Shown: positions 1 through 64,000 of the stretch, piece after piece | How positions within the stretch are numbered: the first letter of the stretch is position 1 | Layout: each line of letters opens with the position of its first letter | Assembly (NCBI GenBank): GCA_964199315.1 | Contig: OZ116698.1 | Coordinates: 43,772,001 to 43,836,000 of the forward strand | Direction of reading: 5' to 3' | DNA from: Orbicella franksi | Lineage: Eukaryota | Length of the DNA stretch: 64,000 nucleotides | The notes under the pieces: generated by a model | The model's input: the letters and a program-made list of their open reading frames with translations, nothing else | Databases searched by the model: none | What the model was told of the DNA's origin: nothing | Made by a program: the position numbers and the translations under genes

Positions 1-2790
1 GTGGAAATAGATGAAACTTACTGCAATATTGAGGTACGTGCACTTAATAACAACATCTTATTTTCTTTCATTGCGTTACTATTTCGTGTCACTTTGTTTA
101 TTTCTTTTCTTTTCTCATGGTCGCTTCGAATCAAAATGATTGGTAAAGTTACAAAATCTCTATAAGTAGAGAATATGAGCTTTAGGAAACCAGATATCAG
201 AAACAACTCAGAGGAATCTTAATTAATTGAAGTAAAAGTGTTTTAACGGACCCAAATGCAAAACAGTCAAACTTTCCTCGTTCCAATCTATTCAAACTTC
301 ACAAAAAGTTTCTCGCTTCAGTGCGCACTTTATATTTTTAGTGTCACAAAGGTTTTTTTTTTCCTGATCATAAATCGTATATAAATCTATCTTTTTATCT
401 TTTAAAGGCCCCTTTTTTTACTTCATATTCATCATTTTAAAAGGCATTTTCACCAACATAAAATTTTAACTTTTTTCGAGTGAAAAAAAAATCACTGAAG
501 ACATATTTCATGGGTAAAAATAGAGAGACATTCGGAAATTCGAGTTCCTATAGGACAATGAAACACGTCAGAAAGTCAACAAACGTGACGCAAATACATT
601 ATTTTTCCTGCTTGCTGGAAAAATACACTACAGTTCGAAAAATTAGACAAATTAGGTAAACCCTGAAATGATGAGAGCTCGTAGTTTCAAGCACGTAGTT
701 TCACATCCTTGCGTCTCGTTTATATCTGTTTATCAGTGTACATATGTCTCATGTATAAGGGTTGGGAAGCGTTTGGAGCTTAGTTTTGCCTAATTAAATC
801 AAACAATTCCAGAACGAGCCGCTAGAGGGGACTTTAAATCTGAAAACGTCTTTATTTATTTGTTATTTTTGTAAACTATCCGAGAATGCACTCGATGTCT
901 CATCGTCAAATACCAGATTACCGCATTGAAGGCGTTTTTGTAAACGCCCTAAAAGGTGGTGAACGATGAAACTGGCTAACTTCAATTCACAAAGTCCATG
1001 CAGCTAAAATACGCATGATGAGGCCATGAGTCGTGTAATTAAAACGGTAAAACCCTCATCACTGTAACATGTTTCATTTACGCTCAGTTTACAAAAATAA
1101 AAATGCCAGTTTATTGCTCTTAAAGAGCTTTGAGATAGAAGGGTATCATTTTTGACATTTCAGGGCATAGCTCTTTAGCTAGGCGTAACTCGCAAATTCC
1201 TGTGTATCAAAGAAACATTCTATGATTTGGTATTCGGTTTCATTGTAAGTAAGTTTGTAATTAATTATCTACATTTTTACACTTTTTGTGGTTTTTGTTT
1301 CATCATTCTGCACTGTTTGACATGGTCATGGTTACTGCACGTTCCCAAGTGACTAAAACAAAAACAAAAAAAGGAAAACAAAGAGATTTTCGATTGTTTT
1401 GACGAGGTAAGGTTACTCAAAAAGTTCAAGTGAAAGCCATTTGCTGATAGACAGAATTCCAACACGTTTTTTAATGCACAGAAGAGCAAAGAAGTCAAAA
1501 TAGCAGTATTCCAGCCACAATGATTACTAATGATCTCTATTTAAAGACAAAAGGGCTAGGTGTAATTACATGTGATGGGGCTCTTTTTCGTATTACGTCA
1601 CTGTAGAGTTCCAAGGTTTGCATCGTGGCTTCTAGACAACTGAAAATATTGAGAGTCTGAAATGGGTTTTGCCGTTTAATGTACTTGTCCTTTGTAACTG
1701 ACACTTCAAAACTCAAAGACTTCCACGTGTCACTCGTTTTTAAAGCAACACTTTTACCAACTTAAACCATAGAGTGAATCAATATTTCTTTTTGCAGACC
1801 GTTTGGAGTCCACAACTCTCTTGACGTCAGAATTCTATAGTAACCTAATACGAAAAAGAACCCCATTATATGTAAACCAAGCCTTTTTCTCTTTTAATAG
1901 AGACAATAAATACTCATTGTGGATTGTCTGATACTGTTGCCAATTAATTCGTGTGTCTTCAGAAGCATCTCTTCCTCGCGTGTGCCAAGCTCCGCCGGCT
2001 AAGAGGGACTGGCGGTTCTTGGGACGTGAATTATCCCGAAAGAGAATTATTTGACAATTCAGCCCAAAAACTTGCACACTAATAGCGTCCCTCTCCTGAG
2101 AGTCTTCAGTATAATCGATGTAATAATATCTCTGATTGGTAGATACTTGAACGCAAGAATTCGTTACCAGGCATCAGCCAATCAGACATAAGCAAACGCG
2201 ACGGAAATGGCTTCTGCTTGATACACACTGTAAATTCTCAGAACAGATTGCCATAGAAACATAACACAGCTGTTTGGAGAATTGATTCCTTGAGCTAACT
2301 TCTTACTGGAGTCTTCCTTTCGTGCCATGCGTGTACAATCTGCTGCTAGTTTAGTAAACACTCCTTCTTTATACATATATATAAGAACATTGTTTTTCCA
2401 GACCAGGGTGAATTTTCATGTTTTTCTGCCGATTCTAGGCTGAAAATACTCTCACTTTAGTTATAGCCTATGAGATTTCCGTTTTAGAATCTATCTTGGT
2501 ATCATTTACAAGTGTTTGGTGTCTAGATGGTGTTAAATTTTGCAGCCAGACTGCAGGCAAAAAAGCCTGTTATGACACATCGCAAGAGACCACCAGGGCT
2601 GTTTTTGGGCTAGTTTTGCCGTTTAGAGAAAGGAGGAATTTTATATTGCTTGTTAAAAACATATAATTGTGTTGTATCTCAGCCTCATTCTTAAAATTTC
2701 GCAAATTTCAGCGTCGATATTCTTATGGCACAAGAGTGTAACAGGGCTATAAAGTAACTAATAATATTTTCAACACGACTTGTTTTGCAG

Positions 2791-4160
2791 GAGGCAATTC
2801 CAGTTTCACCCTCAGAACTTGGTGAACTGTCGATATCATTGTGTCACAACCCAACGGATCAAAAACTTACAGTCAAACTAAACTGCGCTAGAGCTTTACA
2901 ACCAATTACGAAGGATGGGAGACTAAGTAAGTATTTCTTATGCAACGTATACTTTGAATGAGATCGGCTCTTACTTGGTGTAAAAGACACAGCGGACGTA
3001 AACCAATAGAGAGCAAAAGTACAAAAGAACAAGGAAACAATGAAAACAATAGGTTGGTGAGGCGGTGCTTTTTTGTGACGTGTTCTGTGTCTTCTACACC
3101 AAGAAGGAGTCCACAGATCTGAGAAAGGAAATGCATAAGAGTAAGACAATTAGGCCGGAGTAGTTATGTTTTGACTTTTCTGGGAAAACAATAACGTCAT
3201 TTTCTTTCTAACTAAAATAAGACATTTTGAACAGAACATGATCTACGAGAAGCGAATAAACCCATTTCAGGGTTATTTTTGTTCTTCCACGGTCTCGAGA
3301 CTAAAATATCTTTTGAATAGTCCCAATTTGTCTTGTACGTGTTGTCCCTCAGTATTTTGTTCTGTTGTCAGGACAAGTCCACTACTCCCGAGTAGAGAGA
3401 CGTTAGAGTAAAATGTCAACAATTTGCCCCAGCCAGCGTTCGGAGAAAGACATCTCATTGCTGAGTCAACTGAAGCATTAAAATCAGTAGCCTACTTCTC
3501 ACAAATTATAGATTAAAGAAAGTTCGTAATTCCATATTATGTTGCGAAATACCACCAAAGATACAAATGAATTGGATAACATGCATGATTCTACCAAGCA
3601 AAATAGAACAAGTATTTGGAGGAAAGGAGAGGATTACAAGGCTGGAAATGAAGTATAATTCAGGGGATCAAGTTTGATTTTGCGAAAGGATGTCGAGAAA
3701 TGAAAACAGCCATTATGGTGAAAGTTTTACTCTTGTGGTCACTATTTTCTTTTGGAGGGTGGGAGGGTGGGTGGGGGCCAAGGGCTTATAAGCGGGAGGG
3801 CTTATAAGCGGCAGTTCATTAATCGATTTACCCGCTTTTTCAGATCCTTTTGTTAAACTCGAGGTTACCTTCTGTGGAAGAAAGCTGAGCAGTCGAACAA
3901 CAAAGACCGCGCATAACACTTTGACACCAAACTTCAGCGAAGTGTTTGTGTTCGACATGCACTCGGACAAACTGCCGCAGGTCACGCTCATGTTCAAAGT
4001 TAAGCATCGAGGAAGAATGCGTGACGTATCGATAGGCACGGTGCATCTTGGGTATTGCGTGAATGTCGAGAGCGAGTACAAGCACTGGGAACAAGTAATG
4101 GAAAAGCCACACCTTGAAATAGAACAGTGGCATCCAATTCAGGATTATTTTGTCGAATGA
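2791..4160 (+). CDS. Synaptotagmin-like protein, last two exons (C2B domain), 5' exons not identified
   Basis: Exons are 2791-2926 (ttttgcag|GAG...CTA A|gtaagt) and 3844-4160 (ttttcag|AT CCT...GAA TGA). They join in phase 1 to give EAIPVSPSELGELSISLCHNPTDQKLTVKLNCARALQPITKDGRLNPFVKLEVTFCGRKLSSRTTKTAHNTLTPNFSEVFVFD...VSIGTVHLG...HWEQVMEKPHLEIEQWHPI. This matches the synaptotagmin C2B pattern (GEL.ISL.Y, L.V...AR.L, DPYVK, P.FNE.F.F, HW..M...P......WH.L). Confidence 0.85.
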
Positions 4161-5171
4161 ATTGTTTTCTTTACGTTTCGTGCTTTAAAGTTGTAAATAG
4201 TGATGTTAGCGCAAAACCCGGCAAATTTGCAATCTGATTGGCTTCGCAGGCACCTAGCACTGACAGACAGTCGGTATTCGGAGCCGGAGCGCGGGGTTTT
4301 TTTATGTATCATTGCCAAAAAGAATGGTGTTCTATGTTAAATATATCAGCGAACTTGCTTCTTTCAAAACAATTAGAACAAGTAGTCACAGGTTGCACAA
4401 TGAGAGATTTGTAGAGGCCAGTGAGCTGCATTGTGTATCATACTTTCCCGGGCCGGGGTTTAAAAGGTAAAGTTTTGTGTGGAAATACCATTTACCCTAG
4501 TTAGTTATTTAAAGGTAAGAATTTGGCGGCTTATGCCTTCGCTGAGCAGTTTATACAAAACAATGGTTAGCGTTATTTATGAGCTACTGAAGATAAAATA
4601 TGAAGAAAGATGTAGTGTTTTCTCGTTTTGTCAAGAACAAATAGTCGACTTCGGCAATACATATTTAATAGTTAGTAATTTCAGAGAAGATTTACAGTGC
4701 TATTTAGAAATTAAAGAGCTGTATATAAGCCCTGGTTGTTTTGTATCAAACGAAGAAATGACGGTTTTCTGTCACGTTACTTATACAGTTAAAAATCCAT
4801 CGGTCTTTTTTATTATCTGTTTTAAGCGGTCTATTGAGATGAGTGGCTTCTTATCTCCTTCTGACCAACTTAAGACGCTTCACGAATGTTTACTTGCATC
4901 AGCTCACATCTGCATATTTAAAAAAAGACCTGCAAAAAGGTACTCGGGGAAAAAAAAACAACTTACAACCTTGTCAACGTTTTAGTGATCCAGGGCAATG
5001 TTAATAATCATTACTGCATTACACCTATTGTCTGATTATAAGACCACCTTTAACTACCTATTTAAAAAATGCGTAGCTTCTCTGTAGCTCTTCGAAGGCA
5101 CTATTAGAAATTCTTCATTTATACCAGCGTTTTGGCTTGGCTTTCTTCCGCGCTTTGTTATGATAAAGAAA

Positions 5172-8100
5172 TCATTCGTCATGCCAGTCAAAGACTGAGG
5201 TGATCGTTTCCTTCCCTCCCATGACTTCGCTGTCTGGCCCCTGATAGAACATTTCCTCTCCAAAGACCCTTGTACCAATGGGACGCAGGACCCGTTTTAG
5301 GTAACTATGTGCGTATTTTCCCCTGGCTCCTAGTATCTGAGGGGCCCAGTTATAAAAGCTCTTTAGAGGGGCCATAAGAGAGTCAGCCAAATCATGGTCC
5401 GCAATGTCAGCATAACACGACACCAAGACTCCATCCACTATCATGGTCCCTTCCTGGGTAACTGGCGCAAAGGCCCCCTGCCTTTCAACTGTCGAGACCG
5501 CTACCACCATCTCAGGAATGGGCCTCCGGCACTGTGGAGCCTGGACGACAATGCGGTCCCCGGGTTTGATTTGGGACGCATGCACTGAGCGGGAGGTATG
5601 TTCTCCACGGGGACCTCGCAAAAATTCAATTTTGAAAATGAGATGAGCTTCGCTGATGGTGAGTTGGGTTTTGCTTTCAGTCGTGATGGTAATAAATTGG
5701 CCTGGAGATTATTAGAGGAAGAAAAGAATTAGACAAAGTAAAATCATAAGAAGGGAAATAAGTGTACTCAGGTTAAAGCGAGAGAGGCGCGGAGGATTTC
5801 TTTTGAACATCAAAATAGCGATCGCGGAATTTAGGGCTGACATCTTTTCCACTGTCAGCATAGGAAGACTAGCTCCTCCCTAGTTCCCTTCTCCTTCCTC
5901 CTACAAAAGATACCGGCTATCTTGTGGGTTAAAATTAACGAATTATATACAGCACTGGTGTCTGACATCGAGAGAGAACAATGTTGATACTTAACAAGGC
6001 CTCTCAGCTGGCGCCTTCTTGGGCCTGGAAAAATCAAGCTAGCTTTTTGGAGGGGGGGGGGGTGGGTGGGGGGCGTTTACATTTCTCAGACAGGTATTTT
6101 GGGGTGCAATTACGGACTAAATGAACGAAGTCTATTCAAGTCAGTAACATCTTACCTTTGTAGTCAGGTTCTTGCTCCAGGAACGTAATGACAGGACTGA
6201 ACACAATCTGACCTTTCTTAGTGACTGTCTTTACCGTGTCACCGATGGCCAGGTCGCTGATGGGAATCTTCTTTCCAGATCTGAGTTCAACTTGTGACTT
6301 GGACGGGAAGCAGGTCGATCCACCAGACTGCTGTACATTTACATTGGTTACACATCCAGCTGAAGTGTTAGAAAAAACACAGATGTTTGTATAAGTAGTT
6401 ATAACTTTGATCATCAGGGGTCTTGAAAGAAATTTTATTGTTAAAGGTCCAAGTTTTTGGTGTACCTTCGGAAAATCAGTTGGTAGGTGGTGTTACGAGA
6501 AATTTCCAATCTCTATACTCTGTGTTGTGTATAATATTTCCCTCTTATTCTCTCTTTTAACTAAACTAGATAATACGGTTATAATACTGAAGGGCCACTT
6601 GGCTTGTATGAAGACTTTACCTCTTTTTTATGATACTGTTAAAGTAATAGTAGCTCGCCCAGAATAGCGTGGCTAGCTGCGAGCTACTAAGGCTTGTAAA
6701 GGAAGTTTTGTAATAATAAAGTACTGTTACTGTTAAATGGTGGTGCGAGGTGGTGTTACCAAGAATTCGGTATTCTTTTTGCTAAAATTTGCATGCGTTC
6801 TACAAATTCAGCCAGTGAACGAACTGTGCTGGAATTTTACTTTTTCATTCAATCTTGACGGACCCTTTAATAAGACTGATCTTTATATGAACCTTCAAGG
6901 ATCATATAAGAGAAACGTAGGACGTCATAATAACGAAATAAAATGACTGATAGCACCAAATCTGCGCAGGAAGATTAGAGATGTTTAGAGAGCTCTCTGC
7001 TCTGTTTTGCGTCACCCTGTTACTCGCTCTCGATTCTCCTTTCTTTCCAATTTTTTCTCTCCAATAATTCTTACAATAACTCATTATTCATTCAGCAATT
7101 CATACCTGTAGGAGCGGCCCACAAATGAGCGGACTGGAAATACTTAGGACCTTTCCCCTGATGAACCCCGTTCCCATTCCACAGCAGAACACCGCAATCT
7201 TCACTTGCCTCGCTACCACTGACTTTGAAGGACATTATTCCAACTTTGCCACTGAAATCTTTCGTCTTGTTAGACTGGTCGGGTTCTCCATACATTTTCT
7301 TCAGATAGTTTAAAAGTTCATCTCGTTCATGAAAGTAAAAGTAGTTTTTCAAGCCTTGCTGGCTCCCAGGCTCCTCGGTTGTGACATTTAACACGGCACT
7401 CATGCGCAGTATGCATGTGGCATTGTCCGGTAACTTACGCTTGTTAAGGTCTTTAAAAAGGTACTGCTTCACGTCCTGGTCGCTATAAAGTCCGCCATAA
7501 TCGATGTTACCAAGATACATCTCTTTAAGAACTGAGAACTGTGGCAACATTTCTGTGGAAAGGGTTTGCACAAAGGTTAAAAGAGTGCTAGTTGTTGTCA
7601 AACGGGTGAACTGGTTAGGAACCACTTTTTTGGGGGACATATCGCCCAGTAAGAACTGTTCACAGACTTATTAATGAGTTAAACCACGGAATCATGGAAA
7701 TAAACAAATCAGCAAAACTTGCTTAATTCAGAAAATTCTGGAAACCCAATGCTGTGACGCAATTCATCGTCAATAAGAAAACACTTGGTTATTCGGACAT
7801 TTTCCGTTTCCATAGATAGTCTGAAAATATATGATGACCGCCTTCGGAAAATGTAGCTCCCACTTCCAACTTTTAACTTCTCCTCCCGTTCTCAAGTCCC
7901 TAATCCCTATGACTTGGAATCCGGCCCAACTTTGTGCCAACAAAAATGAAAAACTGATAAAAAAAAAGCAATATCTGGAAACACAGGTTCGAATTTTGAT
8001 GCTGATGCTAAATATCTCTCAAACCGGGTTCGATTTTGTTCAAGATGGATTTGCACTGTCGCATGATTTTATGCCTGTAAAAAAAGGAGAGCGTAAAGAA

Positions 8101-9007
8101 ACCTTCAATCAGGGAAAAACGCATAAAATAACACGACAGAGAAAATCCATTCCATGCTCGACTGGCGCTTCAAATCGATCGGGTGCCGCTGGCGTAGCCT
8201 GTATGGAGACGTCCAGTCTTTTTACGATTTTAAGAAGGAAATCCGTACATCTGCTTACATCTAGAGGCAGACGCCGACGCCATTGTGGAGCGTCTCAATT
8301 TGTTAAAGCTGTTGTTGCCTGTGGCCATAAAATAGCAAACCACACTGAGAAGAGATCTTTTGGTGGCGTGATATAACAGGCGAGAAAACGGAATGCTTTG
8401 GCAAGATAGAAGCATGTTTAACATTCATTGTAATTTTCTTCGGGCAGGAATGGCAGCATAGATGCACGTTGGAAAAACAATGGACTCGCCGCTGCAACTT
8501 CTCCTGAAATTTTTGAAGCTTGTAAGTCCAACGTGAAATTGAAAAGAAAAATGTTACAAAAAGTTCCATTTCAGTCAAAAAATTACTGAATTAAAACAAA
8601 AACCATCACAAATTTAGTTCAGATCGTCTTTTTTTTCAAAAAAGTTCAGGTATTGCAGCTCAGGATGAAAAACACGTTCTTGACATACAATTTAGCAGCC
8701 GGACCAATCGTCTCAAGGATTTTTATTCGCTATCTCACGGCATCCTTGGTCTTTTCTGTGCATGAACTGTCTCGAAATCTCATAAACACATTGCCAGATT
8801 ACAAGGAAGGCCTTGCAGTGTCGCGTGATATTTTTATTGAACCCCGGTGCGGATCAACAAGACACTAAGCTCTATGCGGCTTCCAACGCGTAAATGAAAC
8901 TAGGCATATCAAACCGTAAAATACAACACAGATATAATGAAGTAATACTTACTTGAAAAAGCCACAGGAATAACTAATACCAGCAGTATCATTATCACCT
9001 GCTTCAT
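5172..9007 (-). CDS. Secreted Tae4-like (NlpC/P60 amidase-like) domain fused to a Hedgehog-type Hint/Hog autoprocessing domain, 411 aa
   Basis: Exons are 9007-8953 (MKQVIMILLVLVIPVAFS, signal peptide), 7552-7106, 6359-6156 and 5701-5172. All three introns are GT-AG and phase 1, and the lengths 55+447+204+530=1236 nt form one open frame. Exon 2 contains LPQFSVLKEMY, NATCILRMSAVLN, YLKKMYGEPD, DFSGKVGIMSF and CGVLLWNG (Tae4-like). Exons 3-4 contain CFPSKSQVEL, ISDLAIGDTV, FSPVITFL, LTISEAHLIF, GAFAPVTQEGTMIVDGVLVSCYA and DHDLADSLMAPL (Hint plus sterol-recognition-like region). Confidence 0.9.
6648..6689. repeat. Mini inverted-repeat element (11-bp perfect arms), possible internally deleted MITE
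   Basis: tagtagctcgc (6648-6658) and gcgagctacta (6679-6689) are exact reverse complements with a 20-nt spacer. The element lies in intron 2 of the Tae4-Hint gene. Confidence 0.45.
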
Positions 9008-11031
9008 GGTGGGCTTTGAACTGCAAAGTCTTTTCTTCTAGGTCAGGGAAGAAACACGTTTGAGCAGGGAAGTTACCTTAGTGGTGCTTAATTGAGCATC
9101 GAAGGCTTGCAGTACTGTCCAAGGGTGAACGCGCATCAATTATTTAAGATTGTCAATTTGTTTCGTATGGTTCCCCTTCGCGACACAGGTGGCCCTATTC
9201 AGCATTGACACTCCGACTCGAAAGTTTTGCATTTAGATGGAAGTGGTTTTGGCAGGGATACAAAACGTTTCACCAAGTCATCGCCACTAAAAATGCAGTC
9301 AAAAATCGTTGAAATAAAATTAAGCTTTTCTCGATATTTTAAGGCGGACCAAACCACTGACCCAATCAGTTGCCACAAGGATGCTTGTTAATTCAAACCC
9401 AATTTTCCTCGATCTCCATGTCGGAACAAGACTGCTACACGCACTTTACATTAGCAAGCAGAGTAACCCAGAGAGGATAACCCGAGGGCTGTGAAAAAGA
9501 CACGGTCATGGAGGATTGCTTTGTATTATTTAAATTGAAACATGTACACTAAACTAAGCCAGTATTCCCTATCAGCGTCTTGGACGAGAGCCAGGGGTTT
9601 ATCGAAAAACTCGTTGAAATTTTGGAACACTTCACTGCGGTTCCTAAAAAATTAACCGCTAGGAACGACCCAAAGAGGCCTGTTTTGGCAATCCTTCACT
9701 TGCGATTTTTTGCATAACTAAATATACCGTTTATTTCGAGAAGATGGAACATGCCCCAATTTGCCATGCAGGTGTTTTATGAGCGACCTCGGAAATCATG
9801 TTGTGGTTATTTAACTAATATAAAAGCAATACTGTGCTTTGGACCGAAGAATATCGAGCGTTTTGTCACTTGCGACCCTCGCAAGCCATATACAAAATAC
9901 TGTAGAAGTGATTCGGTCATTTTGACTGTAAAATGGTCAACACTTGCAGAACACCAGGCGTTGGCGTCTAAGACACACCTTATCTTACTAAGCAACAGTG
10001 TTTCAAAAATACGTTTCCCGGCTGTATTACCAAAGCGACCAACCACTTAGAAACAAAAACAATTCGCTTGGTTTTAATATATTTTTATTAAGTGGTCTCT
10101 TCTTGAGGCAATTACAGAAAGGACCAAACGGTCTACAGCTTTAACTGCTCACAAAGTAAACATAAGATCTTTTTGGAAAAGAAAAATATTTCTTTATAGC
10201 GTCGTTGTTAGCAGGTGAAAGCAACCGGTTATTTTCACTTGTTTGAAGTGAATCAGTACGCAAAAAGAACTGGGTCCTTTCGCAAGCCACGTCGTTAGTA
10301 AGTCTATGAAACCTTACTCAAACCAATCGTACCTGAAATAATATTGTCATAATGTTTCATACAAAAAATGATAGCATGAAAAATTCTCCAAACCGACTCA
10401 TTCTTTTAAATGTTATAGGTGTAGTTCGGAGAATTCAGTGGCACATCATGATGTCTCCAAATACTTGACAATATTTTTTACTCTAGTTACTGATCTACTG
10501 TATTGTGTTGTAACTGCAAGGAGAAATAAGACGTTGATCACTGTGGTTCACCACACAACGCGCAGTAAGGTGAAGCGTGCCGTGAAAATGCTACGAACGA
10601 AACTTAAGGTTTATTAAATGGCGAGACCTCTACGTGCAAAAGCTACATGAATATGAAAAGCAATACAGTTGACAAAATGGTTACAATATAGAATAAAAAG
10701 ATCATGTTCGTACAATACAAAATCTGCACCTAAAAAATAAATTGTGACTTCACAAATATAACTTATTCAAGAATCAAGCCTTAGCTTGCTACATTACAAT
10801 ATTTACAAAGTCGCTGGACTCGGTAAATCTCTGTCACAGACAGGGCCTCGAGTTTATGGTTCATTCATGATTGCTCATCCATTTTTCACGGATTTTCTCC
10901 AGACTACAGTTTCATTTCCATGTACAATGGAGCATTACTTCCACAAAGTTATGGACATGATCAGCGATCAGCCGAGTTGATCGATCTCAGTCTGACAGCG
11001 ACACCAGTGCTTGAACTGTCTTGGGATTGTT

Positions 11032-14000
11032 TTATACCTCAATGATCGCAGCCAGAAAATGAGTGTCAGCGCTAACCCATTTTCCAGGGCTGTCTTCTTC
11101 ATGAACAAACATGAGTGATTCTTCCTTTAAAGTCCAGGGTGAGCATACACCGGTTTTGCCATGACAAAAACTGTAGTACTTAGAGCTCTGTCGGATTCTT
11201 GTCACAACCATATAATGGTGTTCACCGAGATAACTTGTCTCTTTACTGACAATGACTGGGCAGCCCCTCTGAAGAAGGTTAATTATCAAGTCTGTCCAAG
11301 GGCCATTCTTCCCTTTATGATCTCCTCGGTGAATAACCTTGAGCTCTCGCCCCAGGAATGTCTTGATTCGCGTCATTTGAGCAGGAGAGGTTACTCCTCT
11401 ACCGTGAGGCGAACAATGTGATCCAAGCTTGTGAAAGATTCGGCGTGTCACGTTCTCCACCGATGTGTCCATTGTTAAAGGCAGATGTGTGGGCAAACCT
11501 ACAATATGACTTATTGATCTAAGAAAGAGAAGATTTACATTCAAATTCAATTAAATTGTAGTACTTTTCCAACACAAGATTCTCAGTTAAATAAAATAAT
11601 GAAAATTTTTACTGAGTAGCTCACAGAATAAGTCACAGCACGTAAGAAAATCCATAACAAGACAGAACATAACGCAGTTTCGCCAAAATTGACACATCAA
11701 AACTTGATTTAAAGCAAAGATGGCGGTGTAATTGACCAATGACTCGTTTGTAACCTGTTTTCTACCAATCACGCCAAAGGGTCATTCAGCTGCAATATCA
11801 ACTGTGAATTGTACTTCTCCCGAGCTAGCCATTGGCCTATTGCTTTACAAGGAGTTCTAATGTTCTTGATGACTTACCTCTGAGACAACACCGAGATAAC
11901 TTTAGTTTTAGTTTAACGACCACCACTCGAAATCCACCCTAAATTACGACAAATACTTACGGGTATCTTGATTTGGAAGTCCTCGCCGCCATGTTGTCAT
12001 AGTAACCGAGTATTTTTGTCCAGGCCACTGGACCCGAGCCCGACATGCATTGGCCGTTTTGGGGCTGGCGGTACCTTGGAAACAACTCTTCGTGAGGAAT
12101 CCTGAAATATTCGTCAGACAAAGCGCGCCGATTTCTGCTACTTCTGAGGATAATGCCGTAGTTAATGATCATATCTCGAGCCCCGCGGGTTCGCAGCTCT
12201 ACTTTGAAGCGTATTTCTCTTCCTTCAAGATGTTTTCGCACGAAACTCTCATCTGCATCGACTTTCACTTTGATGAAGCGATCACCCATCTTTGTCAGTT
12301 TGAAGAAACGTTTGCTAACCATTGTCATGTCCAGGTAACCTTCTCCTTCACAAACGCCACACAACACCCGGCAAAGTCGTTTCTGCCAATGTTTCTTCCA
12401 GTTCTTTGTCTTCTTCATGTCACCGTCCCGAAGCCCAACAAACTTGATACGGACTTCACGGAACCCTTGTCCGAGTGGAATCCGGACCGAGTCGCCCGGA
12501 CGGAGTCCCAATTCCGCCTTGAACCCATCTTCAGTCTCTTCCACTTGGAAATTAAATTCCGTTTCCAGGCTGGTTGGTTTTGCCGTTGGCTCAGTTGCTA
12601 ACGGCTTAGCTGGTGTTGTGAGTTGCGGTCTTACACCTTAAACAAATTGTGACAAGTATTTAGATTACAATAGGGTCCGAAGCATGCACGAGCGAAACAA
12701 AAAGAAAAACACCCTCGCATACGACTCAAAACGCACTATTAGAAGATGACGATGAATTCACCAATACAATGTCTGTTACTGCAATAAACGTTTTAACAAT
12801 CAAGTAAACACTCAAGTTGCGTTCATCACAGTCAGAAAGAAGCCTTTTGATAACGAAACCCAAGTCTTAGCTCTCATGTTATATAGCCTGCAAGCACGTT
12901 TAATATTGTTCCCGGAGTCCTAAAACCCATTAGGGACCCTTATACACGTCATTTACCTGTCTTCATCGACAGCCACTGGAACCTATTCCACTCTGGCATC
13001 TTTTGAACTCGTTCAGCCAACTCGTCCCATTCTTTTTTCAAGCCCGGTAAAGCACGGGTAACTTGTTCGTCCAAATTCCTCCAGTTAATATTCTGTGTGA
13101 TAGATCATCACACTAGTTACCAACAATCTTTATTACATGGTAAGATTAATATATAGTCACCCCTAACACCTTTTTATCTTGTCATTGGCAAGCAGACGGG
13201 TGACGTAAACACAGAAAATAATTAACCAAGAGATATGGTCTTGATTATGTATTACCAAATTTTCAGAATTAACAACAAAAGCAGTGAGAATTAATATTTC
13301 ACGCTGAAGACGAGACTTGCCACTGATTAGTTGGCTAGTAGTCATCACAGTCCGACTTTGGGTTGAATAGAATAGAGTGAAATAGAATAGAGTGAAATAG
13401 TATTGTATGCCTTTCAAATAGATTTGAATCTGGACAAATTTGTTGTTATTCCCTTCTTCTCACAAGAAATTCAGGAAGTAGCTAAGGGCGACATGGCATT
13501 AACAGTGACAATACAGGAAGGTCAAACGGAATAACGAAAAGAGCGCTGTCCCGTCTGCTATTAGAACAGGATTGGGGGATAAAATTGGCGTGACAATAAG
13601 AGGCTTCGCTTCTCAAACTACGAAAAGGGACAGCTCATGCCGAGACTTCTACGTGAAATTCAGCACGAAAATTCAACCCTTTTCATAGCGGATTTTATGA
13701 TTAAGTTAGTCCTAATCCGCAGTACAGCGATCCTTTATTCTAAAGAGACGATGTCGTTATAAGCAGCAGCTTATCAGGTTATTTTTGGATCGTGCTTCTT
13801 CAGAGTCCATATGTTTATATGTTGATCTTTTATATTATGCTTGTAGATCTTAGTTGATCGGTTCTGACCTGTGCTGTCTTGTTCACTAATCCACTGGATA
13901 ATCCGCCAAGTATGGCTTAACTGCCATTATTCTAATTAATCCGCCCACGCGTGTCTCACCTCATTGCTTTGATCTCTCAGTAAGTTTAGTTGGCATGGTT

Positions 14001-17000
14001 AGTATAAACCAGTAAAAAAATGACCATTTAAGTCTACCTTGGAAATCTTGCAGGCCCGAATGAGGGTTATATAGTTTTGGTTGAATTTATCAGTTCTCTT
14101 AACAATAACAATTTCATGTCAACTTTCATGAAAGCTATCAAACAACATACATAATCATGTACATGTAAGATGTTGTCCGGATGAACTGACAAATTCTCGT
14201 AACTAGAAACTCACTAAACTTATGGCAGTCAGTAGAAGGTTTCCGATTTAAGCTTTTCAAACACGATTTTTTTTTTTGAAACTGCCATGTTTAATTATTA
14301 AAAACACCCTTAATAGAGATACACACCCAAGAATCAGTATCAACACTCCTTGTCGCTGCAACTATTCTGTTCACATCAGTGTCTTCACATGCCATAAGCC
14401 CATCAGGTCGCAGTCGATACACTTTGTGACAGCCATAACCATTCTGATTGGCTTGTGCAGTAAGCACATCTGAGGGGCTTGGTAAAGCTCCTTCTTCAAC
14501 AAGACGGTGGTCACCAGTTTGCCTCGCTGTATGAAAACATAACTTTTAGTAAAACGAACATACAGTTACATGTCCAGTCGTTTGCTCTCTCCTTACTTCA
14601 CTGGTAATTCATTTTACAATGCAGGAACCCAAGTTACATTGGAAAGATTTCTCAGTGAAAGCATGCAATTACTAATCTACAAAACGCACATGTCCACTGT
14701 TCATGTACATTGTAAGATATTCACTTCTGGGATCATTTTTTTTTAATCTATCTATTTTGAAAGGTACATCTGCCAGGATCAGAAACAGCTTTTGGGTATG
14801 TTTTTTGCACATCAATCATGATTTTCATAGTCTGTGCACAGAAGTTTAATTTTGAGCACGTGAGGGATGCAAGGGCACGAGATTGACACCCCCTTGTATT
14901 CAGGCTTTTTAAAATTCCCTGCAGTTAATGCTTTCATGTGATCTCAACAGACACAGGGTAATACATGTGCATGTGATAAGAAATCCAAACAGATATCACA
15001 CTAGTAAAATTTACTGCACAGTAAATTTTGTGAAGTTGGTCCAAATTCAAGTGTAGCTGTTGCAGGTTAACTTTACCCTTGGTGCAAATTGGTATTTTCC
15101 CTTGTTTTTGTGTAATGGTAACACATAATTATTTACTATATGGCTAACTCCATGAGCTGGCAAGATGACCCATATCCTGCACTGTGATGGCTACCCGAAT
15201 AGGTAAGATGGCGCTTTCTTGCCCACTCAATCACACGTGCGTGTACCTGCTGTGGGCCGCAATAAAATTTTGTTCTTTTCCATATAATAAATCCTTTACT
15301 GACCAAGCTTGTTTAATCAAGATGGCTGGATATTGGGTGCTTATGGACCTCAACTACTTCTTGGTCCATAAACATGCAAAAATCCAGCCATCTTCAGTTG
15401 ACTGAACAAGCTTGGTCAATAACCCAAATTTATATGAAACAAAGGAAGATACAAAATTGTGCCAATGGTGCTAAGGGCTGTCATTAAGGGTCCTAACATG
15501 TAACATCTGTACTTATGCTTGATTTTTCCTTGATGCTATGGGAGAAATTGCTTGTTGTTGATACAATTCACCCACCGAGTAACAAGTTTGCTATGGGTGT
15601 GGAGAACAAGGCTACTTGTGACTCAAAACTTAATGACAGCCCTGGTACCTGCTGAACCACAACATAGCCAACCCTTGCCTTGGGCTGTGTACCACCCATA
15701 TATCTAAATTGGAGGTCAAAAATATCAGATTTTGAACACCTGGCTTCATTAGTGTATCTAAGTGTAATTTTCTGCCAAAATTATCTGAAATGTATCTGAA
15801 ATAAACTTAGGCAAATCAACACTCCTGTCTGAATGCAAAAAAGATTTCCATGTACATCTCCAGTAGGACAATTTCTACACTCAGATTACAAAGATGATTT
15901 GTTTGGGAAAGCCTCTGATGGTGGAGAACACAACATAAGAGACCTCCACCAGAAGAGTCCAGTGAGCCAATAATTATGTCACCATATCCTGTACAGGTGC
16001 ATTCACAGGTTATACATACATAGTAACCAGACCTAAATCAACCATATACACTGTACATGTACTTACCAGCTGAAATGATAACATATTTTTCACCACTTTT
16101 GCCATTCAGTTTAGCTTCCCAATAAGCAACATACTTGTCTGGTAGATCCTTTCTAAAGATAGGCCTCAAACCCATTATGTCATCCTGACTTATAGCGTCT
16201 GATAGGGTGTAAATTTCCTCCTGTGCCTCCCATGATACATTGTTATTGTGCCATGATGTATTAGATAAAGTTGGAGGATGAGTAACCAAGATATAATCAT
16301 CACCATAGTTCCAGCCCTTGTTTCTGTTTTTGTTACTGAAAGGTGGAAAATGTGAGTTGTCGTTATGAAACAAGGAGGCAATTGTTAGGTTAAAACGTGT
16401 GAGTGAGACAAATTTTATGACTTTGTGCACTTAACAATCTACAAAATTAATGTTTAAGATGCACCAGTTACATACCACTCATAATTTTAGGAAAACAGGA
16501 TTTTTCGGGTAAACAATTCTTGCCAGATTATACAAGTATAAAGGACAATAAGTACTATAAATAGGACCTGTGTTATTTTATGCTATTGCCAACATCAAAA
16601 ACTGAGCATGAAGAAGTTTGGGGAAGGGAATCCCTTGATCGAAACAGTCCCACCACAAAAGAACATGCAATGTGGAGTATGGAAATATGGAATGTACCCT
16701 TCATTCAGATGTTACTTTCTGGCTATTTAGTCACTGCTGTAAGTTCATCCATGTTTGTTTTTTGATGAACTTATGACAAATGTTCTGGAGGGTATATTGT
16801 AGCCTCCACACAGGTGTATTAACTAACTAACTGACCATCAGTAAGCTATTCTTGACTACTGACCTTTGTGCAACCTGACTTTTGATTATAGGTAATTTGC
16901 ATCTGGCTTAAACATTACAAAAAAAATTACAAAATTTGTGTATTTATGAAATCATTTTAAAACACTCTATTTGTAACAACTCAAGTAATTCTTCAAAAGT

Positions 17001-20000
17001 TGCTGTTTTATAAATGTCAAATACACCTTTTTGCAATGACAACTTTCATACTTTCAAAACAGTATTTAGGAACACTCAAAATGCATTGTCATCTGACATG
17101 GTGCCCAAAACATTGCTTCTTCTCTAATAGCTGTTCTGTTACTGCGATGATCATTCTTCCCTTTCATCTACAACTGCAGTTCATATATGAATTATTTCAT
17201 ATATACTTCACATCATTTCACTCCTCACGGGAAGATATGAACTCAATTAATTGACCTCGCTCCCAATGTGTGGCTTCATAGCTCAGTTGGTAGAGCATCG
17301 CACCGGTATCGCAGAGGTCACGGGTTCAAATCCCGTTGAAGCCTTGATTTTTTTCAGGCTTCTTCTTTCCAATTGCTTAAATTGGAAAATTTACTACGAT
17401 GATCATTCTTCACTTTCAAATTCACCAGTGCTAAACAACTCATGTAAACAACTTTACCTCCACTACCTCTCCACAGATTTCTAAGTTAAATGCACTATTT
17501 GAAAGCTCCGGAAATTTAGATTCCGCAGTTCATAATGATTTAGAAGCCATGGTATGTTAAACAGCCTTTACCGGTACATATGTTGTTACCCATTATCTTT
17601 TATATTTGTATTTCATCTCATTTCTGAGTTCTATTTAGACATGGCTTTTTGTCAGATCTGTGACTACACTTGACTGGACCGGAAGTGCTTTTAAATTTGT
17701 GAGCATGCACTCCATCGAAGCGCAGCCTGGAGCCATGAAAACATATGTATTCTCTGGCTAAAATATATAATTTATGTTGTAATACCGAGCCAAAAAAACG
17801 AAAATAGAAAAAATACAGAATATCAGTCGGCTCACCAGTAACCAACGTTGAAATTGCCTGGTATTGTTTATGAAAGATTTGCGCCGGCACAAAAATTGCC
17901 CGGGGAAATTGCAGTCAAAGGCCTCCGTCCATCATCTCGTGTTTCCTCGCACATATCCACGCCAGGAACCACGCAGGCTGGTCCACTCAGCTGTAGTCAC
18001 AGACTAGACGAAAGCTATTGATAAGTTTCACCCCTTGTCTCTTTTCTCTTTTAATGCGCAGCTGTTATGAAACCTGAGAATCTTTCCCCTCGATGAGAGT
18101 TAATAGTTAACGACGATAATAGAAACTTGAGATGTAATCGGAGTGTCATAATTACAAAGTGGCAGGAGAGATAATATTCGGAAATATAAACCGCTTTTGC
18201 TTCATTTAAATCCCTTTTGAACGACTCAAAAAGACACCATAACACAGGTAAACAGCACATTTATTTTTACTGCTGATATAGTGTTTGGGTCCCCTGTCCC
18301 TTTTGTTGTTATAACCACTGTTGTTACAAAGGTAGTCAGCAGTGACAGACAAAACAGAAAAATGCTCATTGTAGGCTACATGTGGCAGGGTAGCTGTCCA
18401 GAAATAGAATTTTATCAGCAACAAGTTCAATTTAATCCTATACAGTTAAAACTATTAAACCAGGCTGCAAAAAAATTAAAAGGACTGAACTTTTAGAAAT
18501 GCTTTGGTCATGATCAGGCATAGGTTTGATGCATATTTAAATTTTCTTAAACATGTTGGTCTCTTTAAGTGACCTTTGTGAGTTAGACTGAACATTTGTT
18601 TGGGCAAAAATAAAGTGAATGAGCCAGCCACACAAGGTTCCCCTATAATTTCTTTCAGCACTATTGTTTATCATCTACATAGACCTGCTTTAATTCTTTC
18701 AGATCTCTTTCATTGAATCCTTTGATCTCCCAGCTTTTTCATATCAAAAGACAGGGGATATAGATCTAGATGTGTCTGACCATTCAGAGATCCCACAAGA
18801 TTAACTCAGGTCAAGGGGTTGATCAATTTATAGATAATATTAATCCCTAATAAAACTCAGTCAAACCATTCTTGACAGGTTCTCATGGCTCTTCCTCAAG
18901 ACAGAGTGTTGATTTCATTTTGTGGGAAATCAAAACCCAACTCATCTTACAATACATGAAACTTAATCTTCAAAGGAAAATTGCTTAAGTTTATGTTTTT
19001 ATCCTGTTTGGGCTTAATTGGAAACGTAAATAACATACTTAAAAAGGTATGCTGAGTATTTCCCATAGTTTGACTTATAGTTTTTGATAGAGGGAAAAAA
19101 TCTTTCAGAGTGCACTTTAAAAATGCCAAACTGTAATCTGGCTTAAAAAGATTTCAATCAAAGAAACGGGCTTCATGGAAAATCCAGTTACAAAATCTCA
19201 TTGGATTTTATGGTTATTATTGAACTGAAAAACTTGTGGGATGGGTTTGATTATACTAAAACCTTAATCTGACTAGGTTGTGCATGTAAGGTGCATTGAA
19301 GCCATTTGACCAACTTCTGGAATTCTAACCCAATATCCGTAAAAACCCGCAAAGTGAAATCCACTTATATAATTAAGATTAAAGCTCTTTTAGGAGGCCG
19401 AAAGCTTTATATGCACGTGTAAATCACCGCTTCTAATTCCACTTCTTTGGTGGCATGGGCTTTTAAAGACAAAAATTTACAACAAAAAGATGCGTTTCTT
19501 ATTGAGACTGAAAAGCCGTTCAAGACAACGCACAAAAAAGTTCATTAGGAAGCTTCTTCCGATGTTAATGACAGAGTTGAACACCCAGAACAAATTTTGG
19601 CGCCGAGTGATTAAAGTGGTTTAAGTCAATCCAGGTTGTAAGTGTCGAGGTCAATTAAGAAACCTTCTAACTAAGAATTGTACTCAGCCGGGTTGTTTCG
19701 AAATTTGCACGGCTTTTACTTGTGCACTCACAATGTTCATTACAATAACAACAGGTCTATTGTCACCGTCAACAGTGAAAGGGCTTGAGCAATTTGTAGG
19801 TTAATTTCGTAGTCAATAAGAGTAATTAGGCAAGCATCAAAGCGACCATTCATTGGTTCAGTGTCGATGAAAATTGCAGGGTTCCATCAGATACCGTGAA
19901 GTGGCGAAGACGCAAACAGCGATCTCCGCAGCGCCGACAAATTAAATTTACCTTTTATCTTTACGACGATTTCTTCCGGAAAATAAAGCATGGGGTTTTA

Positions 20001-20515
20001 CCGTGCAATTATGAGCTTGGAATGCCTAAGCGGTGTCTTTGTGTTGGTCGCCTCCAATGACACACAAGAAAGCCAACGAACAAACGAAAGCTGTGGTAAC
20101 TTTAAAACCAGTCCGAATAAGTTCATTACATGGATCGAAATAAAGCAAACATAGATGGTAGAATAGTCCAAGGATACTTCATTAAAACACTCACTGACTT
20201 CAGCGTAAAACTAGGCTCTCATGCCATTTACGTCGTACGACATGTTTACAGAACCGCTTACTAAAGAATGAACACTCACCTATTTGATTTTTCGATTGCG
20301 TAGACGACTAGAAATCCCACTAACAACACCAGAATCAGAAGGCAAATGAAAACACACGTACGAGGAGATCTTCTTCGTCTTTCGCCTTTGCATTCCACCA
20401 CAACTTCTTCTGTATTTTCGACCGTCGTTTCGTCCTCCATGTTGTCTGGACAGAGTTGCGTCGTTTCCCCGTTCGGTGGTTTCTCCACAGTGGATTTTGC
20501 GACTGCCTTTACCAT
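11032..20515 (-). CDS. Type II membrane protein with bacterial-type prodomain and C10/C39-like papain-fold peptidase-like domain (catalytic Cys replaced by Ser), 667 aa
   Basis: Exons are 20515-20280, 16335-16067, 14526-14327, 13092-12957, 12636-11961 and 11518-11032. All introns are GT-AG with matching phases (2,1,0,1,2), and the total of 2004 nt is open. The N-terminus has RRRRSPRT followed by a hydrophobic CVFICLLILVLLVGFLVVYAI segment. Later motifs include RPIFRKDLPDKYVAYWEAK, YVIISA, CMSGSGPVAWTKILGYYD, PVIV...HHYMVVT and GKWVSADTHFLAAI. Confidence 0.85.
15140..15430. mobile_element. Degenerate interspersed repeat (non-autonomous DNA-element-like)
   Basis: Repeated internal motifs gcaagatg/gtaagatgg/caagatggc and gaccaag...cttggtc are present. 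It resembles a common coral interspersed repeat recalled from memory and was not checked against a database. Boundaries are approximate. Confidence 0.4.
17139..17418 (+). mobile_element. tRNA-derived SINE-like unit bounded by ~26-bp direct repeats
   Basis: Direct repeats actgcgatgatcattcttccctttca (17141-17166) and actacgatgatcattcttcactttca (17393-17418) enclose a tRNA-like cloverleaf carrying A and B boxes. It lies in intron 1 of the C10/C39-like gene, in antisense orientation. Confidence 0.7.
17272..17343 (+). pseudogene. tRNA-like sequence (Thr-GGT-like), probably a SINE component rather than a functional tRNA
   Basis: The acceptor stem ggcttca/tgaagcc, D stem gctc/gagc and T stem acggg-ttcaaat-cccgt all pair perfectly. 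The anticodon stem (tcgca/cgcag) pairs poorly around ccggtat. Confidence 0.6.
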
Positions 20516-21484
20516 TTTAACTCCAGATCAGCTGTGAACGAACCAAAATATGGAAACCTCACACTCTGTGGATATTTCAGCAATAATGAGCACGTTCGGC
20601 CGCGCTACATATTTGTAAACCAGTGCGATATTTGATCTCTGCCTCTTAATCATGGATGTGTGAGATTGACAAGCCAATCATCAACTATCCGCAGCCGGAA
20701 CCGGAAATTGAAAAATAACAAAGTTCGATATTCCGCGCTCACCAGGGCTACTCACGCAGCAAATTATAAGAAAAGAGCGAGGAATAAATACTTTAGAAAG
20801 TAATATATTCAATACAAAGGTATTTTATGGGATAACTACTTTTATATACGAGGGAGCAGTCAAATAGTAAGTACAAAGTCACGTGCGGGAGTATGTAATC
20901 GGGCATATTTAATTAGTGGGAGCACCCTGGACAGTAAGAAAAATACTCAAGTCTAATTTAAAATGATATAAACAACAATACCAAAAATAAACCGTATAAT
21001 TCCATTTAAGTAAGATCAGACAGAAAAAAACGCTATCGTTTATTTCCTTGATTTTATCAGTCTTTCTGCGTGAGAAAGGAAATATTTAAACTAAATTAAA
21101 TGCATCTTTTCTTAATTCTTAACAATTAAATTGGAAAATGATGTGCCATTCGGTTTAAAGTATACTACGTTTGCGTGCAAATCCAAATAATTTTTTTGAT
21201 CCATATAATATAGCAAGCTTCCGCTGATTAGTGATAAAAAATTATAGTCATCATTTGAAGCATAAACCCGTAGACTGCTATTTTTAATGAAATAAGCTGG
21301 CTGAAGTGGAGAAAAAAGAAAACAGGAAACCAACTCTAGAACGTTGGCAGACAGCAAAGAATATAAAAACCACATTGTCAGAAGAAGGTTAAAATATGTT
21401 TTTAAAATCAAAACTATTTAAATCAAGATTTTTTTCAGGTTTGGATACCCCACAAAGCCCTTTGGTAAAAATGATCAATATTGC

Positions 21485-21485
<1 letters not shown>

Positions 21486-21580
<95 letters not shown>

Positions 21581-22080
21581 CCTTTATTTAACCAGGGTAG
21601 CCCATTCAGCAACGAGGCTGGTATCCATAGGGGCCCTGGGGAATAAAGATGCAGTGACTTAGTCTGAATGAAAGAGAAACTGATGAAAAATGGAAAACAA
21701 AACAAACAACAACGATGACAACACAGCCGCTCACAGAAAGGGAAAATAGATCTCTTCTTATCTGATTCAGTTATAATCCTTCAATTGTCTGAGGGCGGTC
21801 AAAACAATAAGTTTTCAGTAACTAGTATCGGAGTGACCCAAAACTATACCTTAGGTCTCGCTAATGTCAACAAGACTTTAGAACTAGAAATCAGTAAAAG
21901 CTGTAGGCATTAAGATGTTTTGCTGATAGTTTCACATTGCAATTAAAATAGGAGTCTTCGGATTATCAATGAATTTTGGATTATATCAGATGCATTCTAC
22001 ACCCTAACTGTTGAAATTCTCAGTCTTCATTTTAGTCATATCAAACTTTGCCAAGCCAAGGCTTGGTTGTGTACGCCAAA
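21486..22080 (-). mobile_element. Degraded L2/CR1-type LINE 3' end with (TTAC)n microsatellite tail
   Basis: About 24 perfect GTAA units lie at 21486-21580. They directly abut the minus-strand tail ...gggctaccctggttaaataaaggtacttac, a typical L2/CR1 3' terminus. A decayed QALAWQSL motif lies near 22050-22075. The 5' boundary is uncertain. Confidence 0.55.
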
Positions 22081-24969
22081 CATTATGATCGCCAAATTCT
22101 GGCGTCAAGAAGACAGTGCATAACGAGTTCCATGTGGAGCCGGAGCCCGGTCCGGAAAAAAGCACGCAAGTATAGTAGCACATGCGGAAAATTACTTTCT
22201 TGAGTTAATTATTCAGTTTGGGCGCACTGAAACAAGTTGAGCCATGGAAACAAATTTTCCACCATTTCTCGATTAAACTGGAGTGACATAGGCATTACTG
22301 GTCAGTCGTCTCTCTTGTTAACAAGGATGCCTTTTATTAAAATATCCGTCACCAGTTTTATGGACGGTTGAATGATATAGAGATTATGACTTCGTTATAT
22401 CGCAAAGGGCATGTACTGAGAGCAAAGGCCCTTTACTAAAGTCATCTGCCAGTGTTTAATACAAGACATTCCTTCTTACTGGATAGAGTCCAATTCTGTT
22501 CTGAAAATATTGATTGGTTAGAAATTAAAAACTTAACTTGAGTACAGAAATGATTTTCCAGCAACGCAGCAACTGAAAGTACGCTGTTAACTTTTCCTTT
22601 GTGAATGTAACACGTGTTTTTGCCAAGGTATAGGCCGTCATGTGAAGGTCGACACCTGAATGTTTTTTTCTTTACGTTTGGACGTACATACCGTAACGTT
22701 TCACTCAACGATACAAACTACCTTCCTCTAGCTCGACCAACCACCACATTCACAGCAACGCCTCTGTTAACTTTCCCCGTTCGTACGTGTTAAAAGTTTC
22801 AACGGGGTCGGTGATCGTCTCCTGAAGAAGCTGTGAGAATATTCCTAATATAAGACACTGGATAAACTTGGTGAAAGATTTATCGTACACTGATGAGAGA
22901 AGACACGATAATAGACTCATCCTATTCTTACAGAAGGAAAATCGCTTTAAATCAAGGCAACCAGTCAAAAGTGATAAAAAACAGCACCTGGTACTGTTAG
23001 AGACTAATCAGCTTGTCGTTGGCAAGCACTTCTATTCCTTATCTCCAGAAAAAATGAAAACAGCAATAGTTTTTAGTAGTGCATCTTTCTACAGTTTCAC
23101 CTGCGAACGACTTGTCGAGACTTGACTGACTGACTGACTGACTGACTGAGCGAATCTCGAACTGACCACTGAACCCGCACACGTATATATCGGGTACAAT
23201 ACAAGTGATATAAAGTTCCTTGAAAACTACCGTGGGCGTTTGAATAATGAGTTAGCACATTTCCTTACCATTTGTACGTCTTTTTCCTTTTGTCTTTTTC
23301 CCGAAATAGTCCAAACACATTTCAGGAAATCGGAGGCATGATGCGCCACAGAAGTGTCTAGCACTATACGTTGACGCGTGCCCCGGCGGAAAGATCTGTC
23401 TTCTTCGAGTTCCTTAATTTGATATTCTATAAAATCAAATCATTTGCAATTATTTTGAAGATCTTTTCACTAAGCACTCAGTTTTGATTCGGGCTGGCTC
23501 AGTTCTTTTCCTTTAGTCAATATTTGAGGACTGCATGCCGCAGGTACTGAGACCATCGTCACTAGCCGGTTAAAAAGCAACTCTTTAGACAGATAAGCCG
23601 GCACGTGGCTCTCCGCACGGGTATAGGGAATATATGTGGTATGCGCCTCCCATCTGCTCCCCGAATAGACACCTCTGCTCGCATGCTAACGACAGATCTT
23701 TCTAATTGCCATAACTCTGAAAATGAACATCAATTCGCATGTCTTAATTTGTGAGCAACGTTACCAGTTAAAATTTCGTTTTTCACTATTAGCTATCATC
23801 AGCAAAACGAATGTTACATGTCGATTTACAAGGGGTCTGGTATTCATGAATTAGCACTCTTATAGATACATTCCTGGTAGAACTCAGTGTGCGTGCGTTA
23901 CAAATGCGCATGTCATGGAGAGCAAACAACGGAGCACAAACCTTTTTACACCTGTGATTCCCACCTCCATGTTTAACAATGTCGGATAGTAAACTCCTGG
24001 GTCCATCATGAAAGAACAGCCTATGTGTTAGAAAGCAAGCAACGTTATTCTTCTGATAACAGAGTATTCTCAAAAATTCTAAGGTATTTACATGTACTCA
24101 GTAACTGATTTAGCGGAGATTGTTAAAACAGCCTGAAAGGATTACAGCACGGCCCACTTTCTCAGCTCCCGCCTCCCTGCCCCCAAACACGCGCCCAGTG
24201 TCTCAAAGACTGCAGCGTACTTTTTTTTTGCTGATTTCCTACAGAGAAGGAGGTCTCAGGCTCACATGCAGTGATTACAAGCTTCGAAATGGAAATAAAA
24301 AGGTTCTTTTTACTGAATCAAGGTGACCTTACTCGGTCAAAAAGAAAAACATGATGACAGGCAAAAATGAATTTCTTTGTTTCTTTGTTCTTCTCCGTTT
24401 CATTACTCTGCCTCTTACAAACGGCTATACAGCCCTTATAAAGTTATTTAACTCACACAACAGACAAAAATCGCAAAAAGAAACATGTCTCAACAAAATG
24501 TGGACACTAAATGGTGTTGCCAACAATTTTCCTCCCTTATATCACAAGAACCCAGCAAGATTCTTTGCGTCATGACGCATAGGAAGGAACTTGTGGTAAC
24601 CTTGGCCTTTAGAAATAATTCGCTAAAAGAAAGGTGGTCAGGAATCATAAGACACCTAAAGAACCCAGCGGGTTTGTTAACCACATTCTTTTGCCCTCAA
24701 TACAGTCGTCTCATCTCCGTTTATCGAAAGACTGACCAAGATTTTCTGGAACTGAAACTGAAAAAACCCGCTTGTTTCCTCGTTGTGTAACAAATGGCAA
24801 AGGCTATGCGCTTTTAAAAATCATTGATAACGTCAACATAAACGCATTTTTAGAAACTCACCACCTAGTTTTCCGTAAGTGGACGAGCATGCTAGTTTCA
24901 TCAAAGTCGATGGGTAATGTCTACATATGACGACACCCATGAAAAAGACTAGTGAAACATTAACATCAG

Positions 24970-25880
24970 TTAAATTTGTTTAAAATTTTTTTGCAAAATT
25001 CTATATATCGTGATAATAAAACAGTTTGTATCAGTAGCTCTCACAAAACCTACAGCAGTCTTTAAATACAGTTCCGTAAAGAAATTTTGAATTTCTCTGA
25101 GCCAGATTTCTGACGTGTACAATAAAAAAATCTTGACATTTCATGGAACCAAAAACACATTTTTTTTTTCTGTCACTCATTTGAAATTTCTTTGTTTGTG
25201 TCTTTCACTAGTTGTGGTTTTGTTCAATAATTCACGTGAGAGCTCAAAGCAAAAGATTGCGCTTGATCGTGCTTATTCCAATATAAACCTTGCTCTTTAG
25301 AAGTTTGCCGAGCTCGCCGGGCTTCATTTCACGCGTTTCCTTTCCGACTACTATGGCTCAATGCACATGTGGTGATAGAAGTACTTCATTGTTTAAAATT
25401 ACTAGGCTTAGAAACATACTGTATCAGAGCCAAATATTGGGGTTGCCTAATTTGACAGCGGGTTTTATAACCCAATTTCCTCCCAGATTCAATCATAATG
25501 GCCGAAAAGTCATGGGAGCGAAATAAAATCATGATTTATATTATACCACATGGCTTTCATGATATAGATAAAAAAGATATTACAAACAGTTGTTCCAGGC
25601 TGCAAAAAGCCCTCTTTTTAAGTCCTTCGATTACTCGATAGATTAACAACCCGGAGCGCTGCCAACAGAGGACTGTGCTCGTATCCATGTCGTTAGTTTT
25701 AACAGATTGAATGGAATTTCTGGAAGGGGACAACAAACGCAATTCAGGATACGTAAATTGTGAAACTAAAGTGGCTTTGTGTACAGATGGAATTTGGCAT
25801 GAACACGGACACACAAGGATCGAGAATCCCACCAGGAGCCCGTGATCGCGCCAAATTTCATCTCAAAATAAAAAAATATC
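24970..25880 (-). pseudogene. Possible heavily decayed rhodopsin-class GPCR
   Basis: Stop-riddled fragments occur in GPCR order: FFILR*NLARS (TM2-like), IYVS*IAFVVPFQKFHSIC (TM3-like), RHKQRNFK*VT (ICL3/TM6-like) and TNCFIITIYRILQKNF (TM7/helix 8-like). The similarity is weak. Confidence 0.3.
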
Positions 25881-27140
25881 CCGCAGCCATCACTAATGAG
25901 CACAATGTGAGGTCGTTTAAAATGATGTAAGAACAATAGGTATCTATGGTGTGGCCATTCACAATTTAACAATTTTTATTTCAAGCTCACTCTCGATCGC
26001 TCTGAGGACGTCTTCATTCGAAAACGTCTCAAGCACTGTTTTTTGGGTTGGTTCTGCATGACGGCAAATTGCCTTGTGTGCAATCACTGACGAAAATGTT
26101 AGCTAACCGCGATTTGAAATTCGAAAAAAGTACGCTATTTAATTTGCATTAAGTAACTCGAAATTACCAACGGAAAGTAGTAAGTTGGAAGTACTTTTGA
26201 TAACCCTGTCTGCAAAAAGTTACCTGATATCCAGAAGTTGCATGATATGGGTAAACAAAATGATTTATTATTCCTCCGTTCTGTTCGATCGTCTTTTTTA
26301 TTGTTGTTGTCAACCCCACGTATCGTACAGTTGTTTTCCATTGTTAAAAAGTTTCCTTTTGTTTGATATAATCGCTAGTCTCCAGCTGTGTAACTTGTAA
26401 CGCCTGCTAACTAATCGTGTACAACAGCTCTCTCGTATAAACTAAGTCATTAGAAGAATAACAGCAAGCGAAAGAAGTCAAGAATCCCGAATGCAAATTT
26501 AATTATGCAATTGTACTGTCGTGTTGTTCCCCAGAAGGCTAATTAATAATTTAAGGTAGCGCAGGATTGATTAGTTATTGCGCGAGCATAAATTTATAGC
26601 GGCTTGATACACCTAATAGGTTTTTTTTACAGAGCTTCCTCAAGCCCTACAGCCATTCGTAGCTGTAAACTCTGCTTTGAGGTTCTATGACTGGGTGAGT
26701 ATATTTCGTTGTTTAAAATTAACTCAATCTCAGTTGCGAGTTGAGGACAGCAGAGATATAACTTGTCATTTCACGCTGTAACAACGCAAAGGATACTCAA
26801 GAAACATGACTGAAAACGTGCCATGAAGTCGCTTAAAAAATGTTTATATTAGTAACTGGTTTAACCTGTGAACTTTGATGCTGAAGGTTTGAATTACAGA
26901 GAGATCCAGAGCAAGTCACCTATTTAATTTGGACACCAGCAAAAAATAAAATACCATTGTAAAAAAATTCTCAGTGATAATGCGCACTGCATGGTTAATT
27001 TCAGTTCAAACCAACATCGATAGGTATTAGGTACGATTAAAGATGAATTATTTATGATAACAAATTGATATTTATAAAAATGTAGATGATAGCGAGGTTT
27101 GGAGATATTTTATCTTTTATTTTCTCTTCGTTTCATTTTA

Positions 27141-27548
27141 GCGGAAGTTCAAGGTTTACGGGCTTTATTCGATGGCATAAATATAACTCTATTGCATAGC
27201 TACTGTAAAGAGAATACATAACATTAACATATGATATCGGAAAGTGAAATAATCTGAAAAGGCTAAATATACATTTTAAATTTCACTTTATTTTTACCGT
27301 AAAAGTTCCATAAATACCCAGTGTTCAGAGTATCTTTTTTTCACGGCATTAGAGGAAGTTCAGGTTCACAATCAACTCAGCTCTTTTACTCGACGACATA
27401 AATAACATTTTTTATGCCCAGCTACAGTGACGAGAATATATAACATTAACATATGACATCGGTCAGATGAAATAATCTGAAAATATACGTTTTGAAATTT
27501 AACAATATTTTTACTATAAAAATTCCATGAATACCCAGTTTTCAGAGA
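27141..27548. repeat. Old, diverged tandem duplication (2 x ~210 bp)
   Basis: Colinear shared blocks: ggaagttca(a)ggtt, agctac, gagaata(c/t)ataacattaacatatga, gaaataatctgaaaa and aatacccagt(g/t)ttcagag. Confidence 0.75.
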
Positions 27549-29659
27549 TAAATTACCTTTCTTAAAAAAATGATAGAGAAATTTACTTGAATCTGTCACC
27601 ATGGGTGACCTGAAAAGATGTTATGAATGTGCCACAAGTCAAGCCTTTTTAGAGGCCCAAGTAATAGAACAATTTCAATTTTAAAAATTTTGCGCACACT
27701 CAATCATATCTGTCATACAAACAGCTACAAGTTCACATCCTTGCGAATAAATAGCGATTGGCATTGCTGCGGAAACGTTATACCGTTACAAAGCAGCTTT
27801 CGGGTTAATCAATCCGCAAACAAAAGACTGGTTCTGTGACTAAGCCGAAAAAAAATTCAATGTTTACTTCACACATATTTAGTTCTGTTGGTATACGTAA
27901 AATATCTGTCGTCTTCAGTCATGCAGAAGAGACGATTTATATCCAGTAAGATCAAGAAACTTAGTCAGAGAAAGGTTTTTTTTTTTACGCTCTCATTCAA
28001 AATTATCGGTATACGACTCTAAATAATAAAATTACAAACACTCATAAGGCTGAAAAAAAAAATGCTAATTAATGTACAAATTTTACAAATTAAGGACAAC
28101 AGGTGCACTTTGTATATGTTTATCGACAATCTTCCATGTTTGGTCGCATTTTCATAGATCTTGGTCACCGTCTTCAACAATTTTTTTCGTTAGAATAATC
28201 ATTTTTTTCAACAGTTCCGGATGAACACAGTTTAAAGGAAAACTCTCTTTGTCACTAAAAGCCCTATTGAATATGAATTACGCTGGGCACAGTTGACAGC
28301 GCAAGTATTCAAATGAGTCTTAAAAATTATTAGGACACTCAAGTAATTTTATCCCCATCGTAATGCTGGGAGAAGGTCCCTCTCAAAGTACTTTGTGTCA
28401 TACTTAGGGGGCTATTGTTGTGGTACCGAAGAAACCGTTCAGCTCCAAGTATCATTCAAAAGAGCGACAATTTGCCAATTTATTGTGATAACCTGCTTTA
28501 TTTAGCATACATTGAAACAGCTGCAACCTCGCCGGTGACCAAAGTGACCAAAGCCCCCGCACACGAGGAAACATTGTTTACCCTGATTGTTTTCACTGAA
28601 CTCAAAGATTATACGCGCAACTTGTCGCCAGCCTGGTCACTGGGAGAAGATGCTCCCTCTACAGAAGAGAAGGGTTAGGTAAGTGTCGCTGGACGAGAGG
28701 AATCGAGCATTTTCACAGACTAACTTAGATTAATAATGTTTTTAGAGCGAGCGTGGGTGACTTAGACTGTCGAAATGAATTATTTTTTATAATAATTATT
28801 TTGGCATTTTTTTTAAAAAAAGTTAATGCATTGACGATCTAGACCCCTGGTGCTATAGCCTATTGAAATACTCTCGTTTCCTTAATAGTTGAAGGTGGAA
28901 ACAACCTTTCACTGAAACTATTCAGTTGACATATATTTGATCTCTAAATTCAGTTTACGTTTTTCGAATGATGTTCGTAGAATGGCGACCAGACTAGACC
29001 CCGTCTACGATAATGAACGTGAGCTCGTATGAGCAGTTTTCGATAGGCATTAAACGAGAGATGAAAATTAAGCGAGAGTTTATCAACTGTTAGCGAACGA
29101 TAGCCAGCGGGCAAACGAGAGAAAACTCTTGGAAACTCTCGAGAGTGCACCAGAGTTGACGAAAGCCGTCGCCGACTGAATGTACAAGAATTTCAGGCTT
29201 ACAGTGAGACTACAGTGCTTCACCCCACCCAGGATTATAAATAATCGGCAAAGGTAAATGATCAATGCTGAGGACTAGCTTTCCATCCAGTGGGAAGGTT
29301 AAAGAGGGTCTGAATGTGGTTAACTGACAACTGACAAAAGACGAAAATTTTAACTGGCAACTGACAAATCGACCTTAATCTAACTAACGACATTTTGTAG
29401 TCCGGCTTACTAACAACTGATGAGGGCATGGGACCTTAATATTCTTTTAAAATCCATTTATATAACCTTTCGGTAAATATTTGTGTTTTTAACAGAATAG
29501 TCACGCTGGAGTTCGCATATACATTAAGAAGCCTGTAACATTAATATTAAAGTATAATAATAATAATAATATTAATATTAATAATAATATTAATAATAAT
29601 ATTAATAATACAAAGACATGATCATCACAGTTATCTTTCATATATTCATTGGCAATAAC

Positions 29660-29694
<35 letters not shown>

Positions 29695-29696
<2 letters not shown>

Positions 29697-29763
29697 TCCC
29701 GGCCAAATAAGCATCAGTGAACTACAAAAGATAACCTTGCTAGGTACAGCACACACAGGATGA
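29695..29763 (+). mobile_element. Tiny C-terminal fragment of an R4/Dong-like (REL endonuclease) non-LTR retrotransposon embedded in (TAA)n
   Basis: It translates as IPGQISISELQKITLLGTAHT, matching the LQK..LLGTA.ILR C-terminal motif of R4-group elements. (TAA)n runs flank it on both sides. Confidence 0.6.
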
Positions 29764-30290
29764 TAATGATAATAATAATAATAATTTCTATATCCTAAAA
29801 CTGACTCGTCTCTGGTCGTTTCAAAGTTCCGTTGAATATTAAATCGATGGAAGAGAGAGTGTGAGCACGAGGGGTGATGGGAGGTCTCCTTCCCTCCTCT
29901 TCTTCCTTCCCATGAGCTATTTCGTGTCTTCGTGACTCCTTTACTGTCGCCCATTCAATGGACCTCTCAGACGACTGGGAAGGAGTAAGACCCTTAAGAC
30001 TGACACATGTTCAGTTTTGTCTGGGCTTGTCAGGTACGTTGACAGATCAAATAGGGTCATATTTACCTTGAACAGGTGTAATACGTCCAGTCGCGCCTAG
30101 GTATATATGTGATTGACGAGTTTAGTCATTTTTCGTTGTTTAGGCTAACAAATGTACGAGTGCTTATAGGACCTTATAGGCCACGTGCAGAGCCACGAAT
30201 TTTACAAAGTTAAGCTTGGTTCGCCTGTCTTACTACAGTAGATGTACTACACTGCGCTGTTTTATGTGTCGTCCCGGCAGACCCATTGCG

Positions 30291-30677
30291 CAGGGGCACC
30301 CAACGGATCGTTTCGGTAAATTATCTGTTCGGAAGGCCTTTAATCCCCTCTGACTTTCTTGAGAGAATTGGCACCTCGAACTTTCGTGATATGAGAAATT
30401 TAATGTCTGTTGTTTTCGGACTGTTGAAAATGTCGTTTTGGGTACCGAAAAAAGGTCAGCTATCATTTTCGGAAAGGCGATAAGACCTAAGGTTTTCGGG
30501 AAATGGACTAAAAAGCCCTAATAAATTCGAGAATACTCAAGTTCCCCTAGAATATCCGAAGAGATAAAATTTTTTTAGTGCAACCTAAAATTAACCTACA
30601 GAGCTTTAAAAGTACTCCAGATAGCGTAAAACAGCATCTAACAGCATTAGAGAGAAAACGGTCGTTGGGTGCCCCTG
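30291..30677. mobile_element. hAT-like MITE, 387 bp, 15-bp perfect TIRs, 6-bp target duplication
   Basis: The left TIR is caggggcacccaacg and the right TIR is cgttgggtgcccctg. ATTGCG lies immediately outside both ends (30285-30290 and 30678-30683). Confidence 0.8.
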
Positions 30678-33600
30678 ATTGCGTCAAGGTCGTCTGACTA
30701 AACTTGCCCAAAACAAACACCAAAAGTTGTCCTTTATTATAATGTTGCCGAGCAAAAGTTGCCAACGCTTTTAGAAGTTGCCAAAGTGTTACCAATATGA
30801 AATAATCAGAGGCAAAAAGATGTTCTAATTTAAGCAATCAGGTGGTTTAGAACGTTGAAGGTGGACGAAAAGAAGATTGAGGGCTGGAACCGTTGTCCTC
30901 TGTTTGAAAGCCGCGCAAATCTCATTCAGTGAATGCTTTTCTTGCGGAGGTTCAAAACGGGTCCTTAATCCAGCTGAAAGACAGATAATATAAGACGTCT
31001 AATCGAATGCCAATGCGTGTACTGTTTTGCTAAATTACATACTAATTTATATTGACCGTTTTAAACTGACCTAAAGACAAAGTATTACCCAAAAAGGTTG
31101 AGACGTCTTGTACGACACTAGCCTTGTAAAGATGCAATTTTTGAAAGAAGACTTGTAAAAAATAAAACGGCCATTCTTCTCAGTTTACATCAAAGTATTA
31201 AGTGTATCCTCTCAGAAGTTTCTGTCCCGATTCCACGACCAATGAACAACAAGATTTTCCTGTTAAGTTTGCCACACTATGTAAAGATAACCTAGACCAA
31301 CTGAAAGGTTATAATATGGCAAAACGGCACAGTGGAAATTTTTGCCAGACCTTGCCAATGTCAACTACTCACAGACGACTCACTTCAGGGCCCTAGCTAT
31401 ATCAGCCCTGGCCCTGAGGAGGACTAGCTCATTTGGTTTAGCTGACTTCAAGTGACGTGTGGTACGTACATTTCTCTTGAGCGAGGTTTCTGAATTGAAA
31501 AATGTATGGGTCAACGGTTTCTCTAAATTTTGTATTGTGTGGTTGTCTGTGTTCAAAATCTTTATTTTCCTTCATATCTCGTTCGTTGAAAGTTACATGT
31601 AATAAGCATTATTGTGAGCGCTAAAAGCCTCTAAAATGGCGAACAGGTGGCCCTTAAGGGAAAATTGCAGAGCTGATAGCTGGAACGCAAAGGACCGCTC
31701 TCTTCACCATATTCACCCATGCAATCACGTTCATGCAATCACTCCCACTTACATAGCCAATAGCAAATGCTATCTGAATTCACCCCCGGCGTCAGCTTGA
31801 AGTCAGTGTAGTGAAACATTTTCAATGTGCTACTTCACCACTCAAAAAACCTGCCCGTTATTTCTTTTAGTGCACCATCATTAAGCCCCGATATTGTAGA
31901 TGTTTAGGTGCCAACTTAACAAAGCAATTTCAGGTAACTTTCCTACCAACATTAGACGAGTAACACCTAGTTATCGGACGCGTACGCCTAATTTATCGCG
32001 CTACCGGTCCCGGGACCTTCGAAAATCAACGAGAATAGAACCTGTTTTAAGTTAGTTTACTCATTACTACTGAAAGATATCCAGTGAAATGTTAGGACAA
32101 TCCGTTATATATTTTGCTTTAGGTTGGCAAATGCGTTCAGTCATACCTCATGCATTTATTCGTGATTGTTCCATTGTCAGCTATTGCAAGTGCTCCATGA
32201 GCCCAGCACAAGTGCAGCCAAAACACTGACTTCAAAATAGGTAAACTGACCGGCTGCGACATCATCGTCGAATTTGCTTAGAGCAAAGAGGCATCTTCGA
32301 AAATTCAAAATGCAGGATACGGTTAATAAGTTGCGGTCGCAAAGTATCATTCGTATCTTTATGATTGAAATTCGTAGAAATCTTGGCAAATTACGCTCAA
32401 CAGTGCTCAAGTTGGTGTTCTTGCAGTGGTCTCCAATTCCCCTCAGGGCCTATATCGGAATTAAAGAAATATGAGAACTCTCCATGCAAAATTATGTTCA
32501 CGCCACCCGTAAATAGCGCGTGGAAGAATGTAAGCTCGGTTCTTTTTAGATTTTCCAATTTTTATTCAAAGAAAAGCTGCTTGATACAAACAGCAGTTCA
32601 AATGCTAAATTCACAGGCTTAATAAAGTACAAAACTGGCGTAAAAGCAAGAAAAATGAACAGGTAACAAGGAAAATTGGCACTCAATATTGATTCTCAAT
32701 AACCTCAATGCATTATGTCATGATCAGTTTTCTTCATAAAATTAAAAACATCAGCTGTTTGTTTATAAGACTCTTCTATATTATCCGATCCTTATTCAAG
32801 GCTCTTTCGACTGAGCCCCTTACTTTCAAACCAATTTTTTTTTTCAGGTGCATCCTGACCTTATTTTAACCGCTTTTAACAACCTGTTACCGACAAAGAA
32901 TTCTTCATATCAAAATTAGGTTACGGTAAATGGATATTTTTTTTTAGTTTTTCATAAAACATGCAACCAAGAACGTCACATTTCTCGTTGACCGTACGCA
33001 TGAAAATGGATGGACAGAGTCCTAATCCTGTTAGAAAGGAAAAAAAATTATAGGTTTGGTCTGAAAGAAAATATACTGTGTCAGTCTTGTACAAAAATAA
33101 TAAATTGAATTAAGACAAAGCACGGGAGAAAGAGCTCCTATTGGATAATGTTGAAATAAACTTGCCTCTGGTATTATATTCTGCTATTTTGTCTACGTCT
33201 TGATTAATAATGAAAGTTATCTAATGGCAATAACAGGTGTAGATATCTATTACGGCTGGTGCCTTTTTGAAAAAAACGATATTGATACGGGACCTCGGCG
33301 GCTACCTGTCCAGCGACATTATTTTGGCTATTCTCCTACGTCCACGTGCCACAAAAGAGCCACTTGCCCGTGCCACACTTTGCAATCAATCTGCTCTGCT
33401 CGAGGCGCGCGCCAGCTAGCGGGGCACGTTCACCAGTTTATCTTTTGGCCTGGTTTGCACTGATGCAGTTAACGGCTCTTCTGACACACTGATTGTATTG
33501 AGGTAACGCGATAAATCGATGACAACAGTTAAATCAGTACAGTGTAAGTTTGTTACGGTAATTCGTAGCGAGAGCGCGTTCTTTAGGGATGTTAGCAACA

Positions 33601-34923
33601 GCATCTGTCGATAAGGCTTAATTGTATAGGTTATTCATGGCTACTGAACAGTGGAGAATTAATTAATAACTTTACTCAGAGACATAAAGTAAACTGACAT
33701 TGTTCCAAGTAGGACACACTTCTTATTCTGGCGCAGAACAGTTGACCTCTCTCGCTTTAGGCGGTAAGTTTAAGTCACATGGTTTTTTTTAGATAACTTG
33801 ACCCAGTAGACTTGACCTCCTTTACATTAGTCCGCACGCGTCATGCCCCCAGGTAGAAGTCGCGTCGGTCGGTAATGTCCTCTACGCGGCCCTATCCTGG
33901 TACTCACAAAGCCAATTAAGCCGAGCGGCTGCGGTTTAATCCGAGTTTTGACTGAGTAGCGGCAGCAACACAGATAGGATTATAAACTCCAGTAGCGTAT
34001 ATAAATGTGGAGATGGCTAAGATTGATAGCAAACCTGGCTATGAATCCATGGTCTAAAAAAAGCAGTTAATAGCCTCTTACCGTTTATTTTACACAATAA
34101 ACTGTTAAAAAAAACCAAAAAAAAACAGAACCTGTGCACAGGTTCGAAATCAGAGAGAAGAGCATGTCAAAAAACTCACGTTTAATTTCGCCATTTATCC
34201 GGTACGTTTACCCGCATATTCTCATTTGTCGAATTAAATAACTCTTTCAAGCAGGTCAACTTATTACGAATTCATCAGCAAATAGCGAGAATCTTAAAGG
34301 AATATAAGCTATATTAATTTTCGCGCCGCTTAAATGACGTCACCACGTTATTTTTCCCTTGGAAAATCGCATTATCTACATTTACCAATATCGTAGCTTT
34401 TGTAAATGTTAAAGGTCTTGTATTCGTTTCCTCTCGCATGAACATCTTTCTTCTCTGATGATTATTACTTTTTTAATCTCTTCTCCGCGCGCATATTTGC
34501 TATCGAGACGGGGGACATATTTACGAAACCTTCCATTTTGCGAATAAAATAAATTCATTATTTTATAAATTACAATGCTAAATAGATAGGGCATTTGATC
34601 CTGAAACCCACAGGCTACAATCAACGTATTTAACACCTTTCAAAGACCATGCTTTGTGCACATGGCGATTCGCCATTGGCGCAGTGTTTAATACAATACA
34701 ACCGATCTTCTCCGGCCCGGTTTTTTTTGAAGCCCAAATATCGTAACAGGTAATGGCCCGATTTGATTTAAAGATATATTCTCAGTCCTTTTGTAAATAA
34801 TGCCACACCTGGCCTGTTTTTAATTTGCGGCGAGAATTGATATAAAAAAATTTATATATATAAAGCCGCGCGCATGTACCGCTTGACAAATTAATTTTGA
34901 TCTTTCTTTTTAGTCATCGAATT

Positions 34924-37900
34924 ATGACCGAGATGTTCGGCTCGAAAGATGACTTCGGTGGCCCGAAATATTCAGCCGCCGATAGTTACATTGGAATTCT
35001 GTCAGCCTATCGCGGACGGATTCATCACACGAAGCCTTCACGCAACGGCCCGGAGTCAACGGTGAGTTTACCGAGGGAGAGAGCCGCAATTTTATTTCAC
35101 TGCGCCTATGTAAACACTATTGAATGCACACACGGTGTTGGTATTGTATGGCGATTAGAGATGTCAAATTGTGCCATTTTATACCTCCAAGTTCCTCTTT
35201 GTCATGTGCTACTCGCGCACGGCCCGACCGGAGCTAGCGTGGTGGTGGACCGTGGAAGAGTTCAGACCGATTCCATTGTCGGTTCATTGTAACTTTTATT
35301 TTTGAAAGTTTTTAACTGGTGTAAGCAGGTTCAACTGTTATCATATTAAATGGCCTCCACTGAGATCATCGAAGGAAGTTGCTCTGCTGCTAAAGTATTT
35401 CTCAAAGCCGATTTCTGAGCTGCATCCGATATTTTTTTTTTAAAAAAGTGGGGAGAATTAAGGCAAACTGCCTGTGATTAATAAAAAGCTGCGATCATTA
35501 GGAAAATGTTGGCCATCGCTATTAAGTTTGCTTATCCAAGTTGCGTCAGTAAGGAGCTCATCAAACTAAATTGTTTTGACGGTGCAAATTGAAATGTATC
35601 TTATATGGATTTTACGCCGCGGAGCATGCCATGGAAAGTTATCAATCTGATTGGACGCAAGTTGAGGTAAAATACACCCTAATATTTGGCATTTCCTTTC
35701 CCTGTGGCTTTTTTAATATCAGTTTTAGGCTGACAAACATAAGTGCTTCCGATGTTTACAAACGAAAATCATACTTTTTTATTTTTCAAAATTGTTGCAT
35801 TTAATATGTACATTTCCCTGGTAACAATAAATTCGCTGATCGCAATGTAACGCAGAAAATGTCAAAACCTTTACAAATCCGACTCTTTTGTTAGCGTATT
35901 GACAAATATAAAGGGTTATATAGATTCGAGCATTGAAAAGATCTTGACTAATCTTCATAGCCGAGAGATTAACATTTTTGTTGCTGTTTATCTGACAGGA
36001 AAAAACAAGACAAATAAAAGATCGTTTCACCAAAATAGATACAAGGTCTAGCTTTGTATTCTAATTGGAGCATTCTGGCGTAACAAGTATTAATAGGAAA
36101 GAAGTTTTCTTATCGCACGGGTGGAAGCTTTCATTATTATTAGCGCGTGAAAACAGTCACAGATAAGGAAAGAGAGATATTACTTGATTAATTATCGCCA
36201 AGCTCTTGCATTTAAAATTCGCAGCTGCGTTCAATAATTCTATTCTTGTTTGACGATCGAAAAAAAATATCACACAGTTACGCTTTTTGAATTAATCGAA
36301 CCTTTGAGCTTGTGAAGAATGGAGAAGTAAAATATGTTTTCATTGAAAAAAATCAATGTTTCGAAGAACGCGAAAATTGGAGAGACAAATTCGACTTTTT
36401 AAATATCAAAGCTGCTCAAAACATGAAAACAGAGATGATTAATTTTTCTGTTTCTTTTATTAAGGGTAAAAAGCTGAAGAATAATAATACGGTAAGAACA
36501 ACAACAATTTCTTGATTTCAGGTGAAAATAAAACGAGATCCAAGCGAGACAAACCTTTTCAATTTCTTTTGTTGACAATTTTTGAATGCATAACAAATAA
36601 AAATGCTCGGGGATGGCTGATTGAAAGACGTTCCTTTATTAGTTTGGGAAAGAATTAATTGTAATCTCCAGAAAAACATTAATAAATGCGATGATTAATT
36701 CCACTGGCGCGTCGAGTTCGAGTCACGTGGTCTTACTTAATTGGTGATAATTAATTACAATAAGAAATCGAATCTCTTTGGCGGGTAGTGCGCATGTCGT
36801 AATTGTTGATTTCAATGGAATGCCCCATCAAAGATGTGTCATTCGATGTTTGAACTCCAACTGGTCGAGTTATGTCTTCGCAAATTTTGTCGGCCAATAC
36901 GTATCACTTCCAGGAAATAGGCTTTTTATGAAACCCCCGTGATTATTAAAATTAAATTTCTGTAGAGCGGAACGGTGGAGCAATGGAAAAGGGGTCATCT
37001 CAACCACAACAGCAGCAGCGTAGCGTTGTAAGTCCGTGTTTTGTCGTCGGCTGATTTGCATTTTCATTTGATAGCTAATCTATTGATTAATTAAAATGGA
37101 AAGTGTTTATGATGTCGTAGCCCGAGGTCGCGTTTCTCTCATTCATCTCTTCCTGTGTTTGTAAAGTTGTAAAATGCTCTTGCAGTCGGCCGCCGATCGA
37201 GATGGACTGCGGACGGACCGTGAGAGCAGGCGGGAACCATCATCGCCGCACACATTCAAGCAGCATCGCTCGTCGCTGTCGAGCGGTTCCGTGGAGAGCC
37301 GGATGGCGGAACTTGATGATATTCAACGGTCGATGGAAGTAGAGGAAACGGAGGAGGAAAGCTTTGAAGAGGACAGGTTCAAGTCGAGAGAACATTACGA
37401 TACGGACTCTGATAGTGTTTCTAGTGGACGTGAGGCCGCACCGTATCAACAAGGAGCTCGCGTGCAGAATCAACAGCCCCCTTCCCCGGTGGAAACTTAC
37501 ATCAACAACAGTGTCAGCGGGATAGACAGAATTCCTACTCACGAATGGACGTTCGAGGAGCAATTCAAGCAAGTAAGTGCTGCATTTACCTTTCTAAACC
37601 CTTCAAGTGTTTGATTTTTCAAGCAGAAATGCTAAGCCCAAAGCATTTTTGGTTTTACATCTTGAGGACCGTCATTAATCAACTTTGCTTCGTAAAAAAG
37701 TGACACATCTCAAGCGAATATTAATAATTATTGTTCCAAACAAATTCAGCTTTCGCGGCTTTAATCGATTTATTCATTCCCGTGCTGTATTGAACTGAAT
37801 TCCTTCGTTCAATGGCGCTCCGAGTTCCAATAAAGCTTATATTTTTAGCGTCTTTGTCGTTCGACGCTAATCTCTCTTTCTAAATCGCTCTTTAATAGAA

Positions 37901-40900
37901 ACTGAGTTATGAGTAGCGGTGCATATTTTGCCGGCGTATTTGACACGACTATTTTGTTTCTTTGTGACATTTTGACAACGATCGTTTTTAATTTTCTTCA
38001 TTTCGGAGGCCGCTCCCAAGCGCGATCTTTGCCGTTCTTGGTGAAGAAAATAATCTGGGAACTTTGAATAAATTGCAAATTGCGATTGTAGGATTATAAG
38101 GGTGTGTAGAAGTTATGATACTGGCCTTGATAAAACGGTGATTTGGGAGTTTGCCGCGCGAATATCGGCTTTATTGAATTAGTGGGTCATAGAATGTGTA
38201 GTTTTAATTAACCTATGATACAAATTTGCATACCGGGCTTATCACCTGGGCCAAATGAAATATCGTATTTGTCATAAGAAATCGAGACCAGGGGGAAATT
38301 CAGTCAAAGATGGAAAAGTCAATTATTAAATGAGAAGTTTTGTTATAACGAAGAGTAAACGGTGACATAAGTGAATTTTTTGCTTGACTTCTGCCCAAGG
38401 GTTATGCAATGACTTGTTATTATCTGTAACCTACGAAGATACATATGAGCTACTCAACAATACTGCCTTCAATTAATATTTAATAACAACCCAGAGTTAA
38501 TATAGGCCTTTGGCAATTGGGAAGTAAGATTACAGCTCTTTTTGGGTGGCAGGTTGACCTGCCACCTGTCACTCATACAGCCTGTCATTTTAAGCTCTAA
38601 TGTAGTTTTTGGCACATTGTGATTGGCTAGTAGACTTGAAATATTGTGCAGTATTTACCAGGTTTGAAAAACCACATATGACCTTTGCTGACTCCTTTAA
38701 ACATTCTATTTGGAGACAGAAGTCTAGCAAGCTGGCTATTCACTGACCAGTGTGGCATAAATTATATTGCCAGTTATTAAACTTGGTTTCTATGAACAGC
38801 CCAGGATATTTACCCCACTTTGGTAGATAATTGTTAAGTGTTGCCAGATGCAACATCCTGTGTCTTTTCATGGACAAACAAGCCCCACATTCAATTCTAC
38901 TTTGTAATTAAAAGTCTAAAGTTGCATAGAGAGGAAGAAGTCTTCTGTTGGATTTACTGGAGGTGATACCCCCGCTGTTTTTCCTTTTTTGTTAAATGAT
39001 TGTAATTTAGCATCCATTTGAGATACACACGTATGCTCACATTATATTTTTTTATTTCAACATAATCCTTGGCTCAGTTTAATTAAGCCTTTAATCTTCT
39101 TACATATTTGTAACATATTCCTCGTAGTTTCCCTTTTAATAAAAGCATTGTCTTCAAATCTGAATAAAATTGTTACTTTTTTTTTGTTGTTACATATGTA
39201 AGAAACTTAAGGCAACCATGCTTTGTGAAAAAAAACAAAGTCAGAAGAAAAGATGGTTATATTCCAATTATTAACATAGTTAATTTTTTTGGAAATTTAT
39301 TGACATTACCCAAACGTTCTAGAAATTTATTTTTGAATCCTGTATCCTTCATCCATATGAATTAATGATTCTTGTGGGAAAAAAAAACTGGATGAGTGTA
39401 GAGTTCTCAAAACTTATTAAGGTGTTATTGAAGGCTGAAGTTTGAGTAGGATGTGCTCAGTTTTTTTAATGCAGCTTTTTGTTTGGGTTAAACTTATTCT
39501 TGCATTTTCCACTCTTGTTTATCAAATGTACTTTAAATCTATTAAATCTAGCTATGAGTTGTTATTATTACTATAGCGTATGTTGTCTTTGTAAAGATAT
39601 ATTTCTACATGTAGCTGGAAATCATTCATATATTTTTCATCCATCTTGCATATTTAATTTAGTTGAGACTACAAAAAAAAATTCAGCTTTTAATTACAGC
39701 CTATTCAGTATGGCATATGTCAAGTGCAGCAGAGTTGCTCCCAAATTATTTGACATACAAAAGCAGAATTTGATAGGTAGCTTTTATGTGTGAATGTTTG
39801 CTAATATGTGTTAGAAAAAGGCAAATGATCTAAACATGCAATAACTACATGTAAACAATATCACAGTTCATCTTCGACAAGATCAGAAAATGGTGTTATA
39901 AGGTTTTCACTGAGGAATCTGTTACTAATAAAAACAAAACAAGTGGTGCCTAAATTGAATATGTCTTTTAATCCACATACAAAATGCTAAAATTCCAATG
40001 CAGATTACTTTGATATCAGTTTATTGAACTGATATATTATTTTAACTTCATGTTTTTATCCTTAGGTTTAGCTATGCATTAATCCCTTGAGGCATAGTTA
40101 TATTAAACTGTTGTTCTTCTAGAAAAAAAAAAATGGTGGTAAGCTGGCTAAAAATACAATCAATTTATACCAAACCCAATTTAACGATCAATATCATGTT
40201 AGGAATGCTAAGAACTCCAGAATCTTGATTAAGATAATGATACTTATGTCAAGAAAATGTTGGTTTGTCATTGACATTCAGTTCTGTCCTAATTTTAACT
40301 TGAGTAATTTTTGTATGATTTTTCTGGTAGTCCTTGTTCCAAGTCCTTTAGGCCAACAACATCAAGGATTGGACTCAATGGAACACGTTCATTCATTGAA
40401 GTCATGTTTCTGTTGTATGTGGTCTTTTATACTTTCACAGAGATTGGTGTGATAACAAAGAATACCCAGTAATACATGTATATCTGTGCTTGCAAACCAC
40501 AAGTATATAATATATGGATTTCTATTTTGAACTGTTTAACTCAATATCATAAATTGCAGCAAATGAGGATGATATAAGTTTAATATTGAAAGAAACTACC
40601 GATGATAAAAAAAAATCTCAGTTTGTTTCACAGCAGAAAGAAACTAGGTAAGGTTTTCAATGCGTTAAAAAGATTATTAATAATTTTTGGCATACTTGAA
40701 AACAATTCTTTAAGTGGTGTAAGTCAAACAATTTCATCAACTTTCAAAATGATTATGTGTTGTGATGTTCATCTCTTCAATCACAAATTGCTTACATAAA
40801 TTTAGTTGGAAAAATATTTGTGTCTTATGAAAGATCACTTGATACAAAATTTTGTTCATTTTTGTGCTGACAGCCAGACAAATTGAACAAATTAGCACTC

Positions 40901-43900
40901 AAATTAGCAGACATGCATATCTTTATAAGGAGCAGTTAAAAATATCCGCCAGTTCATTAGGATTTCAAAAGACCCGGTGGCATGACAAATTTACAGCCTA
41001 CTTCAAGTTATTTCATGCTACTTCACTAGAGTTTGCTGCATACTTCCTTTGGAACTGATAACAATCTCGTAGGAAATTAATTGTATCACCCACATACGTG
41101 TTAGAATATTTTTGCCATCTTATTTACGGCTTATAAAAAGCTGTGATTTGAGTGAAGGGCATCACGTATATTTTTAAATCCAATATCATCATATTTGGCT
41201 TTCAGTTTCTGTTGTGGAAGTCAAAAAGTTTTAACTCTGAGAAAGAGTGACTGTTTTTCTGTACAGTGTATTTAAAGAATTAAGAACATGCATGCAAGTA
41301 TATACATTACAAGTACATTTATATATATGTTTGTCTTATTAGCCATTTGACTACACTTGTCTGTTTAGTGATACGTCCAAGACATTTGGGTCATTAGAGG
41401 GATTCTCTGAATAACTATGTTTTGAATCTGACCAATGTTGTGATTAACTGAACATCAAAGGAAGTCTTTCTGTGGTAGACTGTAATTACTTGCCTTGGAA
41501 GACCCATTCTTTAAATTAATGGTGTGATCACAAATAACATACCTGTAGTCAAGTTACCAGTCAATGTTCCATCTAGGCAAAATAGTCGTGTTTTCATAGA
41601 TGCCGATCAAAGGAAAACCTTGAGTCCCCTTCAAACTATGATAACTTTCAAAGCTAAGGAACCAAACAGATAAAATGAATAATGAGATTAATTTACCGTA
41701 GAGGATTAAGTCAGAACTTAAGAAAACACAATATTTCAAATCAAATTAGTCTAACTTGAATTGTAGAGATAACCTGTTTGGATACTAAAACATGTACATG
41801 CTTGAGTTAACCATGCATGTTTTCAAGTTTTATTACAATCAGACTGAATCACTCGAGACGATAAATTAAAGGGTGCAATCAAAATAGTGCACAGTTTTCC
41901 AATTTTCTTCCAAATGTTTACAGACCTGCCAACCCCTGAGCATAGGAAATATGACTTGACATCACTAAAATACAAATTTCATACTAAGTCTTTGCTAAAA
42001 AGCATGAGATAAAGAGCCTTCCTCGTGAGATTTATGAGAAAAGATTAAAAATCCTGAGACACTTAAAAAGTGTGTGATTTGGCTGGTCTGAATTTATTTT
42101 TGTTAAATATTCCTTGCTCACCAGCAACTTGTTTTATTCACTGACAGACTTAAAGTTCATGTATCTGTTTGCAAAGATCTTTGAAATTTGATCTAATTTT
42201 ATGTCATCAGCAAAAATATTGCTAACATACTTATCACCCCTGAGTGCCTTAGTGGATGTCATTAATAACTCAGCTTGGATTTCAATACAGGCCAAGTTGA
42301 CTTACAGTGAACCAAAAACCAACCATAACATTAGTTTATTTTCATTATAATGCCGAACTGTCAATATCACTATGTAGTGTATGTGAGAGAAAGAAGAAAA
42401 TGCATTTCACAGCAGGGAAGGAGATTTTGTTACAGAGTAGGTACCCAAAGTACTGATGATACAAAACCATGTATCCTGTACAGATACGGCGTATGCACAC
42501 TGTAGATTTGTCAGACATTCAAAAATTATATGTTTCACTATTTGCAAAGTTGTTTGAAACTTTCCCATAGTTATGACTGACCCTCAAGTGGCAAGAATTG
42601 AAAAGGAAAGCAGTGATTCCCAACTTACAGAATCATGCTAAACTGATCTCAACTTTAACTGAATTTTAAACCAGTCTGTTTTCTAGAAGTATAAAAGGTG
42701 CTGATACCCTTGTTTTACAAAGTCCAAATTGTGAATCTTGTATAAGGATTAATTGCTCCTTGTATATTTCAATATAACAGCTTCTATTTTTAACTTGCTC
42801 ATGGAACTTGAGCTTTGAACTACACATGTACAGTGTATGTTTACAAGTATCTCATTGTGTGATAATAATAAAGCTTGTTGGAAGAACGATTAAAATATTG
42901 CTGCACAATATTATCATTTTGGCTTCAAGGTGCCACTCTATTTAAATATAACCGAGTATGCCCTAAAATAATAAAGTGCTTGAAAACTTCCAAATCAATA
43001 AAGTGACATTTTTATTCAGATTTCATGGTTAATTACATTTGAAGTGAAAATAAACAACAAACACAACAAGATAATAATTAATTTTTATTACAACTTAGGG
43101 TTAATAGGTAACAAAAATATTAAAGACTTGTTATTTTCCCACACTTGTTAATGAATTTGATAAAAACAGCATTTTGGGGAACATTATTTTACAGTTCTTG
43201 GTATGTGATATTGCTGAGTTTCTCAACTTGATTGTGTTTATCTTCCAGTTTACTGTGTGAATTTTAAATTTTATTAGTAGATTTTTTTAAAATGGAAATG
43301 AATTTAAATGCTATCTAGCTACTACAGTGCTTTTATATTAAACTCTTTTTGGTATTTTTAATTACCTTGAGTTTAACTTTACTAGCAGACCTTAAAAAAT
43401 TTGAAAAGGATGAACCTTAAGTGTCATTTGTTGCTTTGCATCTCTGACAAATCTATGCCAGATAATATAGATTAAGAAAAGGTAAATACAAAAGCCATGG
43501 CTGATATGTGAAACAATATCAGCGCTGCCATCATTTCCTTGCGTACTCATTCTCTTCCATCTCTGTGTTAAATCTTTTTTTGTAAGCCTAGAGGAGGTTA
43601 ATTTGTGTTGAAGTTATCTTTACTTACTCACCTCCTTGGGGGAAAATTTGCCAAAATAGGTCCAAGGTATTAGTAGCAGTTTTACCTAGACGGGTCTATA
43701 TGTAGATGTTAAAGAAAATAGCTTTGTTTGACTTTAAACTTTTTAAAAAACTTTAATAAGTATACTCCTTAAACAGTGGAACTATACTAGGAGTTTAAAA
43801 TAACATAATAAAAGCACGTAATAAATAATTACAATATGTATATATACAATAAAAATTATAAGTTAGTAAAAGATAAGATAAAATAGATTAAGTATAATCT

Positions 43901-46900
43901 CGTCGAGACAAGTTAGGACGTCTGGATATACATTATACAAAAGATTTAATGGCTGCAAGAGCAATAGTCTTAAAATTATTTATATCAACATCTTCATAAA
44001 TAGGTAAATTGTTCCATGCTACTATTGTCCTTGGATAAAAGGAAAACTTATAGACATCATTTGATACACGGATTTGTTGGAAAGGACGACTGTTCAGTAA
44101 TCTGGTGGCCCTTGTTATTTCGCGGACTTCAGGAGGAAAGCTAATACCAACATGTCCCATCAAGATCTTGTAGAACATAGTAGTTTGAAAGAGGAGTCGT
44201 CGATCTTCAAGGGAGTCCCAACCAAGATGTTCGATCATTGGAGTAACATGACTAAATCTTGAATAGTCATTTAATACAAATCTTGCTGCTCGGCGTTGAA
44301 CCATCTCTATTTGAGTGATGTTCTGTTTGGTGAAAGGGTTCCAAGCGCAACACGCATATTCGAGTTTTGGGCGGACTAGCGTGCGATACGCCGTATCTTT
44401 GACTTTAGTATCACAACCACTTAGAATACGACGCAGTAGCCCAAGAGTAGAATTTGCCTTTTTACAGATCTGATTGATGTGCTCGTTCCAGGACAGATTG
44501 TCTGTCACGGTGACTCCAAGGTACTGGGCTGAGGAAACTCTAGAAATGGGCTGGCCAGCCAATGAATATTGGAACAAAGTTGGAATTTTCTTACGCGTTA
44601 TACCAAGTTGATAACACTTCTTGACGTTAAAGTTAAGTTGCCAGGTGTTTGACCAGAGTGACAATTGTTCAAGATCATCCTGCAGAGCCCAACAGTTCTG
44701 TACTTCACGGATTTCACTATAGAGGATGCAATCATCTGCAAAGAGGCGTAGACGTGACTTTACAGAAGAAGAGATGTCATTTATATACAGTAAAAATAAT
44801 ACAGGGCCCAAAATTGAGCCTTGCGGGACCCCGGAGAGCACTGGTTTGGAAGAAGACTGAATGCCATTTAAGACTGAATGCCATTTACTTACATGTACAT
44901 GTAATTTACTTACATGTACATGTAATTCTTACCACTGAAAACCCATTTACTTAAATCAAACTATGTGTATTATTATAAACCGAATAATAAGCATCTCTTT
45001 TAGTGGTATCAAATGCCTTTACAATTGTGTTTTGCTTAATTTCAATTCATGTGAACTTTCTGAGAGTGCAGCAAATAAGTAAACACTCAGAGAGAAATGG
45101 ATTTCCTGATTATGTCTCATATAATCGTGTCCTTTTTACTGCTTTTTGTTGTTAGTTGTATGAATTGGGTACTGAACCAGAGAGGAAAGAATTCCTGGAT
45201 GATTTATTTTCCTTTATGCAGAAAAGAGGTGAGTTATTCTGTAAAATTTTAGTAATAATTTACCATTTTTATGGCATTAAGTCCAGAACAGCGAAGGATA
45301 TCAGACAACAATTGTTTGGTATGACGGAAAAGCGCTGAAAAATAACAGGAACTTGTGAGAGAGAAAGGATATCTCAAAATGACAAAGATTAACATGGATA
45401 TAAAAATCAATCATTTTGAAAACGTGAGCAGCGATTTTTCCATTTCCAATTATCGAATTTCCCCGCGAGCGATGAATTCCCAGCCGTAAACAAGACCTGC
45501 CGGGTTTACAAAATTAGTTTAGTTTCTCTTTACAAGTGACGGTTTTTCAAGCATCAGGACTAAAACCCGGGATTAAAACACAAACCCTGCTTAAGTATAT
45601 AAGCTTTAGTCTGTCAAACACTAAGATTTTGTTGTACTATCAAGTTCCCATGCGGTTGAATGTGCTCAGAGGTCACGTCGTAAGACATCGTGAAGTCAAA
45701 TGGTTAAAACCTGTACTTACTTGCCACTAAGACGCGTCTTAAGGCCACAAGGTTTTCCATATTTTTCCTTCGTACTAAATTGCAGCAGTTTTCAAAGCGA
45801 AAGAGCGTTGTGAACGCATATTTTTCTGATTTTCAGTCCGCCGACAAAAAAGTAGTCGCAAGTTTAGATTTTATACAGTCAACTTCCCGCCTTTTCTGGC
45901 AGCCCGCGTCGAGAAGCACCTCTTACGATTGGTTGATTTCTTTTTGTAAAATCACGTGTCGCAACTGCGCTTGCAGAATTTCGCGCCTTTTTGTGCAACC
46001 CGTGTTGAGAATGTCTTCTGGTGGTTTCAGCGGTTTGTAAATTCCTTATGATGTTTTTTCTGTTTTGTTTTCAGGCACTCCCGTTAACAGAGTTCCTATA
46101 ATGGCAAAACAAACATTAGATTTATTCAAACTGTTCAAGCTGGTCGTTGAAAAAGGAGGACTTGTTGAGGTGAGAGGTGGAAAATTAGTTTCAGAATTTT
46201 TTGTGTTCTGCGGCCCATTGGGGTACGAAATACTTCATGGTGTTTTTAATTTTTTCTCTCAGGTTATAAACAAGAAAATATGGCGAGAGATCATTAAAGG
46301 CCTTAGTCTGCCGGCATCAGTAACAAGTGCGGCGTTTACTCTTCGAACTCAGTGAGTAGAAAAAGGTTGTTTAAAAATGCTGATTGCTGAATTCCGTACT
46401 GAATTTCAAATATCTTCGGGTCGCCACGCTCTCCCGAAGTGCACGAGTTGGGAGATGTACAACAAGATCTGTGGGGAGCGTAATCATTGCAAAGAGTGGT
46501 AATATATTTTGGAGGCTTGCTGTAAATACTTTGCACATCTACTTCTTTCAACCAAAGTAAACAACAGAATATCTGATGCTGATGCTTGCGTGGTATGTTG
46601 AGGTCACGCCAGTATTCTTTTGATTACGACTTGTGATTTCGAATTGAAAGCCCAGTCCACTCAAATACAATAGCTTGATGTACTAGTCCGGATTTGTACC
46701 ATTACCGTTAAGTTCAAAACGAACACTGTGTGTAAAGTTAACTAAAAATCTTTACACTTTTCCATTTTCAACCACAGATACATGAAATATCTTTATCCTT
46801 ATGAATGCTCAAAGAAGAAACTGTCCTCTCCAGCCGAACTTCAAGCCGCAATTGACGGAAACCGGCGAGACAGTCGCAGATCGTTTGGTTCATTCCTGTC

Positions 46901-47830
46901 TCAAGCTGTGCCTTCAGATGGTACACATGTCTATAACAGCCCCAGTCCTACAACAACGCCGCCTGCTTTTACAGGAAACAGCAGCTCTCCTGGAATCTCT
47001 CACCGGTCGAGTCCAGGCCCCTCTGCATCAAACCATGATGTAAGTTTGTTTCAGAGAGGACAACAATGCACTTTACTTTCATTTCCCAGTCGTAGACTTG
47101 TAAGTCCAGCGCTCTGAGCGATGATAGTGATGAAATCATGGTAAAAATTAAATAATGTAGAATCTCAATTTTAAATCATGTTAATCATTCCTTTTAAAGG
47201 TGCACGTGCCTCCGTCAGTCCATGGCAACAACGGCGTTGCTATGCTGCATTCTCCAGGCGTAGTTCAGTACAGCCCAAAACGTTCCTCTAGCGTGACGGA
47301 AGTGACGTCACGGGGCGTGTCCTCCTCCCCTTCCGATACATCTCCTTGTGGTTCACCAGTCAAGAAATTTGCTGCTGTGAATGAGCGAAACAATAAACCA
47401 ACACCGACTCAGCTGCCTTGGACACATATTAAAATACAAACTCAGCCTAAAGGTATGTAATATTTAACTTAAAAAAAAAAACGGAGTTTATGTATATGGA
47501 AAGTGATACACATTTTCAGATGAATTCTTTCGCTCGAAGACTAATTTTCATACAGAGAAAAACTGTATCTCGTAAATGGCCTGTGGCTGTGGACTAATAT
47601 TCGAATTTTCTTTGTGTCAACCAGGTATGGCTCAGAGCGGTCAGTTCCAGTTTCCCGATCCAGAAAGATCACGCGGCCGGGAGCCGCGGCAGTTGCCGCT
47701 GACCTTGCTAGACCAAGTGAGCGACAACTCGTTATTGGTGTCTGTAGAACTTAATGGCGTCGTGTATCAAGGAGTTTTGTTTGCGCGGCAAAATCGACCG
47801 GATTCTCCAAAAAGTAACGAAGATTACTAA
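34924..47830 (+). CDS. ARID3: ARID3 / dead ringer (Bright-family) AT-rich interaction domain transcription factor
   Basis: Exons are 34924-35061 (putative first), 37186-37572, 45156-45228, 46075-46169, 46263-46351, 46778-47039, 47200-47452 and 47625-47830, all phase-compatible (1503 nt, 500 aa). An alternative start at ATG 37174 is possible. The eARID core reads WTFEEQFKQ|LYEL...RKEFLDDLFSFMQKRG|TPVNRVPIMAKQTLDL...GGLVEV|INKKIWREI.KGL.LP.S.TSAAFTLRTQ|YMKYLYPYEC, and the REKLES motif reads SLLVSVELNGVVYQGVLFA. Confidence 0.96.
43720..44886 (-). mobile_element. 5'-truncated CR1/L2-group LINE (RT C-terminal half plus 3'UTR) in ARID3 intron
   Basis: An uninterrupted 302-codon frame (43933-44841) contains SGVPQGSILGPVLFLLYINDI, RLFADDC, YLGV, AYRTLVRPKLEYA, EMVQRRAARF and LGWDSLEDRR. 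The 3' boundary is approximate and no TSD was found. Confidence 0.92.
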
Positions 47831-49567
47831 CTTAACTATGGTATTTTTATTCGTCGATTATAATACAGTGTATAGGCTTACGAAGTGTTTTCTGGTGGCT
47901 CTCGTAAAATGAAGGTAAGGCGGACAAAACCGAGGTCGGTTTCAATTATGGTCGAATATCAAACATCCCGTATGTTGGCTTTGATTGGTTTGATAAATTA
48001 TGAACCAATTAGAACAGCTCTTCTACTGAACCAATCACAGAGCTTCATTCTCGAGAGCCAGTTGAAAACCGCTTTTAAATCCTGTTAGAAAGTAGAGTTT
48101 AGAAAAGTAATATTTCGTAAAGTACTGCAATTTTATTTCTGCAAGACCACATGACCATGTAAGTTGCTTCATTGACAGTTCAATCAGAATTATTTTAGCA
48201 TATTCGTTCGTTAAATTTGAGCTACCATTTGCTTTGTCAAATTAACTTATATTTTAGTTACATACCCTCGCCCCCTCCGGAATTTGATTTTCCTGGTCAA
48301 CCTCCCCTTAGTTGGTCAAGAGAAAATTACTGGGAGAGGTCCAAACTTGTTGCTGATGTTTTCAAGCCAAGCTCTATTTAGAAACAAGTTGAACATGATT
48401 CGTTGCTGGAGTAACACGTTTTAAATCACATAATTAAGTTCTTTCGTGATATCTTTTATTCAATATACTATTTATCGATCTTCATACTCCTAATTTCGAA
48501 GAAAATTTTCACTGTTCCTTATATTCACGACAAAGCAAGAATTTATGTAAGATTTAACTTTATAGTGTAGTGTCACTGTAGCGTTTTTGTATCCTAGCCT
48601 TGCAAGTACGATGCAAGGACAAGAATGTTCGAGTGTTTTGAGACAAAACGTGTGATTGTGGTATCTGGTTTCAGATTATTTTTCCTGTCCAGTTGATTAC
48701 GGAAGCTCAGAATTTGATTTCACATAAATCAGAAAAGTTCGTCATATTTTGACTTTTTTGTACTGTTAAAAGTCGAGGAAAATTCCTCGTCAATGAAAAT
48801 ATTATACTTCGTACTGTTGTTGAATCTTCTAATCAGGGTTGCTAAGAAGGCCAACTCGTTGTTTCTATTATAAAAAAACAATCCATTCACCATTGTAAAT
48901 AAGTAAAGAAATCTGAATTACGATGATAATATTTTCCTTGATTACTTAAACGATGCCCTTAAAAAGCGTTTTTTAAACCTGGTCAAATCGTTTCGGGAAC
49001 GTATTGTGAAACTTTTTTAACGAAGATAATCAAAAATTCTTATTTAAATGCCTTTCTTTTAAGAGGATAATCTCCATAACTGTTGCGTTGAGGGTGTTAT
49101 GACATCTGTATTGTTTGCCGCGACATTTTCTTCAGATAAATAATTATTTCTACAAGAGGTCGAGCCCGCGTTTATTTTCAGTCAGTGCGGTTGCTATGTC
49201 ATCAGCTCTACCCTAGCATTTTGTCCTGCTGCGTGATTGGGTTATATCGAAAAATTGCTTCTTGTATTTCACTATTTTTTTTTTTCATGTTAAGCTCTTT
49301 GATATGTATTTATCTTTTTAATTACAGTCTTAGCACCCTCGACTGTGTAGTAATTTATCCATAGAATCGGTGGCGGACCATTTTATGTCCTTAGGGGTGA
49401 GGGAAGGCTGTGCAGTTATTCTCACTAATACCATTTTTTGTTCACATTAACGTTTGGCAATACTTTTTTTCCACTTAACGTGCTGTTAAAACGTTTTAGA
49501 CAAGCAAAAGATCCCAAAAGAAGCTCTGATTTTCTTTAATCGTCGGGTTGTTTAGGATCTTTTACAC

Positions 49568-49941
49568 CACTTTCCCTACGTAGGTGGTTTTTCGTCAAAT
49601 CCGCCCCACCCACCCCCCGCCTCCTCCCAAGAATGAAATGGAATGCCCCTGAACTACTCACATGACTGTCTTCAGTACGAATCTAAAAGATGCACTATAT
49701 TTGAGTACACATAACAAGGTAGTCCCTGGTTCACATTCGGTTAAAAGAAATTTGCATCACTTTCCCTACGTAGGTTGTTTTTCGTCAAATACACCCCCCC
49801 CCCCGCCTCCTCCTAAGAATGAAATGGAATGCCCCTGAACTACTCACACGACTGTCTTCAGTACGAATCTAAAAGATACGCTATATTGAGTACACATAAC
49901 AAGGTAGTCTCTGGTTCACATTCAGTTAAAAGAAATTTGCA
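49568..49941. repeat. Recent tandem duplication, 2 x ~190 bp
   Basis: cactttccctacgtagg...gttaaaagaaatttgca occurs at 49568 and again at 49758 with only scattered substitutions and small indels. Confidence 0.92.
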
Positions 49942-50724
49942 CACGTTGCGTGCCTAGATTAACAAATGAACTTAGATTGTCGTCATATTATCATGGTCAA
50001 CCCATGTAATTGTAATCTTAGGTTTTAAGGTGCTCTAGAGGAAGCTACGTAATCCAATTTTTTCCTTCATAGAGTTAGGCTCGTTTCCCCTACATAGTGT
50101 TGATGAAGTAATGGTACAGTCCAAGTGGGATTCGTAAACACAGTCAGCTCCCATTTTAACCAACAGGGGCCGCGATTGGTATCCGTAACAAGAAGAGAGA
50201 GTCTTCAATAGCATGCAGACATTTTTGTTCCTGCAACTGTTCTTGAATTCAGTTTGTCTGTAGAAGGAACGATTCTGCAATGCCGGAGTTGACTTTGTTT
50301 GAATTGCCCACCATTTACTGTGCTTCGATAGCTAGTGTATCGTGTAGTATGTTAGCAAAGATAGGAAATTCAAAAAAGAAAAAAAAAAAAAAAAGAAAAA
50401 TATTACTTGTAACCGCGATGAAAATATTGTTTCAAGACTGTACGTTTTTAATATGAAAGGTTCCTTCACTTTTACTTTGTTAATTTGTTCAAACACCATG
50501 GTGTTTTTTAATATATACTGAATGCATCGATCCTGTGTCAATATTTTTATAACTGCGTCGATAATGAAGGATTGTGTATATGTACACTTATACAAATAAA
50601 AGCAACAAAAATGAAAAAAGCTTGGTTTTGTAAGTGTGATCTAGAGTTCGTTCAACGCTCTTAGTGTGTGGCCACAATAATGGTGGAACCTCTAATAATG
50701 ATTGAGTAGTATGCTCATTAAGGT

Positions 50725-51081
50725 AGGGTCTCTTCCACACTACGCCGCAGCAATTTGAAAACGGAGGTTTCACTCTCCAAACGCATCAAATGTTTTCCGT
50801 CCACACTATGCCGGAGGAATTTGAAAACGCAACAATCACCGGTCATTTTGGATTTGTGTTTGAGGAAGACTCGGGCAGGGAAATCACGTGATTAGCGTGA
50901 CGTCATCGTTTTCAAAAGCTCTGTTTTCAAAATGAATCAAAATGTTTTCGTCCACACTAAAACGCAAAGCCAGCGTTTTCAAATTTCGCCGGTTTGAAGA
51001 ACGCTTTCGAAAAGCTCCCTTTTCGTAACGGACTAGTGTACACGGTTTTCAAATTTCTTCGGCGTAGTGTAAACGGGGCCT
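50725..51081. mobile_element. PIF/Harbinger-type MITE with long imperfect TIRs
   Basis: The left end agggtctcttccacactacgccgcagcaatttgaaaac is approximately the reverse complement of the right end gttttcaaatttcttcggcgtagtgtaaacggggcct. Internal ccacacta...tttgaaaacg motifs are repeated. Confidence 0.65.
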
Positions 51082-51940
51082 TCACTGTAATCAAGGTAAT
51101 TTTGCTGCACAAGGGGGTTGAAAGTTTTAAAAACTCTGGATGAAACTCTAGAGCTTCGCAAAAACTATCGAAAAGACCTTTCATTTCGTGCTGTTCTTAT
51201 CCAATTTTTCGAAGTAGCAATATTAACTTATCCGTCAATTCAGTCCTCTTTTACTGCCGTTCTTATGAGGACCTCCTATGAGCTATGCTTGCTTGGGTTG
51301 GATGTAATAAGAGGAATGTAATGAGAGGGGTGTGTCCACTTTTACTTACTTACTTAGGCACACATGTCAAGTTCTATCAAACAAATGCCCTGCACGGCAG
51401 TTAGCATGCAGTATCCAATTAAAAGAGGATTACCAGTTAGATCCGAAACGAACTAGAAATTATTTTTATACCAGATTCTTTCCAGAAAATCAAAATGTAA
51501 ATCTATATTGGACGTTACTTGGATGCCGTTGGCATCTAGGCTGCGAGAGTAAGCCACAAAAACAAAATGGCAAGAAAAAGTCCTCTTATTTTATCGCGTT
51601 ACTTGCTACTTTTTTCTGTACTTTACAAGACTATTGGAGCCTTTCTTGACTGCCATCAGGAACGAAATTTGGCCAGTCACGGCAAACGCAAATCACGCAA
51701 TAAATCGACCAATCAACTGGAAGCAAGAAGCGTGCAACCGATCGCGACGCCAAGCGCGGGAAAATCCACGCGTTGCCCGCGGCCGATTGTGATTGGTTTT
51801 CTTTTTGCCTTTAATTGGCTAAAGAAAAAGATATCTTTCAATCCATTCTTACTCGAATCAGTTCAAATTTTTTAACATTGAAATTCGCGCTATAGATTAA
51901 TTTGTAATAATTACTTTTCATCCAGATTTTATATTATCTT

Positions 51941-52891
51941 TTATGCCTTAGCATTCTTGTTAACTGCTCTTTCGTCGAGTCTTGTGTCGTCATAAATAGT
52001 AAAATTAATAAATTTCAAATCCATTACGACCGGTTCTACTGGCAAATCTCGCCAAGCGTGTCTCAACTTCCTTGGATAATGAAGACTGTTTGTCAAAATG
52101 TCTCTAAAAGGTTCTTTTTCACGGAGTTTTGCTAAGTACGCGTTCTTCCAGATCGGTGGAGTTGCTTCCTTCGCGGAAACTCGTCTTTCATCACCGGAGT
52201 TTCTTACGTTACCACGCGTGAACTTAGAACGTGAAGTCACGCGAGGACAAAAATCACCCGAGGGAGTCGTACTGAGGCTTCGGATGTAACTCATCCGACT
52301 TGAATAGCCACTATCTTGAGGCGGTGTCATCGAGCTTGTTTTTCTTGGACTGATCGATTGAAAAACAAACTCTTCATCTTCTGTTTCATCGAGAATGTCT
52401 TCCTCGCTGTCGTTATCTTCGATTCTTTTTTCACGCGCGGCAATCATTGCGCTAAACGAGTCCTTGCCGCTCTTCAATTCGCGTGCGTCACTTGCACGAT
52501 GCTCTTTCAACGCGTCTGCCCTTTGAAGAAGTTTCCAGCATTCCTTACACAAGTTAGGGCCTAGCAATTCGCAAAAATGTCGACACGTCGTATTTCCTTG
52601 ACCACTTCGCTTCCTTCGTTCACAGAGAAGCTTACTACGTGAGTTTCCGGTCGCGCTAGGGACGCGGCTGTAAATTTTCTTGGCATAAAACCCTCTTTCA
52701 TTTTGAGGTAAGGTCCCTGATGTTTTTGTGTCGCGTCGAAAGCGAGGATGATGAAACATCCACTCAGGATCCACGACTGGATCGTGTAGAGTTATCACTT
52801 GAAATTCAGTTGAACTAGATGTATTTGGAACGTGCGTTCGTCGCATAAATGGTCTGTGTTCCTCGTAGCGAGGTCGTCTTAAAGTTACCAT
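51941..52891 (-). CDS. Intronless orphan ORF, 316 aa, unknown function
   Basis: There is a long open frame in AT-rich DNA with an elevated GC island, an ATG at 52891 and an in-frame stop 11 codons upstream. It contains a Cys cluster (CRHFCELLGPNLCKEC), an acidic tract, a Ser-rich segment with DSGYSS, and no recognised domain. Confidence 0.55.
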   Translation of the reverse strand: MVTLRRPRYEEHRPFMRRTHVPNTSSSTEFQVITLHDPVVDPEWMFHHPRFRRDTKTSGTLPQNERGFYAKKIYSRVPSATGNSRSKLLCERRKRSGQGNTTCRHFCELLGPNLCKECWKLLQRADALKEHRASDARELKSGKDSFSAMIAAREKRIEDNDSEEDILDETEDEEFVFQSISPRKTSSMTPPQDSGYSSRMSYIRSLSTTPSGDFCPRVTSRSKFTRGNVRNSGDERRVSAKEATPPIWKNAYLAKLREKEPFRDILTNSLHYPRKLRHAWRDLPVEPVVMDLKFINFTIYDDTRLDERAVNKNAKA

Positions 52892-53909
52892 CACTGTGTC
52901 CCTTCCACTTCCTGACTTTCTTCAACACTTGCGACACATCTAAGGACTGTCGCCTCGGTATCACTGAGCCCTCAGTAAATATTTTAACACTGTCTTTGAT
53001 CCTGCTGTTTGAAATCGTTTGAGGACGTTAGTTTTTCCACTCGATCAAGCAGACAACAAATGCCTTATGCATGGCAACAGTCACATCTGAATCATGTGTC
53101 GATTTCTGACCCGTAAAACGCACGTTTCAAATTACAAAGAAATTCGATCTCTAGACCAGAACACTATTCTTGAATGACGTTTCGCTGGCGGCTGAAACCG
53201 GAAAAGAACTTACCGAATCGCATGTTTTGTTAACGTAAACTTGGATGCGAAGGTATGCTGAACAGAGCTTATTCAACCGATTCACAAAAAAACACAAAAC
53301 AAAAAAAAAACGTTTCTGTCAATCATGAATAAGATTTGTTTTATAACACGTATAACTATAGTCGCCTTCGTTGCAGACGGAAATTTAATCCTGTAAATAT
53401 AACCAGCGGTATGTAGCGTGGCTAGAGATAAGTTCTATCTATTCAGTGATAATTGGACTTAATTGTGTTACATCATGCCGTCGGCACAATGGTTCGGGGG
53501 AGAGGGGGGGAGGACAGGAGGTGGCGACCCTGTATTAAACGGGGGTTGAGTCACACAAGGGAGGGGAGAGAACGGGAGGGGCGAAATGGAAAGTAGAATT
53601 GCGCAATGTTTCGCGATCAGAAGTGAGGAGACTGCGGCATACTAATAAGGCAGAATTGGGAAACTTTATGCACACTACCCCAACCCCTCAACTGCCAATG
53701 ACAGCACTGCTTCTGGGACAGACTTCCTTCTAGGAAAGTTCTCTTAATCAAGACAAGCGCTACATAGCTAGCAATCTGTTCCAAGATGTTTTTGTTTTTC
53801 CTTTCTCTAATTGATGTCACACTTGAACAAGTAAGTGCCCATAGTTTTTTTTCTCTAATTAAAGCCACACTTGAACAAGCAGAGAGCCAAAATGAATGAA
53901 AGAGTTTTC

Positions 53910-54064
53910 CAGTAGTTCGTATAGTGTGATCGTCCGGGTGAGTGTAGTTCTGAGAAGAATTGTTGTTGGTGACTGACGTTTCGACAACCTGAGCGGAAGT
54001 CATCTTCAGAGTCAAGTGAATAGTGTTTGTCAGTCGATGATGTTATAAGTCTGGTCCGTTGAAC
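53910..54064 (-). mobile_element. Penelope-like element terminal-repeat fragment
   Basis: The minus strand reads ...ctctgaagatgacttccgctcaggttgtcgaaacgtcagtcaccaacaac...cacccggacgatcacactatacgaactactg. It carries the minimal hammerhead typical of Penelope-like element repeats. Confidence 0.6.
53970..54014 (-). ncRNA. Minimal type I hammerhead ribozyme motif
   Basis: The RNA reads 5'-UGACU CUGAAGA U GAC uuccgcucagguu GUC GAAAC GUC^AGUCA-3'. Stem I is UGACU/AGUCA, the core is CUGANGA and GAAA, stem II is GAC/GUC, stem III is a palindromic ACGU, and the cleavage triplet is GUC. Confidence 0.65.
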
Positions 54065-54320
54065 GTTTTCCAGGGAGGACTAGGCACTAGTAGTTTTTAA
54101 GATGTTTTCACAAGGACCACCTGAAGGACCCTACCCCAAAATTTCAGGATTTAGAAAAAGGCTCCAATTATACATTCCTGCCATCTTGCAAAAAGAAACA
54201 CAAATCTGCAAGAAGATTCTGGAGCCATTTTTCAAAGAGACAGAATTTCCAGCCACAAAGCACAAAGCACAGTTCTCTATTTGTACATGTTTATTATTTT
54301 TTGCACAACAAAGTGGCCCT

Positions 54321-57300
54321 TTAAGATCTCATGCCACCACTGCCTCCACCAGGGCGGAAACTCTGAGTAGCGTTGATTGGCTGAGTCACTTGCAGGTTAG
54401 AAATGTTTCCAAAATCCTGAAATAATGAAAGTAAGGAACTAAAAGGTTACTTTTGCTGCTTGTTGTAAGGTTTCTGTATACCGTTCGAGCTGTCTCATGT
54501 CCAAGCAATGTAATGCATCCAGTACTAAATCCCCATATCATATTAAAGTTTATAGAGCTGGCTTTTAAAATAAACCAAGAATTTTGAAATAAAAGTAATT
54601 GTCGAATTTTCCATGACCTCTAAATGCCAGCATCCGAATCACCTTTTGAAAGCTGCAAGTCAAGGGAAATTTTGTTTTTTGCCAATGTAATTTGTTCCTC
54701 AGTTTCTGGACCCAAAGTGCTAAAGAAATGTGTCTGTGTTTTGCTAAATTTAATTGCAGTGAACATTTTTGAAAAAGGATTTTAAAAAAATATGGAGTTA
54801 TCATTCAAAAATTGCTCTCAGAGAAAAAATATTTTGAAATAAAAAATTCACAGACAACTTTTTGTAGTTTATATGTCAAACTACAATAATTGTAACTACT
54901 GCCCAAATTTGAGGGCAAACGAAGAAATTCCCTTTGACTTGTAGTTTCCAAAGGGTGATTTGCACACTCAAAATTTACATGTACATGTAGAGTTTGTGAA
55001 AAATTTAACAACTCATTTTCTTTCAAAATTCAATAATCTTTAATATAATATAGGGGTTTAGGTATCTACAGTTTTTAAAAACTGAATGCACTTCTCGCTT
55101 GGACATGAGACACCACTAAAGGCATACATGTACAGTAACCTTAAAAGTTAAAAGACCATTTACTTTCAAGACTATGAGAAAAAAAAATTACAACAAAAAT
55201 CTTCAAACAAAAAGCCCAAAAATTAAGTTAAAGTATACTCAAGGTCGAGAATGAGTCTTCAGACAGAAAGTGTCTGGAATTATGACTTGACAACCAGATT
55301 TACAATTTTTAGTGATGAAGACTGTGATTAAATGTTCCAGCATAACATTTTTGGAATATCTTTGATTTGCTTGTACTTATTGTCCATTCCACTGTCTTAT
55401 TTTGGGAGAACAAGAAAGAGGTTGTTGGGAACATTATGTTTATCTTGAATAATTTCTTGACTGAAGTTAGAATTCCCTGAAACATTGACAAATGTAAATT
55501 GCTGACTGAATTTAGAATTCCCCAATCCTTGAAATATACATGTACATGTTTTCCTTGACCAGGGGACCCCTGCTATTTTTAACATGAGCAAATAAAATAT
55601 TGTTTACAATATAGTGGGAAATATGCATAGAAAATGCAGATATCAAAGTTGTCCCAGGATTAAATGAAGACAATGGAGACACTACAGATATCCCTGGAAA
55701 TTATGGATGATACATGTAAGCGGTCTTTGAAGGAAGACAATTTTGTACATATATAATATCAGAACAGTCGCTTACCAAGACTTTCAACATTTCTTTGGTG
55801 TCTGGGTCAACCTCAATGATATCTTGCTCAATGGCAGACACCTGCAGGAGGAAAGCAGACAGGAGCATGAATAAAACCAATGACAAAACAAACACAGCTC
55901 TTTAGGTGGCCAGGACTCTCATTAAGTTTAGAGTCACCTGAGACCTTGGTCTTCACGCAAACTTGAAAAGTGCAAATGTAAATAATACACACAAAGACCC
56001 ATTGTTCTGCTCATTAAGCTTTCTGTTTGGTAATAATATAGCTGCCATTGCCTTTTGTGTGAGGTCCCTATTTAAAACCATGACACATGAAATATACAAA
56101 ATGCCATTTTTTGAGAAATCAGGGATATCTTTCATGCAGGGGTATTGTTGGGCAGGCAAGTAGATAATTTTGTTTACTAGTGCAAAAATGAGATTTGGCT
56201 GTAATTATGTCCCATTCAATATCAGTCTCGCCCTACAATCTAATCCTGCTCACCTCTGGTACATAGTTGTCCCTTCGTTCACGTTCCTCCTCCTGCAATT
56301 TGATGGAAATTCCACGCACAGCACCCTTCTGGATACGCTTCATCAGATGGGTGACAAACCTATGTAAAAGAATAAAATAATACAACAATCAAGTGAGCTG
56401 TTGATTTTTTAAACAATCATACAGACCAAGCTACCTGTAACATGTAAAAGCATTACTGCCTTTGTCCCGCTGCCCTAGTGTTAAAGGAGCTCAGTCACAC
56501 ACAAAAAATAGGGCTCAAAAAAAGTGCCATTTAGTGGTCTACATGTAAGACAAGGAGATTTTCCTGCTGGGCAAGTAACTTTTCATTGTCACTTGCCCAA
56601 TGAACAAGAGCCCAAGCTAGTTGTCTGCCAACTAAATAATCAAAAAAAATAACTAAGCCTTGCCAAAGGCAAGCAAAATTTGAGAGCTGCGAGTCCGAAG
56701 GGCAAGCTAGAATTCAATATTTTATCTAGAAAGTAAAATGGACAGAATGCAAAGTGAAACTGAATTTTTAACATAAAATCACTATAGATTGCTCGTGAAA
56801 TATCCAGAATCTGGGCATCATTCTAATGTAAGAATAATAGTGCTGTTTTCAGCGCTAATACAAATAAGAAAATAGCCCAAAGAAAATGTGTGCTTATTGG
56901 TTTAAAATTGTGAAACACAGAACTAGCAGGAGCTGTTGACGTACATGTAATGATGATGCGAGAAAAGGGAATTTACATTTTTATGATCAAAGTAAACCAG
57001 GCTTGGTCAATTGATAAACCAATAATCTATATCATAGATAACATTCAAAGATTGATATTGATTGCTGATAGTAATCAATAATGACTGATTCATCGATTGT
57101 TATTGATTGATATCAGAAATTAATTTTGTCCTTTTACAAGTTACACTGATAAAATGTTTGACAAAATTTGTCTGCAATGGTTTTATTGAGTCATTTTATC
57201 ATAGCCTGGGAATCTTTTACATGTACAATCATCAACAAAATAACAAGAACAGCAAAAACTAACAGAAACATTTTGGGATAAATTTACATCTTTTTTTGCT

Positions 57301-60090
57301 ACTTTAAGACACCACAGCAAGTTAAGGCCAGAGTAGCAGTGTAAAACATTCCAGTCTTATTGTAGCATTGGCATTAAGATAAAGCAAAATATACAACAGA
57401 TGTCAGTGTTCTAGTGATTTCCGTTATTAGCATTAGGATAAAAATGTAAGAATAGATCTCAGAGTAGACCAAAAGAAAAATATAATCTAGTAACATACAC
57501 TCTTTTTTACAAGAATATTGCTTTTCTGGACGAGGCTGAATATTCTTATTTTTCTGCCAATTTTAAGCTGAAAATATTCTTGTGAATACTGTTAGATTAC
57601 AAATGCAACATATGACATTCCTGTTTTCAAATGTATTTGGAGTTTGGAAGGTGTTAAAGAAATTTGGGATTTAGCCTGCAGGCATTTAAAGCCTGATACG
57701 ATGCACACAACTTCTTCTTCTTCTAGTATTACATAGAGCTAGTGCTGATTTTGTTGCTCTTTGTAGTTATTATCGTTTTTGTTTTCTTTTTTTTCAATCA
57801 GTAACAGTTGATATTTCTGAAGACAGGAATTATCGATTGTTGTCGATTATTGCCAATCAACAGCAGTAGATGAATAATTTTCTCTGTGAGTTTGATTGTT
57901 ATTGATTGCAGATATCAAACGATAGCAATCAGTGATTGACACTGATTGATATCAATTTCTATTAATTGACTAGGCCTGGAGCAAACAAGTTGTTTTCTTG
58001 TTTTGTCTTGGTATTTTCTAAAAGAAAACAAAAACAAGTTCTCAGAGTTTCTATTGAGTTCTAGAAACACTCATGAGAGTTTGGGGGGAACTCGAAAAAG
58101 CTGTGGAAAAACTCACCTCTCAGCTCGTGTTCCCACAGCATTTCTTGTTCTCCAAAACTTCCACTTGTGTTTCTATTAAACAAATGCTATGCTCGTGTTC
58201 CCTCAGAAATGCTGTGGGAACACGAGCTGAGAAGCAAGTGTTTCCACAGCTTTTTTGCATTCTCCCATCCCATCCCATCCTGATGGTCTTAGTTTGCAGT
58301 GAAATGGTCACAGCAAAACTTTTTGAACACTCACTTTCCAGCTTCTAGGCCGAAATATAGCCCCCCTTCACTTTAAGACTGAAAGACTAGCCGAGACCGC
58401 CTTACGCGCATCGTGATTTTGACCAACATTGGCTCGATTTTCCGGAACTTGGGGGATATTTTCCAGTCCCGGGGACTCTAAACTAACTTCTGATGGCCTT
58501 GGTTTGCAGTGAAATGGACACAGCAAAACTTTTTGAATGCTCACTTTTGAGCTTCTGGGCCGAAATATAGCCCCACTTCACTTTAAGACTCACAGAGTAG
58601 CCGAGACCACCTTGCGCGTCGTGATTTTCACCAACTTTGGCTCGATTTTCTGGAACTTGGGGGATATTTTCCAGTCCCGGGGACTCTAAACTAACTCCTG
58701 AGGGCCTTGGTTTGCAGTGAAATGGACACAGCCAAACTTTTTGAACGCTCACTTTTGAGCTAATTATTAGATTACTCGCTCTCAATTTCTATCGCATGAT
58801 AGACGATGAGGGCACAGCCATAGTCAACTATCATGCATAGAAATCGAGAGCGAGTAACCTAATTGTCTTAGTGTATATCTACTAGTCGTTCAAAACTTCA
58901 TCTAAAACCTTTTCACAGTCACCTTGAAAATGCAAAGAAGTGGCCATCATTTTGTTAATAAGCGCTCACTGTTTTGCTACTCACTAACTACAACAGGATA
59001 GATAGTGAGTATCGTAGCCAATCAGAGAATGGCATTTGTGATAGAATGCTAGTAGATTTATACTAAAACTCGATAGAACCACAGAACATGTTTTCTATTT
59101 CTTAAACAAAAATCAGAAGTGAGAAATTATAAGTATTTGGTAAGCTCTTACCCAGCAATTTTGTTTCTTAGTTTCTTGCTTGGGATGATGGCAATGTCAT
59201 CACAGACACGCTTGTTGGTATGGAAGTCAAGGGTCAGACGTGGATAATATTTCTCGATAATGACTCTTGAGGCCTTTTTCACAGTCTTGGTCCTAACACG
59301 ACCCTGCAGGCAAGACAATAGTCACAATAAATAGACTGTTGAAGCCATTATTTTGCTATATTTCAGAAATCAAATCGTTAATTGTAAAAGTTTCTCCAGC
59401 TTAACTGCTAACCACAACATTTTCAAGTAGTAAAAAACAAAAATATTCACAAAATAATTATTATTGTATACAAATGCCTTAAAATGTCTGTGATATCGGT
59501 TACAATGTAAACAGTTCGTTTTACTACATGTAAGTGTAGAAAACCCCAAATACCAAGTCTTTCAACTTCAGGTTCTTCGACAAACTAGTCTTAAAATACA
59601 GTTTGACTCAAGGCACTACGGAAAAAAGTTTGGATAAGCTATAAACATAAAGCCAGTGAGTAAAATTATGTGCCAAATTATAGTTCTAGTGTCTTCATCG
59701 CATATGAACTACCATGGCCAGTATTAGCGAAGTTTTGAACATTCGAAAGCCGTGCAAGACGAAAATTCTCGAAACACATCATCTACAGAGCTACATTAAA
59801 ACGACATCACGATAATACTTTCATTATCTACAGCCCAAAACTAGTCTGATTTAATATGTCTGCAACAATACAACAGAAACTAGGGATCCCAGAAAGAGCT
59901 ATCTTGACATGAAATTATACGAAAACTCAAAAACGATATTTTGACCACACTGCGAAATTATGGTACAGCGACATTCTGTCATAAAATAGATAGATCATTG
60001 ATCTTCGTGAAATTCAGAAGATACGTGGAAAAGAGGTAACTTTAGTGACGATGGCACCGGATTGTTGTCATGAAATCAGAAACCCACCAT
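54321..60090 (-). CDS. RPS17: 40S ribosomal protein S17 (eS17), 140 aa
   Basis: Exons are 60090-60088 (ATG), 59303-59152, 56359-56254, 55841-55776 and 54416-54321. They give [146 protein letters not shown] lies ~25 nt past the stop. Confidence 0.98.
56998..57978. mobile_element. hAT-like non-autonomous element in RPS17 intron 2
   Basis: The imperfect TIRs are caggcttggtcaattgata and tattaattgactaggcctg. The flanking 8-mers aagtaaac and gagcaaac (6/8 match) fit a decayed 8-bp TSD. The subterminal regions are rich in attgat/atcgat repeats. Confidence 0.55.
58280..58761. repeat. Tandem repeat, ~209-bp unit, 2.3 copies
   Basis: Units begin ctga(t/g)gg..tt.gtttgcagtgaaatgg at 58280, 58490 and 58698. 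Confidence 0.9.
58766..58863. repeat. Long near-perfect hairpin (miniature foldback element)
   Basis: The arms attagattactcgctctcaatttctatcgcatgatag and ctatcatgcatagaaatcgagagcgagtaacctaat (~36 bp, 2 mismatches plus 1 bulge) enclose a 25-nt loop. Confidence 0.85.
58869..59065. mobile_element. Small MITE-like element
   Basis: The ends tagtgtatatctactag and ctagtagatttatacta are imperfect inverted repeats (about 15/17). Confidence 0.45.
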
Positions 60091-60120
60091 CTTTGAATCG
60101 AGGAGAAAGAGAGAGGAAGA
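60091..60120 (-). promoter_or_regulatory. 5' terminal oligopyrimidine (TOP) tract and short 5'UTR of RPS17
   Basis: The minus strand reads cttcctctctctttctcctcgattcaaagATG|gtgggt. A pure pyrimidine run sits just upstream of an ATG-only first exon, typical of ribosomal protein genes. Confidence 0.75.
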
Positions 60121-60439
60121 TACCGTGGTGCTTTGCGACTATGGCACCGAAACAACCGCTGCTCACCTTCCATAATTTTGCGGGCTCTGGTAGCTCCAAA
60201 TCGGTTTTTCAGGTTCAGACGGGGTAAAACGTTCGTGGAAAACGAAAATAGCTTCAAAATATCGCGAGATCGAAATATCGGGGTAATAATTAAAGCGAAA
60301 CAAATCCAAAGGAACCAGCTTTTGGTTCTTGTTGTCCGAAGATATCGATCGACATCAGGATTTCAAGGGTGATAGGCTCACGGTCGAACCTATGAACGTT
60401 GTTACTGATATTTAGCTTTATTCTCGTCTATGGTTTCCT

Positions 60440-60459
60440 GATTTTATTATTATTATTAC

Positions 60460-60490
<31 letters not shown>

Positions 60491-60501
60491 AGTCCTTAAA
60501 G

Positions 60502-60538
<37 letters not shown>

Positions 60539-61332
60539 AACATGAACTACAATAGGACAATAAAAGGAGATACAAAAGATAATACAGAAGGTAATAGTGT
60601 GTGTTACAAAAATACAAACAAAAAAAGAATTACAAACTTTTACAAAGTACAGCATTTTGAGTGGGTACGTTGCAAAAAAAAAGAAACAATTACTAAATTA
60701 AGAATTAATTAAATAAATTAATAACTTAACGAAGAAAGTAAAATGAGAAAAACTCAAATAAAGTCTTTCCACTTTTTGTTGAAATTGTCAGAGGTTTCAT
60801 TTTTAACTGCTATTTGTTGTGAAGTGTTTAATTTGTTCTTAAGTAAAGAAGGAAAGCCGTCAAAGGGTACATCATCGCTGTCTTGGATAGTGCAAAAGAT
60901 ATAATACTTGGCTACCAAGGTGACATAGTTTAAAATGTCTTTTGATTCTGCGGTGTTATCATGCCAACCAAAAAGGATATTACGTTCGATGAGAGTTATT
61001 ATGTTTTTATGTTTTCAAACCACCAATTTTGAAATGCAGACCAGAAATTGGAAATTACAGAACAAAGGTAAAATAAGTGAGGCAATGTTTGCGGTTGCAT
61101 TTTGCATAGCTGACAGATTTGAGAATCACATAACTTCATACGGAAAAGGGAACACCTAGTTGGAAGTATGTTGTGGATAATTTTATATTGAAAAATTTGA
61201 AGCTTTGTTTCGAGCGTGGTAACAAAGGGGAGGCTATCGTTTCCTATTTTGTTATAATTCAAAAACTTTTAAAAGTAACCGGTCATTTGGGGTCGGCATT
61301 TCCTTTTATATTAGCTCTTTTAGAGGATATGT
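60440..61332 (-). mobile_element. Tx1/L1-clade LINE 3' fragment with zinc-knuckle (zf-RVT-like) region and (TAA)n tail
   Basis: It contains ETKLQIFQYKIIHNILPT...CQLCKMQPQTLPHLFYLCSVISNFW and, after a stop, LVAKYYIFCT and NFNKKWKDF. A T-rich 3'UTR and (TAA)n runs follow at 60440-60540. Confidence 0.8.
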
Positions 61333-61535
61333 TTCCTGCTGATCGTAGATTAAACGACCGCTGCTTTCATCCTTTAAGGCAGGGATTTTTTTCATATTTT
61401 TTCCTTCCGCGATTAATGAGTTCATTCATACCTGCCCAGGTCTTCTTCATGCTGAAAATATTCCATTGAAAATAGTTATGAAAATATTGTTTCTTACTTA
61501 GTCTAATTAGAGTTGTAATTTTATTTCTATTTAGT
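61333..61535 (-). mobile_element. CR1/L2-type LINE fragment (endonuclease-RT linker region)
   Basis: RNKITTLIRLSKKQYFHNYFQWNIFSMKKTWAGMNELINR followed by a frameshifted LKDESSGRLIYDQQE matches the YRN.....IR.AK..YY......KKTW..IN.L linker of CR1/L2 ORF2. Confidence 0.7.
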
Positions 61536-63448
61536 GACAGGATCGAAATAAAAGGTCTTTGGCCTAGATTAGCCCAGGCTACCTGCGGGTTCGCGCTGTT
61601 GCTATTATCAAGCATTTTTAACTTAATCTGTTTATCTATTTCTGTAAAAATTGTAAACATGTGAGTCATAGTAGTAATAAAAGTTGTTGTTGTTGTTGTT
61701 TCGCTAACCGAAATATTGGGCAAATATATTCAACTTTGATACTGCTTGAAGAACTCTGATGCAGGTGAACAGAGGTCACCGGAAATTCAGTCAAAAAGCA
61801 ACAGAGAGGATTACACAAAAGCTTTAAAAATATCAATCATCGATCGAACACTGGAAGCAGTATTTTCAGCTACATTCAACTAGTTGGTTTATTTTTTATT
61901 TTATATTTTTTATCTGTCTCGATCCCATGAATTCAATCAAGATGGTTATTTAGAGCATTTTCGAGGTTAAATGTTAATTTGGAGTTAGCTATGGTTTAGG
62001 CACGAAAAGCATTTCTCCAGATTCTCTCGGACCAGACTCTATCAACTAACTACAAGTGAATGCCGAAGCTTTCAGTTTTTGATGAAGAAAATAAATTTGC
62101 TCGCTTCAGCTTCCTTTGTTTGAAAAGCATTAATTGAGCGGTTAGCAGCGGAATAGCTGTATTTCACGTTAATGAGTTTGTGATTAATTAATCGACTAGA
62201 ATTAACATTTATATAAAAGCAAATAAGCTTTTGTAACATATTTGGAAAAAGGTAATTTTCACTTCTATATTCTTTCTCTATAAAAGAGAATTTTGTATGT
62301 TGAACATGTATATATCACAGTTTTTGCAACACGTTACCTTTTGAAGTTCGTTTATTCATCTGATGTTTCTCATCCTTTAAAGCGTGTCATTTCGGCTTCC
62401 TTTTTTAACCCGTGAATTGCGTAAGCAAGTTACGCGTTATAGTGGTGGACCAGATTATGCAGATTAGGAGTTGGTTGATCATATGTTAACTTCCCATCGC
62501 AATTCCACTGTTTTGCAGGGACATATATTGTTTGACATCCCTATAGGAAAAAGTGTCATACAAATGTCAGTGTTGTACTAAAATGAAACTGTTAGTTCAA
62601 AAATAAAACTATTATTTCAAACAAATGGTGGTTAAAACTTCTGGTTAATTTGTCGATCAGCGAAAGACTAGAGTTAATGGCTGCTTGTAACTGACGGTTC
62701 ATTTGTTTGTCGGGGAAAGTGTTCATCTCAATAGTTCAGGCGTCCGTCATGAAACAGTGACGTAAATGCCGCGCAAGGTTACATTTAAATCAAATTTCGG
62801 TGTTACAGCGTTGGTAATTACTGTGGGTCTAAAGAAAAGATCCTTGTGAAATTTTACTGTATAAAATAATTGATTTTCAGTTAAAGAAGCCTTGGTTAAC
62901 GGAATTGCATATGTTGGGCATGGACACACCGTGGGAACCAATAACATACAACAAAGAATAATTGTTTGCCAGACATTTGTTCAAAAAGATAAGAGAAATT
63001 GGAAAATGTAGGTGCAAATTAAATCTCTCGGCACGAAATTACATACAAATATCATCCTTACTATATGACTGGTCCTATGAAAACCCATGGAAATTTCCGT
63101 TTGAGCCGAATTTCCGTTGAGCCATAATGCTTATGACAGGATCTCACCAACATAAGATTTACACGTGAAAAGAATATCTTTGTTAAATTGCCTGGCTTCA
63201 CTTGTATATTCAATTGGAATTATTCCGGTTTTTGGAGACCAGTAATACTTGAAGTTAATGTTAATACTTACAAGCAACTTCAAAATACGCTACAATAGTT
63301 TACTTATCGTCATGCAGATGTAAATTCTAGTAGATAAATCATAAATTGAATTTATTTAAAACACAACAAATTAGCCGCCAAACTGTCCACACCAACGGTT
63401 TCCCATTTTTGGAGCAACACCAAAAACGTTTGAGTTGATCCAGAAAAC

Positions 63449-64000
63449 ATGAATTACACCACAATCAACACCACATCAGCCAGTTGTGGTTCAGTCCCAT
63501 ATTTTCCTTTACCGATTGCCGAGAGACTTTCTCCTGAGCTTCGCGCTGTACTCATCTTCAGAATCGCCGCTAACGCTGTAAGCTGTCCTTTCGTCATTTT
63601 GCTGAACATCTTGGTGATGGTGGCAGTGAAAACCAATCGTCGACTTCGCACCAAATCTAACGTATCACTTGCCTGTTTAGCCACAACTGACCTTGTTGTC
63701 GGACTTGTTGTTCAACCTTTGCAAATCGTTCACCATAGCTTTATGCTCAAAGGTGAGACTGGCATATTTTGCAGCACGCTTGCCGCAATAAGAGTAGCCA
63801 TTACCACAAGGTGTATCATAACTTCGCTTAATATTTTCGTTTTATTGAGTGCAGAGCGTTATCTGGCTATAAAACACCCTTTCGCATATGAAAACCTTGT
63901 TAGTGAAGTTCGTATCATCGTAGCCACTGGTCTGGCGTGGGCTGTAGCGATCGCCATTCCGACTGAAGACTTCTGGCCACCTAATATTCAATATGTGGGA
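63449..64000 (+). CDS. Rhodopsin-like (class A) GPCR, N-terminus to TM4, truncated by window end
   Basis: An open frame runs 184 codons from ATG 63449: MNYTTINTT (N-glycosylation sequons), TM1 ANAVSCPFVILLNILVMVAV, LRTKSNVSLACLATTDLVVGLVVQP (TM2), LLSAERYLAIKHPFAY (ERY motif) and TM4 LAWAVAIAIP. It is missing from the ORF track, presumably because there is no stop in the window. Confidence 0.92.
   Translation, partial: MNYTTINTTSASCGSVPYFPLPIAERLSPELRAVLIFRIAANAVSCPFVILLNILVMVAVKTNRRLRTKSNVSLACLATTDLVVGLVVQPLQIVHHSFMLKGETGIFCSTLAAIRVAITTRCIITSLNIFVLLSAERYLAIKHPFAYENLVSEVRIIVATGLAWAVAIAIPTEDFWPPNIQYVG

Follow-up and report, generated by a model that had tools for sequence, protein, structure and literature searches.

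Two lines of earlier work bear on the gene described here, one concerned with bacterial amidases that have been domesticated by animals and the other with the Hog domain of Hedgehog proteins. In Nematostella the tae4 descendant nvDae4 (NCBI Gene 5507694) is an active, Cys63-dependent bactericidal peptidoglycan amidase, and the paper that characterized it makes no mention of a Hint domain (Margolis 2021, PMC8713801). On the Hog side, the Nematostella protein Nv 120428 and the Acropora millepora EST DY579185 were classified as 'Y hog' proteins by Bürglin in 2008, with an N-terminus described as a 'new upstream motif' that has at least 3 conserved cysteines, and with no fold or origin given (PMC2362128, supplementary file 5). 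The same source gives the signal peptide cleavage of Nv 120428 as 'AFA-RN'. Other proteins that end in a Hog domain are the nematode warthog, groundhog, and quahog proteins, the choanoflagellate Hoglet, which combines a cellulose-binding-like domain with Hog, and the coral AIG1-Hint (PMC2362128, PMC3723955). As for Hedgehog itself, a preprint reports a resemblance between its Hedge domain and M15 DD-peptidases (bioRxiv 10.1101/276295).

The gene analysed here lies in a window of 64,000 nucleotides, the whole stretch of Orbicella franksi DNA that was studied. The original prediction was of a secreted animal protein that combines a Tae4-derived domain with a complete Hedgehog-type Hint/Hog domain, and the introns and polyA reads at this locus show that such a gene is real and expressed. 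Like the Dae genes, it is an animal gene of tae origin that encodes a eukaryotic signal for secretion and is expressed, but the protein differs from nvDae4 in lacking the canonical catalytic His and in its fusion to Hog. Bacterial tae4 genes differ further, since the coral gene has introns and a signal peptide and is accompanied by neither a T6SS nor a Tai4 immunity partner; Cys138, N-glycan sequons, and the C-terminal Hog fusion are additions in the coral protein.

Comparison with other Hog proteins reveals a common logic, in which a secreted cargo is freed by a C-terminal Hog domain. The cargoes of warthog, groundhog, quahog, Hoglet, and AIG1-Hint are unrelated to the coral one, and an origin from a T6SS effector is reported for none of them. 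Hedgehog carries a Hog domain of the same type (PF01079), and in both proteins the cargo comes from a bacterial peptidoglycan hydrolase fold, although this is a papain-like Cys amidase fold in the coral and the zinc-containing Hedge domain in Hedgehog. The mature N-terminus of the coral protein has no Cys, so N-palmitoylation of the Hedgehog type is not expected.

Gene structure and expression

Four exons on the minus strand join into an open reading frame of 411 amino acids plus a stop codon (1236 nt). All introns have GT...AG borders and exons 2 and 3 are each symmetric (phase 1-1), in agreement with the four phase-compatible exons first proposed; the residue limits given then for the signal peptide (1-18), the Tae4-like domain (19-167), and the first Hint residue (Cys184) were also right. 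The coding part of exon 1 (8953..9007, minus strand) contains the start codon and the signal peptide, which is predicted to be cut after Ala-Phe-Ser, and RNA depth at 8852-9100 shows that the 5' UTR reaches upstream past 9100. Exon 2 (7106..7552, minus strand, 447 nt) encodes the entire Tae4-like domain. The Hint domain begins in exon 3 (6156..6359, minus strand), whose borders are seen in RNA junctions and which holds the Cys codon (6310-6312, minus strand) of the predicted autocleavage site Thr183/Cys184. Exon 4 (5172..5701, minus strand) encodes the remaining Hint domain and a C-terminal tail of about 70 amino acids, and ends with the stop codon (5172-5174, minus strand).

All three of the proposed splice junctions (8953/7552, 7106/6359, and 6156/5701) were found in the raw reads of polyA RNA-seq run X23, with 71 reads across 7552/8953, 67 across 6359/7106, and 59 across 5701/6156. 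RNA depth was about 30-100x in the exons compared to about 0-2x in the introns, and a transcript contig of 3562 nt from run X5 contained exons 2, 3, and 4 contiguously. These junction reads, together with the contig, demonstrate that the Tae4-like exon is spliced to the Hint exons. The GC content of the window is 38%, and a Pfam scan of the neighboring ORFs within it gave no match. A whole-genome search with both protein and profile found this single-copy locus only, and no stand-alone Tae4-like gene was recovered from the Orbicella franksi genome by the same search.

Homology of exon 2 to Tae4

Exon 2 encodes a genuine Tae4 homologue. Its score against the Pfam Tae4 profile (PF14113) is 23.5 bits (E = 6.4e-5), just below the cut-off of 27, and a scan at E up to 1 returned no other family for this exon, including no N-terminal Hedge domain. 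The anticipated Pfam assignments were clear for Hint (50.3 and 98.4 bits, see below) and narrowly missed the cut-off for Tae4, but more sensitive comparisons agreed on the latter: phmmer matched the exon 2 domain to the solved S. Typhimurium Tae4 (4J30/4HFF/4JUR) at E = 5e-6, and hhalign matched a coral-only profile to a bacterial Tae4 profile with 99.2% probability (E = 1.5e-19). One orthologue reaches 27.5 bits against PF14113, and several orthologues carry precomputed matches to it. Both PF14113 and PF01079 are found on one orthologue in precomputed Pfam data and on another in our own scan. Among the best matches of an ESM-Atlas feature search that bear a family assignment, 10 of 10 were Tae4, with a score of 0.96.

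Structural comparison gave the same answer. AlphaFold2 models of the Tae4-like domain (pLDDT 89.4 and 85.5) were compared to the PDB with Foldseek, as had been suggested for this exon, and matched eleven Tae4/Ssp chains with TM scores of 0.67-0.78; these were the sole PDB matches below E = 0.9, the next-best having an E of about 1. Structures with this fold include those from S. Typhimurium (4J30, 4HFF), Enterobacter cloacae (4HFK/4HFL), and Serratia Ssp1/Ssp2 (4BI3/4BI4). A control in which the fold was modelled from a coral-only alignment produced the same Tae4 result. AlphaFold DB holds an independent model for a coral orthologue under the name 'Indian hedgehog protein', and this model superposes with a TM score of 0.91. 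Motifs common to the coral domain and Tae4 are the nucleophile Cys with its surroundings, 'YL..xG.PD', 'G[KQ].GI', 'LWNG', and a terminal 'LW'. A maximum-likelihood tree, built without an outgroup, divided the sequences into three groups: the coral and anemone domains, bacterial Tae4, and a further set that looks eukaryotic. This topology is compatible with one transfer as well as with several. No Hint exon was found within 6-10 kb downstream of the Tae4-like ORFs assigned to 'Group 2'.

Active-site residues

Alignment to 4J30 places Cys65 (codon 7413..7415, minus strand) at the nucleophile Cys44 of Tae4, and this residue is invariant in all 26 relatives that cover the position. Directly before it is a conserved N-glycosylation sequon, Asn62-Ala-Thr. 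The rest of the triad is different. Gly139, which is encoded next to Cys138 (codons 7191..7196, minus strand), falls in the column of the catalytic His126 of S. Typhimurium Tae4, where the 28 relatives have G, S, D, N, or R and never His. Cys138 is specific to the family and present in 28 of 28. His149-Gln150 (codons 7158..7163, minus strand), 6-7 residues past a conserved Trp, form a motif that is invariant in stony corals and Actinostola, with Phe at the His149 position in the Nematostella orthologue. Spacing from this Trp places Gln150 at the third-triad position, Asp137 of Tae4, which is occupied by Asp or His in the bacterial sequences of the alignment.

The amidase hallmarks given in the original prediction are incomplete: the Cys and the motif blocks are present, while the catalytic His and the third-triad Asp of Tae4 are replaced by Gly139 and Gln150. 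Because the catalytic His is missing in every relative and a Gln occupies the third position, classical peptidoglycan amidase activity appears unlikely for the coral domain on the basis of its sequence. An enzyme whose catalytic His had moved to another position would likewise show strict conservation of Cys65 and His149-Gln150.

The Hint/Hog domain

Exons 3 and 4 match Pfam Hint (PF01079) with 50.3 and 98.4 bits, respectively (cut-off 29.7), and the match ends at position 184 of the 213 in the profile. The domain starts at Thr183/Cys184-Phe-Pro-Ser, and the Cys-Phe pair is conserved in all full-length relatives. Its TxxH motif is Ser252-Glu-Ala-His255, with Ser in place of Thr, and aligns to the 'T..AHL' block of Hedgehog. 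Exon 4 carries Cys331 within 'SCYAD', and the approximately 70 residues that follow may correspond to an adduct-recognition region. An orthologue aligns to the C-terminal domains of Drosophila and human Hedgehog (E down to 1.9e-17) and to the Hh-C structures 1AT0, 6TYY, 6TD6, and 7E2I, with an alignment that extends just ~17 residues into the sterol-recognition region of Hh.

Two further positions vary in this family. The general-base Asp of Hedgehog (Asp303 of Drosophila Hh) corresponds to Glu229 here, in the motif 'FLEQ', and to Asp in Acropora, Gln in Nematostella, and His in another coral. Immediately before the Hint Cys, members of the family have Thr, Ser, or Leu, in contrast to Gly in Hedgehog. 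Given the non-Gly residue and the variable general base, sterol transfer may not be universal among these proteins.

Conservation and earlier descriptions of the family

The same four-exon layout occurs in four other coral assemblies, two of which also preserve synteny with a C2-domain gene, and the fusion is present in Acropora and Montipora RefSeq proteins, in Actinostola proteins, and in Nematostella. The Tae4 exon has dN/dS values of 0.16-0.26, and those of the Hint exons lie between 0.05 and 0.34 (0.05-0.12 for exon 3 alone), which shows that purifying selection acts on both halves of the protein.

As a gene, this fusion is not new, since the family appears in Bürglin 2008 as 'Y hog' (PMC2362128). 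Nematostella JGI 120428 is the NvHint3 of Matus 2008 (ABX89901.1), and the motifs of the coral protein recur, in unchanged order, in the printed 'Y hog' sequences. NvHint3 and the coral protein have in common a signal peptide, the N-terminal motifs '..TC.LR.S..' and '..C.VLLW[ND]G..', a linker Cys, and a Hog domain that starts with CFPS, and they differ in the Phe and Gln that the Nematostella protein has in place of His149 and at the general-base position. Acropora relatives were recovered with the Tae4-like domain from the window, and the A. millepora EST DY579185 matches them. Judged by these shared motifs, the coral gene is the stony-coral orthologue of NvHint3/'Y hog'. In the searchable papers we found no statement that the 'upstream motif' is Tae4, the dae4 set of Chou 2015 being outside this search, and a Tae4-Hint fusion is not described in the Aravind polymorphic-toxin paper. 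Public records name orthologues 'desert hedgehog' or 'Indian hedgehog', and these names are misnomers.

The nucleophile of nvDae4 (Cys63) and the corresponding residue of NvHint3 (Cys64) have nearly the same number, raising the possibility that both names refer to one gene. This seems improbable because nvDae4 was treated as a small secreted enzyme and NvHint3 lacks a candidate for the catalytic His.

Proposed mechanism and alternatives

We propose, with a probability of roughly 0.55, that the secreted precursor cleaves itself at Thr183/Cys184 to release a glycosylated and probably lipid-tethered Tae4-fold protein that is more likely to bind peptidoglycan than to cleave it. The self-cleavage, the lipid modification, and the binding partner are all inferred from the features above. 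In the ER, Cys184 would attack the carbonyl of Thr183 in an N-to-S acyl shift aided by Ser252 and His255. The resulting thioester would be resolved either by water or by a sterol, in the latter case with Glu229 taking the place of the general-base Asp of Hedgehog. Freed by this reaction would be an N-glycosylated Tae4-fold fragment of ~165 amino acids (residues 19-183), and transfer of a sterol would keep this fragment anchored to the outer membrane leaflet of the cell that makes it. The released domain would bind peptidoglycan stem peptides without hydrolysing them, or with at most an atypical hydrolysis, and could act as a surface-tethered sensor or ligand for the bacterial cell wall instead of as a classical bactericidal amidase. 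A binder is the most likely product because no member of the family has an intact Cys-His-Asp triad, even though the fold and Cys65 have been strictly conserved. By analogy, the precedent of nvDae4 would favor a role involving peptidoglycan for cnidarian Tae4 descendants.

The strongest alternative, which we nevertheless consider unlikely, is that the domain retains peptidoglycan amidase activity after its release. Cys65 would then work with a His149 that has moved in from the neighboring loop and is oriented by Gln150, and the coral surface would carry a bactericidal enzyme anchored by a sterol. The invariance of Cys65 in 26 of 26 relatives and of His149-Gln150 in all corals and Actinostola is consistent with this, as are the location of this pair at the Tae4 third-triad site, 6-7 residues past the conserved Trp, a dN/dS of about 0.2, and the Cys-dependent bactericidal activity of the cnidarian relative nvDae4 (PMC8713801). 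However, the canonical His is absent from every member, and the variety of residues found in its place (G/S/D/N/R) is expected of an abandoned site. The Phe that replaces His149 in Nematostella and the conserved N-glycan sequon directly before Cys65 also argue against a working enzyme.

It is also unlikely that the Tae4-fold fragment has lost every link to peptidoglycan and serves as a lipid-modified intercellular signal, such as a non-Hedgehog morphogen or a neural ligand. Signaling roles of this kind have been proposed for other Hog-family cargo domains, and a broken catalytic triad fits a pseudoenzyme. NvHint1-3 of Matus 2008 are reportedly expressed in putative neural precursors. NvHint3 is developmentally expressed and Wnt-responsive, being upregulated on ectopic Wnt activation in embryos, and was one of two already characterized genes in that screen that showed no expression in endomesoderm-related regions (PMC3531958). 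No receptor is known, though, a pure ligand would leave the invariance of the former nucleophile Cys65 unexplained, and the evidence assembled here fits a peptidoglycan binder equally. Developmental expression and a Wnt response, as seen for NvHint3 (PMC3531958), suit a signaling ligand no less than an immune molecule.

An artefactual fusion, from a chimeric prediction of two neighboring genes or from bacterial contamination, is extremely improbable: public collections do contain the locus as separate ORFs, as divided by prokaryote-style gene callers, and Nv 120428 as modelled by JGI in 2007 consisted of the Hog domain alone (PMC2362128), but the spliced reads rule out both sources, with 59-71 reads per junction joining exon 2 to exons 1 and 3 and one contig spanning exons 2-4, and the GT-AG introns, the GC content of the window, and the recurrence of this layout in four further coral assemblies and among Acropora and Montipora RefSeq proteins also speak against it.

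Implications for cnidarian Hint proteins and the coral surface

Cnidarian 'Hint' genes have been orphans since 2008, their N-terminal halves having no known relatives, and one of these can now be assigned to Tae4 descent, with a toxin of interbacterial warfare as its source. This assignment provides a testable hypothesis for the family, namely the binding or cleavage of peptidoglycan combined with a lipid tether. It also adds a new fate for domesticated amidase effectors, as a pseudoenzyme-like domain joined to an autoprocessing module and conserved in stony corals and sea anemones. Correcting the names is of use in its own right, because 'desert hedgehog protein' and 'Indian hedgehog protein' would mislead analyses of Hedgehog signaling in corals.

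The assignment also has a parallel in the proposal that the ligand domain of Hedgehog arose from a peptidase acting on bacterial cell walls. Tentatively, a bacterial peptidoglycan-hydrolase fold with a degraded catalytic center may have turned into a lipid-tethered Hog cargo for a second time in the coral protein, independently of Hedgehog, to give a sterol-anchored sensor or effector for bacterial cell walls at the host-microbe interface. If true, the coral protein would offer a tractable experimental model of how Hedgehog-type ligands arise from cell-wall enzymes. Since corals depend on managing the bacteria on their surface, holobiont research would have a practical interest in a tethered protein that recognizes cell walls.

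Expression and splicing of the gene

Four segments on the minus strand join into a 1236-nt ORF (411 codons plus stop), with GT...AG boundaries at all 3 introns. The coding part of exon 1 (9007-8953) ends in phase 1 and is followed by 2 symmetric 1-1 exons, the 447-nt exon 2 (7552-7106), which encodes the Tae4-like domain, and the 204-nt exon 3 (6359-6156), which together with exon 4 (5701-5172, through the stop codon) encodes the Hint domain. The original prediction had proposed this structure, and each of its junctions is crossed by spliced reads in X23, a polyA RNA-seq run of the same coral (7552/8953, n = 71; 6359/7106, n = 67; 5701/6156, n = 59). The 781 mapped X23 reads give a depth of approximately 30-100x over the exons of this gene versus approximately 0-2x over its introns. 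Exons 2, 3, and 4 are also contiguous in a single 3562-nt transcript contig from X5, a second public RNA run. These junction reads and this contig demonstrate that the Tae4-like exon is spliced onto the Hint exons in real transcripts, and they rule out a chimeric gene model or bacterial contamination.

Exon-4 transcript contigs (X5 record 9 and, from a third run, X14 record 1) extend approximately 2.3 to 2.5 kb beyond the stop codon, across 2600-5171, and read depth climbs just below 5233. Either the 3' UTR is long or the transcript overlaps a convergent C2-domain (synaptotagmin-like) gene, which is also found downstream of the fusion gene at loci L007 and L008 in other assemblies. Within intron 2, a stretch at 6542-6656 has very high X5 contig depth (363) with many loose ends, and a 65-nt "skip" at 6567/6633 carries 11 replacement letters; the high-depth stretch resembles a dispersed repeat transcribed at other loci, outside the transcript of this gene. 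The assembly and X23 differ at several coding positions (within 5316-7215): His161Gln is fixed among the reads and agrees with other corals, Thr240Asn, Pro266Thr, and Arg295Gly occur at intermediate or high frequency, Ala254Val within the SxxH motif occurs at approximately 15%, and 5 differences are synonymous.

Tae4 ancestry of the N-terminal half

The assignment of the middle domain to Tae4 is upheld by sequence, profile, and structure comparisons. The Pfam Tae4 model (PF14113) scores 23.5 bits (E = 6.4e-5) on the protein, slightly under its cut-off of 27 bits. A phmmer search of PDB sequences finds Salmonella Typhimurium Tae4 (4J30, 4HFF, and 4JUR) at E = 5e-6, and beyond Tae4 only insignificant matches with E of at least 0.04. 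When 1.84 billion representatives were scanned exhaustively with HMMER, only 13 proteins reached E ≤ 0.001. Most of these are coral fragments or fusions; one is a Tae4-type sequence from a bacterium, and one, P0008, is a repeat protein of low identity that appears spurious. A profile built from the HMMER matches recovers annotated bacterial Tae4, including the tips of Rhs toxins, and a 21-sequence profile restricted to corals matches a nine-domain bacterial Tae4 profile with 99.2% probability (E = 1.5e-19). Tae4 clusters also top an ESM Atlas feature search (0.96).

AlphaFold2 models of the domain are confident whether built from a mixed alignment (pLDDT 89.4) or a coral-only one (pLDDT 85.5). 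With both models, Foldseek against the PDB retrieves eleven Tae4/Ssp chains from Salmonella, Enterobacter, Agrobacterium, and Serratia (TM 0.67-0.78, probability 1.0), and nothing other than Tae4/Ssp under an E of about 0.9. The top cluster representative in the AlphaFold DB is a 405-amino acid coral protein automatically named "Indian hedgehog protein," whose residues 20-169 superpose with a TM of 0.91. The N-terminal half of the protein is a Tae4 descendant.

The Hog domain

The complete Hint domain expected from Cys184 onward is recovered by Pfam Hint (PF01079, cut-off 29.7 bits) at 50.3 bits in exon 3 and 98.4 bits in exon 4, and the C-terminal half of an orthologue aligns with the C-domain structures solved for human SHH and Drosophila Hh (E = 1.9e-17 to 9e-13). 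The nucleophile Cys184 lies in "T|CFPS," the TxxH motif is present in a Ser variant (Ser252-x-x-His255), and the Cys of "SCYAD" is Cys331. Asp303 of Drosophila Hh is the general-base Asp of Hedgehog; this position is Glu229 here, Asp in Acropora, His in the coral orthologue P0005, and Gln in Nematostella. Approximately 70 residues lie C-terminal to the Hint core, a tail that may correspond to the sterol-recognition region. The C-terminal half is a Hedgehog-type Hog domain that looks intact. The genome holds three other Hint loci.

A remodelled active site

The amidase hallmarks that had been recognized in the middle domain hold for the nucleophile but not for the catalytic His. Cys44 of the crystallized Tae4 aligns with Cys65, which is Cys in all 26 relatives covering the position (28 were compared), and Gly139 stands opposite the catalytic His126, as it also does in the multiple and profile-profile alignments; this position is occupied by G, S, D, N, or R across the 28 relatives and by His in none. 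The Tae4-like active site is remodelled, with the canonical His gone. A new Cys immediately before the lost His position, Cys138, is present in 28/28 relatives. Every coral and the sea anemone Actinostola also have His149-Gln150 6 to 7 residues past a conserved Trp, where Gln150, judged by spacing, occupies the position of Tae4 Asp137, and the Nematostella orthologue has Phe in place of His149. The protein may have a relocated catalytic His.

The mature fragment has three conserved cysteines, 65, 138, and 170, the last in the linker, matching the "at least 3 conserved cysteines" that Bürglin described for "Y hog" proteins, and three N-glycan sequons, one directly N-terminal to Cys65. Its N-terminus begins Lys-Met-Leu-Pro. 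Hedgehog-type palmitoylation requires an N-terminal Cys, which this fragment lacks, and therefore at most one lipid is expected.

Distribution and selection

Four other coral assemblies share the layout of a single Tae4-like exon followed by 2 Hint exons, and in two of these four the C2-domain gene likewise lies downstream in convergent orientation. The fusion is full-length in Acropora millepora, A. cervicornis, Montipora capricornis, and M. foliosa and partial in Actinostola. Among four coral orthologues, Nei-Gojobori dN/dS falls between 0.16 and 0.26 in the Tae4 exon, with values of 0.05-0.12 in exon 3 and 0.18-0.34 in exon 4. Purifying selection acts on the two halves about equally strongly. 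In this genome the gene is the only Tae4-like locus. In the neighboring interval 11032-20515, the three longest ORFs had no Pfam match at E ≤ 0.01.

Tae4-like ORFs of a second group (P0013 and P0037-P0045) lie on large microsatellite-rich contigs of probably metazoan assemblies, near a stanniocalcin-like ORF. These also lack the canonical His and have the "HQ" motif in common with corals, and their nucleophile position is Cys, Gly, or Ser. At the two of these loci that were examined, L002 (4113-6693) and L006 (7404-10681), an intronless ORF of approximately 565 amino acids lies directly upstream; Pfam recognizes no family in the L002 copy, and no Hint exon was found within 6-10 kb of the second-group ORFs at either locus.

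Relation to "Y hog" and Dae4

The Tae4 family was named in 2012 and, to our knowledge, was unrecognized as a family in 2008; because it was not then known, the Tae4 homology of the "Y hog" class could not be seen at that time. Bürglin counted six Hh-related genes in Nematostella in 2008, and the "Y hog" sequences in the supplementary table of that study have exactly the motifs of our protein (PMC2362128). They include the orthologue JGI 120428, which is NvHint3 (ABX89901.1, Matus 2008) and whose expression is raised by ectopic Wnt activation (PMC3531958). The fusion is therefore not new, a correction to the original prediction. Nematostella tae4 homologues are known as Dae4. One of these, nvDae4, is induced by 2'3'-cGAMP and NF-kB and acts as a bactericidal peptidoglycan amidase that depends on Cys63, in a paper that makes no mention of a Hint domain (PMC8713801). 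A search for a link between Tae4 and Hint or Hedgehog found none in the searchable literature. Automatic Pfam annotation already marks both domains on two orthologues, and both domain families and the gene family are known; what appears to be unpublished is that the "Y hog" cargo descends from Tae4 and has a broken triad.

RefSeq and UniProt name several orthologues (P0017, P0061, P0060, and AFDB A0A2B4STS4) "desert hedgehog protein-like," "Indian hedgehog protein," or "protein hedgehog-like." These are misnomers, as the Hedge domain is absent, and they could skew counts of coral Hedgehog ligands.

Possible function

The gene is expressed and conserved, and its product is a precursor that combines a signal peptide, a Tae4 fold lacking the canonical His, and a Hog domain. 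If processing follows the mechanism known for Hedgehog, an N-to-S acyl shift at Thr183-Cys184 would form a thioester, which would be resolved by sterol or by water to release residues 19-183. We favor, with a probability of roughly 55%, a released domain that would bind peptidoglycan stem peptides instead of cutting them, because the fold and the cleft Cys are retained even as the abandoned His site varies. A remodelled but active amidase, to which the invariant Cys65 and a relocated His would be suited and the drifting His position would not, seems unlikely. A signalling ligand with no peptidoglycan connection, which would not explain the invariant Cys65, seems about as unlikely.

Tracing the cargo domain to Tae4 provides an orphan cnidarian Hint gene with a bacterial ancestry and a function open to experiment. 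The protein unites two known kinds, a domesticated amidase effector of the Dae type and a Hog protein, and the Tae4-Hog fusion echoes the proposal that the ligand domain of Hedgehog itself arose from a peptidase of the bacterial cell wall.

Follow-up and report, generated by a model that had tools for sequence, protein, structure and literature searches.

A gene of the coral Orbicella franksi, located in a 64,000-nucleotide window of assembly GCA_964199315.1 (contig OZ116698.1, positions 43,772,001 to 43,836,000), encodes a putative secreted protein in which a domain of predicted Tae4 fold sits on a single symmetric exon, with a signal-peptide exon on one side and a Hog (Hint and sterol-recognition) module on the other. 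The family to which this domain belongs is overwhelmingly bacterial, and the layout of the gene fits modular assembly from exons. We give an even chance to the reading in which a Tae4/Dae4-type module of ultimately bacterial origin was joined to a signal exon and to Hog through phase-1 introns, most likely when it was already a domesticated animal exon. The gene family itself is old and has been partly described before; its Tae4 identity and its exon structure are new relative to that description (PMC2362128).

Structure and expression of the gene

The Hog-fused Tae4-like gene lies on the minus strand and comprises four exons separated by three GT..AG introns, all of them in phase 1, with an open reading frame of 411 aa (Table 1). 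Exon 1 ends with a single base of the next codon, followed by the donor GTAAGT, so that the intron behind it is in phase 1; its product begins with Met-Lys and continues as a hydrophobic stretch ending in A-F-S, which was judged by eye to be a putative secretion signal. Exon 2, bordered by an acceptor AG at 7554-7553 and a donor GT at 7105-7104, opens at codon positions 2-3 and closes at position 1, which places both of its flanking introns in phase 1. The preliminary description of this locus had assigned the whole Tae4-like domain to this one 447-nt exon with phase-1 introns on either side, and had placed it between an exon encoding a signal peptide alone and the exons encoding Hint. The sequence, the RNA junctions and the fold model confirmed the first of these claims, and the second held as well, with a 55-nt exon 1, two Hint exons and RNA support for the junctions between them.

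Table 1 Exons and introns of the Tae4-like/Hog gene of O. franksi (positions within the window).
Feature	Position	Strand	Description
Exon 1, coding part	8953-9007	minus	55 nt; start codon and 18-residue hydrophobic signal-type peptide only
Intron 1	7553-8952	minus	1400 nt, phase 1, GT..AG; RNA-supported
Exon 2	7106-7552	minus	447 nt, 149 codons, symmetric 1-1; complete Tae4-like domain, residues 19-167
Intron 2	6360-7105	minus	746 nt, phase 1; between amidase-like and Hog modules, 16 codons upstream of Cys184
Exon 3	6156-6359	minus	204 nt, phase 1-1; linker and start of Hint, predicted cleavage site Thr183/Cys184-Phe-Pro, general-base position (Glu)
Intron 3	5702-6155	minus	454 nt, phase 1, within the Hint module
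Exon 4, coding part	5172-5701	minus	Remaining Hint (S-x-x-H, SCYA), sterol-recognition-aligned C-terminal region, stop codon

Splicing was directly visible in raw poly(A) RNA-seq reads (run X23), 71 of which span the junction 7552>8953, 67 the junction 6359>7106, and 59 the exon 4/exon 3 junction at about 5700>6155. Two contig runs are concordant with these junctions, read depth within the introns is near zero, and exon 4 is also covered by RNA reads; no reads from run X21 mapped to the gene. With its introns, RNA support and conserved neighbours, this is a real animal gene. A search with the exon 2 protein identified a single copy of the Tae4-like domain in the O. franksi genome, and a search of the same genome with the PF14113 profile returned no match, the method being so insensitive that the controls went undetected too. 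The GC content of exon 2 (0.45) is similar to that of the other exons and gives no foreign compositional signal, which points to an old acquisition.

Fold and active site of the exon 2 product

Compared with the Pfam profile PF14113, for which the curated cut-off is 27 bits, the O. franksi exon 2 product falls short at 22.7 bits, and the orthologues P0009, P0015, P0018 and P0013 clear the cut-off at 27.1-29.8 bits. A profile derived from coral sequences only matched solved Tae4 structures exclusively (E=1.8e-9). An AlphaFold2 model of the exon 2 product (pLDDT 89.9, pTM 0.85) led to the same family, as all 11 Foldseek matches at E<=1e-3 were Tae4 or Ssp1 structures, aligned across the length of the exon product with TM values of 0.66-0.79. 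Together, profile and model indicate a Tae4 fold, i.e., that of a papain-like peptidoglycan amidase. Bacterial Tae4 proteins mostly terminate 0-4 residues beyond the point at which exon 2 ends. At the other border, the Met that opens exon 2 is kept in every scleractinian sequence reaching the exon start; it was considered as a relic of a bacterial start codon, an idea that was dropped on finding Arg at this position in Actinostola and Asn in the Nematostella model.

The Cys-His-Asp triad of Tae4 is incomplete in the coral domain. Cys65 occupies the position of the catalytic Cys, the His position is taken by Gly (Ser, Asp or Asn in relatives) adjoining a new conserved Cys, and the Asp position by Gln adjoining a conserved His. 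These two replacements leave the enzyme activity of the coral protein uncertain. The closest bacterial match lies at the C-terminus of an Rhs protein of 1244 aa. In its predicted fold (best matches at TM 0.75-0.79) and in a Cys-containing helix motif, the coral domain agrees with Tae4 from type VI secretion (T6SS) effectors and Rhs polymorphic toxins; it differs from them in being encoded by an intron-bearing gene, with a putative signal peptide, a Hog fusion, and both His and Asp replaced. A Tai4-type immunity gene would not be expected in an animal genome.

The Hog module and its paralogues

The C-terminal part of the protein is a recognisable Hog module, with PF01079 scores of 50.7 bits for exon 3 and 80 bits for exon 4, and of 147-152 bits for full-length orthologues. 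In an alignment with the paralogues, the residues for Hint autoprocessing are present (Cys184-Phe-Pro, S-E-A-H and SCYA), the general base being Glu in O. franksi, Asp in Acropora and Oculina, and His in P0027, and the C-terminal region aligns with the sterol-recognition region of Hedgehog. The Hedge domain (PF01085, HH_signal) had no match in the O. franksi protein or its orthologues, whereas it is present in both genuine hh genes of O. franksi.

In each of the four Hog genes of the O. franksi genome, a phase-1 intron precedes the catalytic Cys by 9-16 codons. Since this intron is common to genes with unrelated N-terminal domains, it is probably older than the fusion of Tae4-like and Hog modules. 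In one paralogue, a WSC domain (38.1 bits) is encoded by a 294-nt 1-1 exon, followed by the Hog exon and preceded by a Thr/Pro-rich exon that likewise ends in phase 1. Intron 3, which lies within Hint, was found in the coral orthologues and is missing from the other three Hog genes. The four Hog domains share 31-38% pairwise identity, and none has a clear sister.

Orthologues in corals and anemones

The four exons and their phases are identical in Acropora (L009) and in a further coral (L096), and the Tae4-like domain occupies a single exon in stony corals. In the orthologue from the sea anemone Actinostola, the domain is split into three exons by one phase-1 and one phase-0 intron, so the single-exon state applies to stony corals only. 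The outer phase-1 junctions of the domain are retained in Actinostola, including the same signal-exon junction TCA A/GTAAG; the intron position within Hint is apparently different (tblastn mapping only), and an anemone intron contains tandem copies of exon fragments. The intron comparison called for at the outset therefore gave a divided answer, with phases kept in the coral orthologues and a pre-Hog intron in every Hog gene on one side, and on the other two introns inside the anemone domain, which are probably later gains. The Tae4-like/Hog gene is ancient in hexacorals.

Members of this family were included in a 2008 survey (Buerglin 2008, PMC2362128) as the cnidarian Hog proteins Nv 120428 (Nematostella) and Acm DY579185 (Acropora millepora), with an N-terminus termed "novel" and an N-terminal domain without similarity outside Cnidaria. 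Like the O. franksi protein, they combine a putatively secreted N-terminal domain, in which cysteines are conserved, with a Hog domain behind it, and the Acropora EST sequence in the supplement of that paper matches the clade-A proteins P0017/P0105. What is added here is the predicted Tae4 fold of the N-terminal domain and the description of the exon structure. In RefSeq, orthologues are named "desert hedgehog protein-like" or "tiggy-winkle hedgehog protein-like", despite the missing Hedge domain, and in the orthologues tested the amidase domain was missed at Pfam default thresholds.

Distribution and phylogeny of Tae4-like domains

Tae4 occurs in 226 bacterial genomes, which belong to at least six phyla, and the ESM Atlas clusters nearest to the coral domain are all bacterial. 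Among 1.84 billion representatives, eukaryotic matches were confined to hexacorals and siboglinid-type annelids, and no bacterial member of the coral-annelid clade was found. The annelid group, a Cys-less clade B, was at one point taken as cnidarian and possibly as a second Nematostella homologue, until a cluster look-up identified it as the tubeworm Ridgeia piscesae. In this species, the Tae4-like module of a 1093-aa protein also occupies a 1-1 exon, flanked on one side by an exon for 565 aa and on the other by stanniocalcin-like exons, an architecture seen in two species, and the predicted junctions agree with the deposited protein KAK2183530.1.

In a maximum-likelihood (ML) tree, the domains from corals and annelids formed one group (100/100) with a long stem, and the coral domain was not nested within any bacterial subgroup. 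The Tae4 His is missing at the same place from both animal groups, which also have an H-Q motif in common, and their exon borders are offset by ~7 residues at the 5' side and 1 residue at the 3' side. Trees in which the domains of corals and annelids are kept apart were not rejected by AU tests (p 0.115 and 0.25), and the two groups, when placed separately, attach to different bacterial branches, which leaves room for independent transfers. In pairwise comparison, the O. franksi domain scores 47 bits against a bacterial Rhs-linked Tae4 and 35.7 bits against the annelid copy. From these comparisons, common descent of the Ridgeia and coral exons is favoured but not secure; such a grouping, which the AU tests do not secure, would favour the shuffling of an already domesticated animal exon over a direct capture from bacteria. 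The nesting among bacterial sequences that had been anticipated for the coral domain was thus not recovered, while the narrow range of eukaryotic matches also departs from what a broadly distributed eukaryotic family would display.

Origin of the fusion

In the order of events that we infer, recombination within pre-existing phase-1 introns would have joined the amidase module to a signal-peptide exon and to the Hog module, no later than in the common ancestor of stony corals and sea anemones, and the module would most likely have been a domesticated animal exon, and not a raw bacterial gene, when it met Hog. An exon with a phase-1 signal exon on one side and the Hog intron on the other can hardly be anything but 1-1, which makes the phase weak evidence alone, and 1-1 exons are common, at roughly one internal exon in ten. 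The exon-phase observation by itself is therefore modest evidence, and the weight comes from the coincidence of exon and domain together with the pattern across paralogue, orthologues and annelid. Exon shuffling, as proposed in the preliminary description, is backed by a 1-1 exon that equals the domain, the shared pre-Hog intron, the WSC paralogue and the Ridgeia 1-1 exon, with the two introns inside the anemone domain as the discordant element. Class 1-1 shuffled modules are known from extracellular animal proteins (Patthy's modularisation model), and the coral exon resembles them in encoding one folded domain, with phase 1 on both sides, downstream of a signal exon and in more than one architecture; it differs in its probable bacterial effector origin, and in that only two architectures are known, with the common descent of the copies not secure.

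A more direct route can be envisaged. A bacterial tae4 gene might have been inserted in an ancestral Hog gene of hexacorals, in the intron between its signal-peptide and Hog exons, and exonised whole, with the annelid copy stemming from a separate transfer. This is in line with an exon 2 that covers what would be an entire bacterial ORF, with a 3' intron common to all Hog paralogues, with AU tests that permit separate origins, and with a bacterial sequence as the top pairwise match outside corals, but it runs against the 100/100 grouping of coral and annelid copies, their shared lack of the Tae4 His and shared H-Q motif, the lack of any bacterial sequence near the coral clade, and a signal-exon-plus-Hog ancestor gene that was not found, and we regard it as unlikely. 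Gene capture had initially been suggested in this form; its bacterial component is in keeping with the distribution of the family, whereas direct insertion is not supported.

An ordinary fusion of a secreted amidase gene with a Hog gene, by read-through or deletion, would require no shuffling if the flanking introns had been gained or had slid later and the 1-1 symmetry reflected the general phase-1 excess in secreted proteins. The phase-1 intron ahead of Hog in four of four genes with unrelated N-terminal domains, the same layout in the WSC paralogue, an annelid module that is also a 1-1 exon in another context, and outer junctions kept from corals to the anemone make this scenario quite improbable, even though intron positions do vary (two extra domain introns and an apparently different Hint intron position in the anemone, the latter from tblastn mapping only), tandem copies of exon fragments such as those in the anemone intron are a known route to intron gain, and 1-1 exons are frequent. 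Finally, the domain could belong to an old eukaryotic family that was inherited vertically and lost in most lineages, with no bacterial transfer at all. Although its presence in two distant animal phyla and the absence of nesting inside a bacterial subgroup would agree with such a history, we consider it very improbable in view of the two narrow groups of eukaryotic matches among all representatives searched, the hundreds of bacterial genomes and several phyla carrying Tae4, the exclusively bacterial ESM Atlas neighbours, and the account given in PMC8713801 (citing Chou et al. 2015), in which eukaryotic tae homologues are horizontally acquired.

Relation to Hedgehog and Dae4

Assembly from a domesticated exon, the reading we prefer, would yield a predicted secreted precursor of 411 aa. 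Its Hog part would attack the Thr183-Cys184 bond and free an amidase-like fragment (residues 19-183) with a predicted mass of 18.4 kDa, consistent with the earlier proposal that the released product is similar in size to Hh-N. As happens in Hedgehog, the freed fragment may have a sterol attached to the C-terminus that cleavage creates, and it might act on or bind bacterial peptidoglycan at the epithelial surface. The likeness to Hedgehog extends to a putative signal peptide, an N-domain with a predicted fold of bacterial cell-wall hydrolase type (Hedge is related to DD-peptidases, PMC6027127), a phase-1 intron, and a Hog module with Cys, S/T-x-x-H and SCYA. Differences include a papain-like amidase fold, as predicted for the coral N-domain, instead of a zinc LAS/M15 fold, an extra intron inside Hint, and Glu instead of Asp as general base in O. 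franksi. The suggested parallel with the origin of Hedgehog accordingly stands as an analogy of layout and does not extend to the exons, as Hedge in O. franksi spans at least two exons, the second running from phase 0 to 1, and is hence not a single 1-1 exon.

A further point of comparison is Dae4 (domesticated amidase effector 4), the name given to Tae4 homologues of eukaryotes (Chou et al. 2015, as cited in PMC8713801). The Nematostella protein nvDae4 cleaves peptidoglycan and kills Bacillus in a Cys63-dependent manner (PMC8713801); a Tae4-derived secreted animal protein, it resembles the putatively secreted, Tae4-type coral protein. The Cys at the catalytic position is at nearly the same place in all three proteins (Cys65 in O. 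franksi, Cys64 in the 2008 Nv 120428 model, Cys63 in nvDae4), so judging from this position nvDae4 may be the anemone orthologue of the coral gene. The two differ in that a Hint or Hog domain is nowhere mentioned in the main text of PMC8713801, and in that the coral protein is without the Tae4 His and Asp, so that activity like that of Dae4 is not assured. In the open literature, we found no paper tying Tae4 or Dae4 to Hog.

These results join two literatures that apparently had never been connected, one on the Hog proteins of cnidarians, whose N-terminus was left unexplained in 2008, the other on antibacterial Dae4 amidases acquired horizontally (2015, 2021), and they call for a correction of the public names of desert and tiggy-winkle hedgehog-like genes without a Hedge domain. 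If our reading is true, an animal gene incorporated a domain from bacterial weaponry by the same modular logic (signal, domain and Hog exons, all in phase 1) that is thought to underlie Hedgehog, and nvDae4 may be Hog-processed and possibly lipid-anchored in vivo. More speculatively, and with considerable doubt on our part, an early animal would have acquired a toxin domain from bacteria a single time, and this domain would have become a mobile phase 1-1 exon module. Shuffled into unrelated extracellular proteins, it would have met a self-cleaving, lipid-attaching Hog cassette in hexacorals and stanniocalcin-like neighbours in tubeworms. On this view, the native antibacterial Dae4 of corals and anemones, the experimentally active nvDae4 included, would arise through Hedgehog-style autoprocessing, and a sterol could tether it to the cell surface. 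Taken with Hedge, WSC and the cellulose-binding Hoglet of choanoflagellates, this would mean that Hog serves in general to deliver modules directed at glycans or cell walls.

Gene structure and identity of the exon-2 domain

The gene under study comprises four exons and an ORF of 411 codons, and sequence reading together with exon assembly places all three of its introns (GT..AG) in phase 1 (table). Raw poly(A) RNA-seq reads from a coral carrying the same species label span the junctions 7552>8953, 6359>7106, and 5700>6155 exactly (71, 67, and 59 reads, respectively), two independent contig runs are also concordant, and RNA depth within the introns is approximately zero. The read-spanned junctions and near-zero intron depth therefore establish that the coordinates of exon 2 and its phase 1-1 boundaries were exact in the preliminary description. 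The placement of this exon between a signal-type-only exon and the Hint exons likewise agrees with the four-exon model, exon 1 coding solely for Met-Lys and a hydrophobic stretch of signal-peptide type, as assessed by eye.

Coordinates of the studied gene (window positions), of the WSC-Hog paralogue (locus L003; junctions read from sequence alone), and of Ridgeia piscesae-type genes (contigs L007 and L091)
Feature	Sequence	Position	Strand	Remarks
Exon 1	window	8953-9007	minus	55 nt
Exon 2	window	7106-7552	minus	447 nt
Exon 3	window	6156-6359	minus	204 nt
Exon 4	window	5172-5701	minus	530 nt, stop codon included
WSC domain exon	L003 (G000 contig C8, ~4182896-4183189)	383-676		294 nt, 38.1 bits, phase 1-1
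Hog exon of WSC-Hog paralogue	L003	starts at 1463		directly after WSC exon
Ridgeia piscesae-type gene	L007	6113-10007
Ridgeia piscesae-type gene	L091	7404-12660

In intron 2, contigs from two RNA runs stack up at 6542-6691 to a summed depth of as much as 346, their ends loose on either side and a 65-nt piece skipped; the pile-up resembles a short dispersed repeat whose transcripts come from elsewhere, outside the studied gene. A transcript contig also runs ~2.2 kb beyond the stop codon at equal depth (window ~2800-5171), suggesting an extended 3' UTR or transcription that runs on into the following unit. Two ORFs of the next gene upstream (11032-20515, minus strand) had no Pfam match.

The window copy scores 22.7 bits against PF14113, the Pfam family of the bacterial amidase Tae4, under the cut-off of 27, which is passed by four orthologues. 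A coral-only profile matches solved Tae4 structures (4J30, 4HFF, 4JUR, and 4HFK; E = 1.8e-9 to 6e-5) and nothing else. AlphaFold2 modelled the 148 exon-encoded residues with confidence (pLDDT 89.9), and the model's 11 Foldseek matches at E ≤ 1e-3 all belong to Tae4 or Ssp1 amidases (TM 0.66-0.79), including eight Salmonella and Enterobacter Tae4 entries at TM 0.73-0.79, with alignments of 162-172 columns against chains of 154-163 residues. Bacteria carry the Tae4 domain either as an independent protein or at the extreme C-terminus of polymorphic toxins, and most of these proteins stop 0-4 residues past the coral exon-end position. Since Tae4 structure and profile matches and bacterial C-terminal ends coincide with them, the borders of exon 2 are domain borders, and the whole Tae4-like domain does lie on one exon, as first proposed. 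From the Tae4 triad, the coral protein retains the Cys (Cys65); the His position is a Gly adjoining a newly conserved Cys, and the Asp position a Gln adjoining a conserved His.

Against Pfam, the two Hint exons reach 50.7 and 80 bits. An alignment with the genome's other Hog domains (Hint plus sterol-recognition module) and a mollusc Hedgehog shows that the nucleophile Cys184-Phe-Pro, the S-x-x-H motif, and the SCYA motif are retained, and the C-terminal stretch aligns with the sterol-recognition region; judged by these residues, the Hog part looks functional. At the general-base position (window 6180-6200, codons for I-T-F-L-E-Q), the studied species and its nearest relative carry Glu; Oculina, Acropora, and Montipora have Asp there, and both the WSC-Hog paralogue and one further orthologue have His. 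A cut at Thr183|Cys184 would free residues 19-183, a fragment of 18.4 kDa and thus about the size of Hh-N, as had been anticipated.

An old family with an apparently newly recognised N-domain

The gene family is old, not new. Full-length orthologues are present in Acropora millepora, Montipora, and Oculina, and RefSeq names them "desert hedgehog protein-like", "uncharacterized protein", or "tiggy-winkle hedgehog protein-like". Pfam (E ≤ 0.01) reports Hint alone on the A. millepora RefSeq protein, leaving the N-domain unannotated. Two members of the family studied here, the Acropora EST DY579185 and Nematostella Nv 120428, already appear in the supplement of Buerglin 2008 (PMC2362128), as Hog proteins with a common novel N-terminal motif and conserved cysteines. 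Margolis et al. 2021 (PMC8713801) characterised nvDae4 of Nematostella as a Tae4 homologue with catalytic Cys63 that cleaves peptidoglycan and kills Bacillus, in a text that mentions neither Hint nor Hedgehog. The 2008 model of Nv 120428 has its Cys at residue 64, so nvDae4 and Nv 120428 may be one gene. A full-text literature search returned no paper joining Tae4/Dae4 with Hint, Hog, or Hedgehog in a relevant context. What seems to be new is the recognition of the N-domain as Tae4/Dae4, together with the exon-level evidence from paralogues and an annelid gene.

Exon phases in paralogues, orthologues, and an annelid gene

The 497-Mb genome contains one copy of the Tae4-like domain and four Hog genes, namely two true hedgehogs with HH_signal, the WSC-Hog gene, and the studied gene. 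All four carry a phase-1 intron 9-16 codons upstream of the catalytic Cys, so the intron 3' of the Tae4 exon is most simply an ancestral pre-Hog intron. The carbohydrate-binding WSC domain of the paralogue also occupies a 1-1 exon, itself preceded by a Thr/Pro-rich exon that ends in phase 1 (junctions again taken from the DNA). In the hh gene, the second Hedge exon begins in phase 0 and ends in phase 1, so the Hedgehog N-domain here is not a single 1-1 exon; the suggested echo of the origin of Hedgehog holds as an analogy but not in exon layout.

Acropora and another coral have identical four exons and phase-1 positions, and in related corals every exon-level ORF spans the whole domain before entering a G|GT donor. 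The sea anemone Actinostola keeps the outer junctions (signal exon end TCA A|GTAAG, exon start one codon ahead of L-P-x-F, and phase-1 end before Hint), but the domain is split by two extra introns, one in phase 1 and one in phase 0. The single-exon state expected of orthologues thus holds in stony corals but is not universal. These introns are best read as anemone gains, because neither stony corals nor the annelid copy has an intron within the domain, and a bacterial gene would begin intronless. In the second of them lie three or four tandem copies of flanking exon ends and splice sites (Actinostola sp. L097 6103-6263 and 7727-8508, JAUJYZ010000887.1), which are either an artefact of assembly or a vestige of intron gain through tandem duplication; the protein model in the database is incomplete, without the first two exons.

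A second context was found in annelids. A cluster look-up assigned the 565-aa exon upstream of the annelid (clade B) domain to KAK2183530.1 of the tubeworm Ridgeia piscesae, a 1093-aa protein with an N-terminal region lacking Pfam matches, a Tae4-like domain (40 bits) from which catalytic Cys and His are both missing, and two Cys-rich repeat regions resembling stanniocalcin. The Tae4-like part is one phase 1-1 exon in two species, and junctions predicted from DNA are identical to those of the deposited protein. Both Ridgeia-type species show overlaps of 1-4 nt (ATGA) between upstream ORFs, an unusual arrangement in an animal gene. Clade B is absent from the coral genome.

Origin of the domain and proposed assembly of the gene

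The distribution of the domain argues for a bacterial origin: Tae4 occurs in 226 confirmed bacterial genomes, the nearest ESM Atlas clusters are all bacterial, and a search of 1.84 billion representatives matched 13 proteins, mostly coral-type or clade-B fragments, with one clear bacterial Tae4, one repeat-protein artefact, and no other eukaryotic groups. For phylogeny, we assembled 14 coral-type (clade A) domains, 11 clade B domains, 9 metagenomic bacterial domains, and 80 bacterial loci from at least six phyla. IQ-TREE on 105 rows of this set supported clade A (99/96), clade B (99/93), and A+B (100/100), the latter on a stem of 1.73 substitutions per site to all bacteria, joining between a Myxococcota-type group and the rest. 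Analysed without B, clade A kept this attachment point; without A, clade B shifted to a long Acidobacteriota branch. AU tests retained both B paired with Acidobacteriota (p 0.25) and A with the Myxococcota-type set without B (p 0.115), and by pairwise score the window's domain is closer to bacterial Rhs-linked Tae4 than to clade B. Because of these separate placements, tests, and scores, the A+B grouping is favoured but unproven. The nesting among bacteria that had been predicted is thus neither borne out nor contradicted: the 105-row tree contains no supported nesting, and the AU tests do not reject placements of A or B with bacterial groups.

Modular assembly at pre-existing phase-1 introns is, in our view, the best explanation, with about an even chance of being correct. 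The preliminary description went further, reading the exon as a bacterial gene captured by exon shuffling; this reading is partly supported. The modular 1-1 layout (all four pre-Hog introns, the WSC exon, and the annelid exon) speaks for shuffling, and the tree gives the domain no supported place within a bacterial subgroup. Direct capture, as a variant of modular assembly, we hold to be rather improbable. The interpretation is tempered by the nesting test, by the internal introns of the anemone, by the analogical nature of the Hedgehog parallel, and by the 1-1 phase itself, which is nearly obligatory for any exon between these neighbours. The Tae4-like module is known from two architectures unrelated to each other, and in both it forms a single 1-1 exon. 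If the two copies share an animal ancestor, these contexts represent a classic signature of exon shuffling; if they do not, they would be a striking repeat of one mode of capture.

Follow-up and report, generated by a model that had tools for sequence, protein, structure and literature searches.

Within the window, a stretch of 64,000 nucleotides of Orbicella franksi contig OZ116698.1 (positions 43,772,001 to 43,836,000), we found that positions 20515-11032 of the minus strand harbour a genuine coral gene, which is expressed and encodes a membrane-anchored precursor of type II. Judged by sequence, the N-domain and the papain-fold domain of this protein match a bacterial gene cassette in the same order. 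Since the cutting cysteine is now a serine (Ser481), the coral protein probably binds and does not cut.

Splicing of the six minus-strand exons listed in Table 1 yielded an open reading frame of 2004 nt, or 667 aa, and all of the introns have GT-AG borders. Raw reads from the polyA RNA-seq run X24 crossed the four joints given in Table 1, with 27-37 reads each, and for the exon 1 junction a loose end at 16337, seen in 40 polyA reads, continues into the end of exon 1. Together, the four read joints and this loose end confirm all five introns and the expression of the gene. The product lined up over its whole length with annotated proteins from Pocillopora (70%), Porites (71%), Montipora (65.5%) and Actinia (46%); full-length orthologues occur in five coral genera and one sea anemone at 46-71% identity, and a Desmophyllum fragment, P0030, covers exons 3-4-5. 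An earlier note on this DNA had proposed six exons, 667 aa and a type II membrane protein, and the spliced reading frame, the helix at aa 53-71, the sequons and the RNA-seq joints all agree with that proposal. A Tae4-like gene, itself reported to derive from bacteria, adjoins the protease-like gene.

The protein contains a single hydrophobic segment, aa 53-71, which is preceded by an RRRR-S-P-R cluster. As all three N-glycosylation sequons are C-terminal to this segment, a type II orientation fits. Four parts follow one another in the ectodomain: the N-domain (aa 113-235), the linker, the beta-rich middle domain and, at aa 456-667, the papain-fold domain. The motifs previously described, Ser481 and His607 included, were all present in the spliced product: C-M-S-G-S481-G-P-V-A-W-T-K-I-L-G-Y-Y-D, P-V-I-V...H606-H607-Y-M-V-V, F-V-H645-E-E, RPIFRKDLPDKYVAYWE and YVIIS. 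The TCG codon of Ser481 lies two substitutions from the cysteine codons TGY, as had been stated. The linker encoded by exon 4 is predicted from its residues to be helical and lines up by eye with the bacterial W..LK..Y...P...L segment; its match to the bacterial cassette, like that of the middle domain, was made by inspection only. Cys477 is likely to be disulphide-bonded to Cys541.

Table 1. Exons and protein features of the coral gene, in window coordinates.
Feature	Position	Strand	Content	Basis
Exon 1	20280..20515	-	aa 1-78 plus 2 nt; ATG at 20515-20513; cytoplasmic tail and TM helix	
Signal-anchor TM helix	20359-20303	-	aa 53-71	19-residue Kyte-Doolittle mean 3.28
Exon 2	16067..16335	-	aa 79-168; stalk with two N-glycosylation sequons; first half of N-domain from aa 113 (16235), with RPIFRKDLPDKYVAYWE and YVIIS	joint 14526|16067; hhalign to bacterial N-domain
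Exon 3	14327..14526	-	aa 169-235; second half of N-domain, QTGDH...LPSPSD...C201...C215	joints 13092|14327, 14526|16067
Exon 4	12957..13092	-	aa 236-280; linker W-x-x-L-D...W-D-E-L-A-E-R-V...W	joint 12636|12957
Exon 5	11961..12636	-	aa 281-505; Pro/Thr linker, middle beta-rich domain, dibasic site, start of papain-fold domain with its nucleophile helix	joint 11518|11961
R448-N-R-R451	12125..12136	-	furin-type RxxR, ~30 residues upstream of Ser481	
Cys477	12047..12049	-	four residues ahead of nucleophile position; kept from bacteria to corals	
Ser481 (TCG)	12035..12037	-	nucleophile Cys position of papain fold; residue 1 of long helix	P0029 model
Exon 6	11032..11518	-	aa 506-667; stop TAA at 11034-11032; beta-sheet half of papain-fold domain	
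His607 (CAT)	11215..11217	-	aligned with catalytic His of bacterial and Ridgeia homologues; start of beta-strand	P0029 model
His645 (CAT, F-V-H-E-E)	11101..11103	-	Asn in bacterial relatives (Y-V-N-x-G-W-G); end of strand	P0029 model

When an AF2 model of the C-terminal domain (built from the orthologue-like transcript P0029, not from the gene's own sequence; moderate confidence, pLDDT 66.9) was compared with the PDB by Foldseek, the best matches were papain-like, with interpain A at the top (E 2.5e-4). VIA-align superposed the same model on streptopain (SpeB, 4d8b) with Z 12.9 over 163 aa (rmsd 3.5) and on interpain A with Z 12.3, with 163-167 residues aligned for these two clan CA enzymes at 12-14% identity. 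The Pfam Peptidase_C10 model (PF01640, cut-off 26 bits) reached its threshold in the orthologues P0029 (27.5 bits), P0081 (27.3) and P0095 (26.8), while others stayed under it at 25.9, 25.3, 24.8 and 21.1; exon 6 of the gene alone gave 12.5 bits (E 0.17). These comparisons, the structural ones made with the P0029 model, support a papain fold closest to streptopain/interpain (C10) and bear out the C10/C39-like fold suggested before. As in SpeB and interpain A, the nucleophile position is at the N-terminus of a helix of the A-W/I/Y type, the histidine starts a strand and the precursor has an N-terminal pro-region. His607 aligns with the histidine of all bacterial and Cys-type members, but Ser481 takes the place of the catalytic cysteine with which the central helix of C10 enzymes begins, and the third catalytic position is a histidine. 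It further differs from these enzymes in its N-domain and middle domain, its membrane anchor, its introns and its animal host.

The RP...VAY.E and Y.IIS motifs had been regarded as those of a prodomain. They do belong to a region homologous to a bacterial N-domain, but not to a C10 prodomain of the I69/Spi type: Pfam returned no match to such a prodomain in the full-length orthologues, and an N-domain model (pLDDT 82) gave no clear fold in the PDB and no match to the SpeB zymogen. A BLIP/PepSY-like fold was also discarded, as the scores for a BLIP-like protein (Z 5.8) and YpmB (Z 5.4) were below noise.

Several other papain-fold families were informative for comparison. C39-like domains (PF13529) share the clan and the fold (3erv, Z 11.6; PCAT1 peptidase domain, Z 10.8), and the Pocillopora and Porites orthologues are named 'Peptidase C39-like domain-containing protein' in UniRef. 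However, the Pfam C39_2 model (cut-off 24 bits) stayed below threshold in the paralogue L062 (22.1), the Ridgeia homologue (16.7) and the paralogue L061 (14.4) and had no match in the clade of this gene, and the coral protein has neither the ABC transporter context nor the double-glycine leader of C39. Some ABC transporters are known to contain C39-like domains that have lost catalysis and only bind substrate. Plasmodium SERA5 and sponge silicatein alpha, which have a papain fold with serine at the nucleophile position, were among the structural matches (6x44 by Foldseek; 6zq3, Z 10.6). They are precedents for non-catalytic and repurposed catalytic outcomes, but belong to family C1 (cathepsin L-like), are not relatives and have other precursors and another biology. 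The best reviewed eukaryotic fold match was the actin maturation protease ACTMAP (Foldseek E 1.3e-4), an animal C39-like protein with a papain fold; unlike the coral protein it is an active protease according to its Swiss-Prot name, and the two share 13-14% identity and no N-domain or architecture. ACTMAP is cytosolic and uses cysteine. Exon 5 had no usable match in a feature search of the ESM Atlas, PDB sequence searches with P0029 and with the family profile gave chance rows only and no protease, and no coral skeletal-matrix protein was among the Swiss-Prot fold matches.

The nearest relatives of the coral C-domain were found at 52 bacterial loci from more than 10 phyla, at 25-34% identity. 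In blastp searches against a small database of bacterial ORFs, the coral protein gave E values of 1e-11 to 4e-9 and the Ridgeia homologue 7e-21. Coral and bacterial proteins share C-x-x-G-x-G-P-V-A-W, G-T-x-C, P-V/A-I/V-I/V and H-Y-x-V-A. All 52 loci carry C.VGCG[PA]VAW, with cysteine where the coral gene has serine. Upstream of the peptidase, on the same strand, the bacteria encode an N-domain motif, Y-R-P-D-x-x-G-V-A-Y-x-E ... G-F-x-V-x-S-x-G-x-H-D; the cassette consists of an N-domain protein (geneA) and a C10/C39-like cysteine peptidase (geneB). The two are adjacent or overlapping genes, as at L047 (geneA 1847-2923, geneB 2926-3579), or a fusion, as at L008, L012 and L022. A plain HMM built from the animal N-part found one weak match among the bacterial ORFs (11 bits), and hhalign aligned the animal and bacterial N-parts over 108 columns with a probability of 94.6% (E 7.2e-8), which is in line with the earlier view that the layout resembles bacterial proteins. 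In contrast to the coral protein, all bacterial members have Cys and the Asn of Y-V-N-x-G-W-G, most are two separate genes, and they lack RxxR and the membrane anchor. Neither the bacterial relatives nor geneA correspond to a family in Pfam or NCBIfam. Upstream at L047 are genes for a PAAR-like DUF4280 protein and an EndoU toxin; since four other loci showed no common context, a reading of the cassette as a T6SS effector was dropped.

The replacement of Cys by Ser is genuine and old, and is common to stony corals and the sea anemone. This agrees with the expectation that it was not a fresh mutation: cysteine occupies the nucleophile position in the bacteria, in the annelid Ridgeia and in two intact paralogues of the same genome, L061 and L062. 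Serine is encoded by AGC in a further paralogue pair, L063 and L064, and by TCG or TCT in the clade of this gene. By the maximum likelihood tree (99/98), the codon class, the tandem position and shared motifs, the swap probably happened twice, although one common origin for the Ser forms was still compatible with the AU test (p 0.177). Within the clade of the gene, the nucleophile position is Thr in Porites and Pro in P0019, the His607 position is Arg (P0003, P0113), Asp (P0114), Asn (P0010, P0036) or Glu (P0037), and four relatives have Arg or Asn at the His645 position.

In an unrooted tree, the animal members from five coral genera, the sea anemone and the tubeworm Ridgeia form one clade (support 100/100) that a long branch parts from all bacteria. 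The family, so delimited, extends beyond corals to at least Hexacorallia and Annelida. Every animal member has histidine for asparagine at the third catalytic position and an RxxR at the place that matches the geneA/geneB boundary in bacteria. As the fused gene, the RxxR at the former boundary and the Asn-to-His change are shared, we infer that an animal ancestor may have acquired the bacterial cassette once. Gene transfer from bacteria is plausible on these comparisons and any transfer would be very old; being unrooted, the trees fix neither its direction nor its date. Vertical descent of an old eukaryotic or animal family with many losses, or a transfer from animals to bacteria, would also be compatible with the single animal clade and its long branch, with a tree that has no root and with the presence of the family in two distant animal phyla. 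We consider such an origin improbable, however, as an exhaustive phmmer search of 1.84 billion representatives with exon 6 retrieved only 14 proteins, one a spurious bacterial HAMP-repeat kinase and the others short fragments of which the named ones are cnidarian, and word-based searches yielded relatives in cnidarians and Ridgeia alone. Further points against it are the spread of the bacterial family over more than 10 phyla in an operon form with overlapping genes, as is usual for bacteria, and the derived state of the animal proteins in their fusion, RxxR and Asn-to-His. Searches of the literature on C10/C39 peptidases in cnidarians and on metazoan horizontal gene transfer, one compendium included, yielded nothing on the family.

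From its sequence features, the coral protein is most likely a furin-processed pseudo-protease. A furin-type convertase would cut after R451 in the secretory pathway and free a papain-fold domain of ~24 kDa from the membrane-tethered pro-region; the freed Ser-type domain would be a non-cutting, substrate-binding module, which may act on the targets of the Cys-type paralogues by binding, masking or presenting them. The non-cutting role is suggested by the serine in place of cysteine, and by relatives that tolerate Thr or Pro there and Arg, Asp, Asn or Glu at His607. We modestly favour this reading in full, from a single acquisition of the bacterial cassette through convertase processing to a Ser-type pseudo-protease. 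A predicted complex of the P0081 pro-region with the C-domain scored 0.00, for chains folded without alignments and with a partner pLDDT below 50, and weighs on neither side as to binding. The main orthologue group, stony corals and sea anemone, keeps Ser or Thr and both histidines (Pocillopora, Porites, Montipora, the coral gene and Actinia), which also fits retained catalysis. The Ser form might then be an active papain-fold Ser-His(-His) hydrolase, released by a convertase and different in chemistry or substrate from the Cys paralogues, by analogy with silicatein. That the swap was to serine and not to a random residue, and was seen twice with different codon classes, would agree with this, as would the 70% identity of the domain across distant corals and the expression of the gene. 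Set against it are the proline of P0019, the loss of His607 in five of 16 same-clade relatives and the exchanges at His645; in addition, a simple Cys-to-Ser exchange usually abolishes proteolysis in papain-fold enzymes, and SERA5 is regarded as non-catalytic. We consider an active hydrolase possible, if rather unlikely. It is very improbable that the gene is a decaying, dead protease copy with no function of its own: the lost catalytic cysteine and the variation of catalytic positions among relatives could be read in that way, but the intact frame of 667 codons, the correctly spliced polyA mRNA and the conservation of full-length orthologues in corals and anemone argue otherwise, and a true family pseudogene, on contig C9, looks different, being interrupted by TGA.

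A more far-reaching extension, of which we are doubtful, is that the two-gene bacterial cassette was captured whole as one gene in early animals, its boundary becoming the convertase site, and that matched Cys and Ser sets arose, with serine appearing twice, the Ser form being either a serine hydrolase or a decoy or receptor that would control cutting by the Cys type.

The coral genome offers a natural experiment on the conversion of a cysteine protease to another role: Cys- and Ser-type copies of one domain of probable bacterial origin occur together, and serine has been retained from a time before stony corals and sea anemones split. The analysis also uncovered a widespread bacterial cassette of a partner protein and a papain-fold peptidase that is unnamed in Pfam and NCBIfam, and its probable animal descendant suggests a way for an operon boundary to turn into a site of proteolytic processing within a eukaryotic precursor. 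In corals, the protein is a candidate for a surface-bound or secreted factor of probable bacterial ancestry, to which roles in microbe handling or in the processing of mucus or matrix could apply.

On the minus strand of the window, six open pieces linked by GT-AG introns (table) splice into an ORF of 667 codons that matches exactly the product described in the earlier note, including Ser481 (TCG, 12037-12035), His606-His607 and F-V-H645-E-E; the window contains no N bases. An RRRR-S-P-R stretch precedes the protein's single strongly hydrophobic helix (aa 53-71), and the three N-glycosylation sequons all lie C-terminal of this helix. When raw polyA RNA-seq reads were compared with window 11000-16999, four joints were exact (11518/11961, 12636/12957, 13092/14327 and 14526/16067; 27-37 reads each), a loose end at 16337 (40 reads) ran into the end of exon 1, and read depth tracked the exons, confirming the six-exon model. 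Since one RNA run was well covered and two others were almost empty, expression of this gene is sample-dependent. At window 11261, all RNA reads and fragment P0001 have G versus C in the assembly, which converts Cys592 to Ser; as other species carry His, Tyr, Phe or Val there, Cys592 is not structural. Intron 2 contains a high-copy repeat (15200-15430; RNA contig depth >2000, up to ~14,500 at one site). Loose ends abound there, as do joints between opposite strands, and the likely source is a transposable element whose ends are inverted. The tRNA-Thr (GGT) called by ARAGORN in intron 1 (17272-17344), on the strand opposite to the gene, may represent either a genuine tRNA gene or a repeat derived from a tRNA.

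Exons of the window's gene, its paralogues in the same coral genome (G000) and its animal homologues
Feature	Position or species	Strand	Remark
Exon 1	20515-20280	minus	spliced ORF
Exon 2	16335-16067	minus	spliced ORF
Exon 3	14526-14327	minus	spliced ORF
Exon 4	13092-12957	minus	spliced ORF
Exon 5	12636-11961	minus	spliced ORF
Exon 6	11518-11032	minus	spliced ORF
Paralogues L061-L065	G000:C1:26825328-26869418; G000:C7:5229270-5229995; G000:C9:24800711-24801400
Orthologue	Pocillopora meandrina		678 aa
Orthologue	Porites lobata, P. evermanni		673 aa; UniRef name 'Peptidase C39-like domain-containing protein'
Orthologue	Montipora capricornis		667 aa
Orthologue	Actinia tenebrosa		594 aa
Homologues	Desmophyllum pertusum		fragments
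Homologue	Ridgeia piscesae (tubeworm)		584 aa

An exhaustive phmmer search of 1.84 billion representatives with exon 6 matched only 14 proteins, one a bacterial HAMP-repeat kinase rejected as a spurious repeat match and the remainder short ORF fragments; word-based searches, whether started from exon 5 or from profiles, returned similar fragments only. Full-length annotated orthologues came from cluster look-ups and a final profile search. The window's model aligns end to end with all full-length homologues (70-71% for Pocillopora and Porites, 24% for Ridgeia). The orthologues' database entries carry automatic names only, and literature searches found no paper on the family.

Pfam Peptidase_C10 scored 27.5, 27.3 and 26.8 bits against the related sequences P0029, P0081 and P0095 (curated cut-off 26) and slightly under the cut-off in other family members, while C39_2 scored below its own cut-off in the members scanned. 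P0029, a stop-free, transcript-derived ORF of a related coral that crosses the exon 5/6 junction, stood in for the C-domain (AF2 model, pLDDT 66.9, pTM 0.62). The top Foldseek match in the PDB was interpain A (E 2.5e-4), and VIA-align gave Z scores of 12.9 for SpeB (163 residues, rmsd 3.5), 12.3 for interpain A and 11.6 for a C39-like peptidase, in line with the papain-like, C10/C39-like domain proposed earlier. The modelled Ser is residue one of a long helix, His607 begins a long strand and His645 closes the following strand; all three are predicted to occupy canonical papain-fold catalytic positions. Together, the Pfam scores, structural matches and modelled positions place the family in clan CA, intermediate between C10 and C39-like. 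It was not classed as C10, since the catalytic Cys, one of the features that define C10, is missing.

A search for the family's best-conserved peptide in a single genome of each bacterial and archaeal species yielded 52 tblastn-confirmed loci from Planctomycetota, Actinomycetota, Chloroflexota, Pseudomonadota, Bacteroidota and other phyla, with 25-34% identity over 160-220 residues. All 52 read C-x-[VT]-G-C-G-[PA]-V-A-W, and none has a name in Pfam or NCBIfam. Roughly one locus in four encodes the peptidase as the C-terminal portion of a longer protein (520-650 aa); at the remainder the peptidase has 217 aa and its gene (geneB) abuts or overlaps an upstream gene (geneA) for 325-450 aa. Stop and start often share one base (e.g. 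bacterial locus L032, 1922-2932 and 2932-3585) or else lie 2-3 bases apart, which suggests translational coupling, and the two products may act as a pair. The long proteins and upstream genes carry (I/V)-Y-R-P-D-x-x-G-V-A-Y-(W/Y)-E ... G-F-x-V-x-S-T-G-x-H-D-x-P ... P-P-S, collinear with R-P-I-F-R-K-D-L-P-D-K-Y-V-A-Y-W-E ... Y-V-I-I-S-A-A-R-Q-T-G-D-H ... L-P-S-P-S in the coral. Profile-profile comparison of animal and bacterial N-parts (probability 94.6%, E 7e-8, 108 columns) bears out the earlier proposal that the protein is laid out like bacterial proteins throughout. Identification of the N-domain as the I69/Spi prodomain of C10 enzymes was rejected, and its AF2 model (pLDDT 82) had no clear PDB counterpart. 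In Pseudoduganella violaceinigra (L047, 524-1690), a PAAR-like DUF4280 gene and an EndoU nuclease toxin gene lie directly upstream of geneA/geneB, a context absent at four other bacterial loci examined.

The third catalytic position is His in all animal members versus Asn in all bacteria, the bacterial Y-V-N-x-G-W-G becoming F-V-H-E-E, F-L-H-Y-G-W-G-G or Y-T-H-Q-G. In every animal member an RxxR motif also precedes the nucleophile helix by 20-30 residues (R448-N-R-R451 in the window), at the place of the geneA/geneB boundary in most bacteria. Corals have an added signal-anchor helix, versus a cleavable-looking signal peptide in Ridgeia and one paralogue. Ridgeia has C-P-V-G-C-G-P-V-A-W and W-H-Y, so both Cys and His are present. 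The coral's own genome holds five more family loci which, unlike the window's gene, have linker, middle domain and entire C-domain in one exon. Cys (S-G-C-S-P-V-A-W, codons TGT and TGC) occurs together with His in two intact paralogues, on C1 at 26.83 Mb and on C7. The C1 copy has two tandem neighbours, which carry Ser (S-G-S-G-A-V-A-W, AGC), and the C9 paralogue is interrupted by a TGA stop.

In unrooted maximum-likelihood trees the animal sequences formed one clade (100/100), with one subclade of the window's orthologues, Actinia and P0114 (100/98) and another of the four intact paralogues (99/98). Parsimony on this tree requires two Cys-to-Ser changes, and the Ser codons differ (TCG/TCT in the window's group versus AGC in the paralogue group), each class reachable from TGY via its own single first step. 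These data make two origins of the swap probable, yet not proven, as a single Ser clade was not rejected by the AU test (p 0.177). The swap in the window's clade is older than the stony coral/sea anemone split, which agrees with the earlier view that TCG is no fresh mutation.

Members of the window's clade vary at the catalytic positions: Porites has Thr and P0019 has Pro at the nucleophile position, and His607 is replaced by Arg (P0003, P0113), Asp (P0114), Asn (P0010, P0036) or Glu (P0037), with Arg or Asn at the His645 position among relatives so altered. This variation shows apparent signs of relaxed catalysis, and we consider that the papain-fold domain, once freed by the predicted cleavage, would bind but probably not cut. 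The main rival, that the Ser form is a real Ser-His hydrolase, is unlikely though far from negligible; in its favour, Ser, His and His have been retained over a long time and are still present in the window's protein and its nearest orthologues. In its Ser-for-Cys swap, the domain is comparable to SERA5 and silicatein.

The best-supported account is that an early animal probably took up the bacterial cassette once, that the cassette was fused and given a putative convertase site, as the conserved RxxR motif suggests, and that duplication in hexacorals would have produced both Cys-type enzymes and derivatives of the Ser type. With unrooted trees, three features speak for transfer from bacteria: the family's breadth in bacteria, its operon form there and its rarity in eukaryotes. 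The window's gene would thus encode a membrane-tethered precursor whose predicted cleavage after R451 frees the papain-fold domain. What the analysis adds is a bacterial family without a name as the probable source, a swap that probably arose twice, and a predicted processing site where a gene boundary would once have lain.
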